From assembly GCA_963705305.1 (NCBI GenBank), contig OY970067.1:3552001-3616000 (forward strand): a stretch of 64,000 nt of DNA, read 5' to 3'. Positions 1 through 64,000 of the stretch are shown here, piece by piece. Source of the DNA: an uncultured Methylomirabilota bacterium. Its GTDB lineage: Bacteria > Methylomirabilota > Methylomirabilia > Methylomirabilales > 2-02-FULL-66-22. A program made the translations under genes and the position numbers. The notes beneath the pieces are model-generated. The model was given only the letters and a program-made list of their open reading frames with translations. It made no database searches and was not told the origin of the DNA. The first letter of the stretch is position 1; every line of letters starts with the position of its first letter.

Positions 1-19
1 CCGCCGCGAAGGACATGTT

Positions 20-1012
20 ATGAGCCACACCCCTGCGTCGACGGACGAATTCCTGCTCCAGATCGCCGATCTGGAGACGCATTTCATCACCGAGGCGGGC
101 ACGGTGCGGGCGGTGGACGGCGTGAGCCTCACCATCCGGAAGGGGGAGACGCTGGGCGTCGTCGGGGAATCGGGGTGCGGGAAGAGCGTCACGGCGCTGT
201 CCATCCTCCGGCTGATCCCCACCCCCCCGGGAAAGATTACGGGCGGCAGCATCCGGCTGGGCGGGCGCAACCTGTTGGAGCTCTCCGATGGGGAAATGCG
301 CAAGGTGCGCGGCGGCTCCATCTCCATGATCTTCCAGGAGCCCATGACCTCCCTCAACCCCGTCTTCACCGTGGGCGACCAGATTGCCGAGGGGATCCGT
401 CTGCACCAGGGGCTGTCCAAGCGCGAGTCCTGGAACAAGGCCATCGAGATGCTGCGCCTCGTGCGCATCCCGGACGCCGAGCGCCGGGTGAAGGAGTACC
501 CGCACCAGATGTCCGGCGGGATGCGCCAGCGGGTCATGATCGGCATGGCCCTGTCCTGCAATCCCCAGCTCCTCATCGCCGACGAGCCGACGACCGCGCT
601 GGACGTGACCATCCAGGCCCAGATCCTGGAGCTCTTGAACCAGCTGAAGGCCGAGCTGGGCATGGCGGTCATGCTCATCACGCATGACCTGGGGGTGGTG
701 GCCGACACGGCCGCCCGCGTGGCGGTGATGTACGCCGGCCGCGTGGTGGAGGAGGCCCCGGTCCTCGAGCTCTTCACGCACCCCAAGCACCCGTACACGC
801 AGGGCCTCCTGGCCTCCATTCCCCGCATCGAGAAGGCGGCGCGCCGGCCCCGCCTGCAGGCCATTCCCGGCATGGTGCCGGACCTGCTGGACCTGCCGCC
901 GGGCTGCAAGTTCCAGGCGCGCTGCGCCCAGGTCTTCGACCCGTGTCGCGGCGAGGAGCCGCCGCTGAAGACGGTCGGGCCGGAGCATTGCGCGCGCTGC
1001 TATCTGTACTGA
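20..1012 (+). CDS. oppD: Oligopeptide/dipeptide ABC transporter ATP-binding subunit (OppD/DppD type)
   Basis: Walker A GESGCGKS, signature MSGGMRQR, Walker [14 protein letters not shown]-terminal HPY...Cys domain. Confidence 0.93.
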
Positions 1013-1023
1013 AGGGTGCCCCT

Positions 1024-1995
1024 ATGGCCAACGACGTGTTGCTCGGCGTCCACAACCTGCAGAAGCACTTCGAGATCAAGCGGGGCTTCTTCTGGGGGGA
1101 GCCGGCCAAGGTCCACGCCGTCGACGGCGTGAGCTTCGAGCTGCGGCGCGGAGAAACCCTGGGGCTGGTGGGGGAGTCCGGCTGCGGCAAATCGACCACG
1201 GGCCGGCTGATCCTGCGCCTCATCGAGCCGACCGCCGGCGAGGTGCACTTCGAGCAGGTCCCCATCTTCCAGGCCGGCAAGCGCGAGATGCGGAGCCTGC
1301 GCCAGCGAATGCAGATCATCTTCCAGGACCCGTACTCCTCCCTCAACCCCCGGATGACGGTCGAGCAGATCGTGGGGGAGGGGATCGTGATCCACAAGCT
1401 CTGCCACAGCAAAGCCGAGCGGCGCGCGCGCGTGGCCGACCTGCTGCAGCAGGTCGGCCTGAGCCCGGAGCAGATGCACCGCTACCCGCACGAGTTCAGC
1501 GGCGGCCAGCGCCAACGGGTGGGGATCGCGCGGGCCCTGGCGGTGAACCCCAAGCTCATCATCGCCGACGAGCCGATCTCCGCGCTGGATGTGTCCATTC
1601 AGGCCCAGGTCATCAATCTGCTGGAGGACCTCCAGGAACAGTTCAACCTGACCTACCTCTTCATTGCCCATGATCTGCGGGTGGTGGAGCACATCAGCGA
1701 CCGCGTGGCGGTCATGTACCTGGGCCAGATCGTCGAGCTGGCGGACAGCGAAGAGCTGTACGCCAAGCCGCTGCACCCCTACACGGAGGCCCTCCTCTCG
1801 GCCATCCCCATCCCCGATCCGACCACCAAGCGGCGGCGGATCATCTTGGAGGGCGATCCCCCCAGCCCGATCCATCCCCCGCCGGGGTGTCGGTTCCACA
1901 CGCGGTGCCACAAGCGGTTCGAGCGCTGTGACAAGGACGCGCCGGTTCTGCGCGAAGTCGCTCCGCGGCACTGGGTGTCCTGCCACCTGTATTAA
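1024..1995 (+). CDS. oppF: Oligopeptide/dipeptide ABC transporter ATP-binding subunit (OppF/DppF type)
   Basis: [31 protein letters not shown] domain; start set at ATG 1024 (MANDV) just after the oppD stop. Confidence 0.93.
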
Positions 1996-2038
1996 GGGAC
2001 GGTATTATGGCGATCTAAACGTCGAAAGGAGAACGCGC

Positions 2039-3397
2039 ATGGAAACTTGGAATGTGTCGTCGCTTGTGAAGGAAGATCACGAGCATCTTCTCCATCCCCT
2101 TCAACACCCGGCGGATCACGCCGCCCCCCACATCTGGGTCCGGGGGAAGGGGGCCGTCCTGGTGGATGCCGAGGGCCGCGAGTTCCTCGACGGCCTCGCC
2201 TGCCTCTGGAACGTGAACGTGGGCCACGGGCGCCGGGAGTTGGCCGAGGCCGCGGCCGAGCAGATGGCGACCCTGGCCTACTCGACGAACTACGTCGGCT
2301 CCTCCAACGTGCCCGCGATCCAGCTCGCCCGCCGGCTCACGGAACTCGCCTACCCGAACCTCGTGGCGACCTACTTCGCCAGCGGGGGGGCGGAGGCCGA
2401 CGAGAGCGCCTTCAAGACCGCCCGCTTCTACTGGAAGGCCAAGGGGCAGCCGCAGAAGGTGAAGGTGATCTCCCGCCAGTTCGGCTACCACGGGGTCACC
2501 CTGGCGACCATGAGCGCCACCGCCGTCCCGGGGTACGGGAGGATGTTCGAACCCCTCGTCCCCAACTTCATCCATACCGCCACCCCGTACCCGTACCGGC
2601 TTGAAGGGGTGCGGCCGGGGGAGACCGTGGGGCAGGCGGCGGCGCGCATGCTGGAGGAGACCATCCGGGCGGAGGGGCCGGAGACGGTGGCCGCGTTCAT
2701 CGCGGAGCCGGTGCAGGGGGCCGGCGGGGTCATCGTCCCCCCGGCCGACTACTTCCCCTTGGTCCGCCAGATCTGCACCAAGCACGAGGTCCTCTTCATC
2801 GCCGACGAGGTCATCACCGGCTTCGGCCGCACCGGGGACTGGTTTGCCCTGAAGCGGTGGGGCGTCCAGCCGGACATCCTCGCCTTCGCGAAGGGGGTCA
2901 CCAGCGGCTACCTCCCCCTCGGGGGGATCATGGTGTCGCAGCCCATCCTGGAGACGCTCCTCGCGGCCCCCTACGCCGACCGCTGGATGCACGCCTACAC
3001 CTACTCGGGGCACGCCACCTGCTGTGCGGTCGGCCTCCGGAACCTGGAGATCATCGAGAAGGAGGGCCTGGTGGAGAACGCCGCGACGATGGGCGCCCGG
3101 CTCCTCGCCGGCATGGAGACGCTGCGGGACCTGCGGGCCGTCGGGGACGTGCGCGGCCTGGGGCTCATGGTGGGGGTGGAGCTGGTGGCCGACCGCGCCA
3201 CCAAGGCCACCTTCGACCCCGCCAAGAAGGTCATCAACAAGGTGCGGGCCGAGCTGGAGGCCCGTGGCGTGTTCACCCGGGCCATGCGGGACATCCTCGC
3301 CTACGCGCCGCCCCTCGTGATCACCGCCGCCCAGGTGGACAGGCTGGTGGCCGCCACCCGGGACGCCATCACCGCCGTGCTGCCCGAGCGGGCCTGA
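2039..3397 (+). CDS. Class III PLP-dependent aminotransferase (omega-amino acid/amine type)
   Basis: FIADEVITGFGRTG and PLP-lysine motif AFAKGVTSGYLPLG; RBS AAGGAG upstream of ATG 2039. Confidence 0.92.
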   Translation: METWNVSSLVKEDHEHLLHPLQHPADHAAPHIWVRGKGAVLVDAEGREFLDGLACLWNVNVGHGRRELAEAAAEQMATLAYSTNYVGSSNVPAIQLARRLTELAYPNLVATYFASGGAEADESAFKTARFYWKAKGQPQKVKVISRQFGYHGVTLATMSATAVPGYGRMFEPLVPNFIHTATPYPYRLEGVRPGETVGQAAARMLEETIRAEGPETVAAFIAEPVQGAGGVIVPPADYFPLVRQICTKHEVLFIADEVITGFGRTGDWFALKRWGVQPDILAFAKGVTSGYLPLGGIMVSQPILETLLAAPYADRWMHAYTYSGHATCCAVGLRNLEIIEKEGLVENAATMGARLLAGMETLRDLRAVGDVRGLGLMVGVELVADRATKATFDPAKKVINKVRAELEARGVFTRAMRDILAYAPPLVITAAQVDRLVAATRDAITAVLPERA

Positions 3398-3426
3398 CGT
3401 CCGGGGAGGAGACTGGAGCAGAGGCC

Positions 3427-4260
3427 GTGAGCCAGCAGAGAGCCTTTGACGGGAAGGTCGCGTTCGTGACCGGCTCCTCCCGGGGGATCGGACGCGTCAT
3501 CGCCACCCACCTGGCGAACCTGGGAGCGTCGGTCGCCATCCAGGGGACGACGCCCACCTCCACGCGCGCCTTCGGGGAGGCCGATTCGCTTGCAACGGTG
3601 GCTCGGACGATCGAGGCGGAAACCAGGAGCAGGGTGTTTGCTGTGCATGGGGACCTCACCGACCCTAGCGTGGTCCGAGAGATGGTGCGGTTCGTGTGCG
3701 CGAACCTCGGTCCCATCGACATCCTGGTGACCTGTGCCGGTGGGGACATCGGGGCCGCTGGTACCAGCGGCCCGCGAGCGGGGAAGCCTAGCCAGAATGA
3801 CGCCCTCGCGATCTCCTACGAAGACCTCCGCGCCGTGCTCGACCGCAATCTCATGACCTGCATCCTCGTCTGCCGGGAAACGGTCCCCGGGATGGTCGAG
3901 CGCCGCCGAGGGCGGGTGGTCACCATCGGAAGCGTGGATGGGCTGATGGGGCAGGCCGAGAGCGCCATGTACGCCGCCGCGAAGGCCGCGGTTCATGCGT
4001 ACACGCGCTGTTTGGCGGTCATGCTGCGGCCCCACAACGTAACGGCCAACGTTGTGGCACCCGGCGACATCGTCACCCCCCGCTTCGTGGCCAGCCGCGC
4101 CATAGACGCCGCGAGAATGGAGGCGCCGGGTACGCTTGAGGGTTACGGCACCCCGATCGAGGTCGCGCACGCGGTGGCCTTCCTCGCCTCGGAGGAGGCA
4201 GGCTACATCACCGGACAGGTGCTTCGGGTCGACGGCGGTCTGCAGTGCTTCGCAGGTTGA
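3427..4260 (+). CDS. Short-chain dehydrogenase/reductase (SDR)
   Basis: TGSSRGIG cofactor motif, YAAAK catalytic motif, C-terminal ITGQVLRVDGG; GTG start inferred. Confidence 0.88.
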   Translation: MSQQRAFDGKVAFVTGSSRGIGRVIATHLANLGASVAIQGTTPTSTRAFGEADSLATVARTIEAETRSRVFAVHGDLTDPSVVREMVRFVCANLGPIDILVTCAGGDIGAAGTSGPRAGKPSQNDALAISYEDLRAVLDRNLMTCILVCRETVPGMVERRRGRVVTIGSVDGLMGQAESAMYAAAKAAVHAYTRCLAVMLRPHNVTANVVAPGDIVTPRFVASRAIDAARMEAPGTLEGYGTPIEVAHAVAFLASEEAGYITGQVLRVDGGLQCFAG

Positions 4261-4344
4261 GCCGCGGGACGCTCTCCGGATTGTGGCCGAGGGTCTCTGG
4301 CGAGAGGGACAGAAGACGACTAGAGAGGGAAGGCCCGGGGAAGA

Positions 4345-5175
4345 ATGGCGAAGATAAAGATTGGCTACGTCGTGGCAACCCCTGAGGTCCGCCCGGATGA
4401 AGGTGTGACCGCCTATCAGGGGGACACGGGGACGGCCTTCCGCAGGCTCCGGGAGCTCGGGTACGATGGAGCAGAGCTGATGATCTGCGACCCGGCTTGT
4501 CTGGACCGTGCGATGGTGGAACGGCTCGCCCGGGAACACCGAATGGAGATACCGGCGCTGTGCACAGGAGAGGTGTTCGGTCAGGATCGGCTGTCCTTCA
4601 TGGATCCGGATGAGGGAATTCGGCACGAGGCGGTCCAGCGCATGAAGAAAATCATCGATTTCGCCTCGGGGTTCGGGGCCCAGGTGAATGTCGGAAGACT
4701 CCGGGGGCAGTTTCATCCGGAAATCCCCCGCGAGCGCTCACGCTCTTGGATGTTTGCCGCTTGCCAGACGGTGACAGATCACGCGGCCGCACGGGGAGTT
4801 ACGATTACGATCGAGCCGATCCCCCGCGTGGAGTGGAACAACATCTTCGACATCCGGGAGGGCATTGAGGTGGTGCGCGAAATGGGGCGGGAAAACTTCC
4901 GTCTGATGGCGGATGTCTACGCCATGAACATCGAGGAGAAATCGATCGCCCAGAGCTTCCGCGAGGCAAAACCGTACCTGTCACACATCCACATCTCTGA
5001 TTCAAACCGCCTGGCCCCTGGCGGCGGGAATCTGGACTTCCCGAAAATTGCCGAAGCGATTCGGGCGATCGACTATCGCGGCTACGTCTCGGCTGAAATC
5101 CTCCAATCTCCCAGTCAGGATATAGCCATGGAGACAAGCATCCAAGTTCTGAGACCTCTCTTAGCGGATCGGTAA
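4345..5175 (+). CDS. Sugar phosphate isomerase/epimerase, TIM barrel (IolO/ketose 3-epimerase-like)
   Basis: Metal ligands in IEP, D-x-Y-x-MNIEE, HIHISDSNRLAPGGG and YVSAE. Confidence 0.85.
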   Translation: MAKIKIGYVVATPEVRPDEGVTAYQGDTGTAFRRLRELGYDGAELMICDPACLDRAMVERLAREHRMEIPALCTGEVFGQDRLSFMDPDEGIRHEAVQRMKKIIDFASGFGAQVNVGRLRGQFHPEIPRERSRSWMFAACQTVTDHAAARGVTITIEPIPRVEWNNIFDIREGIEVVREMGRENFRLMADVYAMNIEEKSIAQSFREAKPYLSHIHISDSNRLAPGGGNLDFPKIAEAIRAIDYRGYVSAEILQSPSQDIAMETSIQVLRPLLADR

Positions 5176-5262
5176 GCACTGCTAGAAAAAGCGCAACCGG
5201 GGCATCTCCATGAAAGGTTAGATTCTTAGCTGCTGTGGGGCCATCCATGTCTCCATTTGGGG

Positions 5263-5417
5263 TCCGCTCCCCAGTTCCTTACCCTCATGCTCTCTCCGAT
5301 TTTCGCTCCACCTGATTGACGGGGGTCCCGGCAAGGCTCAAATGGAGCTTTGAGTCCCGCTGGGCCCCGGGCCATTACTCACGCCAACTCACGCGTCGGG
5401 GTTTGAGGAACATCGGC
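5263..5417. repeat. Structured direct repeat, copy A (homologous to 19430-19576)
   Basis: 53-bp core 5316-5368 matches 19475-19527 at 48/53; flanks also align. Confidence 0.8.
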
Positions 5418-5766
5418 CCTGGTTCCTCTACATTCGTCATCAGCGTACCGCTGGATCTGCGTCTCCACCAGCGGCAAGCTGCCCGCCTCGGAGATTCTCT
5501 TTTCGGCCACAGGACCCTCCCACAGGATGCCCATCGGGCCTGCCCGGCCCAGTTTCAGGATCGAGCCGGCGACCGCCGATCCATCCCAGTGCCCGGAGGT
5601 GCTGGGCGGGGTGGACCAATCGGTGGGAGCGAGCCAATGGAAGCTGTCTGATTCCGATTGACGCCCCATGGAGGCTCCGATACGCTTTTGTGTGCCATCC
5701 AAATCCACTGGACGCGATTTCAACCGCGCCAATGCTCTCGGTCGTGTGCCATTGGGGAGACGCAGA

Positions 5767-6243
5767 GTGGAACCCGATATTCGTGAAGCAGCGGATGACG
5801 ACCTCGAAGCGATCCTGTGCGTGTACCGCGAAGCCGGCTTAGACACTGCTGGAGGCCTGTCCGTCGCCCAGGCGCGTGCCATTCGCGACAGAATGCGCGC
5901 CTACCCGAACTACCACCTCTACGTCGCGGTGACTCAAGGACGCGTCTGCGGCACATTCGCGCTCCTCATCATGGACAACCTCGCCCATGGCGGACTGCCC
6001 TCGGGGGTGGTGGAAGACGTCGCAGTCCTACCGTCCTTCCAAGGCAAAGGAATCGGGAAGGCCATGATGCATTTTGCGATGCAGCAGTGCAAGCGCGCTG
6101 GGTGCTACAAGCTGACCCTCTCCAGCAACCAGACCCGAGAAGCCGCACACAAATTCTACGAATCGCTCGGCTTTGTGCGCCACGGGTATAGTTTCCAAGT
6201 CGACCTTGAGCAGGCCGCCGACCCGTCCGCTGGGTCAGGGTGA
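5767..6243 (+). CDS. GNAT family N-acetyltransferase
   Basis: Motif A VEDVAVLPSFQGKGIG and CYKLTLSSN...AHKFYESLGF; GTG start inferred. Confidence 0.88.
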   Translation: MEPDIREAADDDLEAILCVYREAGLDTAGGLSVAQARAIRDRMRAYPNYHLYVAVTQGRVCGTFALLIMDNLAHGGLPSGVVEDVAVLPSFQGKGIGKAMMHFAMQQCKRAGCYKLTLSSNQTREAAHKFYESLGFVRHGYSFQVDLEQAADPSAGSG

Positions 6244-6342
6244 TTCGTGCGACCGAAGCAGGGATCGACCCTCGCCCGCCGGGCCACCGAAGCCTGCTTC
6301 ACAGGACGCCAACGCTCGACGCAAGGTTCACCCCAAGAGGGA

Positions 6343-6606
6343 CACTGGATTTGTGGCTTCATTACATGGCCAATGAAGGCCTTGTGGTGACGTGGGTGCC
6401 CGACCCGTTGGCGATCCGCATCAGTCTCCTCCAAATCGACAATTCGCCTCAATCCGTGCTTCCACACCGCCTAGCTCGCGCCGTCACGTCATCGCTTGTC
6501 TCTTGACGTTCCTCCGACTACGGTAGCGGGGCCTGCGGTCCGCAAGGGTGATTAGCTCAGTGGTCTTGAGTCACTGGATTTGTGATTTCACTACATGGCC
6601 AATGAA
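6343..6606. repeat. Two-copy 35-bp direct repeat (6343-6377 and 6572-6606)
   Basis: CACTGGATTTGTGnnTTCAnTACATGGCCAATGAA, 32/35 identical. Confidence 0.85.
6546..6564 (+). other. 5' fragment of a tRNA-Val-like gene (possible att remnant)
   Basis: GGGTGATTAGCTCAGTGGT matches the acceptor/D-arm start of tRNA-Val(UAC); no anticodon or T arm follows. Confidence 0.5.
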
Positions 6607-6639
6607 CTACCCCGCGGCTTGCCGCGGGGTAGTTCATTG
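6600..6639. repeat. Perfect 40-bp palindrome resembling an IS200/IS605-type end or REP-like element
   Basis: CAATGAACTACCCCGCGGC-TT-GCCGCGGGGTAGTTCATTG, 19-bp arms. Confidence 0.75.
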
Positions 6640-6702
6640 AGGACGGAGCCAATCCTCTTACCTCTATAGTGCGGAGTCTGATACAGTTCTATCCAATGAC
6701 AC

Positions 6703-6740
6703 TTGACAAAAATGGAATATATTATAACATATAACATATA
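6703..6740 (+). promoter_or_regulatory. Sigma70-type promoter with overlapping candidate GntR operator
   Basis: TTGACA (6703) - 16 bp - TAACAT (6725) in an AT-rich patch; tandem ATAACAT repeats overlap the -10. Confidence 0.6.
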
Positions 6741-6782
6741 CGAAATTAATTTTAACAGTTCCGATCCAAGTCTTTATCGTTC

Positions 6783-7553
6783 ATGGGTATGGAAGCAGCC
6801 GCTACTCCAGCAATAGGCTCATGGAGTCTAGCCTTGGAACTGATGAGTTCATTTGAATCAACAGGATACGCCACAAATGCGAAAGACGATGGAGGAGAGG
6901 AAACCTACGCTTCCCTCTCTGAAATAACCTACCGGAGGATTCGCCGGTCGATCCTTCGCGGCGAGTTTCCGCCTGGCGCGAGTATTACCGAGGCCGAGTT
7001 GGCCAGCAGATTCCACGTCAGCAAAACGCCGGTCCGGGAAGCGTTGCGCCGCTTGGGACAGGAGGGGTTGATCGTCGCAGTCCCCCATCGCGGCGCCAAG
7101 GTGGCGGGGCTCACGCGGGCAGACCTTGAGGAGATCTACCTCATGCGGAGTCGCCTGGAGAGCTTGGCGGCCCGGCTCGCGGCGGAGCGACTTACGGCGG
7201 AAGACGCGGCAGAATTTCAGTCGATTCTTGCCGAATTGCAGGCGCAGACGGCCGCCGGCAATACCGACGCCATCCGTCGGCTCAACGTCACCCTGCATGA
7301 GCAGATCTGGCGCACTAGCCGGAGCCAGCGCCTGGCCCAAACGCTCTCGAATCTCCAGGATTACATCGAGATGTCTCGGGCCACAAAGCTCTCGGTGCCC
7401 CGAGGGAGCGAGCTTCTGTTCGAGGAGAACGCGCGTATCGTTCAGGCCATCCTGGCCAAAGACCCGGACCGAGCAGAACAGGCAATGATCCAGCATATCG
7501 CCTATGTGCTAGGCGAGCTTCGCAGCGGGAATCCGTCAGCTTCGGAGGGCTAG
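6783..7553 (+). CDS. GntR family transcriptional regulator (FCD C-terminal domain)
   Basis: HTH EAELASRFHVSKTPVREALRRL plus helical FCD domain; exact start uncertain. Confidence 0.9.
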   Translation: MGMEAAATPAIGSWSLALELMSSFESTGYATNAKDDGGEETYASLSEITYRRIRRSILRGEFPPGASITEAELASRFHVSKTPVREALRRLGQEGLIVAVPHRGAKVAGLTRADLEEIYLMRSRLESLAARLAAERLTAEDAAEFQSILAELQAQTAAGNTDAIRRLNVTLHEQIWRTSRSQRLAQTLSNLQDYIEMSRATKLSVPRGSELLFEENARIVQAILAKDPDRAEQAMIQHIAYVLGELRSGNPSASEG

Positions 7554-7557
7554 TCCC

Positions 7558-8907
7558 GTGCCACAACACATTCAGGTTGTGCACTACATCAACCAGTTTT
7601 TCGCGGGGATCGGCGGGGAGGCGGTGGCGAACACGCCCGTGGAGCTGCGGCCGGGACCGGTGGGGCCGGGCCGGCTCCTCCAGGATGCGCTCGGGGCAGC
7701 AGCGCACGTCGCGGCCACGATCGTCTGCGGCGACAACTTCTTCAACGACGAACGGGAGCGCGCCTCTGCACGGGTCCGCGAGATCGTCCGTGAGGTGAAG
7801 CCGGCCATCGTGATTGCGGGGCCAGCGTTCGAGGCGGGGCGCTACGGGGTGGCCTGCACCGAGGTGTGCGCGATCGCCCAAAGCGAGGGGATCCCCGCGC
7901 TGACGGCGATGCACCCTGAGAACCCGGGGGTGGCCCTCCACCGCCAGGACGTGACGATCCTCCCCACGGGAAAGAGCCCCGTCGAGATGCCCACGGCGGT
8001 TCAGCGGCTGGCGCGCCTCGGCCTTCGCCTCGCGCACGGGGAAACACTGGGACCTGCAGAGGTCGAGGGTTACCTGCCGCACGGCATCCGCCGGCTCGGC
8101 CGGCGCGAGCGGCCCGGGTACCTGCGCGCGGTGGAGATGCTCGTCGCGAAGCTCGCCAATCAGCCGTTCCAGAGCGAGGTGCCGTACCAGGCGCCCGAGG
8201 CGGTCTCGCCGGCCGCGCCGGTGCGAGATCTGCGCACAGCCTCGATCGCCCTCGTCACCACCGGCGGCCTCGTCCCAAAGGGCAACCCGGAGAAGCAGAC
8301 ATCGGGCAACCCGCAACGGTTCTACGGCTACCCGGTGGAGCGGCTCGAGCGGATGCGGCCCGGCGATTGGGAGGCGTACCACGCGGGCTACTTCACGCAC
8401 ATCGTGGATGCGAACCCGGACTATGTCCTGCCACTCGGCTTCCTGCGCGAGCTCGAGGCGGCCGGCCTGATTGGCGGGATCTCCCCGAAGGTCTACACCC
8501 TGCCCGGCGTGAGCACCCCGGTGGCGAGGTCGCGAGGGCTCGGCCTCGGCATCGCGGAGGAGCTGCGGAAGGCCAACGCGGGGGGCTGCATCCTCGTCTC
8601 GACCTGAGGGACGTGCAATCGTTGCGGGGCAACGATCGCCAAGGAAGTCGAGCGGGTCGGCATCCCCGTGGCCATGATTTCGGCCATCTACGACCTGGCG
8701 CTCACCACCGGGGCGAGCCGGGTCGTCCGGGGCTGCCGGATTGAGCATGTGTGCGGCAATCCCGAGCTGGGGCCGGAAAAGGATCATGCCTACGGCCTCC
8801 AGATCGTCCGGACGGCCCTGCGGGCCCTGCAGACCCCCGTGGAGCGCCCGACGCTCTTCGATCCGCTGAAGGACGAGGTCTCGAACGAGGTGCGCCATGA
8901 GGCTTGA
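7558..8907 (+). CDS. grdB: Glycine/sarcosine/betaine reductase complex selenoprotein B; Sec at TGA 8605-8607
   Basis: HYINQFFAGIGGE, ICGDNFF, GPAFEAGRYG; reading through TGA gives LVST-U-GTCNRCGATIAKEVER, joining ORFs 7558-8607 and 8668-8907 in one frame. Confidence 0.93.
8618..8636 (+). promoter_or_regulatory. SECIS-like hairpin of grdB
   Basis: ATCGTTGC-GGG-GCAACGAT, perfect 8-bp stem starting at nt +11 after the TGA. Confidence 0.8.
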
Positions 8908-10207
8908 ACTGGGCACGTTTCCCGTCCGCGAGGTTGCATTTGGTCCTGAGACCCGGTATCACAGCGGGATGCTGGAGATCGATCGCGCTCGCGTGCTGGG
9001 CGCGGTGCGCGAGGATCCCCGGGTCCGGTCCGCAGACTTGGAGCTGGCGCGGCCCGGCGAGTCCGTCCGCATCTGGCCTGTCCGGGATGTGATCGAGCCC
9101 CGTGTCAAGGTCCAGGGGCCTGGGGTCGCCTACCCCGGCGTGTGCGGGCGAGCCGTCGGCGTCGTCGGTCAGGGACGCACCCACCGGCTCGCGGGCGTCG
9201 GCGTGGTGGAAGTCTCGAATGTCAACTGGCACGACGCGGGCGGCGACTTCGTCGACCTCTACCTGGACATGTCCGGCCCGTGGGCAGAGCTCCTGCCGCT
9301 GGCCAAGCTGCAGAACGTCTGCCTGGTGGTCGAACCCGACCCCGCGCTCTCCATCGAAGCCCAGAATGACGCGGTCCACAACGCCGCCCTGGTGGTTTCC
9401 GACCGCCTGGCTGAGAGCACACGCGCACTCGAGCCGCCCGAACTGCAGGTCCTCGACCTCGAGGCCCGCACGAATCCGGCCCTGCCCAGCGTGGTCTACA
9501 TCTGGTGCCTCCATTCCCCACAGGGGATGTCGAATGCTCTGAACACGTTCTGCACGGCGACCTACGGGCTCACGCGGCTCACGCCGCCATGGGTGCTCCA
9601 CCCCAACGAGGTGGTGGATGGCGCGATCAACGGCCCGTACCGCACGTCGTTCGCCACATCCTGGACCGTGGTCAACAATCCGCTCTTCCTGGAGCTGTAT
9701 CGCCGGCACGGCGTCGACTTCAACTTCCGGGCCGTGCTCGCGTTCCGGACGGAGTGGACCACCCAGCGGGAGAAGGACCTGATGGCCGAGCAGGCGGCGA
9801 AAACGGCCGAGCTGCTGGGGGCGCAGGGGGCGGTGGTCACCTGGGACGCGGGCGGCAACGAGTTCATCGAGGTGATCCACACGGTGCGCGCCTGCGAGCG
9901 CCGGGGGATCAAGACCGTGTTCCTGACCAGCGAAGATTCGCCGGAGGGCGGGGCGCCCACCCTGCTCGAGCCCTGTCCCGAGGCGGACGCGATCGTCACC
10001 ACCGGCTTTTTCAGCACCTCCGTGATGGATCTCGGGCTCCTCCCGGCTGTCCAGCGGGTCATCGGCAATCCGCTGAAGGTCCGCGGGCGCATGCGGGACG
10101 GGGCGATCCCGGAGGCCGGCGCCGCACAGACGGCAACTGCTCTCGCGCCGCCCGGCCGCTACGACGACCACTACGGCTTTGGCACCCTCACCTCTTTCAT
10201 GTACTAG
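8897..10207 (+). CDS. Reductase component B companion subunit (GrdE/GrdI family), atypical
   Basis: MRLEL start, PGESVRI.PVRDVIEPRVK, HPNEVVDGA, NNP; overlaps the grdB stop. Confidence 0.88.
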   Translation: MRLELGTFPVREVAFGPETRYHSGMLEIDRARVLGAVREDPRVRSADLELARPGESVRIWPVRDVIEPRVKVQGPGVAYPGVCGRAVGVVGQGRTHRLAGVGVVEVSNVNWHDAGGDFVDLYLDMSGPWAELLPLAKLQNVCLVVEPDPALSIEAQNDAVHNAALVVSDRLAESTRALEPPELQVLDLEARTNPALPSVVYIWCLHSPQGMSNALNTFCTATYGLTRLTPPWVLHPNEVVDGAINGPYRTSFATSWTVVNNPLFLELYRRHGVDFNFRAVLAFRTEWTTQREKDLMAEQAAKTAELLGAQGAVVTWDAGGNEFIEVIHTVRACERRGIKTVFLTSEDSPEGGAPTLLEPCPEADAIVTTGFFSTSVMDLGLLPAVQRVIGNPLKVRGRMRDGAIPEAGAAQTATALAPPGRYDDHYGFGTLTSFMY

Positions 10208-10237
10208 GGAGCCGTCCGAAGAGCGGAGGTAGTGACG

Positions 10238-11692
10238 ATGAGCCCCACGGGTGGGCAGCCGGTCATTCGGGGCGCCCGGTTCTTCCTGGCGCACGCGCCG
10301 GGCCTCGTCCGCTACGGCTCGAAGCCCCGCCGGGAACTCGCCAAGGATGCCGCCCTCCTCGACCGCCTTACCCCGCACCTCCGCGCGTGGGATGGGGCGG
10401 CCGCGTACCCGCCGAACCAGGCATTCCTCGGCGGCATCTACCCGGACGACCTCGCCGCCATCCCCCGCCCCTGGTTTACAGGGGATCGCGCCCCTCTCCG
10501 CCGCCACCCCCACGGCGAGCTCATGCCGGAGGAGGAGTTCTACGGCCTCCTGAAGCTCTGCGACTGCTTCGATCTCCTGGCACTCGAGACCTCGTTCGCT
10601 GCCGAGGCAGCCACCGCGCTGGCGGCGCACCCCGATCTGCGGCCCGAGGAATCGGCTCGGGTCGCGGGAGGCGCGACCCTCGGGAGCATCGAAGCCGAAG
10701 TGGGGGGCCCGCAGCAGACGCTCCCGCTCTTCCTCCGCTCGGGCCGACTGGTGGGGTGCATCCGGCGGGGGCACGAGGAGGATACCGCCCTCACCGCCGA
10801 TCTCCTGCTCGAGAACCTCGCGTGCAAGGCGACCGCCACGATGGCCCTCCGGCAACTCCTCCGCGAGCAGGTGGTGGATCCGGGCCGCATTGAATACGTC
10901 ATCAACTGCGGCGAGGAGGCCGTGGGGGACCGGTACCAGCGGGGCGGCGGAAACCTCGCGAAAGCGGTTGCCGAGATGTGCGGGTGTGGGGAGGCAACCG
11001 GCTCGGACATCAAAGCGTTCTGCTGCGCACCGGTGCACGCCTTGGTCCTAGCTGGGGCGCTGGTTGCCGCGGGCGTCTACAGGCAGGTGGCCGTGGTCGC
11101 GGGCTGCTCCCTGGCGAAGCTCGGGATGAAATTCCAGGGGCACCTCGCCAAGGGACAGCCTGTGCTCGAAGACGTGCTCGCAGGGGCCGCAGCGCTCGTG
11201 AGCCAGGACGACGGATGTTCACCCGTGCTGCGCCTTGACTCGGTCGGCCGCCACCCCGTGCAGGCCGAGGGCGCCCAGCAGCGCATCCTCGAGGCCCTCG
11301 TGGAAGAGCCCCTCCGGCGGCTGGGGCTCCGGTTCGGCGACGTCGACAAGTACGCCACGGAGCTGCACAACCCGGAGGTCACGGAGCCGTCCGGCAGCGG
11401 CAATGTCCCCCTGCTGAACTACCGCCTCATCGCCGCTATGGCGCTCCGCGCCAAAGAACTCGATCGCGCCGGCCTCTCGGACTTCGTCCAGCGGCACGGG
11501 CTTCCGGGCTACGCGCCGACGCAGGGACACATCGCGTCGGCCATCCCCTTTCTCGGCCACGCATACGACCGGCTGACCGTCGGCACGATGACGCGAGCCA
11601 TGTTCCTGGCCAAAGGGAGCCTCTTCCTGGGCCGGATGACACAGATGTCCGACGGGCTGTCATTCGTTCTTGAGCGCAATCCCCGGGCCTGA
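10238..11692 (+). CDS. grdC: Glycine/sarcosine/betaine reductase component C beta subunit
   Basis: YPPNQAFLG, LLENLACKA, GEEAVGDRYQRGGGN, KLGMK, ELHNPEVTEP, GYAPTQGHI, KGSLFLGRMT. Confidence 0.92.
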   Translation: MSPTGGQPVIRGARFFLAHAPGLVRYGSKPRRELAKDAALLDRLTPHLRAWDGAAAYPPNQAFLGGIYPDDLAAIPRPWFTGDRAPLRRHPHGELMPEEEFYGLLKLCDCFDLLALETSFAAEAATALAAHPDLRPEESARVAGGATLGSIEAEVGGPQQTLPLFLRSGRLVGCIRRGHEEDTALTADLLLENLACKATATMALRQLLREQVVDPGRIEYVINCGEEAVGDRYQRGGGNLAKAVAEMCGCGEATGSDIKAFCCAPVHALVLAGALVAAGVYRQVAVVAGCSLAKLGMKFQGHLAKGQPVLEDVLAGAAALVSQDDGCSPVLRLDSVGRHPVQAEGAQQRILEALVEEPLRRLGLRFGDVDKYATELHNPEVTEPSGSGNVPLLNYRLIAAMALRAKELDRAGLSDFVQRHGLPGYAPTQGHIASAIPFLGHAYDRLTVGTMTRAMFLAKGSLFLGRMTQMSDGLSFVLERNPRA

Positions 11693-11728
11693 CGCACGGG
11701 ATCGAGAGGCAGAAGGAGGTCGACCGCG

Positions 11729-12178
11729 ATGGAGCTTCGAGGTAAGAAGGTGATCGCGATTGGCGAGCGCGACGGGGTGGCCGGCTCGGCCATCGCCGCG
11801 TGCGCCAAGAGCGCAGGGGCTAGTGTCGTCTACGAGATGACGCACTGCTTCGTCTGAACGGCCGCCGGCGCACTTGACCTGGAGGGTCAAGAGGCAATCA
11901 AAACCACCGTGGCCAGGGTGGGCGCCGAGAACCTCATCGTCCTGCTAGGTACACCGAACCCAGAGAGCAGCGAGCTGTTCGCCGTCACGCTCAGCGAAGG
12001 CGACCCGACGTGGGCGGGACCGCTCGCGGGTGTTCGCCTGGGGCTCCCAGTCTTCCACATCACCGAGCCAGACATCCGAGGCCAGATTCCAGAGGACGTG
12101 TACGAGGCGCAAGTCGGCTTGGCTGAGGCCGTGCTCGACACCGACGCCATTGCCGGCGTGCTCCGCGCCCGACGGTGA
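11729..12178 (+). CDS. grdA: Glycine/sarcosine/betaine reductase selenoprotein A; Sec43 at TGA 11855-11857
   Basis: [27 protein letters not shown]...[14 protein letters not shown]...[16 protein letters not shown] in one frame (149 aa). Confidence 0.93.
11873..11891 (+). promoter_or_regulatory. SECIS-like hairpin of grdA
   Basis: CTTGACC-TGGAG-GGTCAAG stem-loop starting at nt +16 after the TGA. Confidence 0.7.
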
Positions 12179-12234
12179 ATCGTCCTGGGCGAAGGGACGG
12201 CGGGAGCCCCTCGCCATATGGAGAGGAGGAGGAC

Positions 12235-13251
12235 ATGGAGCGCCACAGTTCGCTTGGAATCCTACTGATCGCCGTCGGCATTCTGCTCGTGTCCGGGTTG
12301 ACGGCGGGACCCGCGGCTGAGGCCCAGGCGAAGAAGATCGTGATGAAGTTCGGCACCGTCTTACCCAACGGCAGCGGCGAGGACCAGGGTGCCCACAAGT
12401 TCGCGGAGCTGGTGGCGCAGAAGACGGGCGAGCAGGCCGAAGTGCAGGTGTTCCCGAACTCGCAGCTCGGCGATGCGAAGAGCCAGCTCCAGGCGGTGGC
12501 CGTCGGCGGCCAGGACTTCTTCATGGACGGCATCGGCTGGTACGTCAGCTTCGACAAGGACTGGACCCCCTTCGCGCTGTGCTTCGCCATTCAGGACCGG
12601 GACGCGTTGCTCCGGGTGCTGGATTCCCCGGTCGGCCGCGAGGTGGAAAGCCGCCTGCTGAAGAAGGGGATCCGCGTAGCAGCGCACAACTGGTGGAAAG
12701 GAGAGCGCTCGCTGATTTCGCGGAAGCCGGTCCGGAGCCTCGCCGAGGCCCAGAACATTATGATGCGCGTGCCGAGCAAGGCGTTTTTCCTCGCCTGGCA
12801 AGGGATCGGGACCCGGCCGACCATCACCGCGACCTCCGAGATATTCACCGCCCTCCAGCAGGGTGTCGTCGACGCCGCCGAGAGCCCCATCATGGACATG
12901 TATACGCTGAAGCTCTACGAACCGGCGCCGCATATCACGCTGACCCGCCACCTGCAGAACATGGCTGCGGTGTCGGTGAGCGAGAAACTGTACGAGACCT
13001 GGCCCCCGAACGTGCAGAAGGCGGTGCTCGAGGCGGCCCGCGAGGCGGGCGAGGCTGAATACGGGTACGAGCTCGCCCACACGAAAGATGCCGTGGCCCA
13101 GATGAAGGCCGCGGGCGTGGCCGTTTACGAGCCCCTGCCGTCGCGGGAAGCGTGGTTCGCGAAGGTGGCGAACCTCCCGGAGAAACTCGAGGCGCAGGGG
13201 GAGTGGAGCAAGGGGCTCTGGGCCCGCATCCAGGCGGCGATCAAGCAGTGA
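12235..13251 (+). CDS. dctP: TRAP transporter substrate-binding protein
   Basis: Signal peptide, VFPNSQLG, MRVP, EIFTALQQGVVDAAES; GAGGAGG RBS. Confidence 0.9.
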   Translation: MERHSSLGILLIAVGILLVSGLTAGPAAEAQAKKIVMKFGTVLPNGSGEDQGAHKFAELVAQKTGEQAEVQVFPNSQLGDAKSQLQAVAVGGQDFFMDGIGWYVSFDKDWTPFALCFAIQDRDALLRVLDSPVGREVESRLLKKGIRVAAHNWWKGERSLISRKPVRSLAEAQNIMMRVPSKAFFLAWQGIGTRPTITATSEIFTALQQGVVDAAESPIMDMYTLKLYEPAPHITLTRHLQNMAAVSVSEKLYETWPPNVQKAVLEAAREAGEAEYGYELAHTKDAVAQMKAAGVAVYEPLPSREAWFAKVANLPEKLEAQGEWSKGLWARIQAAIKQ

Positions 13252-13409
13252 CTTGCGGCGCGTGGGGGGTCTGGACCGGGTGCTCCTCAGAGGCATCGCC
13301 GATCGGTGAGCGGCCTGTCTCGGGCAGCGTGAGAGTGCTCCGACTTCACCCACCGCGCGCACCTTTTCGGCCAGAGAAGCCAGCGACTCATCTGTAGGAG
13401 ATATGACAG

Positions 13410-13955
13410 GTGGCGCGTGCAGGGCGGTACCTGCGGTGGGTGGGCGGCAACCTGGAAGAGATCGCTGGCTGCGCCTTCTTCGTCGGCATGGTCGGCAGCG
13501 TGAGCATCGGCGTCCTCTTCCGGTACGGGATCCGCCGCCCGCTCCTCTGGACGGAGGATGTCTCCACGCTCTGCTTCGTCTGGACGGTATTCCTCGGCAC
13601 AGCCGCGACGGCCAAGCACCGCACCTACCTCGCCGTCGATGCACTCATCGTGCACTTCCCGACGCCGCTTCAGCGTGCCATAGCGCTGCTCATCGACCTG
13701 TTGACGGTGGCACTCACGGGGGCCATCGCCGTTTTGGGGGTCCAGTACGCGCTGAGCCAGCAGGGGGTCACCACCGAGGCACTCGAGCTCCCGACAATGT
13801 GGTACGCTTTCGCGGTCCCCGTGTGGGGTGTGCTCGCGTGCGGCTACGCCGTCCGCGATTTCGTCCGGCACCTTCGGACCCCAGCGCTCGGGCCCTCCCC
13901 TGCTCGGGGGGGTCCGCTCCCCGGCTTCGTGAGCAGCGGCGGAGCGGGCCGATGA
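13410..13955 (+). CDS. dctQ: TRAP transporter small permease
   Basis: Four TM segments, FRY...WTED...FVWTVFLG. Confidence 0.85.
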   Translation: MARAGRYLRWVGGNLEEIAGCAFFVGMVGSVSIGVLFRYGIRRPLLWTEDVSTLCFVWTVFLGTAATAKHRTYLAVDALIVHFPTPLQRAIALLIDLLTVALTGAIAVLGVQYALSQQGVTTEALELPTMWYAFAVPVWGVLACGYAVRDFVRHLRTPALGPSPARGGPLPGFVSSGGAGR

Positions 13956-15232
13956 ATGCGCTGTGGCTGGTCTTGGCCTTCCTGCTGTTTCTCCTCCTCG
14001 GCACCCCCGTCGGTTACGCCCTGGGTTTTGCGTCGTTCTTCTACCTGTTATTTCTCAATCACCTCCCGCTCATCATGGTGGCGCAGCGGCTCACAGCCTC
14101 CCTTGACAACTTCGTGCTCATGGCCGTGCCCTTCTTCATCCTGGCCGGCAACCTCATGAACACGGGGGGCATCACCGACCGGCTGGTGCGGTTCGCGATG
14201 AACACGGTCGGGCACGTTCGCGGTGGCCTCGCGCACACCACCATCGTCACCAACATGATCATGGCGGGGATGTCCGGATCCGCGGTGGCCGATTGCGCGG
14301 GGACCGGGATCGTACTCATTCCCGCGATGCAGAAGGAGGGGTATCCCAGCGAGGTAGCCGCCGGTGTCACGGCCTCAGCGGCCACCATTGGGCCGATCAT
14401 CCCCCCCAGCATTCCCATGGTGCTCTACGGCGCCATGGCGGGCGCCTCGATCACGAAGCTCTTCGTGGCCGGGTTCCTGCCGGGCGTGCTCATGGGCCTC
14501 GCCCTGATGACGATGGTGTACCTACGGGCGAACCGCTGGGGCCTCGGGGCTCACCGGCGGGCGTCTTTTGCCGAGTGGCTTCGGGCCCTCTGGCACGCGC
14601 TCCTGCCCCTTGGGCTCCCGGGCGTGATCATGGGCGGGATCCTGTTTGGGGTCTTCACGCCAACGGAGGCGGCGGCCATTGCCGCAGTGTACGCGGCCGC
14701 GTTGGGGACGTTCGTGTACCACGAGATGGGCGCCAAGTCGACGCTCCTGGTGGCCCGGGACTCGCTGTACCGCACCGCGACCGTGCTGTTCATTTTTGCA
14801 AACGCGGTGGTCTTCTCTTGGCTCATCACGGTCGAGCGGGTGCCGGACCTGGCCAGCAACTGGGTGCTGGGGGTGACGCATAGCCCCGCCTTGGTGCTCC
14901 TCATCATCAATGTGTTCCTACTCATCGCGGGGTGCCTCCTCGACCCCACACCGATCTTGCTAATTACGGTGCCCGTTCTGGCGCCGCTCGCCTCGAAGGT
15001 GGGCATCGATCTCGTGCACTTCGGGGTCGTCATGGTCCTCAACTTAATGATCGGGCTCCTCATGCCGCCCATGGGACTCAACCTCTACATTGTTTCCGAC
15101 ATCTCGCACATCCCCTATTCGCGGGCCCTGCGCGGGACCGCACCGTTCGTCGTCCCGCTCCTGATCGTGCTGGCCCTGATCACGTACGTCCCCCAGGTGG
15201 TCATGTGGCTGCCGGGACTGCTTTTGAAATGA
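13952..15232 (+). CDS. dctM: TRAP transporter large permease
   Basis: MAVPFFILAGNLM, MSGSAVAD, IIPPSIPM, FTPTEA; ATGA overlap with dctQ. Confidence 0.92.
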   Translation: MNALWLVLAFLLFLLLGTPVGYALGFASFFYLLFLNHLPLIMVAQRLTASLDNFVLMAVPFFILAGNLMNTGGITDRLVRFAMNTVGHVRGGLAHTTIVTNMIMAGMSGSAVADCAGTGIVLIPAMQKEGYPSEVAAGVTASAATIGPIIPPSIPMVLYGAMAGASITKLFVAGFLPGVLMGLALMTMVYLRANRWGLGAHRRASFAEWLRALWHALLPLGLPGVIMGGILFGVFTPTEAAAIAAVYAAALGTFVYHEMGAKSTLLVARDSLYRTATVLFIFANAVVFSWLITVERVPDLASNWVLGVTHSPALVLLIINVFLLIAGCLLDPTPILLITVPVLAPLASKVGIDLVHFGVVMVLNLMIGLLMPPMGLNLYIVSDISHIPYSRALRGTAPFVVPLLIVLALITYVPQVVMWLPGLLLK

Positions 15233-15244
15233 GGAGGTGAAGCG

Positions 15245-15505
15245 ATGGCCCACGTCACGGTCTACACGAACTTCGGGTGAGGGGGGTGCCACCGAGCGAT
15301 GGAGTTTCTGTCGCAGAAGTCCGTCCCGTTCACCGAGAAGAACATCGGGCGCGACCCGGAGGCCCGGCGAGAGCTCCTGGCTATGGGACTGACGTCGCTC
15401 CCCGTGATCGTCATCGGGAATCAGAAGCTCTCGGGATTTGATCCTGCGCGCATTGCCGCCGCGCTGGCGGAGTCGGCAGAGAAAAGTCACTCCAAAGAAG
15501 CGTAA
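15245..15505 (+). CDS. Glutaredoxin/NrdH-like selenoprotein; Sec12 at TGA 15278-15280 (UGGC motif)
   Basis: GAGGAGGT RBS; MAHVTVYTNFG-U-GGCHRAMEFL...SLPVIVIG...SGFDP; hairpin GCGATGGA-GTT-TCTGTCGC at 15296-15314. Confidence 0.85.
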
Positions 15506-15844
15506 CGCATACTTCGTACTGTTGCTCATGAAGGGGATCGTGAAGTTGGGAGCTGTAGCGCGTGTGGGAGCGTAGAAAAGGGGAGAGAACACCAGAATCC
15601 TGTGTGACGCCGTGGCCTCCGAGCGCCTCACCACAGACGAAAGCGGTATAGGTCGTGGCGGAGTGTTCGCCCTTGCGGTCTGACGTTTGGGCGTGGGGTG
15701 ACGGAGGGCCCTGTGATTTCATTCACTATCGGTCCCGAAAGCGTGCGAAAGGAGGTGGTGCCTGCGAAGATGAGCGCGGCGAATCCGCTCTAGGCGTTGG
15801 CGTGACTCCTTCAATGTCTGCCACTTATCGGGAGGTACGACTCA

Positions 15845-16849
15845 ATGGGATCCCAGGCGCCGCATCGAAACTCCATTTTGCGCATAGCGTTGGCTGCCGC
15901 GGTAGTCGTCCTAGTTGCGGCCGCCGGTCCCGCCTGGGCCGCCGCCAAGGTCATTCGGCTGGGGGACAGCGGGACCGAGCAGAACCCGCAGTTTCGGGCT
16001 CATCAGTTCTTGGCCAAACGGATCTCTGAGCTGACGAACGGTCAAATTGAAGTCAAAATCTTCATGAATGCGCAGCTCGGCGGCCACACGCAGATGAACG
16101 AACAGGTGGCCGAGGGTGCCCTGGAACTCGCCAAGGCCCCCAGCGCCTTCATGAGCACCTATGACAAACGGATGTCCATCTGGAGCCTGCCGTACTCCTT
16201 CTCAAGCCTCGAAAAACTCTACGCTGCGGAGGACGGGAGGCTTGGGCAGGCGTATGCGGCAATTGGCGAGAAGTACGGCTTCAAACTGCTCTCCTTCTAT
16301 CACGCGGGCACCCGGGACATCTACAACAAGAAAGGCCCCATCAGAACGTCCGATGACCTGAAAAATCTCCACATCCGCCTGCGGGTCATGCCGGACCCGG
16401 TAATGATTGACGCCCTGAACGCGATGGGAGCCCAGGCGACGCCGATGGAGGCGAACGAAGTCTACAACGGCATCCAGCAGGGCGTCATTGACGGGGCCGA
16501 GAACTCCATCACATGGTACCTCACCATGAAGCACTTTGAGGTGGCCCCCTATTTTTCGCTCACGCATCATTTCTACAGCGTCGACACCATCGTCGTGAGC
16601 ATGCGCTGGTTCGAGCAACAGACGCCGGAAATTCAGCGAGCGTTCGTCCAGGCAGGGAAAGAGACCACCTTGTTTGAGCGGAGGGCCTGGGCCGAGGATG
16701 AGCAGAAGAGCTACGCGAAGGCCAAGGCTGCCGGCATCAAGATCAACGAGGTCGACATCGCATCCTTCCAGAAGGCGGTGAAGCCGGTGCTGGAGAAGTA
16801 CGGGCCGTCCCTCGGAGACCTGTACACGATCCTCAAGGAATACCAGTAG
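15845..16849 (+). CDS. dctP: TRAP transporter substrate-binding protein (second system)
   Basis: Signal peptide, NAQLGG, LRVM, EVYNGIQQGVIDGAENS. Confidence 0.9.
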   Translation: MGSQAPHRNSILRIALAAAVVVLVAAAGPAWAAAKVIRLGDSGTEQNPQFRAHQFLAKRISELTNGQIEVKIFMNAQLGGHTQMNEQVAEGALELAKAPSAFMSTYDKRMSIWSLPYSFSSLEKLYAAEDGRLGQAYAAIGEKYGFKLLSFYHAGTRDIYNKKGPIRTSDDLKNLHIRLRVMPDPVMIDALNAMGAQATPMEANEVYNGIQQGVIDGAENSITWYLTMKHFEVAPYFSLTHHFYSVDTIVVSMRWFEQQTPEIQRAFVQAGKETTLFERRAWAEDEQKSYAKAKAAGIKINEVDIASFQKAVKPVLEKYGPSLGDLYTILKEYQ

Positions 16850-16875
16850 AAGCGATCCCCCTGCCAACCTCCGTC

Positions 16876-17076
16876 CTAGCCGTTACACAAAGGTGTTGAT
16901 AACGGTCGGCGTTTCGCTAGTAACGGCATGAATTGGTTGACCGAATCGGAACGCCTTGTCGGGGAAGAAATCTTCCTCGATGTCAGCTCAATCCGAAAAG
17001 GACGGAATGCGCTGTAACCACAGAGGAATCGCGCCTATTGACAAGCGAATCTTCAACACCTTTGTGTAGCGGGTAG
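16876..17076. mobile_element. 201-bp MITE with IS4/IS50-like ends
   Basis: 24-bp TIRs CTAGCCGTTACACAAAGGTGTTGA and (reverse complement) CTACCCGCTACACAAAGGTGTTGA, 22/24; 9-bp TSD ACCTCCGTC at 16867-16875 and 17077-17085. Confidence 0.85.
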
Positions 17077-17579
17077 ACCTCCGTCCGGGGCTGGGGAGGG
17101 GGCTCGACACCGAATGGATGATTGCCGGCCACCCCGCGAGCTTGGCCAGCGGGCCGAGAGAGGTTAGATAGAGGCAATTCCTATGGTCTAGGCGATCATG
17201 CGTCGGTGCAAAGGGAAGATGCCGGAACCTGAAGCTGTCGTTCAGGAGCTTAGAAGGAGGGGGGTGGTCCGGAGTTCTTTTTCGCTTGGCTGCCGCGGGC
17301 GCATAACCAGGGGCTGCCCAATGCAAGCCCGGAAGTTATGTGCCCGCGGCATGCACGACTTGAGGCTTCCCTGGTGAAGAGTGCGTCAAAATGCGGGGTC
17401 CACATTCATGCCCAGTAACCAATTGAATGTGCGCAGAAGGATGGCTTTGTTTGCCCAGTGTGAATCGTTCATCCGCAGTGCCTTTTCCATGGCCCTGGAC
17501 GCATTTTCAATATGGGATTGCGTGAGAGAATTGGCATGCCCACGGTAGTAGTTCCGTTGAAAAATGGGGGACTTCTGAC

Positions 17580-18107
17580 GTGACAGCGACCACGTACCCC
17601 GACGAGCGGGCGCAACTCTCGTGCCTCGATCGAATCAACCGGATGGTCGCCCTGGCAGAAAACGTGCTGGGTATCGCCCTGGTAGTCACAGTGGTGATCG
17701 TGGTGAGCATGCAGGTCGGGTTTCGGTACTTCCTGAACCAGCCCCTCTCCTGGTCTGGTGAGACCGCCACGTACCTCCTGGTCTGGACGACGTTTCTCGG
17801 GATGGCTGTCGCTCAGCGAGAAAGAGCCCACGTGGCCATGCAGGTGCTGCCCACGATGCCCCGATTGGCTCAGCGGACGGTGGATTGGATCTGCTGGCTG
17901 GCTACTTTTGGCATGTTTCTGTCGCTGGGTCTGGGGGGACTCGAGCTTGCGTTCTTGCACCACATCCAGCGGTCACCCGCCACAGGTCTGCCGATTTGGG
18001 TTGTCTACACCGCAGTCCCCGTGGGCGGCGCCTTGGGGATCTGGCACACCGTCCAGGATCTGCCGGGGCTCATCCGCGGAGCGGAAAGGCCGAAGGGATG
18101 GCACTAG
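17580..18107 (+). CDS. dctQ: TRAP transporter small permease
   Basis: QVGFRYFLNQPLSWSGE...VWTTFLG...HVAM; four TM segments. Confidence 0.87.
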   Translation: MTATTYPDERAQLSCLDRINRMVALAENVLGIALVVTVVIVVSMQVGFRYFLNQPLSWSGETATYLLVWTTFLGMAVAQRERAHVAMQVLPTMPRLAQRTVDWICWLATFGMFLSLGLGGLELAFLHHIQRSPATGLPIWVVYTAVPVGGALGIWHTVQDLPGLIRGAERPKGWH

Positions 18108-19396
18108 TCCTCACGATCGGATTTCTTGCGCTCCTGCTGCTGGGCGCGCCCATCCTGGCGGCCATGAGCTTGGGGACATGGCTGTCGCTTGTGACATACA
18201 GCCGGCCTTCCTACCTGCTGGCACAAACCGCCTTCTACGGGATCAGTTCTTTCACCCTGCTCGCCATCCCGCTGTTCGTGCTGGCCGGCGAGATTATGGA
18301 CAAGGGCGGCATCTCCGCGCGCTTGGCGCGATTCGTCATCATGCTGGTGGGCTGGCTCCCCGGGGGCTTGGGCATCTCGGTGGTGCTCACCACCATGCTT
18401 TTCTCCGGGATCTCGGGCTCCGTCAACGCCGACGCAGCCGCGATCGGCTCGGTAATGCTGCCCATGATGCACGAGGCGGGGTACCGAAAAGAGTGGGCGT
18501 CCTCGATTGTGGCCGCGTCGGCCGGGACTGGCATCCTAATCCCGCCCTCGATCACCATGATCGTACTGGGGACCATTGCCAATTTGTCCATTAAGCAGCT
18601 GTTCCTAGCCTCCCTGCTTCCGGCCGCCCTCATCGGCCTCTCCAAGGCGGTCGTTATCTGGTACAAAGCCAGAATGGGGTGGGAGCGGAGCCAAGAACGC
18701 GTGGTCTTTTCCTGGCGGCAGATGCTGTCGGCGACGCTGGAGGCGATTCCCGCCCTCATTGCGCCCGGAATTATCATGGGCGGAATCCTCTCAGGCATCT
18801 TCACGGCGACAGAGGCCGCTGCGGTGGCGGTCCTGTATGCAATCCTCGTCAGCGTCGTACTCTATGGTGAGATTACCTGGCAGAAGATGGGAAGCATGCT
18901 GGTCGCGACCGTCCGCCTGAGCGGGGTGGTCATCGGGCTTGTCGGAGCGGCCTCGGCCATCGCCTATGTCATGGCATATACGGAAGCCTCGAACCAATTG
19001 GCCGCGCTCGCGAGCGGTGTCATCGACCACTACCTGCTGTTCATCACGCTGCTCACGGCCCTCTTCTGGGTGCTCGGCGCCATGCTGGACGGCATCCCAG
19101 CCCTCGTGATCCTGATCCCGGTGTTCATGCCTCTCGCGGAGAAAGCGGGGATGCACCCTATTCACTTCGCGATCTTCTCTCTTGCGGTGTTTGGCATCTC
19201 ACTGGTGACCCCCCCACTGGGGACGGCCTGCTTCGTGGTGACCTCCTTGGCTGGGATAGAGATGAAACGGCTCATCTGGCCGATGCTTCCTTTCCTGGCC
19301 ATCATGTTCGGTACAATCCTAATCCTGTCATACGTTCCCTGGTTCTCCCTTGCACTGCCCAAGCTTTGGGGTGGATTGATCGTAATTCCGCAATGA
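18098..19396 (+). CDS. dctM: TRAP transporter large permease
   Basis: LAIPLFVLAGEIM, ISGSVNAD, LIPPSI, FTATEA; start at MALVL. Confidence 0.9.
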   Translation: MALVLTIGFLALLLLGAPILAAMSLGTWLSLVTYSRPSYLLAQTAFYGISSFTLLAIPLFVLAGEIMDKGGISARLARFVIMLVGWLPGGLGISVVLTTMLFSGISGSVNADAAAIGSVMLPMMHEAGYRKEWASSIVAASAGTGILIPPSITMIVLGTIANLSIKQLFLASLLPAALIGLSKAVVIWYKARMGWERSQERVVFSWRQMLSATLEAIPALIAPGIIMGGILSGIFTATEAAAVAVLYAILVSVVLYGEITWQKMGSMLVATVRLSGVVIGLVGAASAIAYVMAYTEASNQLAALASGVIDHYLLFITLLTALFWVLGAMLDGIPALVILIPVFMPLAEKAGMHPIHFAIFSLAVFGISLVTPPLGTACFVVTSLAGIEMKRLIWPMLPFLAIMFGTILILSYVPWFSLALPKLWGGLIVIPQ

Positions 19397-19831
19397 TGAC
19401 GGCCCGAGAATTGCCTCGGGTACGGGACCTCCGTTCCCAGCCCTCATGCTCCCTCCTGTTTTCCCTGCTCCTGGTTGACTGGGGCCCCGGCAAGGCTCGA
19501 ATCGGGCTTTGAGTCCCGCTGGGCCCCAGCCCAATGGTCGCGGTGGCTTAGGCATCCGGGTTTGGGGAACATCGGCGCGCTCCGGGCTCCTCTCACCCGG
19601 CGCCAGGGCGCCCTCCCGGGCGGCGATCGCCGCCTGCCAGTCCGCCAGGGCGCCGAACTGTACCGCCTCGTCCATCCCCACGTTCTGGAGGAGGGCCGCG
19701 AACAGATACAGCCGATCCTGGGCCCGGGCGTGCATGTGTCCGTCCGTCAGTTCCAGCGGCCAGGTGAGCGTCAGGTACTGCGCCTCGGTGAGCGGCTGCG
19801 GCGCGCGGCCGACGGTCCAGTCGGTGTGCAT
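19328..19831 (-). CDS. Hypothetical protein; the N-terminal ~80 aa look real, the tail runs through the repeat
   Basis: GGAGG RBS; helical segment RLYLFAALLQNVGMDEAVQFGALADWQAAIAARE; the C-terminus overlaps dctM antisense. Confidence 0.4.
   Translation of the reverse strand: MHTDWTVGRAPQPLTEAQYLTLTWPLELTDGHMHARAQDRLYLFAALLQNVGMDEAVQFGALADWQAAIAAREGALAPGERSPERADVPQTRMPKPPRPLGWGPAGLKARFEPCRGPSQPGAGKTGGSMRAGNGGPVPEAILGPSSLRNYDQSTPKLGQCKGEPGNV
19430..19576. repeat. Structured direct repeat, copy B (homologous to 5263-5417)
   Basis: Same core as copy A; outer stem CTGGGGCCC/GGGCCCCAG and inner stem AAGGCTC/GGGCTTT. Confidence 0.8.
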
Positions 19832-19903
19832 ACAGCCTCCTTTCTGGGGTTCGTCAACGGCACCACTATCGATCTGCGGCGCGTCCGCCGTGTGCGCACG
19901 TCC

Positions 19904-20660
19904 TCAGTTCCAGCAGCCTGGGGCGAAGGCAGCGCCAGGCGACGACCGGAGACGGGTGGCTTCCATGGCCTGGGACGCGAGCAGCAGGCGGAGGGGCCGC
20001 AGCTCCTGGGGTGACCGCCGGACCTCCCGGATCACATCGGAGGTGAGGTAGCTCTCCCGCAGCACGATGGCGCGACCCGGGTAGGCCTGCTGCGCCCAGC
20101 CGATCGGGATCCCGGTCCGCTGGAACCGGTACAGGTCGAGGGGCCCGGAGTCGGCCGGCTCGATGTGCCAGGCGTAGAGCCGCATGGTCCCCATCTCCAG
20201 GTCCTCCGCGGCCCGCCCCAGGGTGCCGACGAACGTGGTCGAGTCGCCGGGGCCGGTCGGCACCGTCCACTCGTACCGGACCTGGTGCCCGAGGTAGCGC
20301 TCGCGCTTGAGCAGGCGGGGCTGCAGCACGGCGGCGAAGGTCCGGACGCAGCTGGCCCCGTGCCCGGCGAACTCCCCGAGGACCGGCTTCGGGGCCGGGG
20401 ACGGGATCCACTCCCCGACCCAGGACCAGAACGCGTCGTGGTCTAGGGCAACGTACGCGTCCACGGGCCGGGGCGACCGCTGGAGCTCCGTCTTGCCGAT
20501 GATCGTCGCCAGCGTCTCCTGCACCCCGGTGGAGACCAGTCGCGTCAGGGCCGGCGCATCCGCCCCCCAGATGGGCTGCCGCTGGAGGCAGCTCCAGCGG
20601 CGGCAGCTGCCGAGATCCGGGGGGACCGGGACCCCGTGGTCCGGACTCCGTGAACCCATG
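19904..20660 (-). CDS. Hypothetical protein of the mobile region
   Basis: AAGGAGG RBS before MGSRSPDH; Trp/Tyr-rich globular composition; no family recognised. Confidence 0.5.
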
Positions 20661-20979
20661 GTTGCCTCCTTTGACCCCCTGGCGGGGCCGGGCGGGGTCC
20701 TGCCGTTCACCCGAGGCGCGGGCCCGGGACGACCGGGCCGGGGGAGGGGGGCCCACGGCTTGGAGCCCGAGCCGTCGTAATGGGACATCGACAGCCCGGA
20801 CGAAGACCGGCGTGCCGACAGGGATCCATCCGCTCTCCTCTGCGGCCCCGGTCGCCGGGGGCCAGCGCGCTGCTTCGACTCCATCGGCAGTTTCGGGGCC
20901 GGGGACCACTGTTTTTTGAGCTTTTTCACCGCCTCCAATCCAAAATCGAGCACGGGCCCCAACCCGGCGCCCACAACCG

Positions 20980-21600
20980 CTATGCGGATTCGGGGGCGGC
21001 CGCCCCGGGCACATCCTCCAGGAGCCGCTCGGCGGCCGCGTCGTAGAAGGCGACGGCGCGCTTGAGCTGCGGCGGGCGCATCGTGGTGTAGATGTTCGTG
21101 GTGTCCAGGCGGCTGTGGTCGAGCAGGGCGCGCACCTCCTCCACGTTGTTGCGCTGCTCGAGGACCTCCATGGCCACCCCGTGCCGCAGGTCGTGGGGCT
21201 TCAGGGTCGGGGCACCGATCCGGCGCCCGTAGACCTTGCACAGCCGCCAGATGTTCTTCCCGGTCATGGGCCGCCGGATCTTCCCGAGGGCCTTCCGCGC
21301 CCAGGTAGACCAGAAGAGCGGGGTCTCCGGATCCAGCGGGCCCCGGACCCGCAGGACACGGTCGACGTAGCGGTGGAGGAACCGCATCACGGGCGCGGGG
21401 ACCGGGATGTCCTGGACCTTCCCGCCTTTCCCGCGGACCGCGCGCAGCCCCCATTCGCCGTCCAGGTTCCGGAGCCGGAGCCGGGCGACCGCCTCCCGCC
21501 GCATGGCGGTGTAGCGGAGGAGGAGAAAGACGGCCAGATCCCGGTCCCGGCCCCGCGCCTTGGCCGCCCGGACCAGGGCGTCCATGAGACAGGGGGCCGG
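20980..21600 (-). pseudogene. Tyrosine recombinase (XerC/D-like), N-terminally truncated
   Basis: RDLAVFLLLRYTAMRR, GKGGK, PHDLRH, LLDHSRLDTTNIY; the core-binding domain is missing, with unrelated lower-GC sequence upstream. Confidence 0.8.
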
Positions 21601-21808
21601 CAAAGAAAGTGCTCGGAATCCAAAGGATTTCGGGCACTTACTGTATTCAGGCGCAGTAGGGGACATGTAACCCGCTTGATTGCCCACGAGCCTCCCGGTT
21701 GCCCCGCTGAATCCGACGGCTCATCCCCATGCAAACGATGAGGAGCCAATGGCTACCCATGGCCAGGTGTTGTCAGTCCGAGTGTCGCCGAAACGGGGAG
21801 GTTCACGA

Positions 21809-21837
21809 TTGACAGCCCATGCTTATGCCGATACCCT
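21809..21837 (+). promoter_or_regulatory. Sigma70-type promoter candidate for the orphan gene pair
   Basis: TTGACA - 17 bp - TACCCT. Confidence 0.45.
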
Positions 21838-22025
21838 TCGCCCGAAGTTTCCGAGAATTTCTCCTGTGGCCAAGGGGATGCTCTCGGAAACCGCACTGGC
21901 GCAATTGGGCATCAGCTCGTCATACGTGCCGTTGAAGCCGATCCTGCCTCGGATTTGTATCAGTCGGCCCGGGCGGACAGGATGGCGACGCCCATGTGCG
22001 CAGCGCAAGACTTGCCCATGAGCCC

Positions 22026-22199
22026 ATGACCCCCTCACAGGACCCCGCCGCGTTCGCGGCCAAGATCATGGAGGATCCGGCTCTATTCGACTATTGGGTC
22101 GTACGACATCCGCAGCGACTCTCCGCACTGCTCGGCTTTTGTGACCAGGGGCTCGGAATACTGCTGGAACGTCTCGACGGCGTTCCAGCCAACAGATAG
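22026..22199 (+). CDS. Small hypothetical protein (57 aa)
   Basis: MTPSQDPAAFAAKIMEDPALFDYW...; its stop abuts the RBS of the next gene. Confidence 0.45.
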   Translation: MTPSQDPAAFAAKIMEDPALFDYWVVRHPQRLSALLGFCDQGLGILLERLDGVPANR

Positions 22200-22209
22200 G
22201 AGGACGGCT

Positions 22210-22818
22210 ATGGCTAACGGGGAGCGGGCACAGCGAAAAGGCGGCGCACCAGCGGGGAAGCCGCCCAAGGCGAATCCTCAAGCGGAGCATGGCGAGCGTG
22301 AGTCATTCGCGGATGCCGTAGCCGATGTTGCCGTCGGCGCGGCCGAAGGTGCGCTCCGATCCACACCAGCCGGTGGCGCGGTCGCCGGCGCACTCGAGAA
22401 GATCCCCTGGGACAAGCTTATCGCCGCGCTGCTGGAGGGCGCAAAGGCAAAGAAGGACAAGGACTTCCTCAAGTCCTTCGTTAAGGCTGTCTTGAGCATC
22501 GACAATCTGAAGGATCTGCTCATCAAGCTCATCGACGACAGCCCGGTTCCGGATAAGGAAAAGGGGTGGATAGAGGGAGCCTTTCAGGGCTTCTACGACT
22601 GGCTGAATGGCAACGGGGACGCCGCTCTTGCCAGGGCGCGCAAGAAGAAAGCGTCGGAGGAGCTGAAGCCGCTCATACGCCAAGCGGAAGACTTGGCGCA
22701 CTCCATCGGACGCATGATCGACCGTGACGACTTTGACGAAGCCCGCAAGAATCTTAAAGATTCCCTTGTGCCGCTGCTGGAGAAGATTCGAGCCTGGATC
22801 AGCGCCAACGTCAAGTAG
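22210..22818 (+). CDS. Hypothetical helical Lys/Asp-rich protein
   Basis: AGGAGGA RBS, clean 202-aa ORF, downstream hairpin. Confidence 0.7.
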   Translation: MANGERAQRKGGAPAGKPPKANPQAEHGERESFADAVADVAVGAAEGALRSTPAGGAVAGALEKIPWDKLIAALLEGAKAKKDKDFLKSFVKAVLSIDNLKDLLIKLIDDSPVPDKEKGWIEGAFQGFYDWLNGNGDAALARARKKKASEELKPLIRQAEDLAHSIGRMIDRDDFDEARKNLKDSLVPLLEKIRAWISANVK

Positions 22819-22892
22819 TACAGATCGAAGAACGTCCGCCCTGGAGATCTCAGGGTGGGCAGCAGTTGACGATGGCGCCCAACAATCAGTTG

Positions 22893-22927
22893 ACAGGGAC
22901 GGCCCCGATTCGCGGGGCCGTCCCTGT
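22893..22927 (+). terminator. Strong hairpin (terminator-like or attC-like)
   Basis: ACAGGGACGGCCCCG-ATTCG-CGGGGCCGTCCCTGT, 15-bp perfect stem. Confidence 0.5.
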
Positions 22928-23275
22928 GTTCGGGCCTCACCTTCCTCCGCCGGCAAGCTTTTTTCCATCCATCGCCTGGATTTGCCCTACCCAAGGAACC
23001 CCATTAGACTCGAATCCGTTCTGACTTCCGCCCCCCTCCCGTCCCCCCAGAGGGGGAGCGGGGGGCCGATCCGGCCGCCGGCAGGGGAAAAAGCGAGGGG
23101 AGCCGCGAAGTACTGGGTTCCCCTCTGCCGGATGGCCGTCCGCGCGGCGTCCCCCTGGCTCGCCCCGCAACCACGCCCTGCGCTGGCGTTAGGAGCCAGC
23201 TTACGCTAACATGCGAGTGGACCAATTCGTGGAGGCAGGACAGGGCAGACCAAAATCATGCGAAAGGAGACGATC

Positions 23276-23476
23276 ATGACGGAAAAATGCGAGTTCCTGA
23301 ATAAATGTGGATTCTTCTTGAATTTCAAAGGCAATACGCAGGTTGTCAAGGAAGGTTGGGTCAGAATGTTCTGTGAAGACAAAGATAAGTCAGAGAAGTG
23401 CGAGAGAAAAAAAATACGACTGCAGACAGGCAAACCACCTGCGGACAATATAGCTCCCACCGGAACAATGCTCTAA
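23276..23476 (+). CDS. Small AT-rich Cys-containing hypothetical protein (66 aa)
   Basis: AAAGGAG RBS; MTEKCEFLNKCGFF...FCED...KCER...NIAPTG; markedly lower GC than the flanks. Confidence 0.7.
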   Translation: MTEKCEFLNKCGFFLNFKGNTQVVKEGWVRMFCEDKDKSEKCERKKIRLQTGKPPADNIAPTGTML

Positions 23477-23544
23477 CGCCACTCGGACGGGCGTAGCGCC
23501 AGCTCCTATCATGCTGGCTAGCCGGCCGCTGCACTGCACAGCCC

Positions 23545-23835
23545 GGGGCCGCCGGCGAACTGCTCACGACTGAGCAGACGGCCCAGCGGCTCGGGATATC
23601 GGTGAAGTGCCTGCTTTCTCACAAGCGAAGAGGCAAGATCCAGCCGGCGGTGCAGAGGGGCAAGCTGCTCTGCCTCCGCTCCGGCGCGCTCTACCCCGGC
23701 GCCACCACCGATCTCGATCGGCGCTACGCAGAGCACCGAGCCGGCCGCGCCTGCCGTACCACGCGCGTCGATCCCCCGATCGCCCTCCTCTACGTCGAAG
23801 GCCTTCCCACGTTCTCGGCTGCGCGGCGGCGCTCG
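23545..23835 (+). pseudogene. Fused remnants of an excisionase-type HTH and a GIY-YIG (UPF0213-like) nuclease
   Basis: ELLTTEQTAQRLGISVKCL followed by LRSGALYPGATTDLDRRYAEHRAGRACRTT...FSAARRR; no valid start. Confidence 0.55.
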
Positions 23836-23869
23836 GACCGACGGGTGATCGCAGTTCCAACCATGCCGC

Positions 23870-25389
23870 CCCTAATCTCCGGCTAAGCGGTGGCCAGCCG
23901 GGCGATCTTGCGCCGCGCCCGGACGAGCAAGGCGTGCTGCAGGGCGGCCGAGAGCCGCAAGAGCGTCCGTCGGGCATGCGCGACGACCTTCCCGACGGTG
24001 TTGAACAGCAGGAACCGGAGACGCTTCGGCCGGGCGGTCCGGAGATCTCCGGGTAAGGTCAACCGCTTGAGCGCGGTGAGCAGGTTGTAGGTGAGCACGT
24101 TCAGCCGGAACCAGGCGGCGTTCGCCCCGAACTTCCCACTGGGCAGCGCGGCGGCCGCCAGCTCGGTCTTGAGGACGTGATGGGTGTGCTCGATGGTCCC
24201 TGCTTTCTCCCGGTGCCACCGGAGGATCGTGAGCCCATCCTCCGGCCGATTGGTGACCACGGCGAAGTACTGCACGCTACTCCCGTCGGCGAAGAGGCTC
24301 CCCTGGCGTCGCTGGATACGCACCGCGAGGTAGCGGCGAACGCACGGCCGCGCCTTCCGGTGATCGCCATCCTCGGGGACGTAGGGGACTTCGGCCCAGG
24401 CCCGGATCGCCTCGGGCTCCTCCCGCTCGAGCTGCCAGGCGGCCGCGGGGAGGCGCCGGATCTCGGCCTGGAGCTGCGCGGACATATCGGCGCTAATCGC
24501 GTAGGCGATTTTCTTCTCCTCGCACCAGCGGAGGACCTCCGTCTCGTAGAGGGCGCTGTCGGCCCGCAGGGAGATGCGGTCCACGCCCTGGGGCAAGTTG
24601 GCCACCGCCTGTTCGAGGACGCGCACGTTGCCGCACCCGGCGGGCACCTGGCCATCGCGGAACTGGTCGTGCACGATGACATCGTGCTCGGCCCAGAGGA
24701 CCACGACGGGCTGGTAGCCCCGGGTCCCGTCGTAGGCCACGGTCGCCGCGTCCTTGTGGCTCTCGACGAGCGTCGCGTCCACATCCAGGGTGGCCGTCGC
24801 CGCCCGGGCCCCGCGCTGGACGCCCGCGACCAGCGTCCGGTTCGCCTGTCCGAGGCCCGCCAAGGGGGCGGACTCCAGGGGGACCGTGGCCGCGGGCCCG
24901 GCCACCCAGAGCGGCCCGTCCTCCACGTGGAAGGCCTCGAGGAAGTCCCGGACCGTGGTCGCGGCCGGCAGGGGGTAGCCGAGCAGCGTGGCCAGGGCCT
25001 GATCCTCCCGGAGCGTCGTGAGGTCCTGGCAGCGGTCCCCGCCGCTCGTCCACAACGCGACGAGACTCTCCACGAGCTGCGAGGGGGGTAATCCGCGCTG
25101 CCGCTGCTTGACCGCAACGTGGGTGTCGACGGCCTGGGCCACCCCGAGCTGGCGGAACAGCTCGATCACGAGCGGGACCCCGGCCCGGCCCGTGACCAGC
25201 GTGGGGTCGATCGCGTCATCGATCTCGAACGGCAACCGGGGCGAGGTGTCGGGCATCGCTCTCCTCCTTGTGGTGTTTGCACCCACTGGGTGAAACCAAG
25301 CAAGGCCGATGCCAACCCCGCGGGCCGCGCGCACTGCGGGCCGCTGCGTGATTCGCGATCCCCCTCAACTTCTTAGCCGGAGATTAGGG
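23870..25389 (-). mobile_element. IS1380 family insertion sequence, apparently intact
   Basis: Perfect 18-bp TIR CCCTAATCTCCGGCTAAG; 5-bp TSD GCCGC (23865-23869 and 25390-25394). Confidence 0.92.
23883..25256 (-). CDS. IS1380 family DDE transposase
   Basis: TLDVDATL, GYQP, LRADSALY, IEHTHHVLK, LPSGKFGANAAW; AGGAGG RBS; stop lies inside the TIR. Confidence 0.92.
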   Translation of the reverse strand: MPDTSPRLPFEIDDAIDPTLVTGRAGVPLVIELFRQLGVAQAVDTHVAVKQRQRGLPPSQLVESLVALWTSGGDRCQDLTTLREDQALATLLGYPLPAATTVRDFLEAFHVEDGPLWVAGPAATVPLESAPLAGLGQANRTLVAGVQRGARAATATLDVDATLVESHKDAATVAYDGTRGYQPVVVLWAEHDVIVHDQFRDGQVPAGCGNVRVLEQAVANLPQGVDRISLRADSALYETEVLRWCEEKKIAYAISADMSAQLQAEIRRLPAAAWQLEREEPEAIRAWAEVPYVPEDGDHRKARPCVRRYLAVRIQRRQGSLFADGSSVQYFAVVTNRPEDGLTILRWHREKAGTIEHTHHVLKTELAAAALPSGKFGANAAWFRLNVLTYNLLTALKRLTLPGDLRTARPKRLRFLLFNTVGKVVAHARRTLLRLSAALQHALLVRARRKIARLATA

Positions 25390-25605
25390 GCCGCCGCCTT
25401 GGCTTGACAAGCGGCAGGGGCTCGTAGCATCCTCCCGTCGTCGATCGAGGGGGCTGCGGCCTTCGGCGGCGTCCTTCGAACGAAAATTGACAGTCCTCCA
25501 TGGATGCCCGCTCCAGTGTCTGGGGGCACCTGTGTCCGGTCGAGCACGGCACCCCGGCCGGGCGCGGCGCCGGGGCCGAAACATAACAGCGCGGAGGCGA
25601 GACCA

Positions 25606-26469
25606 ATGGCACAATCGAGAGAGAACCTGATCGCCGATCTCCGAGCGAGAGCAACGCGACTCCGGCGCGAGTCGTTGCTCGTCATGAAAGAGATGGGGGC
25701 GGGCTGGCTGGGAGGGTCGTTCTCGTCGGCGGACTTCCTGACCGCGCTCTTCTTCTACCGGATGCGGCACGACCCGAAAAACCCGCGGTGGCCGGAGCGG
25801 GACCGGCTGATCATCTCGAAAGGGCATTCCTGCGAGTTCTTCTACGCCGCGCTCGCCGACGCCGGGTATATTCCGCGGGAAGAACTCCGGACGTACAGCC
25901 ATCCGGGCTCGCGGCTGCAGACCCATGTGGATTGCCGGACCCCCGGGATCGATTGCAGCGGGGGCTCCCTGGGGCTGGGGCTCTCCTTCGCGGTCGGATC
26001 GGCCATGGGCGCGTACATTCACCCGACAAGCGGCAATCTCTCCGCACAGGTCCGCCGGCAGCCGGCCCGATTCCGGGTGTACTGCGTGTTGGGGGATGGG
26101 GAGTGCAACGAGGGACAGGTCTGGGAGGCCGCCGCCAACGCGGCCCACTACCGCCTCGGCAACCTCACGGCCATCGTGGATCACAATCGGTTCCAGTCCA
26201 CCGGGTCGGTGGAGAAGAAGATGGACATGCTGTCCCTGGCGGAGAAGTTCCGCGCCTTCGGCTGGGAGACCCGGGAGATCGACGGCAACGACATGGATGA
26301 GGTGGTCCGCACCCTGGACTGGGCGGTCACCGTCGAACAGAGGCCTCAGGCCCTCATTGCGCGCACGGTCAAGGGGAAAGGCATGCCCTCCCTGGAGAAC
26401 ACGAACTGCCACTTCGTGAAGATCACCGAGGACGTCTTGAAGGTGGGACTCGAGGCCTTGAAGGGGTGA
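25606..26469 (+). CDS. Transketolase, N-terminal ThDP-binding subunit
   Basis: RDRLIISKGH, GSLGLGLS, GDGECNEGQVWEA, TVKGKG. Confidence 0.9.
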   Translation: MAQSRENLIADLRARATRLRRESLLVMKEMGAGWLGGSFSSADFLTALFFYRMRHDPKNPRWPERDRLIISKGHSCEFFYAALADAGYIPREELRTYSHPGSRLQTHVDCRTPGIDCSGGSLGLGLSFAVGSAMGAYIHPTSGNLSAQVRRQPARFRVYCVLGDGECNEGQVWEAAANAAHYRLGNLTAIVDHNRFQSTGSVEKKMDMLSLAEKFRAFGWETREIDGNDMDEVVRTLDWAVTVEQRPQALIARTVKGKGMPSLENTNCHFVKITEDVLKVGLEALKG

Positions 26470-26509
26470 GGTCTGCGGCCGGGCCGAGGACCATGGAGGA
26501 GATCCGATT

Positions 26510-27487
26510 GTGAAAACGACATATCTGCGGGCGAGCAGGGAGCTGGCAGAGAACATGTACGCTGCCCACAACCGCGCGCTCGTCGAGCTGGCGCGGCGGA
26601 ACGGGCGGATCGTCTCCTGCTACGGGGACTTCCCGCCGGGCGAGGTGGGGGAGGTCTTCGCCAAGGAATGCCCCGACCGGCTGATCGACGTGGGGATCGC
26701 CGAGGGGCACCTCATCACCAGCGCCGCCGGCCTCGCGGATGCGGGCTATATCCCCTTCACGCACTGCCATGCGCTGTTCGCGCTGGGCCGCGGGTACAAC
26801 CAGATCAGGCAGAATGTGGCGTACGACAACCGGAACGTGAAGATCGTCCTGTGCAACGCGGGGGTCGTGTGGGGCGGGATAGGGCCCTCCCACCTGGCGG
26901 TGGAGGACGTGGCCGCGCTGCGGGCGGTGCCCAATCTGGCCTTGCTCTCCCCGGCCGACGCCGTCTCGAGCGAGAAGGCCACGCATGCGGCGGCAGCCCA
27001 CGCCGGCCCGGTGATTCTCCGGCTGCCGGCGGTCGGCGCGTCGTACCCGACCGTGTACACGCCCGATCTGGAATACCGCATCGGCCGGGCGATCTGGCTG
27101 CGGGAGGGGGGCGATGTGACGCTCATCGCCACGGGGATTCTGGTGGCGGACGCGCTCGCGGCGGCGGAGGAACTCGGCAAGAAGGGGATTCAGGCGGGCG
27201 TGCTGGACGTCCACACGATCAAGCCGCTGGATGAGGAGGCCGTGCTGGCGGCCGCCCGGGCGACCGGGGCCCTGGTCACGGCCGAGGATGCCAGCATCCT
27301 GGGAGGGCTGGGGAGCGCCGTGGCGGAGGTCACCACCGAGGCATGCCCCGTCCCGATCCGGCGGGTCGGCGTGAGAGACCAGTTCGGCGATTCCGGCACG
27401 TCTGCAGAGCTGAAGGAGTTGTTCGGCCTGACCGCGCCCGCGATCGTGCGGGCAGCGGAAGAAGTCCTGCGAGCAAAGCGGCGGTAG
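26510..27487 (+). CDS. Transketolase, C-terminal subunit
   Basis: DVGIAEGH, GPSHLAVED, TIKPLD, GGLGSAVAE. Confidence 0.9.
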   Translation: MKTTYLRASRELAENMYAAHNRALVELARRNGRIVSCYGDFPPGEVGEVFAKECPDRLIDVGIAEGHLITSAAGLADAGYIPFTHCHALFALGRGYNQIRQNVAYDNRNVKIVLCNAGVVWGGIGPSHLAVEDVAALRAVPNLALLSPADAVSSEKATHAAAAHAGPVILRLPAVGASYPTVYTPDLEYRIGRAIWLREGGDVTLIATGILVADALAAAEELGKKGIQAGVLDVHTIKPLDEEAVLAAARATGALVTAEDASILGGLGSAVAEVTTEACPVPIRRVGVRDQFGDSGTSAELKELFGLTAPAIVRAAEEVLRAKRR

Positions 27488-27575
27488 AGACGCGGCGGCC
27501 GTCGAAGCCGCGGGCCCGCGCCGTGCGCACTCGCGACGGGCGCCCGCCCTTTCGGGGCGAAGAAACGAGGCGCGA

Positions 27576-28607
27576 ATGAAGGCATTGGTCAAGGCCGAGC
27601 CGAAACCGGGGGCGTCGCTTGTTGACATGGCCGCTCCGGACATCGGGCGCGACGAAGTCTTGGTCGAGGTGAAAGCCGCCGCCGTCTGCGGGACCGACAT
27701 TCACTTCTATCAGTGGGACACGATGGCGGCCAACCTCCCGGTCCGCCTTCCGTTGATTCTCGGCCACGAGTATTCGGGGGATGTCCTGAAGGTGGGCGGC
27801 GACGTGCGCGGGCTTGCGCCGGGGGACCGGGTGTCGGTCGAGACGCACGTGCCCTGCGGCACCTGCTATTCCTGCCGGCTCGGCAACGGCCACAATTGCC
27901 AGCACATGGAGCTGATCGGCATCACGTACCCAGGGGCCTTCGCCTGGTATGCGAAAGCGCCGGCGAAGGTGGCCTATCGGCTTCCCAGCGGCGTCACATA
28001 CGACGAGGGGGCGCTGTTCGAGCCGGCCGGGGTGGCCATGCGCGGGGTCGACGAGGCCCGCATCGCCCCCGGCGACGCCGTGGTGGTGGTCGGGTGCGGG
28101 CCGATCGGCCTGGTCGCCATTCAGATGGCGCTGGCGGTCGGGGCGGGGGTCGTGATTGCGATCGATGTGAACGAGTTCCGGCTGCAGATGGCGCATCGGG
28201 CGGGGGCGCGCACGCTGAACCCGCACCGGGACGACATCGCGGAGCAGGTGGGAATCCTCACGGGACGGCGGGGGGGCGCGGACGTCGTCCTGGAGATCAG
28301 CGGTGCCGCGGAGGTATTCGACTACCTGTTCGACATCGTCCGCCTGGAGGGGCGGGTGGTCACCATCGGCCACCCCGCCAAGCCCGTCAGCCTGAATGTC
28401 TCCAAGCAGATCAATCAGCGCGGGGTGACGCTCAAGGGGGTCTTCGGCCGGCGGATCTGGGAGACCTGGGAGCACCTCGCGGCGCTGGTGGTCGCCAAGC
28501 GGATCGATCTGTTGGCTGTCATCACCCACCGATTTCCCCTCGAGGCGTTTGAGGATGCATTCGGGCAGGTGCACGGCCAGGCGGGCAAGATTCTTTTCAT
28601 CCCCTAG
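27576..28607 (+). CDS. Zn-dependent medium-chain dehydrogenase (Tdh/sugar-alcohol dehydrogenase-like)
   Basis: CGTDIH, GHE, CxxCxxC-x7-C, GCGPIG. Confidence 0.9.
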   Translation: MKALVKAEPKPGASLVDMAAPDIGRDEVLVEVKAAAVCGTDIHFYQWDTMAANLPVRLPLILGHEYSGDVLKVGGDVRGLAPGDRVSVETHVPCGTCYSCRLGNGHNCQHMELIGITYPGAFAWYAKAPAKVAYRLPSGVTYDEGALFEPAGVAMRGVDEARIAPGDAVVVVGCGPIGLVAIQMALAVGAGVVIAIDVNEFRLQMAHRAGARTLNPHRDDIAEQVGILTGRRGGADVVLEISGAAEVFDYLFDIVRLEGRVVTIGHPAKPVSLNVSKQINQRGVTLKGVFGRRIWETWEHLAALVVAKRIDLLAVITHRFPLEAFEDAFGQVHGQAGKILFIP

Positions 28608-28788
28608 GATGAGGCGAGTCGCCACCGTGTCGGCGCCATTGCAAGCGCGGACAGTCTCGGCGTAGGCCACCCCCAAGAAGGGGTCGCCGCGGGAGAGAGG
28701 GGAACATGCCAGAGCCTACCCCGAAGACAGGCCGGCCGAATCTCCCGAATCGGTTTCGAGGGCCCGCCTAGCCGACATCCGCCGTCGT

Positions 28789-29886
28789 TTACCGCTCGCT
28801 GATCCTGAAAATGGCATCCAGGTTGTTGCCCAAGATCCTGTCCTTCTCGTCCGCGCTCAGGAATGGGCAGTATCGCCGGACGTAGTCCACCGACTGCGTG
28901 TAGGTGCAGAACCGCTCGACATTCGGCATATCCGAGCCCCAGATGAGCTTGGAGGCGCCGAACCTGTCCCGCATGTCCTTGATGAGCGCTCGCGCCTCGG
29001 GATAGGGATAGTCCCAGACGCCACCCCAGGTGATGGGGAACATAATTTCGAGCCACAGATTGTCGTGGCGGTACGTCGCCAGAACATCGTCTGGGAATTC
29101 CCACCTGCCCGAGACGGCGAAGTGGCCCACCGGCGGCCCCATGACCAACACCCACTGAATGTTCTTGAAGCGGGTCATGAGATCCAGGAGGCGCGCCATG
29201 TTCGCGATGTGGCTCGCCTTGTCGTAGTTCGGGATCACCGGCGCCTCTAGGAAGACCGGCAGCCGCCATCCGTCGATCGTGGACCAAAAAATGTCGAAAC
29301 AGCGGTCGTTGAACGCGAGGTCAAAGTTGTACCGGGCGAAGGTGTCGAGGCCGTAATAGACGCCCCGAAGATCGAGCGTGCCATAGGCGCGCTCGAGCTC
29401 TTTGAGCACGGGCTCCGTGTGGGCGCGGGGCTCCTCGATATTGAGGAGCGCCGTGAACTTGGCGGAATATTGGCGTTGCGCGAAGGCGTTGTAGTCGTTC
29501 ATCGCCCCGTACCCCCCTCCGGCCTGCAGGATGCAATGGTCGACTCGCGCGTAGGTCATCTGGGCGAGCATCAGCTCGGGCGGGGCCACGATCTCCTGCA
29601 TGCCGACGGGCATGTACTGAACGTAGTAGTCCGTGCCGTCGATCGTGAAGTCGAGCTGCCCGTAGCGGCCGACGCGAAAGGCGACCTCCGCGAGTCCGGC
29701 CCACGAATTATCCCCCTGGCGGAACAGCAGCGGACCCGTCACTTCCTTGCCGTCGCGGGCTCGGAATACCTTTGCCGCCGGCCGCGTCTGAGTCTTCTGC
29801 ATGAACTTGCGGTGGATCTCGCGGGATGGATGGCCGCACGCTCCCGCCCAATTCTGAAACACGTGCGCATGCGAGTCGATGATCAT
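28789..29886 (-). CDS. Amidohydrolase_2 family metal-dependent hydrolase
   Basis: IIDSHAH at the N-terminus, WGSDMP near the C-terminus. Confidence 0.85.
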   Translation of the reverse strand: MIIDSHAHVFQNWAGACGHPSREIHRKFMQKTQTRPAAKVFRARDGKEVTGPLLFRQGDNSWAGLAEVAFRVGRYGQLDFTIDGTDYYVQYMPVGMQEIVAPPELMLAQMTYARVDHCILQAGGGYGAMNDYNAFAQRQYSAKFTALLNIEEPRAHTEPVLKELERAYGTLDLRGVYYGLDTFARYNFDLAFNDRCFDIFWSTIDGWRLPVFLEAPVIPNYDKASHIANMARLLDLMTRFKNIQWVLVMGPPVGHFAVSGRWEFPDDVLATYRHDNLWLEIMFPITWGGVWDYPYPEARALIKDMRDRFGASKLIWGSDMPNVERFCTYTQSVDYVRRYCPFLSADEKDRILGNNLDAIFRISER

Positions 29887-29980
29887 GGGTGGCCTCTCCC
29901 AGGGGCGGCGCCGTCAGGCGAGCGCGCCGCGGCCGGTTCACGTCGAACACCACGATCCGGCCGCGGCGTCAGTCGCGTCG

Positions 29981-30502
29981 TCAGCCCAGTTTCTCGAGGT
30001 ACTCGTCGTAGAGCCGTTGCACCACGCCGTTGACGATCACGTAGGTGCTCCACATGTCGAGGAAGGTCTTCCACGCCACGTCGCCGTACCGGATCGCCCA
30101 CGTGTTCGGGCGCTTGTCGAAGGGGTGCTTCTCGTCGACGATGTGCGCCCAGCTGGCGTTGCGCTTCGCGAGCGCGATGGCGTCCAGGTCGCCCGTCACG
30201 TAGACGGTGGCGCGGCCGGTCCGCACCGGCTCGGCCGCCATGGCTTGCTGGCCGGCCACGGCGATCATTTTGGCTTTGGGAAAGAGCAGGGGCATTCGCT
30301 GCTCCTCGCTGGCGCCCGCGTTCACGGAAAAGGTGACATCCGGGCGATTCAGGTCCGCGACGGCCTTGAACTTCTTGGCGTCCTCCTTGCGGACGATGGC
30401 CAGGCTCCCCTTCGACCAGAGCGGGCCGATGTAGTTGCAGACGAGCCCCCGCGGCACCGTATACAGGAAATGCCGCCTCCCCCAATTCAGCTTACCGTCC
30501 AT
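29981..30502 (-). pseudogene. Polar amino-acid ABC substrate-binding protein, internally deleted
   Basis: Leader MDGKLNWGRRHFL joined directly to a mid-domain SBP family 3-like sequence; only ~170 aa. Confidence 0.65.
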
Positions 30503-30595
30503 GGCTGCCCCTCCTTCCCTGTTGATGGCTCCAGTCCGCAGCATCGGCCACGAAGGCACGCGAACTCCGGCCCCCCCGACCGCTTCCTCCGCATC

Positions 30596-31273
30596 TCACA
30601 CCAACCCTGCGAGTCCAAATCTGCTCCGGAAGTGATCGGAGGCCCACTTCGCCAGCATCGAGATCAGGAAGATCACGGCGAAATAGAGGAACGCCGCCGA
30701 CGTCAGGATCTCGATGGGCCCAAACTACATGTTCACGATCTTCAGCGCCTCGTACATCAGGTCCGGAATGGCGATGACCGAGACCAGTGTCGATGACTTG
30801 ATGACGACGGTCATCTGGTTGACGATCGATGGAGCCATCACCAGCACCACCTGCGGCATCACGATGCGTCGCATGATCTGGAAGTGGCTCATCCCGACAG
30901 CCGATCCCGCCTCGCGCTGCCCCTTCGACAGCCCCTCGATGCCCGGGCGGAATGTCTCGGCTAGATAGCCGCTTGACTGCAGGGCGAGGGCGATCACGCC
31001 CGCACCCACGACGCTCTTGGGAAACCCGAAAACGGTCGGCCAGACGTAATTGACCCACAGCAGCTGGACGAAGATGGGCGTGGCGCGACAGAACTCGATG
31101 TACCCGATCGCCGCGAACCGGAGAAACGGCACATACAGTCGGACCAGACAGGCGATCAAGCCGAGGACGATCGCCAGCAGGAAGACCAGAAAGCACACAT
31201 ACCCGGTGACGGACAGGCCGGACAGGAGGATATTGAGGTTTGCCAGGACCAGCCGATGAAAATTGACCAGCAT
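30596..31273 (-). pseudogene. Polar amino-acid ABC permease with a premature TAG (30725-30727)
   Basis: YIEFCRATPIFVQL, AETFRPGIE...QREAG; the frame continues FGPIEILTSAAFLYF after the stop. Confidence 0.8.
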
Positions 31274-31282
31274 CGTCCCGCC

Positions 31283-31915
31283 TCACGCCCAGCCGCGCTG
31301 CCGCCAGCGATCCGAGAGCCGCTGGATGAGCTGCGCCGCGATGACGATGATCGCGCAGAAGAGGAGCGCGGCGCCCGTGTAAAGCGGCAGCGGCCGCATC
31401 TCGTACACCGTGATCATGGATACTTTGCACATGAGATTCTGGACGGCAATCAGAGAGACGAACGTCGTGGCCTTGAACAGCGCGACGAACTGGTTGAGGG
31501 CCTCCGGCAGCATGCGACGGACCGCTTGCGGGGCGACGATCCTCCGCATGATCGTCCACCTGGACATGCCGAGCGACATGGCGGCTTCGACGTGCTCGTG
31601 CGGGACGGACAGAATGCCGGCGCGCACCGTCTCGGACACGAACCCGCTGTAGGCGGTTCCAAGCGCGAGGATCGCCGCCGCATACGGGCTGACTGAAGTT
31701 CGTCGCCAGAAGCCGGCTGATGATGACGGGGAGGACGTAGTATACCTAGATCAGGAGGACATATTCGGGGGTGTTGCGGAAGAGCTCGGCGTATCCCGTG
31801 GACAGCGCGCGCACCGGCCACCGCCCGCTCAGCCTGGCGATGCCGATTGCGGACGCCAGAACCGTCGAGAGCAGCGCCCCCCCAGAAAGATGTAGATGTT
31901 CTGCAGGAGGCCGCT
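31283..31915 (-). pseudogene. Second polar amino-acid ABC permease, with a stop, a frameshift and a 5' deletion
   Basis: YAELFRNTPEYVLLI*VYY (TAG 31746-31748); SETVRAGILSVP...EAAMSLG in another frame. Confidence 0.75.
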
Positions 31916-32405
31916 CAGCAGGATGATGCGGTCCGCCACCTCGCGCGCGAAGCCCATCTCATGGGTCACCACCAGCATGATTGACCTTGCTCAAGAAGTG
32001 GCGCCCGAGCTCCGTCGCCTCCTTCCGGCCAAGGCGCTTCACGCGCAGGGGAGCCTCGATAACGTTTTCGAGGGTGGTCATGTGGGGCCAGAGGTTGAAT
32101 TGCTGGAAGACCATGCCCAGCTCGGCTCGCATTCGATGGATGTTGGCGGGCTTGTCCGGCATGCGCCGGCCATCCGGCCCGATGCGAAAGCCGATCGGCT
32201 TCCCGTCGAGGTAGATCTCGCCGGAGGTCGGCTGCTCCAGGTGGTTCAGGCAGCGCAGGAGCATGCTCTTGCCGGATCCGCTGGCGCCGATGATCGTGAG
32301 GACGGAGCCCTCTGGCACATCGAAGGTAATGCCGCGCAGCACCTCGAGCGGGCCGAACGATTTGCGTAACTCAACGACACGGATGATCGGGTCCACGCTC
32401 GCCAT
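31915..32405 (-). pseudogene. Polar amino-acid ABC ATP-binding protein (GlnQ-like), internally deleted
   Basis: GASGSGKS and MVFQQFNLWPH present; signature and Walker B missing; MLVVTHEMGFAREVADR follows out of frame. Confidence 0.8.
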
Positions 32406-32672
32406 TCAGGAGGTGAGAGGATGATCGGCGGTAGGTCTCTGGGTTTCGACGATGCCGTGTGTCCGCCCAGCCAGCCGTGGTGGAACTTCTCGGAGCGACA
32501 CCCGACGTTCGATCTCGGCCCCCTGCCCTTAAACCCATGAAAAGGTTACCCTTCTCGCGGATCGGTGTCAAGGCCGAGAATCGGGCTCCCGGCCGGGGCA
32601 TTCCCCGGCGCGCGGGCGGGGGACGGCCGGGCATTCTCGGCTCCGGCGTTCCTGGAACGGGGGTGATTGGGA

Positions 32673-32701
32673 TTGACACCACGCGCATCCCCCGATACGC
32701 T
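32673..32701 (+). promoter_or_regulatory. Sigma70-type promoter
   Basis: TTGACA - 17 bp - TACGCT, about 60 bp upstream of ATG 32759. Confidence 0.55.
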
Positions 32702-32758
32702 CCCGTCCAGAACCAGGGGGTGAAGGAGTCAGGGTGAAATGTGCGCTCGGAGGTGAGC

Positions 32759-33796
32759 ATGGGTACCGAGTTCTCTCGCCGCATCTTTCTGAAGACCACT
32801 GCGCTGGCGGTTGGCGGCGCAGCCGTCCCCGAGGTGCCGGTGCGCGCCCAGCAGCCGGTTCGCGATATGGCGCAGGGCGCCCCCGCTTCCCGGCCGCCGG
32901 AGCGGGACATCGAATTCCGGACGGTGGGAATCATGAGTCCGGGCGATATGGGCTCGGCCGTAGGCCAGACATTGGCCGCGCACGGCTTGAGGGTCATTGC
33001 GGCGCTGGGGGAGCGCAGCGCCCGCACGCGCGCGCTGGCCGCCGAGGCCGGCATCGCCGACGTGGGCACGCTGGAGACCCTCGTGCGCGAGGCCGATCTG
33101 GTGATGTCCATCCTGGTGCCGGACGCGGCGGTGGAGGCGGCGCGGCGTGTGGCCGAAGCCATGAAGAGCGCAGGGGCCACCCCCCTGTATGCGGATTGCA
33201 ATTCCATCGCCGTTCAATCCTCCCGGACGATTGGCGAGATTATGCATGCCATCGGGGCGCCCTATGCCGAAGCCTCGATCATCGGCGCGCCGCCGCGCGT
33301 GCCGAACAAGACCCGCATCTATACCTCGGGCCCCCATGCGCAAGAGTTCGCCCAGCTGAACCGGTTCGGGCTGGATGTGCGCGTCATCGGGCCGGAGGAG
33401 GGCAAGGCCAAAGCCATCAAGATCTGCTATTCCACCGTCACCAAGGGCACCCAGGCGCTCTGCACGGAATCGCTCGTCTCGGCAAAGCGGCTGGGCGTGT
33501 TCGGCGTATTGATGACCGAGCTCGAAACCAGCCAGCAGGGCCTGCTCGCGTTTGCGCAGAGTGGCCTCCAGCAGATGCCCCCCAAGGCCCATCGCTGGGT
33601 CGGCGAGATGCACGAACTCGCCGCAACCTATCAGGATTTGGGCCTCACCCCCCGGATGCTGGCTGGAGCCGCGGACATGTATCGGGACGTGAGCCAGACA
33701 GCGCTGGGCCGGGAGTCTCCCGAAGGCCAGCGCCAAATGCACCGCTCTTTCGATGAGTTCATCGCCATGCTCGAGCGAGACATGCCGCACCGCTGA
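32759..33796 (+). CDS. NAD(P)-dependent oxidoreductase (6PGD/3-hydroxyisobutyrate-like, DUF1932) with a twin-arginine leader
   Basis: VGIMSPGDMG, YADCNSI, KICYSTVTKG, KAHRWVGEMHE; N-terminus SRRIFLK...VRA. Confidence 0.85.
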   Translation: MGTEFSRRIFLKTTALAVGGAAVPEVPVRAQQPVRDMAQGAPASRPPERDIEFRTVGIMSPGDMGSAVGQTLAAHGLRVIAALGERSARTRALAAEAGIADVGTLETLVREADLVMSILVPDAAVEAARRVAEAMKSAGATPLYADCNSIAVQSSRTIGEIMHAIGAPYAEASIIGAPPRVPNKTRIYTSGPHAQEFAQLNRFGLDVRVIGPEEGKAKAIKICYSTVTKGTQALCTESLVSAKRLGVFGVLMTELETSQQGLLAFAQSGLQQMPPKAHRWVGEMHELAATYQDLGLTPRMLAGAADMYRDVSQTALGRESPEGQRQMHRSFDEFIAMLERDMPHR

Positions 33797-33948
33797 CGTT
33801 CCGGCGGCCCGTTACCCCGGCCTGTTGGTGCCCGGCCCTGCGGCGGCGATTCGCTCGTGAATCACATTGACGGCGCTGCGCGACCGTGCTAGGAAACAGG
33901 CCTCCGGCTTCGGGGCTGCGCAGTCGAAAGGCGACGGAGGCTCAGGGC

Positions 33949-34773
33949 ATGACCATCGTGGCGATTTCCCGGGAGATGGGGAGCGGGGGCTACGAGATCG
34001 GCGCCGCCGTCGCGAAGGCGCTGCACTTCGAGTACGTGGATCGGCAGATCCTCCTGCAGGCCGCGCAGACCTACGGGGTGCCGGAGGCCAAGCTAGTCGA
34101 CGCGGTGGCGCGCCGGTTCTCAGTCTGGGAGCGCGTGGATGCCGAGCGGCGCTGTTACCTCACCTTCATGGAGGCGGCCTACTTCGCCTTTGCAGAGCGG
34201 GGGAATCTGGTCACGGCTAGTCGCAGCGGCCCGTTCTTCGTCCGGGACGTCAGCCACGCCTTCAAAGTGCGAATCACGGCCCCTGTCGAGGTGCGCGTGC
34301 AGCGGATCATGGGGCAGGAGCGGCTGGACCACAAGGCCGCCACGGCCAAGGTGCGCGCCTATGATCGGGAGATGGCCGGGCGCATCGACTACCTATTTGG
34401 AGTGGACTGGACGCTTCCCGAGAACTACGACCTGGTGCTCAACACCCGCGACGGCGCCTGGGACTTCTACACCGACTTCCTGGCGACGGCGGCCCGCCAT
34501 CCGCGGTACCAGCCCACGCTGGACTCACTGCAGCGGATCAGCGACCTCAGCCTGGCGGCGCGGGCGCGCGCGGCCATCGCCGCAGATCCGGAAACCCAGG
34601 ATCTCACGGTCAAGGTGACCGCCCGGACCGGCCACGTGGTGCTGCAAGCCGTCGTGTTCAGTCCGGCCGAGCTCGAGACGGCCGCTGCGGTGGCGAAGCG
34701 GGTGCCGGGGGTGGCGGCCGTCTCCTGCGAGGGGGAGGCGGTTCCCCGGGTGTACCCGGGTCCGATCATGTAA
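33949..34773 (+). CDS. Cytidylate kinase-like family protein with a C-terminal BON domain
   Basis: ISREMGSGG P-loop, YDLVLNT, BON-like VKVTARTGHVVL...VPGV. Confidence 0.82.
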   Translation: MTIVAISREMGSGGYEIGAAVAKALHFEYVDRQILLQAAQTYGVPEAKLVDAVARRFSVWERVDAERRCYLTFMEAAYFAFAERGNLVTASRSGPFFVRDVSHAFKVRITAPVEVRVQRIMGQERLDHKAATAKVRAYDREMAGRIDYLFGVDWTLPENYDLVLNTRDGAWDFYTDFLATAARHPRYQPTLDSLQRISDLSLAARARAAIAADPETQDLTVKVTARTGHVVLQAVVFSPAELETAAAVAKRVPGVAAVSCEGEAVPRVYPGPIM

Positions 34774-35068
34774 CCCAGACCGGGGCAGCGCCGCGGCGGA
34801 AGGCGCACCGGACGCCGCCAGCATTCCGTCGGTGATAGTCATCCAGGAATCCGACGGCCGCGGTCCGCGCATGCCGGCGCAGGCGCAGGCTGGCCCAACG
34901 ATTCTGATCGGGATAGAGCGGGTGGATGACGCAGTCTGCAGGGCCCCGTGACGGGGAAAGTCGAAGGGATATCGCGACCAGAGTTCGCATCGCCCGGGCA
35001 CCCGGCGCCCCCGAGGGAGACCCGGCGCCGGACCGGGCCGCCGCGTCGCGGCGGCGCGGACCGAGGCC

Positions 35069-36211
35069 GTGGTGAGGTCAACCGGGCCCCATCGTTTTCA
35101 TGCCGCCCTGCGGGTGACGAACGCCGCCAGCTTCCTCTTCAACTCTTCGAGCGCGCTCTTCCTCCTGTTCCCCGTCTACCTCCAGCGGCTGGGCGGGTCC
35201 CCCGCGCAGATTGGCCTGGTGGCTGGCCTCCTGCGGGCCGGCTCGCTGATCGCCCGCCCGGTGGGGGGCCGGCTGCTGGATCGCATCGGCCGGCGCCTGG
35301 TGATCGGGGCGGGGACGCTCCTGGCGCTTCTGGGCATCCTGTCCCTGTTCATGTTCCCGCGCCTCGGCGCGATCTTTTTTGCCTGGCGCGTCCTGCAAGG
35401 GATGGGAACCTCCTGCATCGACTCCGGCCTGGGCGCTGTGGTAGCGGACCTGAGTCCGCCGGGAGCGCGTGTCCAGGTGTACGCCTTCTACACCGTCTCC
35501 ATCAACCTGGCATCTGCCCTCATGCCCGGCCTGGGGGAGGCCATCGTCCGCCGGGCCGGCTTCTTCCCGTTGTTCGGTGTCGCCGGTCTCGCGCTGGCCG
35601 CATGCTTCTTCCTGGTCCTGCGGCTGCCGGAAACGGCCCGGCCGCACGCCGAGCGGCCGGTGTCCCACCAGGGGATCCTGCCCGAGTCGGGTCCGCTCCT
35701 GCTGGGGAGCGTGCTGATCGGCTGGGGCTTCGGCACGCTGTCGACGTTCGTCCCCGTGGTGCGGATCGCCGCCGCGCCGGGGCGGGTCGGCCTGTTCTTC
35801 TTCGCCTACTTCGTCGGGCTGGTGGTGGTGCGCCTGGCAGGGGGGCTCGGGATGAGCCGACTGGTGCAGCCGGCGATGCTCTTGCCCGCGTACGGGGTCT
35901 TGGCCGCCGGCCTGGCGGCGCTGCCGCTCGGCCGCGGGGTGTTCCGCCTGATTCTGGTCGGCCTCGTCTGCGGCGCGGCGCACGGGGTCGTCATGCCGGT
36001 GCTGTTTGCCCTCCTGTTGATCGGCCTGTCGCGCGATCGTCGCGGGTGGGCCGTGGCGCTCTTCTCGGCGGCCTACGACCTGGGCGTGGTCCTGGCTTCC
36101 GTGGGCTTGGGTGCGATCGCGGAGTGGATCGGCTATCGCGGCATCTTCGGGGTCGCGGCGGCCGTTCTGATCCTGGGGGCGGGCGCGGCCCACATGTGGG
36201 GACACCGATGA
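35069..36211 (+). CDS. MFS transporter
   Basis: About 12 TM segments, motif A GRLLDRIGRR. Confidence 0.88.
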   Translation: MVRSTGPHRFHAALRVTNAASFLFNSSSALFLLFPVYLQRLGGSPAQIGLVAGLLRAGSLIARPVGGRLLDRIGRRLVIGAGTLLALLGILSLFMFPRLGAIFFAWRVLQGMGTSCIDSGLGAVVADLSPPGARVQVYAFYTVSINLASALMPGLGEAIVRRAGFFPLFGVAGLALAACFFLVLRLPETARPHAERPVSHQGILPESGPLLLGSVLIGWGFGTLSTFVPVVRIAAAPGRVGLFFFAYFVGLVVVRLAGGLGMSRLVQPAMLLPAYGVLAAGLAALPLGRGVFRLILVGLVCGAAHGVVMPVLFALLLIGLSRDRRGWAVALFSAAYDLGVVLASVGLGAIAEWIGYRGIFGVAAAVLILGAGAAHMWGHR

Positions 36212-36313
36212 GGGCCATGCGGGATCGCCAGCCGAGGCGGCCTACCGGCTGACCTTCTAGAACGGGACCGGCATCGTGGTCCAGGGCTACGACGATCTCG
36301 GCGACGCCGTTCG

Positions 36314-36716
36314 CTACCCGGGGTATGGCGGGATGGTCACCATCTCCCTGGTCAGCGAGGCCTGCCCCGTGGCGGCCCAACTCAAGATGGTGTGACCGGC
36401 CCAGGGGTAGGCATCGCCCTTGAGGCGGTTGGTCGTCCATTGGAGCGGCTGCAAGTTCACGAGGTCATCGGTCCCGCCCAGAGCTACCGGCCGGATGTGG
36501 TCGATCTCCCAACCGAGCTGGGACGAGGTGTCCCCGTACCGGAGGAGCGAGATGATCTCGCCGCAGCTGTCCTCGCAAAAAAAAGCGGTAGCCGTGCCGC
36601 TCGGAGATCGGACGGCCTTTCTGCCATACCTGCTCGATCAGGTCCTCGGCAAAGGGTCGGCCCTGGCAGTCGGTGTTGAAGGCGCGTCTCATGCTCCTCC
36701 CCGCTCTTTCGCTCAT
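36314..36716 (-). pseudogene. HNH endonuclease with a frameshift in a T8 tract (36577-36584)
   Basis: Removing one T joins ...IEQVWQKG...YRFF to CEDSCGEII...GWEIDHIRPVALGGTDDLVNLQPLQWTTNRLK. Confidence 0.78.
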
Positions 36717-36745
36717 CGTGCTCCCGCCTCGGCCACGGTTGCCCT

Positions 36746-37024
36746 TTAGAGTGCCGGGCTGTTCCGCTCGAAGGACGTCGCCAGGATCCGGCGCAGCTGG
36801 GCCACGGCGGCCTCGTCGGGAATCGCGCGCACAATCACCCGGACCGTGAACCCGCAATGCCGGCAGCGCTTGTACCGGTAGACCCATCGTACAGTGTCGT
36901 GCGACGTCCCGATTTCTTCCATGTCCGAATAGCAGCAGGGCTTGGGCCGGGCGGGGGAGATGATACGCCTCGGGTACAGGTTCTGGGGTTTCTTCCGATC
37001 CGTGTACTCGACGATCGTGGCCAT
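36746..37024 (-). CDS. Small CC...CxxC (Zn-ribbon-like) hypothetical protein, paralog 1
   Basis: 92 aa; aligns end to end with 47849-48127. Confidence 0.8.
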   Translation of the reverse strand: MATIVEYTDRKKPQNLYPRRIISPARPKPCCYSDMEEIGTSHDTVRWVYRYKRCRHCGFTVRVIVRAIPDEAAVAQLRRILATSFERNSPAL

Positions 37025-37151
37025 GGGCTGCCCCCGATATGGATGGTGCGAGTGAACTCGTTGCCTGAAACCTAGCCGTGCGCTGGGCGGTCGCCGGGCC
37101 TGCTCGGCGTCCGGGAAGAGCCGCAGCCTTGGACCCCACCGTCGGGGCCGC

Positions 37152-37625
37152 TCACCCGGCCTCCGCCCCTGTTCCGCTCTGTGGCAGGTCCCGTTCCGCC
37201 TCGCGTCCCCGTCGCCGGGGGAGATTGGAGTTCTCGGCGGCGGCGCGGTCCCGCGTCAGCAGGCCAATCACCCCCTGCAGCTCGGCCAGCGCGCACGGCT
37301 TCCCCAGGATCGCGTCCACGGATGTGCGTTCCAGCTGGTCGGGTGGAATGGTCTGCGCGGCCCCGGTCACGAGGACCACCGGAAGGTGCGGATGCATGGC
37401 TTTCGCGAGCCGGGCCACATCCCACCCCGTGACCCCCGGCATCTCGAGGTCCGTCATCACCAGGTCCACCGGCTGCTGCCGGAGGAGCGCGAGCCCGGTG
37501 GGACCGCTCTCAGCCTCGGCCACCGTGTGGCCGAGGAATCGGAGCAGGTATCCGATGGTGCTGCGGTAGGAGGGGTCGTCGTCGATGACAAGGAGGCGTC
37601 GGGGCGTCGGTCTGGCCTCTCTCAT
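37152..37625 (-). CDS. Single-domain response regulator (receiver)
   Basis: LLVIDDD, DLVMTDLEMPG, LVTG, GKP. Confidence 0.88.
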   Translation of the reverse strand: MREARPTPRRLLVIDDDPSYRSTIGYLLRFLGHTVAEAESGPTGLALLRQQPVDLVMTDLEMPGVTGWDVARLAKAMHPHLPVVLVTGAAQTIPPDQLERTSVDAILGKPCALAELQGVIGLLTRDRAAAENSNLPRRRGREAERDLPQSGTGAEAG

Positions 37626-38103
37626 GGCGTCCTCCGTTGCGGGGCTCGGGGCGGAGCTTTTCTGGGGACACGATTCCGCTGACACGTCCGGGCCGCCGGG
37701 ACGGGGAAGCGCGCCCCGCGGGACCGCGCCGGTCGCCGGCGGGCTCGGTGCTTCTTAGCGGCTTTCGGCGCTAGCGCTCCTCCTGATCCGGGTGGCCAGC
37801 CTTCCGAATGCCTTGATTCTGTCCTGTCTGCGTTCAGTGGGGAGGAGGAGATCGCCCCTTCTGGCCCTAGGGGAAGCCCCCCTTTGGCCACGACCTCCCT
37901 ACGTTCCGTGCGTCTTCGACAGAAGCAACTGCTCAGCTGTCTTGCGCGCGAGGAGGTGTCCTAGATCCCCATGGCAGGGGAGAGTCTGGACGAGATCGGA
38001 ACAAAGGGAGAATACCCAGTGCGGGATGGGGTGTCTGTTCAATTTTGCACACATTCGGGGAGAATCGGAGGAGGGACCGCCCGGCGGCGGGCTGTGGCGG
38101 CCG

Positions 38104-38811
38104 TCAGTCGTGCAGGATGACGTTCAGGAGCCCGCTGTGGACCTCCAGCCCGCCGTTGTAGTCGATGAACCCCAGCTTGCGGAACTTGTTCATGAAGGCG
38201 CTGACCCGTGCGCGGGTGGTGCCGATCATGTCCGCGAGAGTCTCCTGGCTGACCTGCGGCAGGATCGTCTCCGGCCGCCCCTCCTTGCCGAAATTGGCCA
38301 GCAGGAGCAGCGCCCGCGCCAGCCGCTTCTCCGCCGAATTGAACAGCTGGTCCACCAGATCCTCTTCAATGCGGACGTTGCGGGCGAGCAGGTGGGTGAT
38401 GAACCGGGCGGCGAAGGCGGGCTCGGTGTGGAGCACCTGCACCATGGCCGCCTTCTCGATCCGCAGGATGGCGCAGGGCGTCAGCGTGGTGGCGGTCGCC
38501 ATCCGCAGCGGCTGCACGACCAGGCAGCCCTCCCCGAAGAAGGCGCCTTCGTCCAGCAGGGCCACGACCGCCTCCTTGCCGTGCCGGGAGACGACCGTCA
38601 GCTTGATTTTCCCCTTCTGGAGGAAGAACACGGCATCCGCCGCATCCCCTTGCGCAAAGACGACCTCGTTCTTGCGGTACTCGAGGCTCGTGCGGCCCTC
38701 CCCGACCCTGGCCAGGAAGGCCGCCGGATCGAACGGCCCGGGGGTCGGCGTCGGCCCCCGGCCCCGGGCGCGCTGCGGGGTTCGGCCCGTCGGCTTCGTC
38801 TGGGGACTCAT
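38104..38811 (-). CDS. Crp/Fnr family transcriptional regulator
   Basis: cNMP domain FFGEGCL, SAEKRLAR, HTH SQETLADMIGTTRARVS. Confidence 0.92.
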   Translation of the reverse strand: MSPQTKPTGRTPQRARGRGPTPTPGPFDPAAFLARVGEGRTSLEYRKNEVVFAQGDAADAVFFLQKGKIKLTVVSRHGKEAVVALLDEGAFFGEGCLVVQPLRMATATTLTPCAILRIEKAAMVQVLHTEPAFAARFITHLLARNVRIEEDLVDQLFNSAEKRLARALLLLANFGKEGRPETILPQVSQETLADMIGTTRARVSAFMNKFRKLGFIDYNGGLEVHSGLLNVILHD

Positions 38812-39010
38812 GAGACGCCTCCCGCGCCCGACCCGGAGACCGGCGGGTGTTGTCTCGCCTCCAGCTCCTCCGCGCGGTGCCGGCCGGATAGATGCAACAA
38901 GGAATCGGGTCGCCCATGCCACCCGCCACCGGCGACAGAAGGGGAGCGTTGCAAAAAAAATCCTACCGAAGGCAGGGGCCGCCTGTCAAGCGGATTCACC
39001 GGCGCTGGTC

Positions 39011-39371
39011 TGTAGAGTAAACAGACATGGGTGACACTTCTTGGACCCTGCGGTAGAACAGGGTTGCCCAACCAGGAAGGAGGTCACCCATGTCGATGCC
39101 GATTCTCACCCCAGAGCAGCAGATCCGTCAACGGTACGCCTGGTTCGAGGAGGCCGAACGGGTGGGGAATATGAGCCTCGCCTGTAAACGCCTCGGGATC
39201 GCGCGGAAGACCTACTACAAGTGGCGCAGCCGCTTCGCTGAAGCCCGGGGCGATCGGCGGGCCCTCCTGGACCGCTCCCGCCGCCCCCATCGGCCCCGGC
39301 ACCGCTTCGGACGGTTCCCCGCAACGTCTCCGCTGAGAATATGTTGTCACGGCATGTCTAAGCCACTTACA
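39011..39371 (+). mobile_element. Internally deleted IS481-family element retaining both ends and the HTH part of the transposase
   Basis: Ends TGTAGAGTAAACAGACATGGGTGACA and (reverse complement) TGTAAGTGGCTTAGACATGCCGTGACA; ORF at 39090 ACKRLGIARKTYYKWRSRF...LLDRSRRPH. Confidence 0.8.
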
Positions 39372-39596
39372 ATAACATAATGGTAACCTCGCGTGATCCA
39401 GTGAGGAGGGGGCGATCTTTCTTCGCGTGTCCCAGCGCCCGGAAACTCCTGCGAATCGGGAGGAGGCCCGGGACAGGAGCCGAACTTTGGCGTGGGATAT
39501 TCTCCATGCAAATCGTGAGAACAGCCGGGCCGCGGGCGGGAGCCGTCCGCACCCAGGGCGCCCAGCCGGTTGAGCACAGGGAAAGGGAGAAGGGCA

Positions 39597-42353
39597 ATGG
39601 TCGAAACACCACCACATTTCGAAAGGCCGAGGCTGGTTGCAGGCGGAGAAGGGAAGCCCCTCCCGGGCGGCCGTCCGCTGAGACTCATCCTGGCCGCGGT
39701 GATCGTCGTCATCGCTCTCCTGGCGGTCATCTCGGGGTGGATCCAGAAGGGGCTGTGGATGCAGCAGCTCGGCTTTGCCGGGATTTTCTGGACACTCCTG
39801 TCGGTGCGCTGCGGACTGTTTTGCGCGGCGTTCGTCGTCGTGCTGCTGTACCTGTGGATCAACCTTCGCCTTGCGGCGAGAAACAGCCCCGGTTTCCGTG
39901 TGGGGAATGTGACCACCGATTCCAGCGTGGTCGTGGAACTCGGCGTCGAGATCCCACCCACGGTCGTGAAGCTGGCCACGGCCGCGGTCGCCGCGGTCGC
40001 CGCTATCCTCTTCGGGCTCCTGTTCTATGCGCAGTGGGACACCTATCTGCGCTTCCGGTATGGCGGCGCCTTCGGGCTGGCCGACCCGCTCTTCCGGGTC
40101 GACGTCGGGTACTACCTCTTCCGTCTCCCCTTTTGGGAGCTCGTGCAGAGCAGCTTGGCCGCATTGGCGCTGATCACATTCCTGGCCGTCCTGGTCGTCT
40201 CGGTGTATTTCGGGGCGCTGCGGCTCGGCCCCGGGGGCCAGGTGGAGGGCCGGAGCGCCACGGCCGTGTCCCATCTGGCCATCCTGCTCTTCGTCCTGGT
40301 CGCCAGCTGGGGGTGGGGGTTCTACCTGGACCACTACGAGCTCGTCTACTCCACGCAGGGTGTCGTGTACGGCGCCGGCTACACGGCGGACCACGTGACC
40401 CGGATCGCCTTCTGGGTGATGCTCGGCGCCTCGGCGGCCCTCTGCGCCCTGCTGGCGGTCGCGGTCGTCCGGCCACGGGTTCGACCGATCGTGATCGCGT
40501 CGGGGGTCTACGTGGCGTTGTACATCCTCGGAATCATGCTCCTGCCGAACCTCTTCCAGCGATTCACGGTCCAGCCGAGCGAGCTGGCCCTCGAAACCCC
40601 GTACCTCGCGCACAACATCGAGTACACGCGCAAAGCCTACCGCCTCGACGCCATCCAGGAGACCTCCTACCCGGCCCTGCCGGACCTGACCGCCGACGTG
40701 ATTGCGCGCAATGAGGACACCATCCAGAACATCCGGCTCTGGGACTGGCGTCCGCTGCTGCAGATGTACCAGCAGGCCCAGGAGATCCGGCTCTACTACC
40801 AGTTCTACCAGGTGGATGTGGACCGCTACCACCTGGCGGATGGGTACCACCAGGTGATGCTGTCCGCCCGCGAGCTGTCCGCGCAGCTCCCCGCCGAGGC
40901 CCAGACCTGGGTGAACCAGGAGCTGCAGTTCACCCACGGCTACGGCGTCGCCATGAGCTTCGTCTCGAAGGCGGTCGGGGGCGGCTTCCCGCAGTACCTC
41001 ATCGAGAACATCCCTCCCGAGTCCGCCTACGGCCTCCCCATCACCCAGCCGTCCATCTACTACGGCAGGTCGATGCCGGGCTACCGGATCGTCGCGACCG
41101 GGGTCAAGGAGCTCGACTACCCCAAGGGGAATCAGAACGTCTACACGAGTTACACCGGCACGGGCGGCATCCCGCTGGACCGCCTGTGGAAGCGGCTCCT
41201 GTTCGCCTGGACCCAATCCGACCCCAACATCCTGCTCACCTCGTATCTCCGGCCGGAGAGCCGGATTCAGCTCTGGCGGAACGTGTCCACCCGGGTGGCG
41301 CAGATCGCGCCGTTCCTGCAGCTCGACGGCGACCCGTACGCCGTGGTGAGCGAGGGCAAGCTGTACTGGATCCAGGATGCCTACACCGTCTCGGACCACT
41401 TCCCCTACGCCAGCCCCCACGCGGCGGGCTTCATGCAATCGCTGAACTACATCCGGAACTCCGTCAAGGTCGTGGTGGACATGTACGACGGCACGGTCCG
41501 GTTCTACGTCATGGATCCGACCGACCCCGTGTTGGCCGTCTACCGGCGGGCGTTCCCGGGCGTGTTCCAGGACCTGAGTCAGCTGTCGGCGGACCTGCGG
41601 GCCCACCTGCGGTACCCGGAGGACCTCTTCGCCATCCAGGCCGACCTGTACCGGACCTTCCACATGACGGTGCCGCAGGTCTTCTATAACCGGGAGGATC
41701 TCTGGGTGCCCCCCCAGGAGGAGTATGCGGGCAACACTCTCCCCATGCGGCCGTACTACATCCTGATGAAGCTCCCCGGCAGCGACCAGCTCGAGTACCT
41801 GCTCATGACCCCCTTCACGCCCCAGAACCGGGACAACATGATCGCCTGGATGGCCGTCCGGTGCGATGCGCCCGAGTACGGGAAGATGCTGTTCTACCAG
41901 CTCCCCAAGGAGAAGCTGATCTACGGCCCGATGCAGATCGAGGCGATGATCGATCAGAACACCACGATCTCCGAGCAGCTGAGCCTCTGGGACCAGAAGG
42001 GGTCGCGGGTCATCCGCGGGAACCTCATCCCGGTGCCGATCGAGAACTCCTTCCTGTATGTGGTGCCGGTGTACCTCACGGCGGCCGGCACGAACTTCCC
42101 CCAGCTCAAGCGCGTCATCGTGATTGCGGGGGACAAGGTGGCGATGGAGCCGACCCTCGATGAGGCCGTCCAGGCCGTCTTCGGGACCCAGCCCCCCGGG
42201 ACGCCCGCGCAGGCGGTCCGCCCGCAGCCGGAATTGGGCCAGGCGCAGGCACAGTTCGAGGCGGCCCAGCAGGCCATGCAGCAGGGGAACTGGGCAAGCT
42301 TCGGCAAGGCGATGGAGGCGCTCAAGCACGTGCTGACCGGCCCGGCGCGATAG
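39597..42353 (+). CDS. UPF0182 family membrane protein
   Basis: DPLFRVDVGYYLF, GAGYT, NIRLWD, YQFYQVDVDRY, FTHGYG, NYIRNSVK, YPEDLF. Confidence 0.92.
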   Translation: MVETPPHFERPRLVAGGEGKPLPGGRPLRLILAAVIVVIALLAVISGWIQKGLWMQQLGFAGIFWTLLSVRCGLFCAAFVVVLLYLWINLRLAARNSPGFRVGNVTTDSSVVVELGVEIPPTVVKLATAAVAAVAAILFGLLFYAQWDTYLRFRYGGAFGLADPLFRVDVGYYLFRLPFWELVQSSLAALALITFLAVLVVSVYFGALRLGPGGQVEGRSATAVSHLAILLFVLVASWGWGFYLDHYELVYSTQGVVYGAGYTADHVTRIAFWVMLGASAALCALLAVAVVRPRVRPIVIASGVYVALYILGIMLLPNLFQRFTVQPSELALETPYLAHNIEYTRKAYRLDAIQETSYPALPDLTADVIARNEDTIQNIRLWDWRPLLQMYQQAQEIRLYYQFYQVDVDRYHLADGYHQVMLSARELSAQLPAEAQTWVNQELQFTHGYGVAMSFVSKAVGGGFPQYLIENIPPESAYGLPITQPSIYYGRSMPGYRIVATGVKELDYPKGNQNVYTSYTGTGGIPLDRLWKRLLFAWTQSDPNILLTSYLRPESRIQLWRNVSTRVAQIAPFLQLDGDPYAVVSEGKLYWIQDAYTVSDHFPYASPHAAGFMQSLNYIRNSVKVVVDMYDGTVRFYVMDPTDPVLAVYRRAFPGVFQDLSQLSADLRAHLRYPEDLFAIQADLYRTFHMTVPQVFYNREDLWVPPQEEYAGNTLPMRPYYILMKLPGSDQLEYLLMTPFTPQNRDNMIAWMAVRCDAPEYGKMLFYQLPKEKLIYGPMQIEAMIDQNTTISEQLSLWDQKGSRVIRGNLIPVPIENSFLYVVPVYLTAAGTNFPQLKRVIVIAGDKVAMEPTLDEAVQAVFGTQPPGTPAQAVRPQPELGQAQAQFEAAQQAMQQGNWASFGKAMEALKHVLTGPAR

Positions 42354-42452
42354 GGCCCACTCGCTGCCGCGGCTTCGCGGATCGCCCGTGCGCACAGTCG
42401 CCGGACTCGTGACATGCCTCCGAAGGCGTCGGCCACGGTCAGAGGAGCGACC

Positions 42453-43322
42453 ATGAAGATCAACTCAAAGGACTTCCGCGTGCGGCCGGGAGAGAATGTG
42501 ACGCTCAGGGCGCGGGCGACGGCCGTGAAGCCCTTCTACAAGTCCAAGAAGCAGTATCAAAAACTCCTGCAGGAGCACGTCGAGGAGCTGAGCGCGCTGC
42601 AGCACCTGCACTACGCGTCCAACCAGTATGCGGTGCTGTTGATTTTCCAGGCGATGGACGCCGCCGGCAAGGACGGAGCCATCCGACACGTCATGTCCGG
42701 GGTCAATCCGCAGGGCTGCCAGGTGTTCAGTTTCAAACAGCCGAGTGCCGAAGAGCTGAAGCACGATTTTCTCTGGCGCACGACCCGGTGTCTGCCGGAA
42801 CGGGGGCGGATCGGCATCTTCAACCGCTCCTACTACGAGGAGGTGCTCGTCGTGCGCGTGCATCCGGAGATCCTTCGCGGCCAGGGGCTCCCGGACGAGC
42901 TGCTCGACGAGAAGACCGTCTGGAAGGGACGGTATCGCTCCATCGTGGACCTGGAGGCGCACCTGCACCGCAACGGCACCCGGATCATCAAGTTCTATCT
43001 TCACCTCTCGCCGGAAGAGCAGCGCCGGCGGTTCCTAGAGCGGATCGATGAGCCCGAGAAGAATTGGAAGTTCAGCCAGGCCGACATCGAAGAGCGGAAG
43101 CTCTGGAGGCAATACACGAAGGCGTACGAAGAGTGCCTGAGCGAAACCAGCACGGAACACGGGCCGTGGTACATCGTGCCGGCCGACGATAAGGAAAATG
43201 CCCGGCTGATCATCTCGCAGATCATCATCGAGGCGATGAAAGCGCTCAAGATGCGTTACCCGGAGCCGACGGCGGCGCGGCGGAAAGAATTGTCGTCGAT
43301 TCGAAAGCAGCTCGCGAAGTAG
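42453..43322 (+). CDS. ppk2: Polyphosphate kinase 2 family protein
   Basis: [41 protein letters not shown]. Confidence 0.92.
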
Positions 43323-43464
43323 GCGCAGGCGTCCCGCAGCCGTCATCGCCTGCCCGGGTCCCGAGTGCCGCAGAGCAGAGGGTGGACGCGCCGGCGGGCG
43401 CAGTCGGAGGGGCTCTCGCGGCGCTGCCGGCGCATCTTCGAGTCTGCCGCGAAGGAGCGACGCC

Positions 43465-44235
43465 ATGAGTGAGCAGCACGATCACAGGAAGAGCATCGTC
43501 GAACAGTTCACGCTCCAGGCTGCTCCGTTCGCCCAAAAGATGGCGCTGTCGACGGAACAGGCGCCCCAGCTCTACCGCGAGCTGAGCGGGCTCGCGAGCA
43601 CCGATACGGTGCTCGACGTTGCCTGCGGCCCCGGACTGGTGGCCTGCGCCTTCGCCGGCATCGCCCGGCACGTGACCGGCCTCGACATCACCCCCGCCAT
43701 GATCGCGCAGGCCCAGAAACTCCAGGCGGAACGGGGGCTGCGGAATCTCACGTGGAAGCTGGGCGAGGCGATCCCCCTCCCATTCTCCGACAACGCCTTC
43801 TCCCTGGTCTTTACGCGCTTCTCTTTCCATCACTTCGTCGACCCGGCTGCGGTGCTGCGAGAGATGCTGCGGGTCTGCCTTCCGGACGGCACGGTCATGG
43901 TTGCGGACGTGGCCCTGCCGCCTGACAAGGTCGACGCCTACAACCGGCTGGAGCGGCTGCGCGACCCCTCCCACACCCGCGCGCTCACCCCCGGCGAACT
44001 CGCCGCCACGGCCCAGCAGGCCGGGCTGCGGGAGATCCGCACCGGTTTCCACCAGGTGGAGTTGGAGCTGGAGCGCCAGCTCCAGGCCTCGTTCCCCCTG
44101 CCGGGGGACGAGGAGAAGATTCGACGGCTGTTCCGGGAGGATCTGGGCCGCGATGCCCTGGGGGTGGGGGCCCATCTGCGCGGAGCAGAGATCTGGTATG
44201 CGATACCGGTCCTGGCCCTGGCCGGGAAGAAATAG
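43465..44235 (+). CDS. Class I SAM-dependent methyltransferase
   Basis: VLDVACGPG, LPFSDNAFSLV, FHHF, RDPSH. Confidence 0.88.
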   Translation: MSEQHDHRKSIVEQFTLQAAPFAQKMALSTEQAPQLYRELSGLASTDTVLDVACGPGLVACAFAGIARHVTGLDITPAMIAQAQKLQAERGLRNLTWKLGEAIPLPFSDNAFSLVFTRFSFHHFVDPAAVLREMLRVCLPDGTVMVADVALPPDKVDAYNRLERLRDPSHTRALTPGELAATAQQAGLREIRTGFHQVELELERQLQASFPLPGDEEKIRRLFREDLGRDALGVGAHLRGAEIWYAIPVLALAGKK

Positions 44236-44247
44236 AGGAGGGGGAGC

Positions 44248-44412
44248 ATCCGCGATTTCGACACCAGCATCCTGTGGGCCGCGTGGACCCTATCCATCTA
44301 CGCGGGAGACCAATCCCATTCTGGACATGACCCTGCTGAAGTCCACCCCCTTCCTGGCGGCCAATCTCTACAACATGATGGTCGGGGCGGGCATCTTCGG
44401 GGTGGTCTCCTC
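44248..44412 (+). pseudogene. MFS (DHA2-like) transporter remnants
   Basis: IRDFDTSILWAAWTLSIY fused to NPILDMTLLKSTPFLAANLYN. Confidence 0.5.
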
Positions 44413-44529
44413 ATGCCGATCGGCAAGCAGGGCTGGGGACCGGTGGTGGCGCGCTGACGCGCGCCGGGGTGCGGTGCAAGGCGGGGGTCGTCAGGATGCT
44501 GTAGTCCCGCGTTGAATGGGGGGTGCCGC

Positions 44530-45695
44530 ATGAAAAAGGCAGAGATGACGTTCTCGCGAGCGGGTGAGAGCCGCCCTCGATCACCAGGAGCCCGATCGCG
44601 TGCCGATCGATCTGGGCCAGGCGGTTGGCGACGGGATCACCCTCACCGCCTATCGGAACCTCCTCCGGCACCTGGGGATGGACGACCAATCGATCCAGGT
44701 GAAGGACCGGCGCGGCCAGACGGCGAGAGTCGATGAGGCGGTCCTCCGGCGATTTCGGGTGGATGTGCGCGGCATCGGGTTGAGCGGCCCGGAGAACCGG
44801 ACGGACGTCTCGGCTGGATGACCGGACGTACCAGGATGAGTGGGGAGTCGTCCGGACCATGCCGCCAGGGGCGTTTTATTTCGATCTGATCCGCGCCCCT
44901 CTCGCCGAGGCCGCCGGCCTGTCCACCATCGACTGCTACCGCTGGCCGGACCCCCACGACCCGGGACGGACCCGCGGCCTTGGCGAGAGGGCCCGCCGCC
45001 TCCACCGCGAGACCGAGTATGCGGTCGTCGTGGATCTGAACTGCTCCTTCTTCCTGCGCTGCTGCGAGCTGCGGGGCTGGGAGAATTTCTACATGGATCT
45101 CGTCTCCGACGTCGAGTTCGCCGAGGCGCTGATGGACCGCTACCTCGACTTCCGCCTGGCCGTGGCGGGCCGGGCGCTCCAGGAGGTGGAGGATCACGTC
45201 GACGTCGTCATGGTGTCGAGCGACGACCTGGGGGGGACCGTCCAGACGCTGATCTCGCCGGCGCTTTATCGATCCCTCATCAAGCCCCGCCAGCAGCGGA
45301 CCTTCGATTTCTTCAAGGCGCGCACCGATGCCAAGCTGTACTTCCATACCGACGGAGCCGTGTACCCGCTGATCCCCGATTTCATCGAATTGGGGGTGGA
45401 CGCGCTCAACCCGATCCAGGTGTCGGCCGCGGGCATGGGCGACACCAGAAAATTGAAGGCGGAGTTCGGGGACACGCTGACGTTCTGGGGGGCCATCGAC
45501 ACGCACCGGGTGCTCCCCTACGGCACCCCGCAAGCGGTGCGGGAGGAGGTCAGGGGTCGCATCCGGGACCTGGGGCCGGGCGGCGGCTACGTCGTCTGCC
45601 CCGTCCACAACATCCAGCCGGAGGTGCCGCCGGAGAACGTCGTCGCCATGTACGACGCGGCCTACGAGTTCGGCCGGTACCCGCTGCAGGTGTAG
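44530..45695 (+). pseudogene. Uroporphyrinogen decarboxylase/MtaA-CmuA family protein with two frameshifts
   Basis: (S)RERVRAALDHQEPDRVPIDLG, DEWG, SDDLG, FHTDG, PVHNIQPEVPPEN; shifts near 44551 and 44810. Confidence 0.8.
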
Positions 45696-45843
45696 GCGCC
45701 CCCCAGCGCTCGGAAGCCCTCCGGCTTCCTCGGGGGGACGTTGTTGACTCAGTTGACATACTTCATCGCAGGGACTCGAGCGGCTTCAGGATGGCAACAT
45801 GTTCGGATGGCCCGCACATCCGCCCTCGGGCCGGCTGGCCCGC

Positions 45844-45872
45844 GTGACATTTCAGAAAGGCTCTGCTATAAG
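45844..45872 (+). promoter_or_regulatory. Sigma70-type promoter with extended -10
   Basis: GTGACA - 17 bp - TATAAG preceded by TGn. Confidence 0.45.
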
Positions 45873-45934
45873 GGCTCGACGCCCATAGGCCGCCCGTTTC
45901 GATCTCTGTTGATCTGCACGCAGGGAGGTGCGCC

Positions 45935-47110
45935 GTGGCACAGGAGTTCCAGTCTCCGTCCAAGATCATCACCGGCGACGGATCCGCCAGGGAAGTCGGC
46001 GCTCAAGCCAAGGCCCTGGGTGCCAGGCGGGTGGTCCTGGTGACCGACAAGATTTTGCACGGGAAGACCGATGCCGTGTCGAGCGCAGTGGCGTGCCTGA
46101 AAGATTCCGGCCTCGCCGTCGAGGTCTTCGACGATGTCGAGCCCGATCCCATGGTCGGCACCGCGCGGCGCAGCGCTGAGTTCTCGCGCACGGTTGCGCC
46201 GGATCTGGTGGTCGGGCTGGGCGGGGGGAGCCCGCTTGACATCGCCAAGGCGACGGCGGCCATTCTGGCGAATCAAACACCCCTGGAGCAGATGTGGGGG
46301 GTCGGAAACGTCCCGCAGCCGGCCCTCCCTATGATCCTGCTGCCCACGACGGCGGGAACCGGCAGCGAGGTCACGCCGAACTGCATCCTGGCCGATGTCA
46401 AGGCCGATGGCGGGCACATGAAGAAAGGAATCGTCAGCCCGCACATCCTGGCGCGGACGGCGATCGTGGATCCGCTTCTCACCGCCACCGCCCCGCCCGC
46501 CGTGACCGCAGCCGCCGGGATGGATGCCTTGACGCATGCCGTTGAGACTTACGTCTCGCGGAGCGCCCAGCCCTTGACGATGCCCTTGGCGCTGGAAGCC
46601 ATCCGGCTGATCGGCAGGTACCTGCGCCGTGCGGTCGCCAACGGGGGCGACCTCGAGGCGCGGCGCCACATGGCCAACGCCAGCATGATGGCGGGCCTGG
46701 CCTTCGCCAACGGGTTCCTGGGGGGCGTGCATGCCATCGCCATGGCGATGGGCGGCCAGTTCGGCGTGGCGCACGGCGTCGCCAACGCCCTGATGCTTCC
46801 CTACGTCATGGAGTTCAACGAAATGGCCGCCACGGAGAAATTCGCCAGGATCGCCGAGGCGCTGGGCGAGCCCACCGAGGGCCTCTCCCTGCGGGAGGCG
46901 GCCCGCTGCGCGGCACAGGCCGTCCACCAGCTCGTCATGGATGTCGGGCTGCCGCACATCCTGGCGGACGTCAAGATCTCGAAGGAGGGACTCCCGGCGC
47001 TGGCCGAGGAGTCATTCAGCAACCAGCGACTGCTCAAGAACAACCCGCGGACTGCGACCGTCCAGGACCTGCGCGGCATCTTGGAGGCGGCGTCCGGCGC
47101 GAAGGGCTGA
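45935..47110 (+). CDS. Iron-containing alcohol dehydrogenase
   Basis: GLGGGSPLD, PTTAGTGSEVT, DALTHAVE, HAIA, HGVANA. Confidence 0.92.
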   Translation: MAQEFQSPSKIITGDGSAREVGAQAKALGARRVVLVTDKILHGKTDAVSSAVACLKDSGLAVEVFDDVEPDPMVGTARRSAEFSRTVAPDLVVGLGGGSPLDIAKATAAILANQTPLEQMWGVGNVPQPALPMILLPTTAGTGSEVTPNCILADVKADGGHMKKGIVSPHILARTAIVDPLLTATAPPAVTAAAGMDALTHAVETYVSRSAQPLTMPLALEAIRLIGRYLRRAVANGGDLEARRHMANASMMAGLAFANGFLGGVHAIAMAMGGQFGVAHGVANALMLPYVMEFNEMAATEKFARIAEALGEPTEGLSLREAARCAAQAVHQLVMDVGLPHILADVKISKEGLPALAEESFSNQRLLKNNPRTATVQDLRGILEAASGAKG

Positions 47111-47714
47111 CCTCGGTTCCGGGTCGGCGGCCCCACGTTTTCCCGGCCGGTCGGAGCACTGCGGGCGGGATTCGACCCCCCCGGGGGGCGTCGGATCCGA
47201 TCCGGCATGGCGCGCCAGAACTTTTGCCGTCCCCGCCTTGGCCCCTGCATCCCCCGGTACCACGTGGTCGTGCCGATTCGCTACCGGGCGATCCGACACC
47301 CGGCAGCGGCCAAGCGCCAGGGATGGACCTCCAGCCTGAGCCAGACGGATGCCTGCCTGGAAGTTCCCGAGTTGCTGCCCCTCCACGCGTCTTTGGCGAG
47401 CATCTCCCGGAGCAACGGGAAGCTCTGCACAGTTTTTGGCGAGCAGAAGGTGCTCACGGTAGGCGCTCGGCAGAGCGCCCATGCGAACCTTTGCGAGCGT
47501 TCCCCGGCGTGTGTCACTTTCGCCAACCCCTGCCAAAAGTATCCACCGACATCGGATGGGCCAAATGACAAAGAGTTAGCGCACTGTCGGCGCCGCCCTC
47601 GCGCCCGCTTGGCCTGCCATTGGCACGCGCCGCTCGTTCCTTGATCTGCCCTTCGTCCGGCTGCGGCCCAGCGTTTTCGGCTACTTTCCTCCCGCGTGGA
47701 CCCGGGAGGTCCGG

Positions 47715-47729
47715 TGGCATGCTCCGTGC
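47715..47729 (+). promoter_or_regulatory. Candidate sigma54 (-24/-12) promoter
   Basis: TGGCATG-N4-GTGC with GG/GC at canonical spacing, about 120 bp upstream of 47849. Confidence 0.4.
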
Positions 47730-47848
47730 GTACCCAGGGCGCATGCGCGTCAGGGAAGAGGACCATCAACCCCCGGCGGCATCCAGGAGAGTCCGCCCGG
47801 CGTCAGCCGCGGGCTTCACGACCAGAGGGCAGATCGAGAGGAGGCGCG

Positions 47849-48127
47849 ATGCCGACCATTGTGCAGTACACGGACCGGAAACAGCCCGAGAACCACTACC
47901 CGGAGCGCATCATCTCACCGCCGCAGTCGGGACCCTGCTGCTTCTCGGACATGGAGGAGATTGGCGAGCCCCTGCGGGACGGCAACTGGGAGTATGTATA
48001 CAAACGCTGCCGGACGTGCGGGTTCACCGTGCGGGTGATGCTGCGTGAGCTCCCCGATGAGGCGCTTGTTGCCGAGCTGCGAAAGATCCTGGCGGTCTCC
48101 TTCCAGCGGAATGTGCCGGTGTTCTGA
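47849..48127 (+). CDS. Small CC...CxxC (Zn-ribbon-like) hypothetical protein, paralog 2
   Basis: GAGGAGG RBS; MPTIVQYTDRK...PCCFSDMEEIG...YKRCRTCGFTVRV. Confidence 0.82.
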   Translation: MPTIVQYTDRKQPENHYPERIISPPQSGPCCFSDMEEIGEPLRDGNWEYVYKRCRTCGFTVRVMLRELPDEALVAELRKILAVSFQRNVPVF

Positions 48128-48239
48128 TGCGCGGGCGACCGCAGTGGGGAAGGAGATCGAGATGAACATCGGGGAGCCCTGAGCACCTGGGTCCGGCAAC
48201 TCCTCTCCCGCCCCCGGCAGACCCATACGGCCCCGACCT

Positions 48240-48545
48240 GGAAGTGCGGGTGTGGGACCTATGCACTGGTCCGACCCGCCAGCGCCGACGCCGCGGAGCT
48301 GGGGCCGCAGATCTGCCAGCGCGGCCTCCTGGATCAGAGCATTCGAGTCTTCGGGGGTGTGCTGCTCTGGGGGCGGGTGGTCCAGCACGAGCGCGGATAC
48401 CGGGCCGAGTATGCGCGGCCGCTGTCGCTGCTGGCGGATCCGACCCTCTCCCGGAGAGGCTTCATCCCGACTATGCTTGATGCGGCCGCGGAGCGCTACT
48501 CCCTTCGGATCGTCGGCTGTGTCGAGGACCTCGTCCGGCGCGCCG
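48240..48545 (+). pseudogene. Fragmented hypothetical gene
   Basis: KCGCGTYAL and VFGGVLLWGRVVQHERGYRAEYARP segments without a valid start. Confidence 0.35.
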
Positions 48546-48795
48546 GACGGCCCGCCTCTCCTGCGAATTCCCGCCCTGATCCGATGTCCAATACCTCGCC
48601 AAGATCGCCCAGTTTCGAAATCCGAATTTCCACATTCGAAATTGCCTCGGGCCGGTCTCGCCTCGCCTCAATTCCTCCTCCCGACATTCGCGGGACCGGG
48701 CGTAGACGGGGCGGACAGGCGATGGTATGATCCGGCAACTGCAGGCGCAAGATCCCCGGAAAACAGCTTCATCGAGAGGACCAAGGAGAAGCGCG

Positions 48796-49545
48796 ATGGG
48801 CAGACTGGAAGGTCAGGCGGCCATCATCATGGGTGCAAGCAGCGGCATGGGACGGGCGACCGCACTCGCCTTTGCCCAAGAAGGGGCGAAGATCGTGATC
48901 GCGGCCCGACGGCAGGCCGAGATCGAGAAACTGGGCGCGGAGATCACGCAGGCCGGCGGGCAGGTGGTGGCAATGGCGGCGGACGTGAGCAGGCGTCCGG
49001 ATGTGGATGCGGTTGTGCGCACGGCCGTGGATCGGTTCGGCAGAGTGGACGTCCTCGTGAACTCCGCCGGGGTGAACACCCGGGACCGGCAGCTCGACCG
49101 CCTCGACCAGGCCGGCTGGGACCGGATCATCGCCATCAACCTGACCGGAGCTCTGCACTGCACGCAGGCCGTCCTGTCGAGGATGCGCGAGCAGAAGGGC
49201 GGGCTCATCATCCACGTCACTTCCATCTCGGGGCTCTGGGGGGACCTCTCCGGCCCGGCCTACCAGGCCAGCAAGCACGGCCTGGTGGGGCTGGCCAACG
49301 CCACGATGATGGAAGAGCGGCTCAACGGCATCCGCGTCACGCTCATCTATCCCGGCCTCTGCGACACGCCCATCCTGGACAACCGGCCGGTGCCGCCGAC
49401 CCGGGAGCAGCGCGCCCTGATGATGAAGCCGGAGGACATCGCCCAGGCCTGCGTGTTTGCCGCCAGCCTGCCGCCCCGGACCTACGTCTCGGATCTGGTG
49501 CTGATGCCGGGTGCGCTCCAGTGCAACGGGCACCCGATGGCATAG
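48796..49545 (+). CDS. Short-chain dehydrogenase/reductase
   Basis: GASSGMG, VNSAG, YQASK; AAGGAG RBS. Confidence 0.9.
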   Translation: MGRLEGQAAIIMGASSGMGRATALAFAQEGAKIVIAARRQAEIEKLGAEITQAGGQVVAMAADVSRRPDVDAVVRTAVDRFGRVDVLVNSAGVNTRDRQLDRLDQAGWDRIIAINLTGALHCTQAVLSRMREQKGGLIIHVTSISGLWGDLSGPAYQASKHGLVGLANATMMEERLNGIRVTLIYPGLCDTPILDNRPVPPTREQRALMMKPEDIAQACVFAASLPPRTYVSDLVLMPGALQCNGHPMA

Positions 49546-49742
49546 GCGGAGGGGAGACCTTTCATCTGGTGGCGCTTGGCACTCCCGAATCCTCGTTCCT
49601 CTGACGCCGCCCTGCGTCGAGAACGAGAAATCGCTCGAGTGTTGCACAGGTCGGACGAGATGGCACGGAGGAGGCAGGGGCAGGCCGCCGCTCCTATGCG
49701 TCCCGAACCAGAGAATCCCAACGCCAACCTGGAGGGAGCGGG

Positions 49743-50810
49743 GTGACGTACCGACTGGGTGTCTTGGCCGGAGACGGAATCGGTCCAGAGATTGTTGAAG
49801 CCACGCTGTCCGTTTTGGAGGCGCTGCGGCGAAAGGACGGCCGCATCCGATTCGAGTGGGTGCCGCTGCCCATCGGCTGGGAAGCGCTCCGGAAGAGCGG
49901 GAGCGCCATCCCGGAATCCACCGTCGAAGGACTCGAGACGTGCGACGCCTGGATCATGGGTCCCCACGATTCCGCATCCTACCCCGCGGCGGAGCGGGAG
50001 AAACTCAATCCCAGCGGGACGCTGCGCCACCACTTCGACCTGTACGCCAATATCCGGCCGGCTCGCGCCTACCCCGGGCTGCCGGCGCTGTCACCGGGGA
50101 TGGACCTGGTCGTGGTCCGGGAGAACACCGAGGGATTCTATACGGACCGCAACATGGCCTGGGGCATCGGCGAGGTGATGCCCACCCCCGACGTGGCCTT
50201 GACACTGGGCAAGATAACGCGGCACGCGTCCCGGCGAATCGCCCAGACCGCCTTCAGTCTGGCCCGGCAACGCCGGGGGAAGGTCGCCATCGTTCACAAG
50301 CTCAATGTGATCCGCAAGGCGTACGGGTTGTTCATGGAGGCCTGCCGGGAGGTGGCACGAGAATTCCCGACGGTTGCGGTCGAGGACTACCACATCGATG
50401 CCATGGCGGCACATCTTGTGCGACGGGGTGCGGACTTCGACGTCATCCTGACCACGAACATGTTCGGCGACATCCTGTCGGATCTCACGGGGGAGCTGTC
50501 CGGGAGCCTGGGGATGGCCCCCTCCATCAATGCGGGCGTCGGCCGCGCCATGGCACAGGCCGCCCACGGCTCGGCCCCTGACATCGCCGGAAAGGGCGTC
50601 GCCAATCCGGTCGGGCTGATCCTCTCGGCGGCGATGCTGCTGTCCTGGTTGTCCGAGCAGCGACAGGATGCGGCTGCAGGGGAGGCTGCTCGGTCGATCG
50701 AGCGGGCGGTTGCCGCCGCGCTCGAAAAGGGACCGCGGACCCGGGACCTGGGCGGAACGGCGAGCACCGGCGAGTTCACCTCGGCCATCGTGCGACACCT
50801 CGCGGCCTGA
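49743..50810 (+). CDS. Isocitrate/isopropylmalate/tartrate family decarboxylating dehydrogenase
   Basis: GDGIGPEI, LYANIRP, VRENTEG, NMFGDILSD, HGSAPDIAGKG. Confidence 0.92.
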   Translation: MTYRLGVLAGDGIGPEIVEATLSVLEALRRKDGRIRFEWVPLPIGWEALRKSGSAIPESTVEGLETCDAWIMGPHDSASYPAAEREKLNPSGTLRHHFDLYANIRPARAYPGLPALSPGMDLVVVRENTEGFYTDRNMAWGIGEVMPTPDVALTLGKITRHASRRIAQTAFSLARQRRGKVAIVHKLNVIRKAYGLFMEACREVAREFPTVAVEDYHIDAMAAHLVRRGADFDVILTTNMFGDILSDLTGELSGSLGMAPSINAGVGRAMAQAAHGSAPDIAGKGVANPVGLILSAAMLLSWLSEQRQDAAAGEAARSIERAVAAALEKGPRTRDLGGTASTGEFTSAIVRHLAA

Positions 50811-50959
50811 CCCGCCGCGCCGGATTTGCCGAGCGAAGGGCTGCGGATCCGATCGCGGGAGAGATCCTGCCGCGCACTCATGGAAACGCGGAGTGTCTGT
50901 GAAGGGTCGAGCAACGCCCCGTGATGGGGAGCCGGTCTCCGGCCCGGAGGGAGGTCGAC

Positions 50960-52018
50960 ATGGACAGCTCGCGCCGCCGCACCCTGCAGCCCGCTCTAGT
51001 GCTGCTCCTCGCCGTCTGCGGTCTCTGCGTTGCAGGGTGGGTGGCCGCGCCGGCCTCTGCCGGGGCGGCCGCACGATCCCAGAGCCCATCGGACATCGTC
51101 ATCAAGGGCGGCAACTACACCTTCGCCGCCGCACCTTCCACCTCGCCCGTCTATTCCTACTGGGTGGCGATCGCCAAAGCCGTCATGAAGGTGTATCCGC
51201 AGTTCAACATCACGGTCACGGAGACCACGGGCGCCCTGGACATCACCAAGCGGGTGCGAGCTAGGCAGGCCGTCCTGGGCAACAGCATGGGCAACCTGGA
51301 CTACAACAACTACAACGGCGACGAGCAGTTCAAGGGGCAGCCCAACCCGAAGGCCAGAATTCTCTGGTACTACGACCATCTCATCGCCCAGTGGGCGGTG
51401 GCCAAAGCGTCGGGGATCAAGACCATCGAGGGTCTGAACGACCGGGAGTTCAATCCCGGCGGGGCGGGCGGGGGCATCGTCCCCATGACCAAGAACGCCT
51501 TCGCGCTCTTCGGAGTAAAGCCCAGATACTACGAGGCGACGCAGTCCACTGCCATGGAGGCGATGCTCAATCGCGAGATCATCGGACTCTCGAAGGCCGG
51601 TCCGGTGCCGGACAGCTTCTTCCAGCAGATCATGGCCAGCCTGCCCATCGAGCTGGTGGGGCTGACCAAGGCGCAGGAGGCCAAGGCCCTCGAAAAGTAT
51701 CCCTACTGGTCTTCGTTCACTATTCCGGCCAAGACGTACGGGGACTCGCAGGAGGTGCAAACGATCGCGGTGCTGGTGGGCGCCCAGACCAGCAGCGATC
51801 TTCCGGAGGAGGTCGGTTACGCCTTCTTCAAGGCCATGTGGGAAGGGGGCAAGAGCGTCTGGCAAACGGCCTATCCGTCGGCCGCCAATATCAACGTGCT
51901 GGAGCTGACCCTCAAGTCCTCGATCCCGCTGCATGCGGGTGCCGTGCGGTACTTGACGGAGCACGGGATCAAGGTCCCGGATCGATTGATCCCGCCCGAG
52001 TATAAGCCGGCGAAGTAG
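50960..52018 (+). CDS. TAXI family TRAP solute receptor
   Basis: Signal peptide, ETTGA, IPAKTY, IPLHAGAVRY. Confidence 0.88.
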   Translation: MDSSRRRTLQPALVLLLAVCGLCVAGWVAAPASAGAAARSQSPSDIVIKGGNYTFAAAPSTSPVYSYWVAIAKAVMKVYPQFNITVTETTGALDITKRVRARQAVLGNSMGNLDYNNYNGDEQFKGQPNPKARILWYYDHLIAQWAVAKASGIKTIEGLNDREFNPGGAGGGIVPMTKNAFALFGVKPRYYEATQSTAMEAMLNREIIGLSKAGPVPDSFFQQIMASLPIELVGLTKAQEAKALEKYPYWSSFTIPAKTYGDSQEVQTIAVLVGAQTSSDLPEEVGYAFFKAMWEGGKSVWQTAYPSAANINVLELTLKSSIPLHAGAVRYLTEHGIKVPDRLIPPEYKPAK

Positions 52019-52177
52019 CCGTCCGCCGGTTGCCGACGATTCACCGGCGGCCGGGCCGGCGGCCGCCGGTGCGGGAGCGCGGGTTCCTGAGGGCCGCCGG
52101 CAGGGGTCTTGGCGCCGCCACCCGGAGTGCGTGCAAGAGTGGGAAGCGTATCGCCGCAGAATCCACATCATCCCACG

Positions 52178-54139
52178 GTGCCCGATCTGCGGGAGGAGAT
52201 CGATCCGGCGAAGCGGGCGGGCCTGACCGGCTGGGCCAGCCGCGGCCTGGCGATCATCTGCACCGCGTTCGGGATCTTCCAGTTCTACACCGCCGGCACG
52301 CGTCCCATGCTGGGGGTGATTCTGTATGCGACCCACCTGGCCTTTGCGCTGACGATTGTTCTGTGGGCCTACCCGCTGCGAAAATCCGGCCACCGCCGCC
52401 GTGTTCCGCTCTACGACCTCGTCTGCATCGCTCTCGCGATTGCGGCGGCCGGCTACGTCATCGCGAATGCCCTGCCGATCATGGAATTCAGCCACGTCGA
52501 GACGAACCTCGACCTGATCCTGGGCGTCCCGCTGATCCTGCTGGTCCTGGAGGCCTCCCGGCGCTCGCTGGGTCTGGTGTTCCCCATCCTGGTCGGCCTC
52601 TCCATCCTGTATGCGCTCTTCGGGCAGTTCATCCCTGGCCAGTTCGGCCACGGGGGGTTCTCCTGGCAGGTGATCGTCCGGACCCTGTACGTCACCCCCC
52701 AGGGGCTCTGGGGAGTCATGCTCCAAATCTCCGCCACTATCCTGGCCATCTTCCTCATCTTCGGCGCGGTCCTACTGAAGACGGGCGGCGGAGAGGCGTT
52801 TCTCGACCTGGCATTCCTGGCCTCGGCGCGGACGCGGGGCGGGCCGGCCAAGGTGGCTGCCGTGGCCAGCGGCCTGTTCGGGACGATCTCGGGGAGCGCC
52901 GTGGCGAACGCCGCGACGATCGGGACCTTCACCATTCCGCTGATGAAGCGGGCGGGATTTTCGAGCGAGTTCGCCGCGGCCGCGGAGGCCGTGGCGGGAA
53001 CGGGGGGGCAGATCATGCCTCCCGTCATGGGGGCGGGGGCCTTCCTGATCGCGGAGTTCCTCGGGATCTCCTACGCCAAGGTCGCCTGGGCGGCCCTGCT
53101 CCCGGCGCTGCTGTACTATGCGGGACTCATCGTGTCGATCCACCTGGAGGCGGTCAAGAACAACTTCCCCACCATCGCCACGCAGGAGGAGCAGCTCATC
53201 CGCGCGCGCCTCACCCCCAAGAAGGTCCTCCTTCCGCTGATCCCCGTGGGGGCGCTGATCTATGCCTTTTCCACCGGCTACACGGTCCAGCGGGGAGCCT
53301 ACTGGGCCTCCATCCTGGCGCTGCTGCTCACGGTGTTCATGGTCGAGGCCCCGGGGGTCCTGCGGAAGCTCTGGGGGGCGCTCCTGGTCGGCCTCCGGGG
53401 CATGGAGACGGCGGGAAAGGCCATCGCCGAGATCGCGGTCCTGCTGGCCTCGGCGCAGATCGTCGTGTCGATGCTGGGGCTGACCGGCCTGGCCGTCAAG
53501 TTCTCGGACCTCCTGGTCTCCCTCGGACGGGAGAACATGATGGCGACCCTGGTCCTGGCCATGGTCGTCCTGTTTGTCCTGGGGATGGGGGTCCCCCCCA
53601 CGGGCGTCTATGTCCTGGGCGGCGCGATCGTGGTGCCCGCGCTGATCGCGCTCGGGCTTCGGCCGCTCCCGGCGCATCTCTTCACCTTTTACTTCGCCTG
53701 CCTGGGGGCCATCACCCCGCCGGTCTGCGCGGCCGTCTACGTCACCTCGTCGCTGGCCGAGTCCAACTGGTGGCGGACCGGCTGGCTGGCCACGCGACTG
53801 GGGCTGGCCGGCTTCATCGTGCCCTACATGTTCGTCTACAACGAGAGCCTGCTGCTCTCCGGGGGGGTGGTCGAGATCGTGTACAATGGGCTCACGGCTT
53901 TCCTGGGAGTATTCTTCCTCGCCACCTTCGCCGTCGGGTACTACTTCGGTCCCATGGGGTGGGGCAGGCGATCGGTCATGGCGGTGGCGGGGATGATGCT
54001 GATTGAGCCGGGTATCGGGACCGACCTGGTGGGGGTGGCGCTGGCCGGCTCGATCTACCTGTCCCAGCGGTTCTGGCCCGCGCCGCCCGGGCCGCCGGGG
54101 TGCGGAAGGTCCTGGTCAATCACCCGGAGCTGTGGCTGA
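52178..54139 (+). CDS. TAXI-TRAP fused 4TM/12TM permease
   Basis: GGPAKVA, SGSAVANA, GTFTIPLMK, GGQIMPPVMGAGAF, ITPPV; start uncertain, and the C-terminal tail may derive from a deletion junction. Confidence 0.9.
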   Translation: MPDLREEIDPAKRAGLTGWASRGLAIICTAFGIFQFYTAGTRPMLGVILYATHLAFALTIVLWAYPLRKSGHRRRVPLYDLVCIALAIAAAGYVIANALPIMEFSHVETNLDLILGVPLILLVLEASRRSLGLVFPILVGLSILYALFGQFIPGQFGHGGFSWQVIVRTLYVTPQGLWGVMLQISATILAIFLIFGAVLLKTGGGEAFLDLAFLASARTRGGPAKVAAVASGLFGTISGSAVANAATIGTFTIPLMKRAGFSSEFAAAAEAVAGTGGQIMPPVMGAGAFLIAEFLGISYAKVAWAALLPALLYYAGLIVSIHLEAVKNNFPTIATQEEQLIRARLTPKKVLLPLIPVGALIYAFSTGYTVQRGAYWASILALLLTVFMVEAPGVLRKLWGALLVGLRGMETAGKAIAEIAVLLASAQIVVSMLGLTGLAVKFSDLLVSLGRENMMATLVLAMVVLFVLGMGVPPTGVYVLGGAIVVPALIALGLRPLPAHLFTFYFACLGAITPPVCAAVYVTSSLAESNWWRTGWLATRLGLAGFIVPYMFVYNESLLLSGGVVEIVYNGLTAFLGVFFLATFAVGYYFGPMGWGRRSVMAVAGMMLIEPGIGTDLVGVALAGSIYLSQRFWPAPPGPPGCGRSWSITRSCG

Positions 54140-54437
54140 TCCACATGAGCCACGAGGATCAGCGCGCCCTGGCCGCCAAAGGGGCGATGAAGGAGGTCTG
54201 CATCCGGAGCGCCATGGCCCCGGGCCATAGCCAGGCGTCGCCGGAGCTGCTGGCGGAGCAGGTCAAGGCCGTGGGGGCCGTCCATGTGGTGATGGCCACC
54301 GATTACGGGCAGGTGGACAGCCCGCCCGCACCGGAGGGCCTGCGCTGGTACATCGCCCAGATGCTGGAGCACGGCATCCCCCGGCGGATATCGAGTTGAT
54401 GGTCAAGGTGAACCCATCGCGGCTGCTCGGGATCTGA
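54097..54437 (+). pseudogene. C-terminal remnant of a DUF6282/amidohydrolase-fold gene
   Basis: KVLVNHPE, MATDYGQ..SPP, and after a frameshift IELMVKVNPSRLLGI; N-terminus absent. Confidence 0.6.
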
Positions 54438-54472
54438 GTCCCCGAGGCGGCATGTGTGAGAAGGGCCAGGGC

Positions 54473-55735
54473 ATGCAAATCCATCTTCCCTACGGCAAAG
54501 GGGCTGTCGACATCGCGGTTCCGGACGGATCGGCGGTCGCCTATCCGCGCGAGCTGCCTCCGGTGGATGACGTCGGTGAGGAGATCCGTCGCGCCATGGC
54601 GGCGCCGATCGGCGCTCCGCCGCTCAAGGCCGTGGCGGCGGGGAAGGGGAACGCGGTCGTGGTCATCAACGACATCACGCGTCCGGCGCCCAGCCGGGAG
54701 ATGCTGGCGGCCATCCTGGAGGAGCTGCGGGTCGCGGGGATCGCCGAGGCGGCCGTGACCGTGGTTGTCGCCACCGGCAATCACCGCGCCAACTCGCCCG
54801 GTGAGATCGCCGGGATGGTGGGGGAGGAGTTCGCTCACCGGCTGCGCGTGATCAACCATGCCTGCGAAGACGACGGCATGTTGCGCGCCATCCCGGCTCC
54901 GGGACTGGGCTTTCCCGTGCGGGTGAACTCCCATGTGGCCAACGCGTCCGTGAAGATCCTCACCGGCCTCATCGCGCCCCATCAGGCGGCCGGCTACAGT
55001 GGAGGGCGCAAGAGCCTGGCCCCCGGCGTCGCGGCCCTCGAGACGATCGCCGCGCAGCACTCTTTCCCGATCCGGCCGTACGATCCGGCCATGGGGTGGC
55101 TCAAGGGGAACCCCTTCCACGAGGTGGCGGTCAAGGCGGCTCGGGCGGTGGGCATCGATTTCATCGTCAACGTCGTCAAGAACTGCCGCGGCAAGGTGGT
55201 CCGGGCCGTGGCGGGGGAGTTGGAGGCGGCGCACGAGGCGGGGGTGTCGGTCTGCGAGCAGAGCTGGGTCGTCAACCTCCCGCGGACATACGAGGTGGTG
55301 ATCGTCACGCCGGGGGGATTTCCGCGCGACATCGATCTGCACCAGGCCCAGAAGGCCATGGCGACCGCCGAGCTCGTCACCGCCCCCGGCGGGGCCATCG
55401 TCCTCCTGGCCGAGTGCGCGGACGGCATCGGCAAGTTCGCCCCCTGGCTCCGCGGCGCCGCCAGCCCGCAGGCCGTGATCGACCGATTCACCCGCGAGGG
55501 GTTCACCCGCGAGCATTCCTCCAAGGCCTTCATGTGTGCGCGCGCCCTGGCCAAGCACCCGGTCGTGGTCTGCTGCTCGGGCATCCCCCGGGCCGAGCTG
55601 GAGGCCATGTTCTTCCGCCATGCAGACACGCCCCAGGCGGCGGTGGACGCCGCGCTGGCCATCGCGGGGGACCAGGCGAGCGTGCTGGTCCTGCCCTACG
55701 CAGTGGACTGCGTGCCGAAGGTGGGCCCGGCGTGA
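54473..55735 (+). CDS. larA: Nickel-pincer-dependent racemase/epimerase, LarA family
   Basis: LPYG, NDITRP, ATGNHR, PHQAAGYSGGRKS..PG, DLHQAQK, AECADG. Confidence 0.9.
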   Translation: MQIHLPYGKGAVDIAVPDGSAVAYPRELPPVDDVGEEIRRAMAAPIGAPPLKAVAAGKGNAVVVINDITRPAPSREMLAAILEELRVAGIAEAAVTVVVATGNHRANSPGEIAGMVGEEFAHRLRVINHACEDDGMLRAIPAPGLGFPVRVNSHVANASVKILTGLIAPHQAAGYSGGRKSLAPGVAALETIAAQHSFPIRPYDPAMGWLKGNPFHEVAVKAARAVGIDFIVNVVKNCRGKVVRAVAGELEAAHEAGVSVCEQSWVVNLPRTYEVVIVTPGGFPRDIDLHQAQKAMATAELVTAPGGAIVLLAECADGIGKFAPWLRGAASPQAVIDRFTREGFTREHSSKAFMCARALAKHPVVVCCSGIPRAELEAMFFRHADTPQAAVDAALAIAGDQASVLVLPYAVDCVPKVGPA

Positions 55736-55737
55736 AG

Positions 55738-55858
55738 CGCAAAGGGCAAAGGACAAAGCGCAAAGGGAAAAGGGCGCAGAGTCACGCTTCGCTCTACGCG
55801 CTGTGCCTGTGCCCTCTGGGCCATGCCCCGTGCCCTATGCGCTATGCCCTATGCCCAA
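55738..55858. repeat. Convergent degenerate heptamer tandem repeats
   Basis: (GCAAAGG)-like units followed by complementary (CCCTATG/GCTATGC)-like units. Confidence 0.6.
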
Positions 55859-56005
55859 AGGGCGAATTCCTGTTGACACGGCGAGATCAAGAGGAGGATC
55901 GTTATCCTGCCAGGATCAGGGAACGGCGGATGGCGAACGGCCACCGCCGCGCCTGCGGGCTTTACCGTCGGTCCGGGAGGGCTTCGGCCCTGCGCGAGGT
56001 GCCCC

Positions 56006-56635
56006 ATGCCAACGCGACCCCCCAAGAACACTCCGGATCCCTTCAGCCTTTCACGGCGCGCTTTCCTGAAGACGGTGGGTGTGGGAGCGGCGGCCACCGG
56101 CCTGGTCGGCGCCGGCGTGCGGCCCGCCCAGGCAACGGTCCTGGGCCCCGGGGCCGTCCCGCTCGAGCTGTCCGTCAACGGCGCGAAGCGCACCGTCGTG
56201 GTGGAGCCGCGGGTGACCCTGCTCCGCGCCCTGCGGAATGAGCTCGGCCTTACCGGCGCCAAGGAGGGCTGCAATCACGGGGCCTGCGGCGCCTGTACCG
56301 TCCTCTTGGATGGGAACCCCGTCTGCTCCTGCATGCTGCTGGCGGCGGACGCTGTCGGCCACGAGATCACCACGGTGGAAGGCCTCGGCACCCCCGAGCG
56401 GATGAGCCCGGTCCAGGCCGCCTTCGTCGAGGCGGACGCCCTCCAGTGCGGCTTCTGCACGCCGGGATTCGTGGTGGCCTCGACGGCCCTTTTGCGGACC
56501 CACCCCCATCCCACACTGGAACAGATCAAGGACGGCCTGGCGGGAAACCTCTGCCGCTGCGGGACCTACTCCCGCGTCTTCGAGGCCGTTCAGAAGGCGG
56601 CCGGGGCCGGCCAGCCCGCGCCGAAGAAGGGGTGA
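56006..56635 (+). CDS. [2Fe-2S] subunit of a xanthine/aldehyde oxidoreductase with a Tat signal (PaoA/YagT-like)
   Basis: SRRAFLK, GCNHGACGACTV, QCGFCTPG, GNLCRCGTY. Confidence 0.93.
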   Translation: MPTRPPKNTPDPFSLSRRAFLKTVGVGAAATGLVGAGVRPAQATVLGPGAVPLELSVNGAKRTVVVEPRVTLLRALRNELGLTGAKEGCNHGACGACTVLLDGNPVCSCMLLAADAVGHEITTVEGLGTPERMSPVQAAFVEADALQCGFCTPGFVVASTALLRTHPHPTLEQIKDGLAGNLCRCGTYSRVFEAVQKAAGAGQPAPKKG

Positions 56636-56638
56636 GCC

Positions 56639-58945
56639 ATGGCCGAGCAGCCAGCCAGCGGACCGGCGCCGCTCACATATCTGGTGAAGGCGGGTCCCCG
56701 GAGCGCCCCCAGCCTCCTCGAAGTGCACGCGGCCCCCGGGGATCTCAAGCCCTGGGACCTGGACTCGACCCTGCGCGCGGTCGCGGGCCGGCATCCGCGG
56801 CTGGACGGCCCGATCAAGGTCACCGGGCGGGCGAGGTACACCGCGGACGTTCGCCTGCCGGGAATGCTGTGGGCCAAGATGGTGCGGGCCGCGATCCCTG
56901 CCGGGGAGATCCTGGCCATCGACCTCTCCAAGGCCAAAGGCCTGCCGGGCGTCAAAGCGGTCTGGGTCACGACATCCCGCGTCGTGCGCTTCGCGGGGCA
57001 GGACGTGGCGGCCGTGGCGGCCGTCTCACAGGAGGCAGCCGAGGAGGCCGCACGATTGGTGCGCGTCACCTACAAAGAGCGCCCCTTCGTGACCGACTTC
57101 GAGCGGGCCATGCAGCCGGACGCGCCCGCGGTCTATGCGCCGGGCGAGATGCCGGGGCCGGCGGATGTGCCGCTTCGGGGGAACGTCTTGGGGCCCATGG
57201 CGCCCAGCCGCGGCGGTGCCCGGGGTGACGTGGAGGGGGGGTTCGCCGAGGCCGAGGTGGTCCACGAGGCCACCTACGCCCTCCCCGTCCACACGCATGC
57301 CTCGCTGGAGACCCACGGCGTCGTGGCCCAGTGGGAGGGGGATCAGCTCACCGTGTACGCCTCGACCCAGGGCGTCTTCAGCACGCGGGCGGGCCTGGCC
57401 GAGGCGCTGGGAATCGACCGGAAGAACATCCGGGTGATCACCGAGCACATGGGGGGAGGCTTCGGCAGCAAGCTCCACCCCTCGGCCGTGGGCAGCCGCT
57501 TTGCCGTGGTGGCTTGCGAGCTGGCCCGGCAAGCGGGCGCCCCCGTCAAGCTGCTCTTGGACCGCCACGAAGAGCACCTGTGCACCGGCAACGCGCCCGG
57601 CGCCGCCATGACCGTCCGCATCGGGGCCCGGAGGGACGGGACCTTCACCGCCATTCAATACCGCTCCTTCGGGGCGCCCGGCATCACCGCCGGCGCGGGG
57701 ACGGGGGGGCCGGCCGGCGCCCTGTACCAGAACTGCCCCAACCTCCGGATCGAAGAGCATTCGGTCTTTACCAATACCGGCCCGGCGGCCCCGCTCAGGG
57801 CTCCGGGCCACCCGCAGGGGGCGTTTGCCCTGGAATCGGCCGTGGACGAGCTGGCCCACGCGCTGGGCATGGATCCGCTGGAGCTGCGCCGTACGAATGA
57901 GTCCCACCCGGTCCGCAGGATCGAGTACGACATCGGGGCCCGGGCCATCGGCTGGGAGCGCCGGAATCGGATTCCGGGCGCGGCGCCGGGGCCGCGCAAG
58001 CGCGGAATCGGCATGGCCAACGGCAACTGGTATGTCCTGTTCCGGGACAAGGGCATTGGAGCCGAGGTGCGCATCCACCGGGACGGCGGGGTGGAGCTGT
58101 TCCACGGGGCCCAGGACCTCGGCACGGGCCTGCGGACCGTCCTGGCCGTGGTGGCGGCCGAAGAGCTGGGGCTTCGCCCCCGGGACATCACGGTGCATGT
58201 GGGTGACACGCGGTTCCCCGAGGGGCCGACATCCGGCGGCAGTGTGACCACGAACACCTCGGCCCCCGCGGTCCGGCTGGCCGCGCACGACGCCCGCGCC
58301 AAGCTGTTCGCGGCCGTGGCGCCCCTCCTGCAATCAGCGCCGGAGGCGCTCGAGGCCGTGGACGGGAGGATCCGGGTGGCCGCCGATCCCAGCCGGGCCG
58401 TCTCCTTCGCGCAGGCCGCGTCGCGCATGCCCGGCGAGGTCATCATCGGCGTGGGCGAGCGCAAGCCGCAGTTCGAGGCCTACCGGCGGGACATCGCGGG
58501 GACCCAGTTCGCCGAGGTCGAGGTGGACGTGGAGACCGGCCGGATCCGGGTCGTGAAGATCGTTTCCGTCAACGACTGCGGCATGCCCATGAACGTGCTG
58601 ACGGCGGAGAGCCAGGTGATCGGCGCCATGATCCAGGGGGTCTCGTGGGCCCTCCTGGAGAACCGGACCATGGACGCGAACGTTGGGACCATGGTCAATC
58701 CCAACCTGGAGTCGTACAAGGTCCTGGGGGTCGCGGACATGTTCGAGGCGATCCCCATCGTGACCGAGGTGGCCAACGCGGGCAACAACACCTCGGCCAC
58801 GGGCATCGCCGAGCCCGCCATGGTCCCCACCCTGGCCGCCATTGCCAATGCGGTGTTCAATGCCACGGGGGCCCGCATCCGCCGCCTCCCGCTGACCCCC
58901 GACAGGGTCCTGGCCGCTCTCGCGGACGCGAAGAGGAAGGGGTAG
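56639..58945 (+). CDS. Molybdopterin-binding subunit (PaoC/YagR-like)
   Basis: KVTGRARYTAD, STQG, GGGFGSK, LRAPGHPQG, QDLGTG, GIAEP. Confidence 0.93.
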   Translation: MAEQPASGPAPLTYLVKAGPRSAPSLLEVHAAPGDLKPWDLDSTLRAVAGRHPRLDGPIKVTGRARYTADVRLPGMLWAKMVRAAIPAGEILAIDLSKAKGLPGVKAVWVTTSRVVRFAGQDVAAVAAVSQEAAEEAARLVRVTYKERPFVTDFERAMQPDAPAVYAPGEMPGPADVPLRGNVLGPMAPSRGGARGDVEGGFAEAEVVHEATYALPVHTHASLETHGVVAQWEGDQLTVYASTQGVFSTRAGLAEALGIDRKNIRVITEHMGGGFGSKLHPSAVGSRFAVVACELARQAGAPVKLLLDRHEEHLCTGNAPGAAMTVRIGARRDGTFTAIQYRSFGAPGITAGAGTGGPAGALYQNCPNLRIEEHSVFTNTGPAAPLRAPGHPQGAFALESAVDELAHALGMDPLELRRTNESHPVRRIEYDIGARAIGWERRNRIPGAAPGPRKRGIGMANGNWYVLFRDKGIGAEVRIHRDGGVELFHGAQDLGTGLRTVLAVVAAEELGLRPRDITVHVGDTRFPEGPTSGGSVTTNTSAPAVRLAAHDARAKLFAAVAPLLQSAPEALEAVDGRIRVAADPSRAVSFAQAASRMPGEVIIGVGERKPQFEAYRRDIAGTQFAEVEVDVETGRIRVVKIVSVNDCGMPMNVLTAESQVIGAMIQGVSWALLENRTMDANVGTMVNPNLESYKVLGVADMFEAIPIVTEVANAGNNTSATGIAEPAMVPTLAAIANAVFNATGARIRRLPLTPDRVLAALADAKRKG

Positions 58946-58949
58946 CACC

Positions 58950-59921
58950 ATGAACCGCTTCGAGCTTGTGCGCGCCGGCAGCCTGACCGAGGCCCGCGCC
59001 CTGGCGGGCGAGAAGCCCGGCAGCCTCTTCAAGGCCGGGGGCATCGACCTCCTCGATCACCTGAAAGAGCACCTCCAGGAGCCGCCGCGCGTGGTGGACC
59101 TGAAGTCCATCCCGGGAATGAGCGGCATCGCCGCGGGGGCCGACGGCGGGCTGAGGGTCGGACCCCTGACCACGCTGGCGCAGGTGGCGGCCCATCCCGC
59201 CGCCGGCGCCGCCCACGGGGCCTTGGCCCAGGCCTGCGGCGACGCGGCGTCCCCCCAGATCCGGAACGTCGCCACCATCGGCGGGAACGTGCTCCAGCGG
59301 CCGCGCTGCTGGTATTACCGGCTGGAATCCTACCCGTGCCTGAAGAAAGGGGGCGACATCTGCTACGCGGTGGGGGGCGAGAACCGCTATCACAGCGTGT
59401 TCGGCGACGGGCCGGATTTTGCCCCGCATCCCTCCAACGCGGCCGTGGCGCTGGTGGCCCTGGACGCGTCGTTCGTCCTGGAAGGGGCGCAGGGGGGCCG
59501 CGTCGTCCCGGCGGGCCGCTTCTTCACCATGCCCGACGTGGACGTGACGCGGGAGAACGTCCGCGAGGCCGACGAGATCCTGACCGAGATCCGGCTGCCG
59601 GCCACCCCGGGGATGCGCTCGACGTATCAGCGCATCAGCGAGCGTGCGGCCTTCGACTGGCCGCTGGTGTCGATGGCGGCGGCCCTGCGGGTCGAGGGCG
59701 GGACCGTGCGGGAAGCCCGCATCGTCCTGGGGGCCGTGGCGCCGATCCCCTGGCGCGCCACGCCGGCCGAGCAGGCGCTGCTCGGCCGGCCCCTGGATGA
59801 GGCTGCCCTCGATGCGGCCGCCAAGGGAGCGGTGGCGGGCGCCCAGCCGATGTCGGAGAACGGGTACAAGCTGGACCTGCTGCAGACCCTGGTCTGCCGG
59901 ACCCTGGCTGCACTGGCGTGA
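58950..59921 (+). CDS. FAD-binding subunit (PaoB/YagS-like)
   Basis: KAGGIDL, ASPQIRNVATIGGN, QRPRCWYYR, GAVAPIPWR. Confidence 0.93.
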   Translation: MNRFELVRAGSLTEARALAGEKPGSLFKAGGIDLLDHLKEHLQEPPRVVDLKSIPGMSGIAAGADGGLRVGPLTTLAQVAAHPAAGAAHGALAQACGDAASPQIRNVATIGGNVLQRPRCWYYRLESYPCLKKGGDICYAVGGENRYHSVFGDGPDFAPHPSNAAVALVALDASFVLEGAQGGRVVPAGRFFTMPDVDVTRENVREADEILTEIRLPATPGMRSTYQRISERAAFDWPLVSMAAALRVEGGTVREARIVLGAVAPIPWRATPAEQALLGRPLDEAALDAAAKGAVAGAQPMSENGYKLDLLQTLVCRTLAALA

Positions 59922-59929
59922 GGCCGGCC

Positions 59930-60166
59930 ATGGATGAGGTCAATCGCGGCTCCATCTGCAAGCGGCTGCGGAGCAAGATGTACTACGTGGTGGGGCGGGA
60001 TCACCTGGACCTGGCGGAGTCGTCGGGGACGGCTCAGTACTGGTGCGCCCGGTCCGTGACGGTCCTGGGCCCTGACGACATTCTGTGCTGCCCCGAGATG
60101 TGCCGGCCGGGACGGGCCTGCTTCGAGGCGGAGGAGGATGTCGGCCCGACCTCTTTTTCCGCATGA
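59930..60166 (+). CDS. Small Cys-rich hypothetical protein coupled to the molybdoenzyme operon
   Basis: CKRLRSKMYY...YWCARS...GPDD..CCPEMCRPGRACFE; starts 8 bp after the FAD-subunit stop. Confidence 0.7.
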   Translation: MDEVNRGSICKRLRSKMYYVVGRDHLDLAESSGTAQYWCARSVTVLGPDDILCCPEMCRPGRACFEAEEDVGPTSFSA

Positions 60167-60573
60167 TCCCGGGCCGGCGCCCGCCCGGAGGGATCGCGCG
60201 GGGGAATGACGGAGAATGACGCCGTCCGGGCCGGAGGTGCCGCCGTCCTCTAGTGTCCCGTCCCAGAAGGTTGTGCGATAAGTTCGAAGCCCCCGTGGCC
60301 GCCCCTCCGAGCCCTGGGACCCGTCGAGTACCGCTCGGCCTGCACCCAGCCTACGGCCGGGTACCCGGGCGCCGCCGCCCTCGGAAGGGCGCGTCGCGCC
60401 GTGGGCTGGGGAGGGCTGCTGACGGCGCTCCACCCAGTGCCACGGCGTCCCGGAACCGGCCGAGCCGCGGGTCCGGGCTCTCGGACCGTCCCCGGGGGCT
60501 GTGAGTTATGATGCGAACCATTGGGACGGGACGCTAGTGTAATGCGTCAAACGCTTTTTTACTCTTGCGAGGC

Positions 60574-60657
60574 CGTCATGCCGGCGAAAGCCGGCATCCA
60601 GGGTGCCACCTTCTGATTCATTTCACGGTCTGGACCCCGGCTTTCGCCGGGGTGACG
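60574..60657. repeat. REP/RPE-like bipartite palindrome between convergent genes
   Basis: CGTCATGCCGGCGAAAGCCGGCATCCAG ... CTGGACCCCGGCTTTCGCCGGGGTGACG. Confidence 0.75.
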
Positions 60658-60686
60658 AAACGTCAAGAGATTTCCGACGCACTACA

Positions 60687-61301
60687 CTAGCAGGATGCTG
60701 AAAAATCCGCATCCAGGGCCTCGCGATACTGCTCCTGGGTGTCGAGGTCGGTGAGAATGCCCGGGTCGCCGCACTCGACGTCGCGGGCCTCGTCGGCGTG
60801 ACGGGCGAGGAGGGTGCGGAGTCCTCCGGGAGGCGCCTCGCGCAGGATCTCCGGGATGTAGGCCCGTCCGATAAGCGGGGGGTGGCCGCGCCGCCCCTCG
60901 GCGCACGGATGCAGGATCCCTTCCGGTTGCCGGTCCCACTCGGCGGCAAGGCGGGCCAGCGTGCCGCGCCGCACCAGCGGCATGTCTCCGGGGATGAGGA
61001 AGAAGGCCTCCACGCCGGCCGGTAGTGTGCCCACGCCCGCCTGAATCGAGCCGTACATCCCCTGGTCAAATCGGTCGTTCCGGACCCACGGCGCGCCGTG
61101 CCGCTCCAGCACGGGAACCAGCAGCTCCGACTGCCATCCGACGACGACGCGAAGGATCTCCACCCCCGCGCCGCGGACGGCGGCGATGACCCGCTCGATG
61201 ACGGTGCCGGAGCCGAAAGGGAGGAGGGGTTTGAAGGCCTCCATCCGGGTGGAGCAGCCCGCCGCCAGGACGACGGCGGCAAGATCGGGGCGAGCGGGCA
61301 C
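60687..61301 (-). CDS. mocA: Molybdenum cofactor cytidylyltransferase-like NTP transferase
   Basis: VLAAGCSTRM..FKPLL, GMYGS, PGDMP, GHPPLI, DLDT. Confidence 0.85.
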   Translation of the reverse strand: MPARPDLAAVVLAAGCSTRMEAFKPLLPFGSGTVIERVIAAVRGAGVEILRVVVGWQSELLVPVLERHGAPWVRNDRFDQGMYGSIQAGVGTLPAGVEAFFLIPGDMPLVRRGTLARLAAEWDRQPEGILHPCAEGRRGHPPLIGRAYIPEILREAPPGGLRTLLARHADEARDVECGDPGILTDLDTQEQYREALDADFSASC

Positions 61302-61304
61302 GCC

Positions 61305-62402
61305 TCAATCCTTCCCGCGTCGGGCGGCGCGGGCTGCAACGAGCTGGGCGGCGATGCTGATGGCGATCTCTTCGGGGGTCTCGGCGCCGATCGGCAGGCC
61401 GATGGGGCAGGCAACCCGCGCGAGGTCGTCCGGAGTGAACCCCTCGCCGGCCAGCCGGTCGAAGATGAGCTGCCGCTTCCGCCGGCTGCCGATCATCCCG
61501 ACATAACCCGGCCGGCGCCGCAGGGACTCTCGCAGGACCGCCTCGTCCCCGGTGTGGCCGCGGGTGGCGATGACCAGATAGCTGTCTTCGCCGATTGGGA
61601 GGCCTTGGAGGGCGCGCTCGGGAGACGCAGGAACGATCAGATCGCTGGACTGCGGGAAGCGATCGCGGGAGGCGAAGTCGGCCCGGTCGCCCACGACCAC
61701 GGTCCGGAATCCGAGGAGATGGCAGAGCGGGACGAGGCGGACCGCAATGTGGCCGCCGCCGAAGACGACCACGGTGATGGGCCGTGCGAGGGGCTCCACA
61801 AAGTAGCGGACGCCCCCGCGCTCGATCATGGAAGGGGCGGATGGAGCGGGGGAGCGGAGGAGATCCTCCGGCAGGGGGGCGGCGGACGCCGGCAGGGATG
61901 CCGCCGGCCGGCCGTCTGCGACCAGAAGGCGCTCGGTGCTCGCCGCGTCCCCGACCTGGCGGAGGCTCGTGGCCAGCCAAGCGCGCCCGCCGTGGGCAAT
62001 GCACGAGAGGATGGAGCCGAAGAACTCGCGGATGCCTGATGCGGAACCGTCGAGCGGCTCGACCAGCACCTCGACCTCGCCACCGCAGGTCATTCCGTCT
62101 TCCGCTGCATGTGTGAGGTCCATGGCGAAGGACCGACAGAGGGCGTGGCCGTCCTGCAGGGCCTCCCGGGCCCACACCGTGACGCGCGCCTCGAGCACGC
62201 CGCCGCCCACGGTCCCGACGGATCTCCCGCTTTCCCGGAAAAGCATCTTGGCGCCGGCCCGGCGCGGCCCCGATCCGGCCAGGCGAAGGATCGTACAAAG
62301 GGCCAGGCGCTCCCCCCCGGCCAGAAGGTCTTCCAGGCAGCCGTAGAAGGCCGCCGGATCCCCGACACTGTCTGGCAGCAGATTGGTCACATCGTCGCTC
62401 AT
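61305..62402 (-). CDS. xdhC: XdhC/CoxI family molybdoenzyme maturation factor
   Basis: GSGPRRAGAKM, GTVGGG..E, MTCGG, FGGGHIA, ATRGH, MIGSRRK, PIGLPIGAETPEEIA. Confidence 0.92.
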   Translation of the reverse strand: MSDDVTNLLPDSVGDPAAFYGCLEDLLAGGERLALCTILRLAGSGPRRAGAKMLFRESGRSVGTVGGGVLEARVTVWAREALQDGHALCRSFAMDLTHAAEDGMTCGGEVEVLVEPLDGSASGIREFFGSILSCIAHGGRAWLATSLRQVGDAASTERLLVADGRPAASLPASAAPLPEDLLRSPAPSAPSMIERGGVRYFVEPLARPITVVVFGGGHIAVRLVPLCHLLGFRTVVVGDRADFASRDRFPQSSDLIVPASPERALQGLPIGEDSYLVIATRGHTGDEAVLRESLRRRPGYVGMIGSRRKRQLIFDRLAGEGFTPDDLARVACPIGLPIGAETPEEIAISIAAQLVAARAARRGKD

Positions 62403-62610
62403 GCCGCTCCTCTCCCTCGGCGCCGCCCTGGCGATTTCTTTCGGGCGCGTGTCTTTACCTCCTTACCATATGTCCCCGTTCTGCGCACCTCCTTTTTCGT
62501 GAATCTCAAGGCAGACCTGGCAACGGATCGCGCTTCTGCGGAGGGCGGAGGGGGCAGGAGAGGAAGTCAACTTCGTCAAAGACGTCCCCCAACGTGGGGA
62601 TGGGGGGTGG

Positions 62611-62646
62611 AAACAACAGCCCCCGTGGGGGCGACCACGGGGGCTG
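62611..62646 (-). terminator. Rho-independent terminator downstream of pilY1
   Basis: Minus strand CAGCCCCCGTGG-TCGCCC-CCACGGGGGCTG followed by TTGTTT. Confidence 0.65.
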
Positions 62647-62679
62647 GGAACGGAACCCGCAATTTCCGGCAACGGCAGG

Positions 62680-64000
62680 CTAGAAGACCTCGCGCCAGTA
62701 CTGGACGCGCCGCAGCGACGACGGCGCCGGGGCCGGGTTGTTGGGCATCTGCTGGTTGGTCGTGCCCACGACGACGGAGGTGCTTACGGTGACCCCCGAA
62801 GCGGTGAGCACGATGATCGGCTCGGACGGGATGCCGACCCCGACCTGCATTGACCGGGTCACGCTGGCGCTGGTGGAGGTCAGCGGCGCGGAGCTGTTGT
62901 TCCAGGCGAGGGCGGCGTAGCCCGTCGTCTCCTGGATCGCGTAGAGCAGGGCGTTTCCGCCGCCGCCCCCGCAGGTGGCGGTGGTCGTCGGTGTGAACGT
63001 GGTGAAGTACACGATGTAGTTGAAGACGTTGGCGGTCGAGATATCCTTTTCGCTCGACCCCGTGATGAGGAAGTACCAGCCGTAGGTGGGCGTCCCGTTG
63101 GTGGTGGTGACGTTCACCAGGTTCGCCTCGGTCAGGGGGCTCCCGTTGGTCATATCGGTCGCCTTGGCCATGTCCACCGGGTCGATGATGCCGTAGAACC
63201 GGTTGTCGACCGTGTTGGCGTAGTCCGGGTGGTCCCGGTCTCCCGTCCCGAAGTAGATCCAGGCGTTGTCCTGCGAGTCAAGGGCGGGGACGATGTCGTC
63301 CCAGATGGCCTGCGTGGGGTAGTACTCGCCGGCGGGCGGGGGATTCGCCTCGGAGCTGGCCGCCTGGAAGAAGCGCTTCCCCAGCCAGTTGGAGACCAGG
63401 CCGCTGGAGAGGGTCGTCCCGGTCGGGGTCCCCGACGAGTTTCGCCCCACCACGTCGAACTTCCACACCTGCCCGCCGATGTCGCCGATGTACAGCCGGT
63501 CGATGAACCCATTGTTGTTGTAGTCGACGGCGGTGACATCCGCGGGGATGCTGAAGTTCATGTACTGCCGGTCGTCGGTGGAACCGCTGGCGTTGTGATA
63601 CTCCCAGATTTTGCTGCCGGTGGCGATGTCGACGGCGAAGACGGCCTTGCCGAGGGTGTTGTCATGCCCCTCGTCGTAGCCGCCCCCGAAGAAGGCGACG
63701 TACTTGGTGGTTCCGTCGGACATCTGGATGGGGCCGATGCGCGGTGTGGAGTACGTCTCCCCCAGGTCGGGGTCGGTGAAGCTCCAGAGCAGCGTGGGGG
63801 CCGAGCCGGTGTTGGTGATGTCCAGGGCGGTGTAGTACATCCCGCCCCGGCGCTCACCGACGATCACGATAGTCCGCCACTTGGGCCCCGAGTCCGTGAC
63901 ATAGGCGCTCTGCATCTGGACCTTGACATCGGCGACGGTCGGGCTCCCGTCCACGAACCAGGGGTGTTGGCCCCCGATGACGGTCAGCGCTAGGAGGTCC
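62680..64000 (-). CDS. pilY1: PilY1/PilC type IV pilus adhesin, C-terminal beta-propeller (5' part outside the window)
   Basis: FVDGSP, YTALDIT, LGETYSTP, FGGGY, Ca-binding loop DYNNNGFID, YFGTGD; frame open to the window edge. Confidence 0.88.
   Translation of the reverse strand, partial: DLLALTVIGGQHPWFVDGSPTVADVKVQMQSAYVTDSGPKWRTIVIVGERRGGMYYTALDITNTGSAPTLLWSFTDPDLGETYSTPRIGPIQMSDGTTKYVAFFGGGYDEGHDNTLGKAVFAVDIATGSKIWEYHNASGSTDDRQYMNFSIPADVTAVDYNNNGFIDRLYIGDIGGQVWKFDVVGRNSSGTPTGTTLSSGLVSNWLGKRFFQAASSEANPPPAGEYYPTQAIWDDIVPALDSQDNAWIYFGTGDRDHPDYANTVDNRFYGIIDPVDMAKATDMTNGSPLTEANLVNVTTTNGTPTYGWYFLITGSSEKDISTANVFNYIVYFTTFTPTTTATCGGGGGNALLYAIQETTGYAALAWNNSSAPLTSTSASVTRSMQVGVGIPSEPIIVLTASGVTVSTSVVVGTTNQQMPNNPAPAPSSLRRVQYWREVF

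Follow-up and report, generated by a model that had tools for sequence, protein, structure and literature searches.

Organization of the locus

Within the stretch of DNA analyzed (64,000 nt, referred to as the window), positions 6783 to 15505 hold nine tightly packed genes on the plus strand, encoding an FCD-type GntR regulator, a GrdB-like and a GrdE-like protein, GrdC, GrdA, the TRAP transporter DctPQM, and a glutaredoxin/NrdH-like redoxin (Table 1). Intergenic distances range from -11 to +56 nt, except for approximately 158 nt before dctQ. Gene starts overlap or abut, and the family members are intact and in operon order. The host genome has a GC content of 66.1%. Gene calls and family matches bear out the description given in an earlier reading of the sequence alone (hereafter, the sequence-only reading), namely, nine co-oriented, closely spaced genes in a GC-rich host. 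Taken together, the nine genes form an intact operon encoding a selenium-dependent reductase akin to glycine reductase, along with its own regulator, importer, and selenium redox protein.

TABLE 1 Features of the operon and its upstream region
Feature	Position	Strand	Evidence
Promoter-like cluster in AT-rich spacer (candidate)	6696..6780	+	Consensus matches only
FCD-type GntR transcription regulator	6783..7553	+	Pfam GntR 65.9 bits, FCD 90.6 bits
GrdB-like selenoprotein B, Sec350, motif STUGTCNRCG	7558..8907	+	Pfam GRDB 378 bits
Bacterial SECIS, directly after GrdB Sec codon	8608..8645	+	Rfam RF01990 SECIS_4
GrdE-like protein B subunit without pyruvoyl-forming Cys	8897..10207	+	Pfam Gly_reductase 266 bits
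GrdC, protein C beta subunit, short form	10232..11692	+	NCBIfam reduct_C_beta 617 bits (cutoff, 450)
GrdA selenoprotein A, Sec43, motif CFVU	11729..12178	+	NCBIfam reduct_selen_A 188.6 bits (cutoff, 130)
GrdA hairpin, loop GGA	11873..11891	+	Fold
TRAP solute-binding protein DctP	12235..13251 (ORF open from 12175)	+	Pfam DctP 194 bits
TRAP small membrane subunit DctQ	13410..13955	+	Pfam DctQ 94 bits
TRAP large membrane subunit DctM	13952..15232	+	Pfam DctM 405 bits, TIGR00786 449 bits
Glutaredoxin/NrdH-like redoxin, Sec12, motif GUGGC	15245..15505	+	Pfam Glutaredoxin 49 bits
Redoxin hairpin, loop GUU	15296..15314	+	Fold

Four promoter-like sites were found between positions 6300 and 16000 (0.9 expected from shuffled sequences), all of them in the spacer upstream of gntR and none inside the operon. 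They include the previously noted TTGACA (6703 to 6708), which is followed by a 16-nt spacer and TAACAT (6725 to 6730) and stands as a candidate promoter by its consensus match. An imperfect palindrome (6712 to 6737) overlaps this candidate and may be an operator. The true start of GntR may lie further downstream than 6783. The best NCBIfam match of this regulator is phnR_burk (124 bits, below the cutoff of 271.5), and a 61% identical homolog precedes grdB in two related loci (L022 and L164). For DctP, the ATG at 12235, preceded by a strong Shine-Dalgarno sequence and followed by a signal-peptide-like N terminus, is a more likely start than 12175.

Selenocysteine decoding

Translation table 11 breaks three of the genes at an in-frame TGA, as the ORF track of the sequence-only reading had done. 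These codons lie in the GrdB-like gene (8605 to 8607; ST-U-GTCNRCG), the GrdA gene (11855 to 11857; CFV-U), and the redoxin gene (15278 to 15280; G-U-GGC). In agreement with that reading, each redox motif is followed by a hairpin, here an 8-bp stem with a G-containing triloop that starts 10 to 15 nt downstream of the TGA. The 60-nt folds after the three codons are no better than those of shuffled sequences (z = -0.7, -1.5, and -0.5, respectively). The splitting and the weak z-scores would fit true stop codons in decaying gene remnants, but this is highly improbable given the evidence for decoding: family matches extend across every TGA, the element after the GrdB codon matches SECIS_4, the Sec machinery is complete, homologs of GrdB and GrdA retain Sec, and a Cys form of the redoxin aligns at the Sec position.

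The SECIS_4 match scores 42.2 bits (gathering score, 38; E value, 5.5e-7), with a core stem at 8618 to 8625 and 8629 to 8636 and a GGG loop. It is the only element recognized independently, as the GrdA and redoxin hairpins gave no match in the Rfam search. Elsewhere in the genome, selA (577 bits), selB (313 bits), selD (342 bits, carrying its own TGA), and a tRNA-Sec gene adjoining selB make up the full set. TGA encodes Sec in all 76 homologous UGxCxxCG motifs of GrdB-like proteins (loci L012 to L091) and is used in all 48 homologous CFVU motifs of GrdA. In the redoxin, the Pfam match covers residues 4 to 60, and its Sec position aligns with Sec in a paralog in the same genome (GUGSC) and in related locus L174 (GUGPC) and with Cys in L146. 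Sec decoding is thus credible at all three TGAs.

A protein B pair from a large, unstudied clade

The GrdB-like protein passes only the NCBIfam subfamily model TIGR01918 (400 bits; cutoff, 65) and falls below the specific cutoffs for GrdF (417 versus 800), GrdB (362 versus 602), and GrdH (358 versus 775). Similarly, the GrdE-like protein falls below those for GrdG (213 versus 780) and FarE (118 versus 675), so that the pair reaches none of the NCBIfam equivalog or exception cutoffs. When applied as regular expressions, the GrdB and GrdF motifs published in PMC9751293 match 0 of 68 clade rows; five Desulfobacterota genes (8 rows), serving as a positive control, match the GrdB motif.

In a maximum likelihood tree, the GrdB-like protein falls in a six-row group (SH-aLRT, 100) with Rokubacteria, Methylomirabilota, and Acidoferrum. 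This group is nested in a clade of 74 to 79 rows (support, 96 to 100), which a branch with a support of 100 parts from the clade holding glycine-type GrdB. The sequence-only reading had set the system apart from the characterized reductases, and by cutoffs, motifs, and tree the protein B pair belongs to a large, unstudied clade outside every curated or characterized clade testable. Its distance from biochemically characterized GrdF, GrdH, GrdI, and FarB is measured by NCBIfam scores and motifs, not by the tree.

The clade occurs in Chloroflexota/SAR202, Methylomirabilota/Rokubacteria, Entotheonella, Binatia, and other hosts from soil, sea, and sponges. A mean column identity of 79% among 21 members points to strong purifying conservation. 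The query shares at least 65% identity with more than 120 clusters (built at 90% identity). For the GrdE-like protein, identity to protein representatives beyond the query's own clusters stops at approximately 53%. The four-gene grd core is found well beyond this genome: it is part of a widely distributed clade whose members are already named glycine or sarcosine reductase by annotation pipelines.

In the alignment, GPYRT in the GrdE-like protein takes the place of SGN-C-VSAC, the canonical GrdE motif, which is present in 16 of 16 canonical rows; Cys at that site occurs in 0 of 91 rows from related loci. The absence of the pyruvoyl-forming Cys had been taken as a mark of this system. It is confirmed but not distinctive, since only 3 of 109 family representatives carry the residue and GrdI and FarE are reported to lack it (PMC10838667), which gives precedent for a non-pyruvoyl protein B. 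Residues conserved in the clade and absent from canonical GrdE are W60, W111, W232, W256, W287, W316, Y248, E105, D117, and D317.

Accessory genes and neighborhood

GrdC lacks the approximately 35-aa C-terminal tail of grdD-linked GrdC in the alignment. No grdD was found anywhere in the genome (best score, 24 bits; cutoff, 350), in line with its reported absence from the operon, but this too fails to set the system apart: the gene is lacking in 5 of 5 further clade genomes and in 7 of the 10 glycine-type genomes of Desulfobacterota that were tested.

The operon indeed contains no trx gene, and trxB lies elsewhere in the genome (C1:5563431-5564330). The Sec-glutaredoxin that had been read in its place is present, although glutaredoxins and thioredoxins are listed among the known selenoprotein families (PMC1794560). 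Like the Sec glutaredoxins/thioredoxins of grd operons, this small redoxin carries Sec first in a CxxC-type motif and is encoded with grd genes. Unlike them, it resembles NrdH/YruB, has the motif GUGGC, lies below all NCBIfam cutoffs (YruB-family, 62.7 bits; NrdH, 57.7 bits), and follows a transporter instead of lying beside trxB. A related redoxin gene is also found downstream of grdA in L146 and L174.

The difference that holds in the neighborhood survey is the wiring: the combination of TRAP transporter, FCD-GntR, and Sec redoxin is unique among 160 related loci. The flanks of 21 related loci share nothing beyond grdC and grdA. In L021 and L157, the region upstream of grdB holds a divergently oriented DAO-family oxidase gene, and that of L073 holds a creatinase/prolidase-like gene. 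The Grd clade occurs in 0 of 20 genomes of the same genus, suggesting horizontal acquisition; judging from sequence, the operon is probably both functional and horizontally acquired.

The nearest solved structure to DctP is 4ovt, at only 120 bits. When aligned with 4ovt, DctP retains the Arg of the 'RVP' stretch, a residue that we take to bind the carboxylate in TRAP binding proteins. In related locus L085, an unrelated tripartite carboxylate importer (TctC/TctA) is encoded directly upstream of grdB.

Proposed reaction and alternative substrates

Our preferred reading, held with moderate confidence, is that a Grd-type reaction would reductively cleave a carboxylate X-CH2-COO- without needing Schiff-base activation. 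It builds on the observed gene content, Sec decoding capacity, clade placement, lack of the Cys and of grdD, and unique wiring; the chemical steps and the kind of substrate are modeled on glycine, betaine, and fluoroacetate reductases. DctPQM would import the carboxylate, and Sec350 of the GrdB-like protein would attack the alpha-carbon, expelling X. Because the GrdE-like protein cannot form a pyruvoyl group, Schiff-base activation would be unavailable and X would have to act as a leaving group unaided, for instance an onium group like that of betaine or an anion like that of fluoroacetate. The carboxymethyl group would then move to Sec43 of GrdA, and GrdC would turn Se-carboxymethyl-GrdA into an acetyl thioester, leaving GrdA oxidized with a Cys40-Sec43 selenenylsulfide. 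The operon's Sec redoxin would re-reduce GrdA, being itself reduced by the genome's thioredoxin reductase with NADPH. FCD-GntR is the probable sensor of the substrate and regulator of the single promoter. Import of a substituted acetate by the TRAP system, as originally suggested, is consistent with these data.

Without GrdD, the acetyl group would probably be released as acetate or acetyl-CoA instead of following the classical GrdD route to acetyl phosphate, although this fate is guesswork. The genome contains an acetate kinase gene and no Pta-family gene, a combination that would instead agree with acetyl phosphate formation and counts against the preferred reading. Also against it, grdB and grdE have ftsZ-pgeF on one side and yggS-proC on the other in some soil loci, where grdC and grdA are absent from the vicinity, a setting that looks more housekeeping than catabolic.

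The closest precedent for a non-amine substituted acetate is the fluoroacetate reductase FarB/FarE of Cloacibacillus porcorum MFA1, a Grd-type protein B that is described as using shared GrdA and protein C, with a FarE lacking processing cysteines (PMC10838667). The locus differs from it in the low FarE model score and in the UGTCNRC of its GrdB-like protein, as FarB is reported there to lack the CxxC after Sec.

It is unlikely that the pair is instead a divergent GrdH/GrdI ortholog, an ordinary betaine reductase that splits glycine betaine into trimethylamine and an acetyl unit. Betaine reduction proceeds without a Schiff base, glycine betaine is found throughout the soil, sea, and sponge habitats of the clade, and the clade-conserved aromatic and acidic residues could serve in a cation-pi site that accommodates an onium group. 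However, GrdH is the lowest scoring of the three protein B models (a comparison by model score), and the identity ceiling of the GrdE-like protein also argues against orthology. The importer here is a TRAP system, and we know of no TRAP system that imports betaine. In contrast, the BCCT transporter OpuD is described beside grdHI (PMC6716910), and none of the 21 surveyed loci has a BCCT or OpuA-type betaine transporter in its flanks. On the other side, GrdI is reported as unprocessed and without the cysteines (PMC10838667), which are missing from the GrdE-like protein here as well.

A functional Grd module whose TRAP genes are unrelated neighbors, not importing its substrate, is compatible with any substrate and seems rather improbable. 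TRAP systems are encoded at 0 of the 160 related loci, and the genome is rich in them: approximately 42 DctP-like candidates make chance adjacency likelier here than in most genomes, and a second TRAP system follows the operon at 15845 to 19396. Against this, the TRAP genes are flanked by grdA and the redoxin gene at gaps of only 56 nt and 12 nt, with no promoter-like site in the operon interior. In addition, the same-genus genomes that lack the Grd clade also lack an ortholog of this DctP (the closest match across 40 relatives has 37% identity), so the block seems to have been gained or put together as one piece.

Less likely still is a glycine or sarcosine reductase whose amine substrate is activated otherwise than by a GrdE-derived pyruvoyl group. 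The sarcosine reductase models GrdF and GrdG are the best scoring of the specific models, JGI pipelines name the homologs glycine or sarcosine reductase, and the oxidase and creatinase/prolidase-like neighbors noted above would fit. Compared with the glycine reductases (GrdA/B/C/D/E) of Peptoclostridium acidaminophilum, Clostridium sticklandii, and glycine-type Desulfobacterota, GrdA and GrdC pass the equivalog cutoffs, the GrdB-like protein keeps UxxCxxC, and both Pfam families match. However, all specific protein B cutoffs fail, as do the GrdB and GrdF substrate-region motifs, and the GrdB model that gives 362 bits here gives 611 to 652 bits for Desulfobacterota GrdB. The processing-site Cys and grdD are missing, the gene order is grdB-grdE and not grdE-grdB, and a Sec-glutaredoxin-like gene stands in place of trxA/trxB. 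Another carbonyl source, at the serine of STUG, has been speculated on (PMC10838667); in the clade, ATUG (60 of 76 motifs) is far more common than STUG (10 of 76).

A nine-gene selenoprotein operon

With TGA read as selenocysteine (Sec), gene calling resolves the operon into the genes listed in the table below. Pfam matches were obtained for all nine, running across the TGAs, and include every subunit of a TRAP transporter (DctP, 194 bits; DctQ, 94 bits; DctM, 405 bits). Gene starts abut or overlap, the exception being a stretch of about 158 nt ahead of dctQ. Promoter-like sites between 6300 and 16000 form a sole cluster, in which all four lie at 6696 to 6780, including TTGACA at 6703 (shuffle expectation, 0.9). 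An earlier sequence-only reading had described nine co-oriented genes behind this TTGACA promoter, with three selenoprotein genes split by the open reading frame track. The Pfam matches, the gene spacing and the promoter scan confirm that observation, and translation under table 11 splits the three genes exactly as stated. The operon is a real, well-preserved selenoprotein operon.

Genes of the operon and positions of their Sec codons
Gene product	Position	Strand	Remarks
FCD-type GntR regulator	6783-7553	+	Pfam GntR domain (65.9 bits) and FCD domain (90.6 bits) both present
GrdB-like selenoprotein	7558-8907	+	Sec350 at 8605-8607
GrdE-like protein	8897-10207	+	
GrdC	10232-11692	+	
GrdA	11729-12178	+	Sec43 at 11855-11857
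DctP	ORF from 12175	+	ATG at 12235 has a strong ribosome-binding site
DctQ	13410-13955	+	
DctM	13952-15232	+	
Glutaredoxin/NrdH-like protein, 86 residues	15245-15505	+	Sec12 at 15278-15280

No Rfam match to a riboswitch or leader was found upstream of the operon. The sequence that separates the promoter region from the GNAT gene upstream contains a perfect inverted repeat of 19 bp (6600 to 6639; loop of 2 nt), which may be a terminator or a repeat element.

Selenocysteine decoding

A hairpin of 8 bp with a G-containing triloop lies 3' of each of the three TGAs. These hairpins alone are weak proof, since the 60-nt folds that follow the TGAs are no better than those of shuffled sequences (z = -0.7, -1.5, and -0.5). 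Stronger and independent evidence for Sec is provided by a SECIS element, the Sec machinery, and homologues that retain the TGA. An Rfam SECIS_4 match is located directly 3' of the GrdB TGA, at 8608 to 8645 (42.2 bits; gathering score, 38; E 5.5e-7), and marks the GrdB-like protein as a bacterial selenoprotein. This is the only SECIS_4 match at the three TGAs; for GrdA and the redoxin, the SECIS elements are putative and the assignment is based on the hairpins together with homologues that carry Sec or Cys at the aligned position. The sequence-only reading had made Sec decoding depend on selA, selB, selC, and selD, all of which are encoded in the genome: selA (577 bits), selB (313 bits) with an adjoining tRNA-Sec gene, and selD (342 bits), itself interrupted by one in-frame TGA.

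Across 80 related genome loci, TGA is used in every GrdB-type UGxCxxCG motif (76 of 76) and in every CFVU motif of GrdA (48 of 48). The redoxin position is occupied by Sec in a second copy from the window's own genome (GUGSC) and in locus L174 (GUGPC), and by Cys in locus L146; in both of these loci the redoxin gene directly follows grdA. The second redoxin-like selenoprotein and a short protein resembling the C terminus of PrdB/GrdB (PAUGLC) are found at G000:C1 (the window's genome), ~1503380-1503625 and ~5538800-5539560, respectively.

The protein-B pair probably falls outside the characterised reductases

Grd enzymes are the textbook Stickland enzymes of strict anaerobes, and to our knowledge only four Grd substrates have been described. 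The GrdB-like protein belongs to the Grd/Prd selenoprotein B superfamily (TIGR01918, 400 bits against 65.45; PF07355, 378 against 22), and its motif STUGTCNRCG places Sec in UxxCxxC. GrdC and GrdA pass their equivalog models (NF040746, 617 bits against 450; NF040748, 188.6 bits against 130), the latter with the motif CFVU encoded with TGA.

Four known specificities were considered for the protein-B pair. Assignment as a glycine reductase protein B is contradicted by the score against the GrdB equivalog TIGR01917 (362 bits; cut-off, 602.2), by the GrdB motif, and by the missing pyruvoyl cysteine. For sarcosine reductase, GrdF reaches 417 bits of the 800 required and GrdG 213 of 780, and the GrdF motif is missing. 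Betaine reductase is made less likely by a GrdH score of 358 bits, below the exception cut-off of 775; the NCBIfam matches returned no GrdI model. Finally, a FarE score of 118 bits (cut-off, 675) speaks against fluoroacetate reductase FarB/FarE, as does the retained UGTCNRC, in contrast to FarB, which is reported to lack CxxC (PMC10838667).

The GrdB and GrdF motifs published by Nobu et al. 2022 (PMC9751293) match five control Desulfobacterota genes and none of 68 rows from the large GrdB/GrdE clade that holds the window's pair. In the window's protein, only the shared N-terminal part of the GrdB motif is present, with E replacing [NF]; AHGGxD, RV[IL]PxD, and TxGNxTxV are absent, as is the GrdF motif.

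Among the 108 nearest family representatives, none reaches the GrdG cut-off and none matches FarE at E 1e-100 or better. References were taken instead from Desulfobacterota, of which 401 genomes were searched, 22 had a match, and 6 scored above the GrdB cut-off (611 to 652 bits). A maximum likelihood tree was built from 95 GrdB-type proteins by a quick search with SH-aLRT support only, five duplicate-locus rows having been left out. In it, the window's protein forms a group of 6 rows together with sequences from Rokubacteria, Methylomirabilota, and Acidoferrum (support 100). This group is nested in a clade of 74 to 79 rows (support 96 to 100), which a branch with support 100 parts from the clade containing glycine-type GrdB. 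Separation from the characterised GrdF, GrdH, GrdI, and FarB is judged from the model scores. Matches in the ESM Atlas were to 'Gly_reductase' clusters only, and no solved structure related to GrdB, GrdE, or GrdC was found at E 0.01 or better. The NCBIfam cut-offs, the motifs, and the tree thus agree with the earlier view that the system stands outside the characterised reductases. The operon core is a variant of a known enzyme kind, and its clade is widespread and unstudied.

Canonical GrdE proteins encoded beside a high-scoring GrdB carry SGN-C-VSAC in 16 of 16 rows, three library representatives included. In the library representative P0221, the pyruvoyl-forming cysteine is residue 246, which we take to lie close to the Cys242 of the literature. 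The window's GrdE-like protein has GPYRT aligned to this site and lacks the proprotein cysteine. Its absence had been correctly read from the sequence, although the weight placed on it as a distinguishing trait was overstated. The cysteine is found in none of the 91 GrdE-type rows of related loci and in only 3 of 109 full-length sequences (the query and its 108 nearest representatives at the 50% identity level), so the window's protein joins a non-pyruvoyl majority and is not unique.

Distribution of the clade and acquisition of the operon

Of the candidates scored, 1180 are related to the GrdE-like protein at E 1e-10 or better, and the best 120 of these are all at least 65% identical. The library of representatives yielded 1119 proteins at E 0.001 or better, with only two full-length clusters above 50% identity. 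Named genome loci come from Dehalococcoidia/SAR202, other Chloroflexota, Rokubacteria/Methylomirabilota, Entotheonella/Tectimicrobiota, Binatia, Acidobacteriota, Nitrospinota, Thermomicrobiales, and Desulfocapsaceae, and metagenome loci add further records of the clade. The order grdB-grdE-(grdC-grdA) recurs in related loci, whereas glycine-type loci are arranged as grdE-grdB.

In SAR202 loci, one grdC-grdA pair is surrounded by two or three B/E pairs, as would be expected if several substrate-specific proteins B shared proteins A and C. The pairs are divergent in L032, L039, and L044 (SAR202/Dehalococcoidia), each with a single grdC-grdA pair; L044 also contains a UGSC-family gene that is apparently split, possibly at a Sec codon. 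Two Rokubacteria loci have a divergent gene upstream of grdB for a DAO-family FAD oxidoreductase of the sarcosine/glycine/D-amino-acid oxidase type (L021:7314-8408 and L157:7344-8675), and both hold a second GrdB/GrdE pair related to the glycine type. In four metagenome loci (L145, L147, L155, and L160), grdB and grdE lie beside ftsQ-ftsA-ftsZ-pgeF (Cu-oxidase_4), an unexpectedly housekeeping-like setting. The downstream side was scanned in L147 alone; there, two genes separate the pair from yggS and proC, and the flank contains neither grdC nor grdA. Beyond grdC and grdA, no conserved transporter or pathway was found among 150 flank ORFs of 12 loci, 24 ORFs between grd genes, and 56 ORFs of 9 closer loci, and the flanks therefore give no clue to the substrate.

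The operon block was probably acquired horizontally. The clade occurs in none of 20 genomes of the same genus, one of which has a 36% identical paralogue. Among 40 relatives, the GrdE-like protein has three matches, at 36 to 40% identity only (one within the 20 same-genus genomes), and DctP has no match above 37% identity. A DDE transposase (DDE_Tnp_1_4, 483 aa) is encoded 8 kb downstream of the operon, at 23883 to 25334. It is probably a multicopy IS element, as a copy of the same length, with Pfam scores that are almost the same, is located beside ackA (G000:C1:5064156-5065604; L211:156-1604).

Transporter, regulator, and redoxin wiring

At a threshold of E 1e-5, no homologue of DctP, DctQ, or DctM was found in any of 160 related loci (80 genome and 80 metagenome loci; flanks of up to 10 kb). 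A homologous GntR regulator (61% identical) precedes grdB in one organism only (L022 and L164, the same locus), and in two loci grdA is followed by the gene for a related redoxin. The wiring is as unusual as the sequence-only reading had proposed: of 161 copies examined, none but the window's is joined to a solute-binding protein of its own and a regulator that senses a ligand. No operator motif is shared with L164, where the palindrome is a different one, TCCGGTATACCGGA. In the Desulfocapsaceae locus L085, the genes that flank the module encode a tripartite carboxylate importer of another kind (TctC/TctA), a sigma-54 activator, and a TrxB-like protein.

The position of the TRAP genes, with grdA on one side and the redoxin gene on the other, is an argument for counting them as part of the operon unit. 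Against a link between TRAP and Grd stand the approximately 42 DctP-like candidates of the genome and a second TRAP system nearby.

Absence of grdD and the fate of the acetyl group

No grdD gene was found in the complete single-contig genome of the window. The best match scores 24 bits against a cut-off of 350 and is PlsX-like, a kind also seen in E. coli. The same search recovers grdD at 507 to 529 bits in three positive-control genomes, exactly between grdC and grdA. The sequence-only reading had counted the missing grdD among the peculiarities of the operon; the gene is indeed missing, but the weight given to this was overstated. It was likewise not found in 5 of 5 other clade-carrying genomes and in 7 of 10 glycine-type Desulfobacterota genomes, where 'not found' is used rather than 'absent' because these assemblies are possibly incomplete.

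Those Desulfobacterota genomes (G216, G389, G148, G379, G212, G403, and G073; loci L200-L206 and L210) combine a glycine-type GrdB and a Cys-bearing GrdE with no detectable grdD, which suggests that GrdD-independent glycine reductases exist. The GrdC of L210 is a short, tail-less form. Three grdD-linked GrdC proteins have a C-terminal tail of about 35 residues; being close kin, they count as one observation. This tail is missing from the window's GrdC and from 11 other GrdC proteins of loci without an adjacent grdD, and for five of the tail-less proteins the whole genome was also searched and no grdD found. Given the same pattern elsewhere, the loss of grdD is not a mark of the window's operon and is apparently a broader, undescribed feature of non-Firmicute Grd systems. 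Its absence from most of the non-Firmicute systems sampled questions the standard model of acetyl release.

The genome encodes an acetate kinase (358 bits), whose gene neighbours offer no clue, and has no PTA_PTB-family (Pta) gene at 98.9% completeness. With acetate kinase present and no Pta-family gene, acetyl phosphate may yet be the product.

Proposed reaction and its implications

From these features we infer a reaction in which the TRAP system would import a carboxylate X-CH2-COO-. Sec350 would displace X with no help from a Schiff base, so that X must leave on its own, and the carboxymethyl group would pass to Sec43 of GrdA. GrdC would then generate an acetyl thioester and oxidised GrdA, which the Sec-redoxin, reduced by the genomic TrxB, would restore. 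In a system that lacks GrdD, acetate or acetyl-CoA may be the form in which the acetyl group is released. Six Trp residues, along with Tyr, His, and acidic residues, are conserved in the clade and missing from canonical GrdE; these would suit a cationic leaving group, which we regard as only a lead.

Tentatively, and with rather more doubt than confidence, the clade could be a fourth or fifth Grd specificity class that has never been studied and is independent of both pyruvoyl and GrdD. Such a class would be spread over uncultured phyla from soil, ocean, and sponges that are largely aerobic or microaerobic (Rokubacteria, SAR202, Entotheonella, Binatia, and Nitrospinota). The carboxylate cleaved would differ from glycine, sarcosine, betaine, and fluoroacetate and might, for instance, be an acetate with a sulfonium, arsonium, guanidino, or sulfo substituent; acetate or acetyl-CoA would be released rather than acetyl phosphate. 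The window's genome has three heme-copper oxidase genes, so the host of the enzyme is probably capable of oxygen respiration, which bears on Grd-type selenoenzymes in oxygen-respiring organisms.

The clade is abundant in metagenomes of soil, groundwater, ocean, and sponges, and the pipeline label 'glycine/sarcosine reductase' probably misassigns a carbon, nitrogen, or sulfur turnover step in several major uncultured phyla. A full-text search of open-access papers and preprints found none in which Grd reductases are mentioned together with Rokubacteria, SAR202, or Entotheonella, and none on the clade.

If the clade does form a new specificity class, the window's copy provides a handle on its substrate through the TRAP binding protein and the FCD sensor that this copy carries. 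The value of the copy is mainly practical: DctP and the GntR regulator are two soluble ligand-binding proteins open to direct ligand screening, by which the substrate question becomes testable for the whole clade. Ligand inference from solved TRAP binding proteins was set aside, as the best match of the operon DctP, 4ovt at 120 bits, is too distant. The second TRAP system follows the operon after a 340-nt gap, at 15845 to 19396 (DctP, 15845 to 16849; DctQ-like frame, ~17340-17880; DctM, 17885 to 19396). Its DctP matches the solved 4x8r at 178 bits and is much closer to it than the operon DctP is to its best structure.
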